Part shown: piece by piece, positions 1-41,745 of the stretch
Position numbering within the stretch: position 1 is the first letter of the stretch
How the letters are laid out: each line of letters begins with the position of its first letter
Assembly (NCBI RefSeq): GCF_001194135.2
Contig: NC_068996.1
Location: 23,451,566-23,493,310, forward strand
DNA from: Octopus bimaculoides
Taxonomy: Eukaryota
Direction: 5' to 3'
DNA: 41,745 bases
Notes under the pieces: model-generated
Databases searched by the model: none
Told to the model about the DNA's origin: nothing
The model's input: only the letters and a program-made list of their open reading frames with translations
Made by a program: the position numbers and the translations under genes

Positions 1-23169: not shown

Positions 23170-25585
23170 CAATTGACAGCTATCCGAATTGACAGTGCCT
23201 TGGTAGATAAAGCAATTGAGAGTATGAAGACAGGGAAGGCCCCTGGCCCATCAGGAATCACTGCTGAGATGCTCAAAATATCTAGTAGTGTCAGCTATAG
23301 CCTAGTCACCTGTATAGTTAACCAGGTGATACATGAAGGAGTTATACCCAATGACAGGTGTAGCAGCACCATAGTCAACTGCTACAAAAGTAAAGGTGAC
23401 GCTTTAGATACAAATAATTACAGAGGTATCAAGTTGTTGGATCAGGTAATGAAGGTCATGGAGAGGGTCATAGCCCAACTAATTAGGGAGAGAGTCAATT
23501 TAGATGAGATGCAGTTTGGGTTCGTGCCAGGGAAAAGCACCACTGATACTATATTTCTAGTAAGACAGCTACAGGAGAAATACCTAGCCAAAGATAAACC
23601 TCTGTACCTGGCNNNNNNNNNNNNNNNNNNNNNNNNNNNNNNNNNNNNNNNNNNNNNNNNNNNNNNNNNACCTGGCTTTCGTTGACATAGAGAACACCTT
23701 TGACAGGGTCCACCGATTCCTTATCTGGTGGTCAATGAGGAAACTAGGGATAGAAGAATGGTTAGTGAGAGCTGTGCAAGCCATGTACAGGGACGATGTC
23801 AGTAAGTTAAGGGTTGGCAACGAGTACAGTGAAGAATTCCGGGTAGAGGTAAGGGTCCACCAAGGTTCAGTCCTCAGCCCCCTCTAATTCAAAGTCCTCC
23901 AGGCAATAACAGAGGAATTCAAGACAGGATGCCCCTGGGCGTTTCTCTATGCTGATGACCTTGCTCTAATTGCTGAGTCACTATCAGAACTAGAGGAGAA
24001 GTTTCAGGTGTGGAAGCATTAAAATTGAAGGATTAAAATTGAAGGGCCTTAGAGTCAACCTAGCTAAAACCAAGGTCCTAATAAGTAGAAAAGCAGACAA
24101 ACCACAAATCCCTTCAGTTAGATGGCCCTGCTTGATCTGTAGAAAAGGTATGGGTAGAAACTCTATAAGATTTACTCAGTGTAAGCTATGGACACATAAG
24201 AGGTGCAGCAATATTAAAGGAAGGCTAAGTGGGAAGATAGTTTTTGTATGTGGCAGATACTCCGGAGCAATAAACACTGAAAATGTGCAGAGAACAACTT
24301 CTGCCACATTCCAGGGAGAAAAACTAGAAGTAGTTGATAGCTTCTGTTACCTAGGCGACCAAGTTAGTAGCGGGGGAGGGTGCAATGAAAGTGTAGCTAC
24401 TAGAATAAAAATAGCCTAGGCAAAGTTCAGAGAGCTCTTACCTCTGCTGGTGACAAAGGGTCCCTCTCTCAGAGTAAAAAGCAGACTGTATAATGGTGCA
24501 TGTGTACGAACAGCCATGCTACATGGCAGTGAAACATGGGCTGTAACTTCTGAGGACATGCGTAAGCTTGCAAGGACTGAAGCCAGTATGCTCCGCTGAA
24601 TGTGTAATGTCAGTGTGCATACTCGACAGAGTGTAAGTGCCTTGAGAGAAAAGTTGAACCTAAGAAGCATCAGATGTGGTGTGCAAGAGAGACGATTGTG
24701 CTGGTATGGTCTTGTGGTACGACTGGATGAGGATAGCTGTGTGAAAAAGTGTCACACCCCAGCGGCTGAGGAAACTGTGGAAGAGGTATACCTAGGAAGA
24801 CGTGGGATGAGATGGTGAAGCATGACCTTTGAACATTAGGCCTCACCGAGGCAATGACTAGTGACCAAGACCTTTGGAAATATGCTCTGCTTGAGAAGAC
24901 CCGACAAGCCAAGTGAGACCATAACCTGTGGCCTATGCCAGTGGTGTAACCAGCCCACTTAGACATACCTTTCTTTCATTGGACACTAAACTCTGCTTGT
25001 GAAGACCTGTTGAGGCAAATGAAATCGAAATTGAAATCAAATTCGATGACAGTACCACATGACTGGCATCCGTGCTAGAGGAACACTAAGANNNNNNNNN
25101 NNNNNNNNNNNNNNNNNNNNNNNNNNNNNNNNNNNNNNNNNNNNNNNNNNNNNNNNNNNNNNNNNNNNNNNNNNNNNNNNNNNNNNNNNNNNNNNNNNNN
25201 NNNNNNNNNNNNNNNNNNNNNNNNNNNNNNNNNNNNNNNNNNNNNNNNNNNNNNNTACTGGCACTTGTGCTGGTGGTACGTGGAAAACAACATTCAAGTG
25301 AGGGCATTGCCAGTGCTGCTGGACTGGCTCCTGTGCAGGTGGCACGTAAAAAACACCATTTGAGCATGGCCGTTATCAGTACTGCCTGACTGGCCCTCGT
25401 ACCGGAGGCACGTAAAAGCACCTACTACACTCTTGGAGTGGTTGGCATTAGGAAGGGCATCCAGCTGTAGAAACTCTGCCAAATCAGATTGGAGCCTGGT
25501 GCAGCCATCTGGCTCACCAGTCCCCAGTCAAACTGTCCAACCCATGCCAGCATGGAAAGCGGATGTTAAATGAGGATGAAGATGA
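23170..25585 (+). mobile_element. 5'-truncated RTE-clade LINE with reverse transcriptase pseudogene and 3' UTR
   Basis: KAPGPSGITAEMLK, NYRGIKLL...KVMERVI, QFGFVPGKSTTDTIF, AFVDIENTFDRV, GVHQGSVLSP, LYADDLAL and LHGSETW motifs with stops and frameshifts; 3' UTR carries gttggcattaggaagggcatccagctgtagaaac and an ATG-type repeat tail; two internal N gaps. Confidence 0.95.
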
Positions 25586-27098
25586 TAGGCTAATAATGAG
25601 GGATTATCAATCTGGACAAATACTTCATAAGCTCTCTCTTGGCCCACCAGGCTAGCAATATTATTTAGATTAGTGAAGAACTCTTGGTATTCCTATGCCA
25701 GGGTCCAAGGTTGTGGTTGATCACAATATTGTATAGAATGATATACAAAAGACAAGTTTAAAATAATGGTCATTACATATTTTTTCCTTTATTGGAGTGA
25801 ATATGACTTACAGCTGTTTTTGGTAGTCATTATAGGTACATTACTGATAGATTTTTTCAATTGGTCTATTGATCAATTGAGAAAAATTGAACGACCCAAG
25901 AAAATTAATGCTATTTTCATCAGAGCCATTTCTGGTTATGACAAGCAGAACACTGAAGGAATGACTATTGCATGGGGGAGGGAGGAAAAGAAGATGGAAA
26001 GATGATAGGGAACAAAGGAAGACAGGTTACAATGGGGATGGCATAAGAGTCACTTAATAGAACCAGGGGCATTGTATTGCCAAAATTTGGAAGCGGGACA
26101 GTCATAAAACGTTAGCGTTTGTAGCCAACTCAACACCCATTATCATATTAACATTGTATATAGATTAGGTATTCTCCAACTATTGTGTTGAAATTTGATA
26201 GGGATTTTTATACACATAGTCAATCTAAGACTTGGTCAATATTTATACTCATGATCAATATCTAGTGATTGTTGCTATCAAGCATAGTAGGGGAATCATA
26301 TTAGAAGATAAAGAAATATTAGTAGTAGTCATGTTGTAGTGTAGAGGTTGAGAATGCTCTTCTTACCTAGCATATAAATACTGATACATTGAGAGATGTT
26401 AGGTCGAAATGGAATGAGGTCAAGTTAAAGTTATTGAAAGTCAAATGTAAATTCAGATTAACCTGATTAGAAGGGTTTTAAAGTTTAAACCAATAAAAAG
26501 GTTACAGATTAAAATTTGAACTAAAGTTAAAATTTCTAAATTTAGCATTAAAGCAAACTTAAACATAAAAAATTTTTAATAAATTTGTGGAATAATGGGT
26601 GATACTAAAAGCATTATGATGAAGTCACAACACCAACCTCAACAAAACCCATAAAAATAATAATAATAAAATAACAATAAAATAATGTTACAAAATTATT
26701 TTTAAAAATGATAATCATAGGATGATAATAAGAGGGTAAGAATTACAATAATAATGAAAAGAAAATAAAAATTTAAAGTTAAAAATTAAACGCCTAAAAA
26801 AATTAAAATCTTAAAAGAATAAAATAAAATAAAGTTCCAAAAAATTTTTAAATATGGAAATATATATATGTACATACATATGCATATATAAAATACAAAC
26901 AATATTTAAAAGAAAAACAAAATAATATAAAACAAATTAATGTAAACTTTTAAGACTTTAAAATATAGTGAAATGAAACTAAATAAAATAAATAGAAAAT
27001 CTATATCTAGAAAACTATAAGGTAATTCACATTCATCCCTTAGGCATCATACCCATCCCAAGCTATACCTCTCACTATATTAGTAAAGTTAACTAGGG

Positions 27099-27361
27099 CA
27101 GGGGTTTTCAAACTTTTTGACTTGCGGACCCCTTTACCTTAGGGACCCCGTTATAAACGCTTATGAAATTTATACATAAATATTTGCTTAAAATAACATA
27201 TATTTTTACATTTATTTATTTAACTGTATTTAACAAATAGGTTTATTGTCAGTTAAAAGATTTCGATTAAAAAACATATATAAAATCAAATTTCCCATAA
27301 AAAGTATTTGCTGTCCACGGACCCCCTGTCTTGTCCGCGGACCACAGTTTGAAAACCCCTG
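27099..27361. mobile_element. Young hAT (Charlie-type) MITE, 263 bp
   Basis: Perfect 15-bp TIR CAGGGGTTTTCAAAC / GTTTGAAAACCCCTG and an exact 8-bp TSD AACTAGGG (27091-27098, 27362-27369). Confidence 0.95.
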
Positions 27362-27969
27362 AACTAGGGAACCTGCTGAATGATTTATTTTAAAAATGCT
27401 GATATAATATCATTATTTCCTGCCTATGGTTAATAAGATTACCCACTGATGTTAGGATTTGGAATGACTCCTCTAGGCAAAGTTCACATCTACTTCTACC
27501 TACTTCATATGGTTTAGCTCTACTAAGGATTGACCATTTCCCCTCATATTCTGTTTTTTTCCTCCCTAAGTTGCAATATTAGCTTGCTAAGTGATGTCAC
27601 ATTTTCTTTACTTTTGTGCCTAAATGACAAGATGTAGTTGTAATATCAGAGCTTAAATGTTATGGTACAGCATCCTATGTACTTGTAAGTTGTTCTGTGT
27701 TATTACTGCACATTCATACACCATGTTCTTTTCTAAGCATGATTTATTTAAAACACATTCCCTATCCCCTCTACAGTTACAACTGGCCCTGTCCTTCCTA
27801 TTGTTGCTACCTGTACAGTTATTATTACTATTGTCATTATTATCTTTATCATTACCGTTATTTTTATTATTCCTTCATAACACAGTGTAGATAAAAATGC
27901 ACCAGAGCCTTTAGTCATCTGTCAAGTCACAATAAGGACCTCAGACAGATAATACTTTCCTTAAGATGT

Positions 27970-28470
27970 GTGCTATGCCCAATAACTAAAATCTTTCCTA
28001 CTATTGCTATTATTCTTAATATAGTTATGGGCATTGCTATCACTAGTAATAGTCATACAATCGTCCATGCTCCTGTTTTTATTACATATTCTATTCCAGT
28101 CTAGGTCTGTTGAATTTAAGCTTTCTAATTCCTTTAATCTATGGGTGTTGTAAGACACTATAATTTGCATTAGGTTTCTAGTAGTAGAGTAGGCCAATCT
28201 TATGGAGTGCCAGTTAAACAATCACTCATACCTGCTTGAGGGAAGGAAATGTTTGTCTTGGGCTGTGAAGAGTTTTAAGGGAATATTAGTATCTATTTGG
28301 ACCCCAATTGGAACATTATACCAGATAGATTCTGTTTGTTTTCTTTTTCTTATTCATTGTGTGGTAATCTATCTTACACATTTTTCTGCCTGGATTATTC
28401 AGTTTATGTATATTCTGATTTGTGTTGTCATTATAACTACCTTCCATCCCATCTATGTCCTTAACCCAGG
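27970..28470 (-). mobile_element. Penelope-like element remnant (Neptune-type linker region)
   Basis: RKRKQTESIWYNVPIGVQIDTNIPLKLFTAQDKHFLPSSRYE*LFNWHSIRLAYSTTRNLMQIIVSYN, homologous to the motif block at 16766-16910. Confidence 0.75.
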
Positions 28471-28489
28471 TGTCTAATTCAAGTGTTTC

Positions 28490-28729
28490 CCTCTTCCTAG
28501 GTTTTCTGCGATTTTACACTGATTATGTCCACCTTCAGAATGACCCACAATATGGCCGCTTCGATATTCAGACAGTTTCAAGGCTTCTTTTGTACACGGC
28601 ATGATTAAACTGTTACATATAGAACCTGAAACATAAAAATGTCAATTAATAAAAAATATAAACCCTTACTAGTTAGAATAAACATAAAAAGATGTTTTAT
28701 GGGATATATATTTACTTCTGTTATCTCTG
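28490..28729 (-). mobile_element. Tc1-like element 5' end (TIR start and N-terminal HTH), truncated
   Basis: TA|CAG terminus at 28729; ATG at 28602 gives MPCTKEALKLSEYRSGHIVGHSEGGHNQCKIAENL, resembling Tc1 LS.FERG.IVG....G.S...IA..L. Confidence 0.7.
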
Positions 28730-29600
28730 TATATATATATATATATATATATACATACATATATTCTTGTTTGTTTCTATGCTATAATAAAAACAAGTTT
28801 ACATTAAACTGAAGGATTACTCAATACATTTGGTTAAGTACAAATTTATTATTCTTTAACAAGAATAGTATTCACAGTAACTTTGAGGTTTAAGCCAGCT
28901 AAGCCATCATCAAACTGTGATGCATTTGAGTTCATCTTGGCTTTATGTAGTCTCTGTTAAATTAAACCTTTCTAATGGATCCCTAGTTCTGTTGAATGAT
29001 AATTATGTTGTATGTTAGGTTGTGATGGGTAGCTGTTGTGGAGAATTTTTATCGATTAAATTTGAAGATGTGCTTTTGTTTAGAATTTATTCATACAGGT
29101 AGAACTTTGTATTTATGTGTGTATATTTAGATGTGTCATCTTCAGATCATGGGTGTCCACAAAAGAATGTACTTAGGTTGTTGGTGGGCAGATATGTCAT
29201 TCTGTTTAATATACAGCATCGATGCATAGCACCCATGAGTGCCAGAAGATGGCCCTATGTACACTCACTACCTCCGCTCTCTCGGGTCATCTGTCCTCAC
29301 TGTCAGAGATAATCTTGACAATAATAATTTTGGATCTGACATCCAGTTTGTTGTAATATGAAAAGTTAAGTTGATTCAGTTGGTCTTAGAAATTGTTATT
29401 GCAGCTAACCCTGTCAATTTTTTAACTCAGAATCTTAGAAGGACAAACACTAAACAACACTAAAGTATTTAGCCTGGTATTTTACCCTTTTTGTAACCTT
29501 CAACACCTAAATAAACACTCAAGAAAGAGAGAAACGTGTTAAGTTGTTTGCTGAAAGATTTAGTCTTTTTGCTATTTGTAGTAAAAACATCAGAAAAAAG

Positions 29601-29696
29601 GTAAGTCGAACAAGGAAACCAACACATTTCCTGTTAAGTCAGTATTTAATTGGAGGAGTTTGTGATTTTCCTTAGAATAGTCACTGTAATCTACAG
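29601..29696 (+). other. Candidate short 5'-UTR intron upstream of the start codon
   Basis: Strong donor AAG|GTAAGT at 29601; candidate acceptors ttttccttag (29675) and ctacag (29696) just upstream of ATG 29713. Confidence 0.45.
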
Positions 29697-29712
29697 TAAA
29701 TGTGTCATTAGT

Positions 29713-29746
29713 ATGCAGGTCAGAATATTGCTTCTGCTTCTGGCAG
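29713..29746 (+). CDS. Coding exon 1 of secreted chitin-binding (CBM14/peritrophin-A) protein; most of the signal peptide (MQVRILLLLLA-G)
   Basis: ATG at 29713, 11 mostly hydrophobic codons, then G|GTAAGT consensus donor (phase 1). Joined to the phase-1 acceptor at 37095 it gives a clean signal peptide, MQVRILLLLLAGYFAQVKA/Q. The link across a 7.3-kb intron is inferred, with no transcript evidence. Confidence 0.8.
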
Positions 29747-30365
29747 GTAAGTTTGCAGTGATATTTTTCTCTTTTATATTTTTAAGACATATTCTTGATA
29801 AAATACCTGTCCACTTGATTTACTTCTCCGTCCTCTATTACATTTTGAAGTTGAAAAAGATATCCTGAAATCTGTTCATTGTTATATATTGATATGGTGA
29901 TATATTGTTTGTAAAACTGTAACTTATATCAAACTGGTATGATAATAATAAGATGGTGATTTTTTTTTTCCTTACTTTTCCTTTCTTATTTTTTGTTATT
30001 TTTCAAATTCAAAATCATATTGATTAAAAGTGTGTTGCATACAACAATGGTTATGAAGCAACAGACTAAAAGCTTTCTGGATTAAAGTGATATATAGCAA
30101 AATTGAATCTCTTTCTTTCACTTTGTAGTGCACCAGGCACTGTATACAATAAATTCAGCATCATCATCATCATCGTCATCATCATTATTATAATTGTCAT
30201 TGCTTTACTTCTCAGTGCACTCAGTCTTGTTTGCTCTGGTAGATTCTGTGAGAGTGGACTGGGCCTCTTTCCACACATTGTAAGCTTTGATACTTGATTG
30301 TTAATTATTGTGGGAGATATTCAACATCCAAGTACCAATCTCAAAATCCTAGCTGTCTCCTTTAA

Positions 30366-30586
30366 CCCTTTTGTACTAATCTGCCTGTGACTACCTTCTG
30401 GTTCTATGATACAAATGTCCTGTTTTAAAGTCATCTAAATCAAACCTGTCCATCAAAATTTCACGTTAATTTAAGTTCTAAATGTCAACTCAATAATGAC
30501 TGATTTATTTTACTAAATCCTTCATTATTTTCAAAATAAATTGAAACAAAGGCAGTGCATTCCCACAGAAACATGGTAACAGAGAG
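30366..30586. mobile_element. Second piggyBac-like MITE subfamily (intron 1)
   Basis: TTAA|CCCTTTTGTAC ... GGTAACAGAGAG|TTAA, ~220 bp, internal sequence differs from the 11862 family. Confidence 0.6.
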
Positions 30587-31256
30587 TTAATGTTCCACCA
30601 GTACCATTGTAAGCTATGTACCATGGGTGCTATAGCACAGGTACTCTGGAGACTTATGAATCCTTTTTGAGTAGGAGGAATGTATACAGAAATGCATCAC
30701 CCAAGCCAACAAGCACCCAAAGATGGCTTTGTGTCCCTCTCAGGTTACCATTGTTATAGTGTTGGATAGAATATGTAGCAGTATTTGGTCTGGCTCTTTG
30801 CACTGGCTTTAAATTTTGCTGAGGCCCACTTAACCAATTCACTTTTTTATGGGGGTGAGGTGTTAATACGTACAGACCAGTACTGGTGTTGATTTTCATT
30901 TTCTGTCTCTTTGTCTGTCTAGCCATCTATGTGTCTATCTGTCTCTCTCTATCCATACATCTCTCTTTTCTCTCTATCTCTTCCTCTATCTCACTCTTCT
31001 CCCACCTCACTCTTCTCCCACCTCTCTCTTCCTCTAACTCTCTGTCATTCTAATCCCTCCCCATCCCCCCTCTCTCTGGAAGAAATCAGTTGTGATCAGA
31101 CTAGAGAAGAATGGGTTCCACCAGTTTTCAATGTCCAAAACATACTGCATGTTTTGATGGTGTTCCTACAATTCCATTAGAAATTGAGGGCCCAAGGCAA
31201 AGCAAGATTAAATAATATAGAGATACTGATGTCTGAATGGGAAACAATAGGCTTAC

Positions 31257-31596
31257 CCCTTTGAACCAACCATATTTGGCCTGCATTTAAACCAACCATA
31301 TCTGGCCAAAATATTCTACCTGCTTTATGTTCAAACAGACCAGATCCAGTCTCTCATACCTACCTCACAATATCAGTCTAAAAAATAAAGAATCTCATCA
31401 TTGAAATCTTGAAGCTGCAAGATAACTAATTATTAATTCAAATTAATGTGGATAAATAAGTATTTGATAAATAAGTATTTGATACAAAAGTATTTGATAA
31501 ATAAGTATTTGATACAAAAGTATTTGATAAATAAGTATTTGATACAAAAGTATTTGATAAATAAGTATTTGATACAAAAATCTGAATACTAAAGGG
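31257..31596. mobile_element. piggyBac-like MITE containing a 4x30-bp tandem amplification (31461-31580)
   Basis: Family homology on both sides; the unit tatttgataaataagtatttgatacaaaag repeats at 31461, 31491, 31521 and 31551; ends AATACTAAAGGG|TTAA. Confidence 0.85.
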
Positions 31597-31831
31597 TTAA
31601 GAGCTTGGAATTTTGATGATATTACAAAAGAAGGCTCTGTCCCATTTTATGCTTTGTTTTTTGGCATGTGGATACTAGTACATGTATGAAGTCTTTCTGA
31701 GGTACATGTGCTTTTAAGTCATCATTATTGTCATATCATCCATTTCATATAATAAAATGAGCCAACAAACAAGTTCCTACATGGTTGTTTGCACTACTAG
31801 AAAAAACAGTCAGATCTCATCCAAATCTTAA

Positions 31832-32478
31832 CCCTTTAGCATTTAAATTGACCATAGGCACAGGTGTGGCTGACTGGTAAGAAGCTTGCTTCCCAACCAC
31901 TTGGTTCTGGTTTCAGTCCCATTGTGTGGCATCTTGGGCAAGTGTCTTCTACTATAGCCTCAGGCTGACCAAAGCCTTCTGTGTGGATTTGGTAAACAGA
32001 AACTGAAAGAAACCCTCTACATATGTATATATACATACATATACACATATGTATATATTTATGTGTGTCTGTGTTTGTCCCCCCACCCCCACTATTGCTT
32101 GATAACTGATGCAGGTGTTTTTATGTCCCTGTAACTTACAAGTTCAGCAAAAGACACCGATAGAATAAGTACTAGGCTTATGAATAAGTCCCGGGGTAAA
32201 TTTCTTCAACTAAAAACCCTTTAAGGTGGTGCTCTAGCATGGTTGCAGTCAAAAAACTGAAACACATAAAAGAATAAATGAATATCCAGCTAAAATATTC
32301 TACCCGTTTAATGTTCAAATCAGCCTAATCCAACCTCTAACACCTACCTTACAATGTCATTCTGAAAATAAACAATCGCATCACTGAAATCTGGAAACTA
32401 CATGACTAATGATTGATTCAAGAACAATGTGAATAGACAAACATTACATTCAGCAGAGTAATATGAATTCTAAAAGGC
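31832..32478. mobile_element. piggyBac-like MITE split by a full SINE A insertion (SINE about 31857-32278, +)
   Basis: TTAA|CCCTTTAGCATTT start; SINE A head-to-tail follows; MITE sequence resumes (aatattctaccc...gaattctaaaaggctaa). Confidence 0.8.
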
Positions 32479-32510
32479 TAATAAAAGAAAGAAGTATACA
32501 TTGGTTAACT

Positions 32511-32904
32511 GTTGTTGTTATTGGCACTCACTCCATTGCTTACGACGTCGAGGGTTCCAGTTGATCCGATCAACGGAACAGCCTGCTCATGAAATTAATG
32601 TGCAAGTGGCTGAGCACTCCACAGACACGTGTACCCTTAACGTAGTTCTCGGGGATATTCAGCGTGACACAGTGTGACAAGGCTGACCCTTTGAATTACA
32701 GGCACAACAGAAACAGAAAGTAAGAGTGAGAGAAAGTTGTGGTGAAAGAGTACAGCAGGGTTCGCCACCATCCCCTGCCGGAGCCTCGTGGAGCTTTAGG
32801 CGTTTTCGCTCAATAAACACTCACAACACCTGGTCTGGGAATCGAAACCGCGATCCTATGACCGCGAGTCTGCTGCCCTAACCACTGGGCCATTGCGCCT
32901 CCAC
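32511..32904 (-). mobile_element. tRNA-derived SINE, family B, full length
   Basis: Reverse complement begins GTGGAGGCGCAATGGCCCAGTGGTTAGGG (A box) ... GGTTTCGATTCC (B box) and ends in (CAA)n; high similarity to 39300-39717. Confidence 0.9.
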
Positions 32905-33419
32905 ACATCGGTGAATAAACACTGGAGATAAAAGAGAGAAAAAAATGAGATTATCAATATTTAAATTTTTCTGGCCATATGTGTGCTTGTGGGCTAAACA
33001 AGAACGACAGTGGTAATGTTAACATGTTACTTATAACGAGAATTAAAAAGCTAACTAGAAATCATTCTGTGGGCAGGGAAAGAAAATATATTAGTAGATG
33101 ACTAATATGTTTTCCATATATTTAAAAAATTTTCCCATGCTTGAAACATGGGGAAAGAAAAAAAAAGAAATGAAAATGAAAATGAATAAATAAAATATTA
33201 ATCATTGTTAAATATCATATTTTTTATCATGCTTCATATTTATGTTTAGTTCATTTTTTAATTCTCCACTCATTAAATAATGTTATCATTAACTCTAACC
33301 TTAACCTTAACCCTGATTTAAAAGCCCTACAGCTGTTAGTTAGCTTGCTTTGTCTTTCATCCCACTGGGATTAGTAAAATAAACATATGAAGCCAGTGTT
33401 TACATCAAAGAAGTTTAAT

Positions 33420-33700
33420 ATCATCATCATCATTTAACGTCCATTTCCCATGCTGGTATGGGTTGGACAGTTTGACAGGAGCTAGTAAGCTAGAGGACTA
33501 TGCTAGGTTTCATTGTCAGTTTTGGCATGGTTTTTGTGGCTGGATGCCCTTCCTTGCACAAATCACTTTGCAGGGTACTTTTTATGTGGCACCAGCACTG
33601 GCAAGGTCTGTTTTGGCACAGTTTTTACAGCTGGTTACCCTTCCTAATGCCAACCACTTTACAGTGTAGACTGGATGCTTTTCACATGGCATGTTGTCCA
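33420..33700 (-). mobile_element. RTE 3'-tail-derived repeat (family C)
   Basis: catcatcatttaacgtccatttcccatgctgg...gctggatgcccttcc...cttcctaatgccaaccactttacagtgt. Confidence 0.8.
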
Positions 33701-33781
33701 CTACAGAAATATTGAATCAGTAGTTGGCTTTTTTTTTTTTTAGAAGAAACAAAGAAAGAAGCTTTTTCAGACTATTGCTTA

Positions 33782-34080
33782 TAGGTATGTGGTCCAGTGG
33801 GTAGGGTGTTGGGCTCATGCATATAAGGTCATAGGTTCAGTTCTTGGATTGGGCAATGTTGTGTCCTTGGAAAAGGTGCTTCGTTTCATGTTGCTTCAGT
33901 TACTTGGTTGAAAATGAATGCCAACCTATTTGACTGCTGGTGGCTGGTACTCATTTTCAACAAGTCAAGGGATATGTCAGAACCAAGAAGGTGTCCATGT
34001 CTGCTCATGAAAACATGGATATCTAAATGTATGGTACATGTTACCAGGTCATATTCTCTTGTGACTGACAGCTATGAGCT
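33782..34080 (+). mobile_element. tRNA-derived SINE (CORE/V-like body), decayed
   Basis: A-box-like tggtccagtggg, B-box-like ggttcagttct, followed by a gttgtgtccttggaaaagg body. Confidence 0.55.
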
Positions 34081-34109
34081 GGTTTTTTTAAACTTAAACA
34101 CTTATATAG

Positions 34110-34259
34110 ATGCAGGTGTGGCTGTGTGGTAAGACTCTTGCTTCCCAACCACATGGTCCTGGGTTCAGTCCCACTGCATGGCACCTTGGGCAAGTGTCTT
34201 CTACTATAGCCTTAGGCCAACCAAACTTTGTGAGTGGAAACTGAAAGAAGCCCATCATG

Positions 34260-34262
<3 letters not shown>
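34110..34262 (+). mobile_element. SINE family A, 5' half
   Basis: gcaggtgtggctgtgtggtaag...gggttcagtcccactgcatggcaccttgggcaagtgtcttctactatagcc. Confidence 0.9.
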
Positions 34263-34297
<35 letters not shown>

Positions 34298-34309
34298 TGC
34301 AGCAATATC

Positions 34310-35465
34310 AGAGGAAGGTTAACAGGGAAGATAGTTTTTGTGTGAAAAGTGCACAGGTACAATTAACATTAAAAATGTACAGAAAATAGAATCCATCACA
34401 TGCTAGAGGGGAAAACTAGAAGTAGTTGATAGCTTCTGTTACCTAGGTGACCAAGTCAGTAGTGAGGGTGGATGCTCCGAGAGCATAGCTGCTAGAATAA
34501 GAATAGGCTGGGCAAAGTTCAGAGAGCTCCTACCTCTGCTGGTAAAAAAGGGCCTCTCTCTCAGNNNNNNNNNNTAAGAATAGGCTGGGCAAAGTTCAGA
34601 GAGCTCCTACCTCTGCTGGTAAAAAAGGGCCTCTCTCTCAGAGTGAAAATCAGACTGTGTGATGCCTGTGCATGAACAGCCATGCTACACGGCAGTGAAA
34701 CATGGGCTGTGACTGCTGAAGACATGTGTAATGTCAGTGTGCATACACAAGAGAGTGTAAATGCTCTGAGAAAAAAGTTGGGCATAAGAGGCATCAGATG
34801 TAGTGTGCAAGAGAGACAACTGCACTGGTATGGTCATGTGATATGTATGGATGAGGACAGCTGTGTGAAGAAGTGTTGCACTCTAATGGCTGAGGGAACC
34901 TGTGGAAGAGGTAGATCCAAGAAGACATGGGACAAGATAGTGAAGCATGATCTTCGAATGTTGAGCTTCACAGAGGTTATGACAAGTGACAGAGACCTTT
35001 GGCAATATGCTGTGCTTGAGAAGACCTGATGTCAATGCAACTGGCTCATTAAAAGCACCCTTAAAATTTTGGGTGATATGCTGTGCTTGTGAAGACCTGT
35101 CAAGCCGAGTGAAATCATAGTTGTGACTGATGCTAGTGCTGTCTGACGGGCACCCCTACTGGAGGCACATAAAACACACCATTCAAGTATTGGGCCTCAC
35201 GGAGGCAGTGACATGTGACTTTTGATGATATACTGTGCTTGTGTAGACCTGTAAAGCCAAGTGAGACTGTAGTCATGACCAATGCTGGTGTCAGGTCAAT
35301 AGCATCTGTGCCAGTTGCACGTAAAAAACACCCACTACATTTTTGGAAGGGCATCCAACCATAGAAATCTTACTAAATCAGATGGGAACCTAGTGCAGCA
35401 CCCCAGCTTACCAGTTTTCAGCCAAACCGTCCAACCCATGCCAACAGACGTTAAATGATGATTAT
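34310..35465 (+). mobile_element. RTE LINE 3' fragment with 3' UTR
   Basis: LEVVDSFCYLGDQ and MLHGSETWAVTAED...CSVQERQLHWYGHV...DEDSCVKKC homologous to 24330-24900; ends acgttaaatgatgat. Confidence 0.9.
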
Positions 35466-35489
35466 AATGTGTATATCATGCGTGTGTGT

Positions 35490-35650
35490 GTGTGTGTGTG
35501 TGTATTTATGTTGTTATGTCTGTGTTTGTCACACCACCATCGCTTGACAACTGATGTTGGTGTGTTTATATCCCTGTAACTTAGCAGTTCAGCAAAAACA
35601 ACTGATAGAGTAAGTACTAGGCTTACAAAGAATAAATTTTGGGATTGATT
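35490..35650 (+). mobile_element. SINE family A, 3' half
   Basis: tgtgtttgtc...ccatcgcttgacaactgatg...gtaacttagcagttcagcaaaa...aagtactaggcttacaaagaataa. Confidence 0.8.
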
Positions 35651-35935
35651 TCTTTCCCTACAAAATTATACTGCATTAGTAAGCATAAGAGAAACTCTCA
35701 TATTGGCTTTTGGTGCAAAACGCATTCTTGTTTATATCTTTAGCAGGGAGATAAATATTTACCACCAGATCACATGATTTCAACCTTGCTTGGTTTTGTC
35801 AGTGATGGACACTCAACCACTAGAAATAGTAATGATTTATTCCCCCGCCAGCAATATATAGAATAACAGTGCCCAAATAGACACTGGGGTCACACTAAGC
35901 CAGTGAGCTTGTTAACTAATACTCATAGGCAACAA

Positions 35936-36107
35936 AGGCAGTAATAATAACAAGAAGTAATATTTATTCCCACTTAAACATGGATGTTCTGTTAAAACAA
36001 ACAATATGAGAGATTCTCTCGTGGTATCTTTCACAGTATAGTTTGTTCTAACAGAACACCCATGCTTAAGTGGGTATAAATATTATCTCTTGGTATTAAT
36101 ACTGCTT
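35936..36107. repeat. Long inverted repeat / foldback hairpin in intron 1
   Basis: 44-nt core arms 35959-36002 and 36041-36084 with 4 mismatches, extending about 23 nt outward and further inward with bulges. Confidence 0.9.
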
Positions 36108-36627
36108 CTCTCGCTAATATTTTTTAACAAATATAAATGTATAATCTACAAAGAGAAGCTGTAGGCTTCAATGTAGTCGTACATTCATGTATTCTAACTC
36201 ACCAATTTTGAATGAATCATCCACATCTGCTGGATGGATGACCTCCACTGTTGTACATAAGCATATTTTCTGTCCCTATAAATTCCTATATCATTTTGTA
36301 GAAGTTTTAATGGTAATGTTCTACCAATATTCTTCGTGTTGAAATGTTAAAAATATCTTTTGTGTTTAGATGTGGGTGATATGTCATGTCGTATTTTGAA
36401 GGTTACACTTTTGAAATCCAAGAACAGATGAGGATGAGGATGATGATAGTGGTGGTGGTGACAATGATGACAATAACGATGTTGATATAGCTTGACATAA
36501 CTTAATTTTTTATGATGTGCATGGATGATTATATTCTTAAAATAATTTCCTAAGAAAATTTGTGAAAAAAACATTTAATATCTAAATAGAAGTTGAAAAA
36601 TTAAAAAAAAAATTCCTAAGTACATAT

Positions 36628-37050
36628 ATAGGTGCAGGAGTGGCTGTGTGGTAAGTAGTTTGCTTACCAACCACTTGGTTCCAGGTTCAGTCCCACTGCG
36701 TGGTACCTTGGGCAAGTGTCTTCTACTTATAGCCTCGGGCCGACCAAAGCCTTGTGAGTGGATTTGGTAGACGGAAACTGAAAGAAGCCTGTCGTATATA
36801 TGTATATATGTGTACATACACATACATGTGTATGTGTTTGTGTGTCTGTGTTTGTCCTCCCACCATCGCTTGACAACTGATGCTAGTGTGTTTACGTCCC
36901 CCGTAACTTAGCGGTTCGGCAAAAAGAGACCGATAGAATAAGTACTAGGCTTACAAAGAATAAGTCCTGGGGTCGATTTGCTCGACTAAAGGTGGTGCAA
37001 CAGCATGGCCGCAGTCAAATGACTGAAACAAGTAAAAGAGTAAAAGTGTA
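36628..37050 (+). mobile_element. tRNA-derived SINE, family A, full length, ending ~45 nt before exon 2
   Basis: A box TGGCTGTGTGG, B box GGTTCAGTCCC, CORE-like accttgggcaagtg, central (GT)n, aaaagagt-type tail. Confidence 0.92.
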
Positions 37051-37094
37051 AAAGAGATACATAATCCATATTCTTTAATTCTATATTTTTGCAG

Positions 37095-37403
37095 GATATT
37101 TTGCCCAAGTGAAGGCTCAGGCTAATTTTGTTTGTCCTGCACCCAATGGAATTTTCCCAGATTTTGCCAGTACAGGCTGCACTATGTTCTGGCGTTGTAA
37201 CAACTGCCTCCCTGTAAGAGACAGATGTGCAGAAGGGCAGCAGTTTGACTATGCCCGCACACTATGCGATGCAGATGCTAATGTCTTCTGCAATGACCAA
37301 AGACGGAACTTTCAGCCTCAGCCAGGCGCTTGGCAATGTCAACCTAATAATGGTGGCGGTGCAGGAATACCAAACAATTTCAATCCAGTAGTACCAGGAC
37401 AAG
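37095..37403 (+). CDS. Coding exon 2: chitin-binding type-2 (CBM14/peritrophin-A) domain plus Q/N/P/G linker
   Basis: ttttgcag| acceptor and CAA G|gtaaat donor, both phase 1. Open frame YFAQVKAQANFVCPAPNGIFPDFASTGCTMFWRCNNCLPVRDRCAEGQQFDYARTLCDADANVFC with C-x14-C-x5-C-x9-C-x12-C-x7-C spacing and aromatics at the positions typical of ChtBD2 (F/W between C2 and C3; FD between C4 and C5). Confidence 0.92.
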
Positions 37404-38029
37404 GTAAATTCCTCCTTTCTTTTTTATTTTTCCCAACCACTGTTTACTTAATAAACATCATCATTATCAACAATGTCAATTAGCCAATGACAGAGCCTCT
37501 TGCTGGTTGTTTGATCAACAAGAAACAGAAATCAAATCTACCTCAAAATACAGCCGGCCAACATTGAAAAAAAAAAAGAATGGTCATAGTGCTGGGATAT
37601 CTTTGATAATAAGCCTGATCAGTCATGGGATAACAACAAAAACAACAGCAGCAGCAGTAGCAGCAATAACAACATCAACAGCAGCAGTAATAGCAGCAGC
37701 AACAACTACCTTAACATAGTCATTCTTAATGCAGTCCGGCTGATTTGAACATGAATATACTTATCACTGTTGTGTTTTGTCATCATTTTGGTTCTTGATT
37801 TTTACCATGCATATGACAATTCATTATTGGCTGGCAGATATCATCATAGATCAGTAATCAGTTTTGTTTGCTGGAATTATAACCAAGGCCATTGGTTCTG
37901 GTTAGATTCATTAGTCCTGGAAAGGGGAGGGGGGTTTCTGGCTGATGAGACATATCCAATGTTGAAACACCAGATGTCCCAGAATTCCTTGTACTAATGA
38001 ATCAATTGTTTGTTTATTTTGCACTGACA

Positions 38030-38124
38030 TTGTAGGGTAGGTATGAAAGGCAGGACCTGGCTAGTTTGAACATAAAACAGAAAGAATATTTTGACTGGAT
38101 ATGGCTGATTTAAATGTTAAAAGG
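38030..38124. mobile_element. Partial piggyBac-like MITE in intron 2
   Basis: tgacattgtagggtaggtatga...tttgaacataaaacag..agaatattttg...aaatgttaaaagg|TTAA, homologous to the family. Confidence 0.75.
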
Positions 38125-38163
38125 TTAATGCTGTTTCATCTTTGTCCCTCTCTCTCCATACAG

Positions 38164-38339
38164 GTGGTCGAGGTGTGGTGATTAATTTACCACCGAACAT
38201 TCCACAATTCAATGTCCAGCAGTGTACTTTGATTCAAAATCAGTTGAATACATTTTTCTCCCAGATGATTCAAGCAATGACCAACAATCAATGTCCTGGA
38301 CCACAGTGTGTTCTACCAATAATAGCTGTTCAATGTTAA
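38164..38339 (+). CDS. Coding exon 3 (probably terminal): Q/N-rich, Cys-containing C-terminal tail ending VQC*
   Basis: Pyrimidine tract tctttgtccctctctctccatacag| acceptor; phase matches the exon 2 donor (G|GT = Gly); open frame to TAA at 38337-38339. Joined CDS is 34+309+176 = 519 nt = 172 aa + stop. Confidence 0.8.
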
Positions 38340-38482
38340 TTAATTAATTAACCACAGATGGTTATTAATATCTGTCAGTCAATCTACCTATATTAGCAGT
38401 TAATTGTTATTGATTATACATTGTAATTGATATCAGTAATTATCATGTAACTCAGTCAATATACTAATAATCTTTATCTAAT

Positions 38483-38689
38483 TTTGGCACAAGGCCAGCA
38501 ACTTTGAGAGGAGGGAGTCTAGTCGATTACAGCAACACCAGTGCTCAACTGGTACTTATTTTAATGACCTCTGAAAGAATGAAAAGCAAAGTTGATTATA
38601 CTGACATTTGAACTCAGAACATAAAGAGCTAGAAGAAATGTCACTGAGCATTCTGCGCTGTGTGGTAATGATTTTGCTCATTGGCCACC
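38483..38689 (-). mobile_element. SINE with Nin/Deu-like central domain (family D)
   Basis: Reverse complement gttctgagttcaaat...caactttgcttttcattctttcagaggtcattaaaataagtaccag resembles the Nin-type motif cctttcatcc....ggtcgataaaat.agtaccag. Confidence 0.7.
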
Positions 38690-38752
38690 TTAATTAATAC
38701 ATTAATAATAGCTGTACAATGTTAATTAATCAATTAATCATTCAGAGTAATT

Positions 38753-38758
38753 AATAAA
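38753..38758 (+). promoter_or_regulatory. Candidate poly(A) signal AATAAA (a second candidate at 39209-39214)
   Basis: AATAAA hexamers 414 and 870 nt after the stop codon; AT-rich context makes chance matches likely. Confidence 0.3.
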
Positions 38759-39049
38759 AGTAGCTATTATGTAGCTCAATCAGTCTACCAGTAATAGTTG
38801 TTCAATTAACCAAACAGTAATTAATGTCAGCAATTATTATGTAGTCCAGATAATTTACTAATAAGTTGTAAAATGTTAATTAACTAAGCACAAATGGTAA
38901 TTAATACTACGAATTATTATGTTTCTCAATCAAGTTACTAATAATACCTGTCACCCTTGTGTCTTTTCTACCACTATTATAATGACCTCTGCTTCTCAGA
39001 GATAACTGATATCCTACCACCTCTTCTCAACTACTTTCTGCTCTTTATA

Positions 39050-39155
39050 TTTTGATTTCAAATCCTGCCAAGGTCAGCTTTGCTTTTCAGCCTTCCAGGG
39101 TTGGTAAAATACAATACCAGTGGAATACTAAGTTAATGTAATTAGCCAGTCCCCT
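39050..39155 (+). mobile_element. Family D SINE fragment, opposite orientation to 38483-38689
   Basis: ttcaaatcctgccaaggtcagctttgcttttcagccttccagggttggtaaaatacaataccag. Confidence 0.65.
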
Positions 39156-39299
39156 TTTATCATATGTAAAAATAATTATATTTTAAATATCTTATGTAAG
39201 GAAACTTAAATAAATGAATGAAATGATTCGGTCTTTGGTTATTTATTTAGTAGTTTATATGTTGTTGTTGTTGTTTAACCCCAGGTCTACCATCATGAA

Positions 39300-39717
39300 G
39301 TGGAGGCGCAATGGCCCAGTGGTTAGGGTAGAGGACTCGCGATTTCGTTTTACCAGACTGGGCGTTGTGAGTGTTTATTGAGCAAAAACACCTAAAGCTC
39401 CATGAGGCTCTGGCAGGGGATGGTGGCGAACCTTGCTGTACTCTTTTACCACAACTTTCTCTCACTATTTCTTCCTCTTTCTGTTGTACATGTATTTCAA
39501 AGGGTCAGCCTTGTCACTCTGTGTCACGCTGAATATCCCCGAGAACTACGTTAAGGGTACACGTGTCTGTGGAGCGTTCAGCCACTTGCATGTTAATTTN
39601 NNNNNNNNNTCTGTGGAGCGTTCAGCCACTTGCATGTTAATTTCACGAGCAGGCTGTTCTGTTGATCGGATCAACTGGAACCCTCGACGTTGTAAGTGAT
39701 GGAGTGCCAACAACAAC
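39300..39717 (+). mobile_element. tRNA-derived SINE, family B, full length (contains a small N gap)
   Basis: GTGGAGGCGCAATGGCCCAGTGGTTAGGG head, same body and (CAA)n tail as 32511-32904. Confidence 0.9.
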
Positions 39718-40416
39718 CCCCATGCAGTAGGAGTATACTTGAAGGTGTCCCCGCTGTGACTATCCTGTCTTTTTATTCAGATATAGCGTGTCTACAATTA
39801 CATGCATACATACATATGCATGCATGATGGTTGCAAACTTGTGTTCAAGTATTGCCATTACCTGATCGAAAGTCCCACATATGCATGCAATGGCTACAAC
39901 CAGCCATTTTTGTGACAGGTCTTACTTTTTTTCAAGTGATGCCTGTGCATGATGATTTTTTTTATTTACTGTTGGGAAAGGATTTGCACAAATCCAATTC
40001 TACTCTCTGAACATGGGCAGCATAAACTTGAAAAGAAGAACTAGTCTACATCATCGAAAATTGTCAGTGTCGCAGGTTTTCTCTCAGAGTTTTTCTCTCC
40101 TAGAGAGATGCTGTGACAACAGAGAAACCTCTCATTCACAATGGGCCAACCACAGCCTGGACACAGCCAGATATTTCCATGTTCCTGTATAAACATACAT
40201 GCACACATACACATGTACACATATTGTTGGATGGCTGTTGACTGCTCATGAGATCTTCCGCCCATTGACAGGTCTTATTTTTCATCTTGCAGGGTGTCCA
40301 ACAATTACCCTCCTCAACAAGCAAGCTTGATGGGGTTGCCAGTTTAGTCCCTGACGACCCAACCACACAACAGGTCGTAGTGGGTTACATGTTACCAATA
40401 GCATGCAAGAGTGACC

Positions 40417-40447
<31 letters not shown>

Positions 40448-40455
40448 CATACATA

Positions 40456-41688
40456 CAGTGGTTGGACAAAATAATGGAAACACCTAGCATCATAGCATCA
40501 TAATTTTGAAATATCTATTAAACCATCAAAAGCTTGTTTATTTTTATGTCTTTTGATTTATTATTAGTGTTGCTTAATATCCTTTGCTAAAATTGCTGTT
40601 TCTTTTCAGATAATGTCAGAAAAAGGTAATTAAAATTCATTAAATGACAGATCTATTGGACTTTCAAAGAGGTTAAATTGTTGGTGCTCATATGGCAGGT
40701 ACTAGCGTAATGAAAACAGCTAAAATGTTTGGTGTATCAAGAAGTACTGTCTCAAAAGTAATGACAGCCTTTTAGAAAGAGGGAAAAACCTCCTCTCNNN
40801 NNNNNNNGACTCTTACACGAATTGTAAGAAAGGAACACAAAAGTACAGCTCCCAAAATTACTGCAGAGCTTAATGACCACCTTGAGAACCCAGTTTCCAC
40901 AAAAACTGTTCACTGGCAGCTGCACAAAGCCGGATTTCATGGGAGGGCTGCAATCAGAAAACCACTACTTTCAAAAACAAACATTGCAAAGCATTTAGAG
41001 TGGAGTAAAAACCTACAGAATGGGTCCCTAGAGTAGTAGAAGAATGTTATTTTCTTGGACGAATCATCTTTTACCTTATTTCCGACCACTGGTCAAGTAT
41101 ACGTGTAGAGACAGCCAAAAGAAGCATTTGACCCAGACTGCCTTCTTCCAACTGTTAAACATGGAGGAGGATCTCTGATGATCTGGGGGGCTATATCTTG
41201 GAAATCCACTGGCCCAATGATTTCCCTTCATGGCAGAATTAATAGTCAAGACTATTTAAGTATTTTAACTGATCAAATTCATCCTATGGTTGCGGAACTG
41301 TTTCCAGAGGGAAACGCAATCTTTCAGGATAATAATGCACCAATTCACCCAGCTAAAACTGTTACTGAATGGCATGAGGAACATTCTAGTGAAGTTGAAC
41401 ATCTTATCTGGCCACCATAGTCCCCAGATCTCAATATTATTGAACATTTATGGTACATTTTAGAAAAACAAGTAAGGAGTCGATATCCTCCACCATCATC
41501 ACTACAAGAACTGGAGACTGTTTTAGCTGAAGAATGGACAAAAATTACTTTGGAAACAATACAAACTTTGTACGAATTCATATCTTGTAGAATTCAAGGT
41601 GTAACTACTGCCAAAGGCGGTCCTACCCCATATTAAAATAAATTTGTTTGAAATTTTAAGGTGCTTCCATTATTTTGTCCAACCCCTG
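40456..41688 (+). mobile_element. Full-length decayed Tc1-like transposon with DD36E-type spacing
   Basis: 30-bp TIRs CAG(T/G)GGTTGGACAAAATAATGGAA(A/G)CACCT (28/30 identical), TA on both flanks. Transposase pseudogene 40644-41636 with at least 6 in-frame stops and a small gap; motifs VIFLDES, KHGGGSLMIWG, FQDNNAPIH, WPP*SPDLNIIE. Confidence 0.95.
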
Positions 41689-41745
41689 TACATACAAACA
41701 TACATACATAGCCATCTATGTATCAAACTTAATGTATATATATAT

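What the first reader, a model, noticed from the sequence alone, without database searches (positions are those of the whole stretch)
29713..38339. Hand-assembled 3-exon gene for a small secreted chitin-binding protein with an uncharged Q/N-rich tail
Seen: three exons with matching phase-1 splice sites join into MQVRILLLLLAGYFAQVKA|QANFVC...VFC-NDQRR-NFQPQPGAWQCQPNNGGGAGIPNNFNPVVPGQGGRGVVINLPPNIPQFNVQQCTLIQNQLNTFFSQMIQAMTNNQCPGPQCVLPIIAVQC (172 aa). The 34-nt first exon is invisible in the ORF track and lies 7.3 kb upstream. Known: CBM14/ChtBD2 domains bind chitin, and cephalopod beak, radula and gladius/stylet structures use such proteins. Inference: one CBM14 followed by a low-complexity tail suggests a chitin-anchored structural or matrix protein that may be lineage-specific. 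I do not recognise the tail.
Basis: partly seen in the sequence, partly recalled or inferred. Interest (0 to 1): 0.75.

Follow-up and report, generated by a model that had tools for sequence, protein, structure and literature searches.

The report
Small secreted octopus chitin-binding-domain protein gene
The three hand-joined exons are a real Octopus bimaculoides gene, already in RefSeq as an uncharacterised protein, that encodes a small secreted protein with one peritrophin-A (CBM14) domain and a cysteine-bearing, almost uncharged C-terminal module found so far only in octopus and cuttlefish.

Summary
Exons 29713-29746, 37095-37403 and 38164-38339 (+) join through GT..AG introns, both phase 1, into a 172-codon ORF. 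Its product is identical to RefSeq XP_052829431.1 (uncharacterized LOC128249579, Octopus bimaculoides). O. sinensis and O. vulgaris have the same three exons and splice sites. A cuttlefish (Sepia esculenta) hatchling transcript carries the ORF uninterrupted across both junctions.

The N gap (34565-34574) lies in intron 1, inside a LINE fragment. It is a contig-overlap artefact: 67 nt are duplicated across it. It does not touch the coding sequence.

Residues 25-77 pass Pfam's CBM_14 threshold. The tail (78-172) has no match in Pfam, in PDB sequences, or in an exhaustive profile search of 1.84 billion proteins. It has three parts:
- a conserved 16-residue extension ending in a cysteine;
- a variable G/P/Q/N linker;
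- a conserved 54-residue C-terminal module, essentially exon 3, with no charged residue in octopus.

Chitin binding, tissue and role are inferred, not shown. The O. vulgaris name 'chitin deacetylase 1' is a misnomer. Overall this is an ordinary kind of gene with a lineage-restricted tail, of modest interest.

The parts
29643..29649 (+). TATA-like TATTTAA about 65 nt upstream of the ATG. This is a possible core promoter element and is inference only.
   Evidence: Pattern scan. The block 29112-31138 is collinear with O. sinensis at about 91% identity. No transcript 5' end was available.
29700..29711 (+). Three-codon upstream ORF (ATG TGT CAT TAG) just before the main start codon.
   Evidence: Sequence and pattern scan.
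29713..29746 (+). Coding part of exon 1: MQVRILLLLLA plus the first base of G12 (most of the signal peptide). The donor is GTAAGT and the phase is 1.
   Evidence: The same exon and donor occur in O. sinensis and O. vulgaris. The Sepia cDNA reads ...ILAG|FF... across the same point.
29747..37094 (+). Intron 1 (7348 nt), filled with SINE- and LINE-derived repeats.
   Evidence: The orthologous introns are 5601 and 5541 nt.
34565..34574 (.). Assembly gap inside a LINE fragment in intron 1. The 67 nt on its left are duplicated on its right, so it is an unmerged contig overlap.
36631..37058 (+). SINE-like insertion found in O. bimaculoides and absent from O. sinensis and O. vulgaris. It ends about 36 nt upstream of the exon 2 acceptor.
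   Evidence: O. sinensis and O. vulgaris read straight through the insertion point.
37095..37403 (+). Exon 2 (309 nt, phase 1-1). It encodes the end of the signal peptide (to 37117), the CBM14 domain (37133-37291, residues 25-77), a conserved extension NDQRRNFQPQPGAWQC (37292-37339, residues 78-93), and most of the G/P/Q/N linker.
   Evidence: Pfam CBM_14 scores 28.6 bits against a cutoff of 22.1. Conservation is shown.
37404..38163 (+). Intron 2 (760 nt), which contains a CAG/CAA-rich microsatellite at about 37630-37712.
   Evidence: The orthologous introns are 1458 and 1470 nt.
38164..38339 (+). Coding part of exon 3: the last linker residues, the conserved C-terminal module (38175-38336, residues 119-172) and the TAA stop.
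   Evidence: The predicted secondary structure is strand, long helix, strand, at low confidence.
38753..38758 (+). First AATAAA downstream of the stop, a candidate poly(A) signal. A second lies at 39209-39214.
   Evidence: Pattern scan. Inference only.

Best explanation
This is a single-copy, three-exon Octopus bimaculoides gene (RefSeq LOC128249579). It encodes a 172-aa precursor that probably enters the secretory pathway and is cut after A19, leaving a 153-aa protein with 12 cysteines.

**Layout of the mature protein**
- A peritrophin-A/CBM14 domain (residues 25-77) with the six family cysteines plus an extra one, C49.
- A conserved 16-residue extension ending in C93. This cysteine probably pairs with C49 and staples the extension to the domain.
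- A variable linker rich in Gly, Pro, Gln and Asn (94-118).
- A conserved 54-residue module (119-172, essentially exon 3). It has no charged residue in octopus, is 31% Gln+Asn, and has a predicted amphipathic helix between two short strands. It has three cysteines conserved with cuttlefish.

**Most likely mechanism**
The CBM14 end docks on chitin. The uncharged C-terminal module associates with itself or with another matrix component, possibly through an intermolecular disulfide. The protein would then act as a small adaptor or cross-linker in a chitin-containing extracellular material of coleoid cephalopods, in the manner of insect single-domain CPAP1 proteins or the chitin-binding proteins of squid beak.

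**Shown:** gene structure, conservation, domain membership, absence of detectable tail homologues.
**Inferred:** secretion, disulfide pattern, chitin binding, self-association, tissue.
For: - **Gene model.** The ORF and splice sites are verified. The product is identical to XP_052829431.1 and 97% identical to the O. sinensis/O. vulgaris orthologue.
- **Orthologous loci.** Both have the same exons and the same GT/AG sites. The CDS is 97.7% identical against about 90% in flanks, with dN/dS of about 0.38 from 12 substitutions.
- **Cuttlefish transcript.** The Sepia esculenta orthologue (52-58% identity, 179 aa) sits on intronless RNA-seq contigs from two runs. One run is documented as whole hatchlings.
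- **Domain.** CBM_14 matches at E=1.6e-6, above the gathering score, across the full profile 1-53. The best PDB sequence match is the CBM14 of a chitinase, with the aromatic pair between C2 and C3 retained (FW here, FY there).
- **Signal peptide.** The N-terminus has R4, then an 11-residue hydrophobic run, then V-K-A before the cut, which fits the (-3,-1) rule (sequence plus established knowledge). Exon 2 has no in-frame start of its own.
- **Tail anatomy.** Composition, cysteine positions and helical moment (1.24 against a shuffle mean of 0.61; 3% of shuffles reach it) come. Two AF2 runs agree on strand-helix-strand.
- **Exon-module match.** Exon 3 coincides with the C-module, and exon 2 is a symmetric 1-1 exon.
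Against: - No chitin-binding test exists. CBM14-fold proteins EHEP (a mollusc digestive protein) and Der p 23 do not bind chitin (PMC10619976).
- No tissue or proteome evidence was reachable.
- The exact octopus protein is recorded only from genome assemblies, not from transcript assemblies. Expression may be low or restricted.
- The AF2 models are of low confidence (pLDDT 36 and 42), so the C-module fold is not established.
- Between the closely related octopuses, the tail shows 6 non-synonymous and 2 synonymous changes. That is too few to interpret, but it is not a signature of strong constraint.
- Signal-peptide cleavage was judged by eye, not by a predictor.
Confidence: 0.5

Rival explanations
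1. It is a soluble chitin-recognition lectin of mucus, gut lumen or haemolymph, with an immune or antimicrobial role like tachycitin or the chitin-binding end of VCBPs. The amphipathic, uncharged C-terminal module would be the effector or oligomerisation part, and the protein would not be built into a hard tissue.
For: - It is small, cysteine-rich and secreted, with a single CBM14.
- It has an amphipathic helix.
- Tachycitin appears among the PDB sequence matches, but insignificantly (E=0.96).
- A transcript labelled 'chitin deacetylase' is the third most abundant in Sepia officinalis haemocytes (PMC7551771 Table S1). The octopus orthologue of this gene carries that same, wrong, name. No sequence is given, so the link is untested.
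Against: - The tail has almost no positive charge, unlike most membrane-active antimicrobial peptides.
- Nothing links the haemocyte transcript to this gene.
- No octopus transcript assembly holds the protein, although octopus haemocyte data sets exist (my own knowledge).
Confidence: 0.2
2. It has a CBM14 fold that has been re-used for a ligand other than chitin, as in Aplysia EHEP (which binds polyphenols) or Der p 23. It would then be a secreted binder of some dietary or matrix molecule.
For: - EHEP is among the PDB sequence matches to the domain (E=0.031).
- PMC10619976 states that EHEP and Der p 23 lack chitin-binding activity and that chitin-contact residues are not conserved across the family.
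- The domain has an extra cysteine and a conserved extension that are not part of the family profile.
Against: - Most characterised CBM14 domains do bind chitin.
- The aromatic pair between C2 and C3 is retained in both octopus and cuttlefish.
- Cephalopods have many chitinous structures.
Confidence: 0.12
3. It is a chitin deacetylase, as the O. vulgaris annotation names the orthologue.
For: Only the name given by one source.
Against: The protein has 172 residues. Pfam finds CBM_14 only and no polysaccharide deacetylase (NodB) domain, even at E up to 10. The tail matches nothing in Pfam or PDB. The name most likely spread from the CBM14 at the N-terminus of arthropod CDA1 (inference).
Confidence: 0.01
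4. It is not a functional gene. The join would be a chance product of an exon-like ORF with a spurious upstream mini-exon, or a mis-scaffolded region across the gap.
For: Exon 1 is only 34 nt and lies 7.3 kb away. There is a gap in between. No octopus transcript could be inspected.
Against: - The same three exons and splice sites occur in two independent Octopus assemblies.
- The locus is collinear with them across the gap.
- The cuttlefish cDNA is continuous across both junctions.
- The exons are much more conserved than the introns.
- It is the only good signal-peptide exon candidate in 17 kb.
Confidence: 0.02

Closest known systems
Peritrophin-A / CBM14 (ChtBD2, Pfam PF01607) domain proteins in general
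   Same: The full-length domain match is above the gathering score. It has the six-cysteine pattern C-x14-C-x5-C-x9-C-x12-C-x7-C and aromatic residues between C2 and C3. The protein is secreted.
   Different: There is an extra conserved cysteine (C49) and a conserved 16-residue extension ending in C93. The domain is followed by a C-terminal module that matches no family.
Insect CPAP1 proteins (cuticular proteins analogous to peritrophins, with one ChtBD2 domain)
   Same: The layout is the same: signal peptide, a single CBM14, and lineage-specific non-domain sequence. The presumed role as a chitin-associated matrix protein is also the same (my knowledge of the family; PMC7379184 lists such proteins in silkworm).
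   Different: There is no sequence similarity outside the domain and no orthology, and this protein is from a cephalopod. This is an analogy of layout, not membership.
Squid beak chitin-binding proteins (the CBPs of Dosidicus gigas)
   Same: They are cephalopod secreted proteins thought to coat chitin fibres and form the scaffold that other proteins infiltrate (review PMC11931252).
   Different: No beak protein was recovered as a homologue in any search. Beak expression of this gene is untested. Their sequences could not be compared directly here.
Aplysia kurodai EHEP (25 kDa polyphenol-binding protein, PDB 8IN3)
   Same: It is a small, secreted, cysteine-rich mollusc protein built from peritrophin-A domains, and it gives a weak sequence match to the domain (E=0.031).
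   Different: EHEP has three domains and no such tail, and it binds phlorotannin rather than chitin (PMC10619976).
Tachycitin (horseshoe crab, PDB 1DQC)
   Same: It is a small, single chitin-binding domain protein with extra disulfides, and it is secreted.
   Different: The sequence match is not significant (E=0.96). Tachycitin has no comparable C-terminal module.

Membership tests
CBM14 / peritrophin-A domain (PF01607) | Profile match above Pfam's gathering score over the whole domain | tested here: met
   28.6 bits against a cutoff of 22.1, E=1.6e-6, residues 25-77 against profile positions 1-53 of 53. The orthologues carry the precomputed PF01607 hit.
CBM14 / peritrophin-A domain (PF01607) | Six cysteines with the family spacing | tested here: met
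   C25, C40, C46, C56, C69 and C77, spaced x14, x5, x9, x12, x7, are all invariant in octopus and cuttlefish. The spacing falls within that quoted for peritrophin-A domains in PMC10619976 (CX15CX5CX9CX12CX5-9C), apart from one residue in the first gap.
CBM14 / peritrophin-A domain (PF01607) | Three-disulfide fold (distorted beta-sandwich) | tested here: inconclusive
   The AF2 model is of too low confidence (mean pLDDT 36), so no fold search was attempted.
CBM14 / peritrophin-A domain (PF01607) | Binding to chitin | not testable with these tools
   This needs a pull-down with recombinant protein. Some family members do not bind chitin (PMC10619976).
Chitin deacetylase (name given to the O. vulgaris orthologue) | NodB-homology polysaccharide deacetylase catalytic domain | tested here: not met
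   Pfam at E up to 10 finds only CBM_14 in the whole protein and nothing in the tail. With 172 residues there is no room for a catalytic domain.
Insect CPAP1 family | Orthology to the arthropod CPAP1 subfamilies, with similarity beyond the ChtBD2 domain | tested here: not met
   Searches with the full protein and with the tail profile returned only cephalopod sequences.
Secreted protein with a cleavable signal peptide | An n-region with positive charge, a hydrophobic h-region, and small residues at -3 and -1 | tested here: met
   MQVR / ILLLLLAGYFA / QVKA|Q, with a Kyte-Doolittle 9-residue mean up to 2.4. Cuttlefish has MINFFILAGFFCIAQT|H. This was judged by rule. No dedicated predictor was available.

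The most novel reading that the evidence does not exclude
The conserved 54-residue C-terminal module (strand, amphipathic Q/N-rich helix, strand) would be a previously undescribed coleoid-specific domain. It has three conserved cysteines and almost no charge. It would mediate self-assembly or covalent cross-linking. Tethered to chitin by the CBM14, it would organise a cephalopod-specific chitinous material such as the beak, radula, sucker lining, gut cuticle or shell remnant. Alternatively it would arm haemocytes with a chitin-targeted effector.
Probability: 0.3. Interest if true: 0.45.

Novelty: new member of a known kind. Interest (0 to 1): 0.25.

Why it matters
Cephalopod chitinous tissues such as the beak, radula, sucker lining, gut cuticle and internal shell are models for bio-inspired materials. 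Few of their chitin-associated proteins are known outside one squid species. A small protein that couples a chitin-binding domain to a conserved, uncharged, cysteine-bearing module would be easy to express. It would be a useful test case for how chitin fibres are linked to a protein matrix.

The immediate practical gains are modest:
- The RefSeq model is confirmed independently.
- The 'chitin deacetylase 1' label on the O. vulgaris orthologue should not be propagated.
- The family can be described as coleoid-restricted rather than octopus-specific.

Tried and rejected
- **Tail-only word-index search.** It found no candidates, not even the protein itself, so it says nothing. The exhaustive profile search replaced it.
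- **Two borderline hits of that profile search.** P0004 and P0005 (E about 2e-4) are translations of tandem repeats that match only the low-complexity linker. I rejected them as spurious.
- **Pfam 'HDC' hit.** E=0.0093, 15.6 bits against a cutoff of 25, lying across the linker. I rejected it.
- **AlphaFold2.** I ran it on the full protein and on the tail with the three-sequence alignment. Mean pLDDT was 36 and 42. I used only the secondary-structure agreement and ran no fold search, because matches to such models would be meaningless.
- **Second copy in the window.** tblastn of the protein against the whole window found no second copy or paralogous exon.
- **Literature.** Searches for the locus and protein accessions found nothing about the octopus gene. 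Searches on cephalopod beak, cuttlebone and egg-case proteomes found only Pif/LamG3-type multi-domain chitin-binding proteins, not this one.
- **'Chitin deacetylase' in Sepia officinalis haemocytes.** This transcript is a lead that cannot be tied to this gene without its sequence.
- **tRNA head for the SINE-like repeat.** ARAGORN found none.

Full report

Yes, to the base.
- The window reads ATGCAGGTCAGAATATTGCTTCTGCTTCTGGCAG|GTAAGT at 29713-29746.
- Exon 2 follows TTTTTGCAG| at 37095 and ends at 37403 before GTAAAT.
- Exon 3 follows CCATACAG| at 38164 and runs to TAA at 38337-38339.

Exon 2 has no in-frame start of its own. The mechanical ORF there begins at a GTG inside the signal-peptide region.

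I scanned the 17 kb upstream of exon 2 for every ATG-to-GT segment in phase 1. Of 189 candidates, only 29713-29746 has both a GTRAGT donor and a hydrophobic core.

**2. The gap**

The Ns at 34565-34574 lie in intron 1, 4.8 kb from exon 1 and 2.5 kb from exon 2.
- The 67 nt before the gap are repeated exactly after it.
- The flanks are a LINE-derived repeat. A second, uninterrupted copy in the window (24204-24904) aligns to the left flank up to 24472 and to the right flank from 24406. That is the same 67-nt overlap.
- The orthologous O. sinensis intron runs through the point without a break.
- The conserved blocks on both sides keep their order and orientation relative to O. sinensis and O. vulgaris.

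The gap is an unmerged contig overlap. No reading frame crosses it.

**3. Independent support for the gene model**

- The 172-aa product is present, residue for residue, as XP_052829431.1, 'uncharacterized protein LOC128249579 [Octopus bimaculoides]'. This also identifies the source of the window.
- A 97% identical 172-aa orthologue is annotated in O. sinensis (XP_029648497.1) and O. vulgaris (CAI9734565.1).
- I fetched both loci and recovered the same three exons with the same donor and acceptor sequences. Their introns are 5601/1458 nt and 5541/1470 nt.
- The CDS differs at 12 of 519 positions (97.7% identity), whereas introns and flanks are about 90% identical. At the flank rate, roughly 49 differences would be expected.
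- Of the 12 changes, 5 are synonymous and 7 non-synonymous, giving dN/dS of about 0.38. Six of the seven non-synonymous changes fall in the tail. The counts are too small to say more.
- A third homologue, P0002 (179 aa, 52-58% identity), sits on two intronless contigs of about 1.2 kb assembled from sequencing runs SRR29271486 and SRR25097171. The second run is listed in a paper on whole-hatchling RNA-seq of the cuttlefish Sepia esculenta (PMC10571815).
- That ORF is continuous across the positions of both octopus junctions (...ILAG|FF...). The gene is therefore transcribed and spliced this way in a decapodiform, and it predates the octopus-cuttlefish split.

**4. What the protein is made of**

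*Signal peptide.* Residues 1-19 look like a signal peptide: R4, then an 11-residue hydrophobic run, then V-K-A before Q20. I judged this by the (-3,-1) rule. No predictor was available.

*CBM14 domain.* Residues 25-77 match Pfam CBM_14 over the entire profile at 28.6 bits, against a gathering score of 22.1 (E=1.6e-6).
- All six family cysteines are invariant between octopus and cuttlefish.
- The best solved-structure sequence match is the CBM14 of a chitinase (6g9c, E=0.0016), with the aromatic pair between C2 and C3 kept. Aplysia EHEP follows at E=0.031.
- Every PDB match is confined to residues 5-88.

- Residues 78-93, NDQRRNFQPQPGAWQC, have 12 of 16 residues identical in cuttlefish. They end in a cysteine that, together with the extra conserved C49 inside the domain, makes an even set of eight. 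I infer a fourth disulfide tying this extension to the domain.
- Residues 94-118 are G/P/Q/N-rich and vary in length and sequence. This is the only truly low-complexity stretch.
- Residues 119-172 are conserved and correspond to exon 3.

*C-terminal module (119-172).*
- In octopus it has no charged residue at all. It is 31% Gln+Asn and has four cysteines: C135, C158, C163 and C172. C163 is a Tyr in cuttlefish.
- The cuttlefish mature protein therefore has 11 cysteines. That leaves room for a free thiol or an intermolecular bond (inference).
- Two AlphaFold2 runs agree on a short strand (118-122), a long helix (132-153/157) and a terminal strand (167-171). Their confidence is low, with mean pLDDT of 36 and 42.
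- The helix is amphipathic. Its helical moment is 1.24, against a mean of 0.61 for shuffles, and 3% of shuffles reach it.

**5. Is the tail known?**

No.
- A profile of the three tails, searched with HMMER against 1.84 billion representative proteins, returned only its own cluster (E=5e-50). Two hits near E=2e-4 are translated tandem repeats that match the linker.
- Pfam and PDB sequences give nothing, even at E up to 10.
- Full-length searches of the 5.8-billion-protein collection, with the single sequence and with the alignment, returned only the octopus and cuttlefish proteins.
- There is no second copy in the window.

Within the limits of these collections, the family is single-copy and known only from Octopus and Sepia. 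Whether squid and Nautilus have it could not be tested, because their genomes are not among the searchable collections.

**6. How it most likely works**

Shown:
- It is a conserved, spliced gene.
- It has one CBM14 domain.
- It has an orphan but conserved C-terminal module on its own exon.

Inferred:
- The protein is secreted.
- The CBM14 docks on chitin, as most members of the family do.
- The uncharged, amphipathic, cysteine-bearing C-module binds itself or another matrix component.

On this reading the protein works as a small chitin-to-protein adaptor or cross-linker. The layout parallels insect single-domain CPAP1 proteins and the role proposed for squid beak chitin-binding proteins (PMC11931252). 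I put about 0.5 on this reading.

The main rivals are:
- a soluble chitin-recognition lectin of mucus, gut or haemolymph (0.2);
- a CBM14 fold that binds something other than chitin, as EHEP and Der p 23 do (0.12; PMC10619976).

One lead fits the lectin reading. A transcript labelled 'chitin deacetylase' is the third most abundant in Sepia officinalis haemocytes (PMC7551771). That is also the (wrong) name the O. vulgaris orthologue carries. No sequence is given, so the two cannot be connected here.

**7. Names and membership**

- The protein is a member of the CBM14 domain family by profile score and cysteine pattern.
- Fold and ligand were not testable.
- It is not a chitin deacetylase. There is no NodB domain and no room for one.
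- It is not a member of the arthropod CPAP1 families. It only resembles them in layout.

**8. Novelty and verdict**

The gene model is already in RefSeq, so the hand assembly rediscovers a known but uncharacterised locus. The kind of protein is common in invertebrates: signal peptide, one peritrophin-A domain and a lineage-specific tail. What is new is modest:
- the tail contains a conserved, coleoid-shared module with no detectable relatives;
- one public name for the orthologue is wrong.

This is a sound observation and a mostly right reading, of limited surprise. Interest 0.25.

Noticed in passing
window 36631-37058 (other copies at 31854-32278, 34100-34291, 15199-15411 on the minus strand, 14284-14454 and 20-189): A SINE-like repeat of about 430 nt is inserted only about 36 nt upstream of the exon 2 splice acceptor in O. 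bimaculoides. O. sinensis and O. vulgaris read straight through the site, so the insertion is species-specific yet leaves the acceptor and polypyrimidine tract intact. ARAGORN sees no tRNA-like head.
   Followed up: partly
window 23173-24904 (+) and 34298-35029 (+): These are LINE-type retrotransposon fragments. The first has a weak reverse-transcriptase match (RVT_1 E=4e-5, below the gathering score). The second, 76-80% identical to the first, lies in intron 1 and contains the assembly gap.
   Followed up: partly
window 29700-29711: A three-codon upstream ORF (ATG TGT CAT TAG) ends one base before the main ATG. A TATA-like TATTTAA lies at 29643.
   Followed up: no
window 1394-1765 (-) and 41178-41420 (+): These ORFs look, from memory, like Tc1/mariner transposase remnants (motifs such as ...FQDNNAPIHPAK... 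and ...WPPNYPDCNPLDYY...). Pfam gave no hit at E<=0.01.
   Followed up: partly
window 2000-6900, 15000-16700 and 20500-20800; gaps at 1034, 2741, 6656, 20600, 23613, 25092, 34565, 39600 and 40798: There are dense CA/TG and TA microsatellites (they translate as THTH.../CVCV.../YIYI... ORFs) and nine assembly gaps. The long ORFs in these stretches are artefacts of repeats and Ns.
   Followed up: no
window 37630-37712 (intron 2); L003 16198-16454: Intron 2 holds a CAG/CAA-rich microsatellite. The O. sinensis and O. vulgaris intron 2 is about 700 nt longer. At least part of the extra length is a repeat-family element (L003 about 16198-16454) whose copies in the window lie elsewhere, at 32709-32906 and 39300-39482.
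   Followed up: partly
mature protein, residues 20-172: The mature octopus protein contains no lysine and no histidine. The only Lys, K18, is in the signal peptide. The cuttlefish orthologue has two of each, so this is not a conserved feature.
   Followed up: partly
literature: PMC7551771 Table S1: A transcript labelled 'chitin deacetylase' is the third most abundant in Sepia officinalis haemocytes (about 16,000 TPM). It may or may not be a relative of this mis-named family, and no sequence was available.
   Followed up: partly
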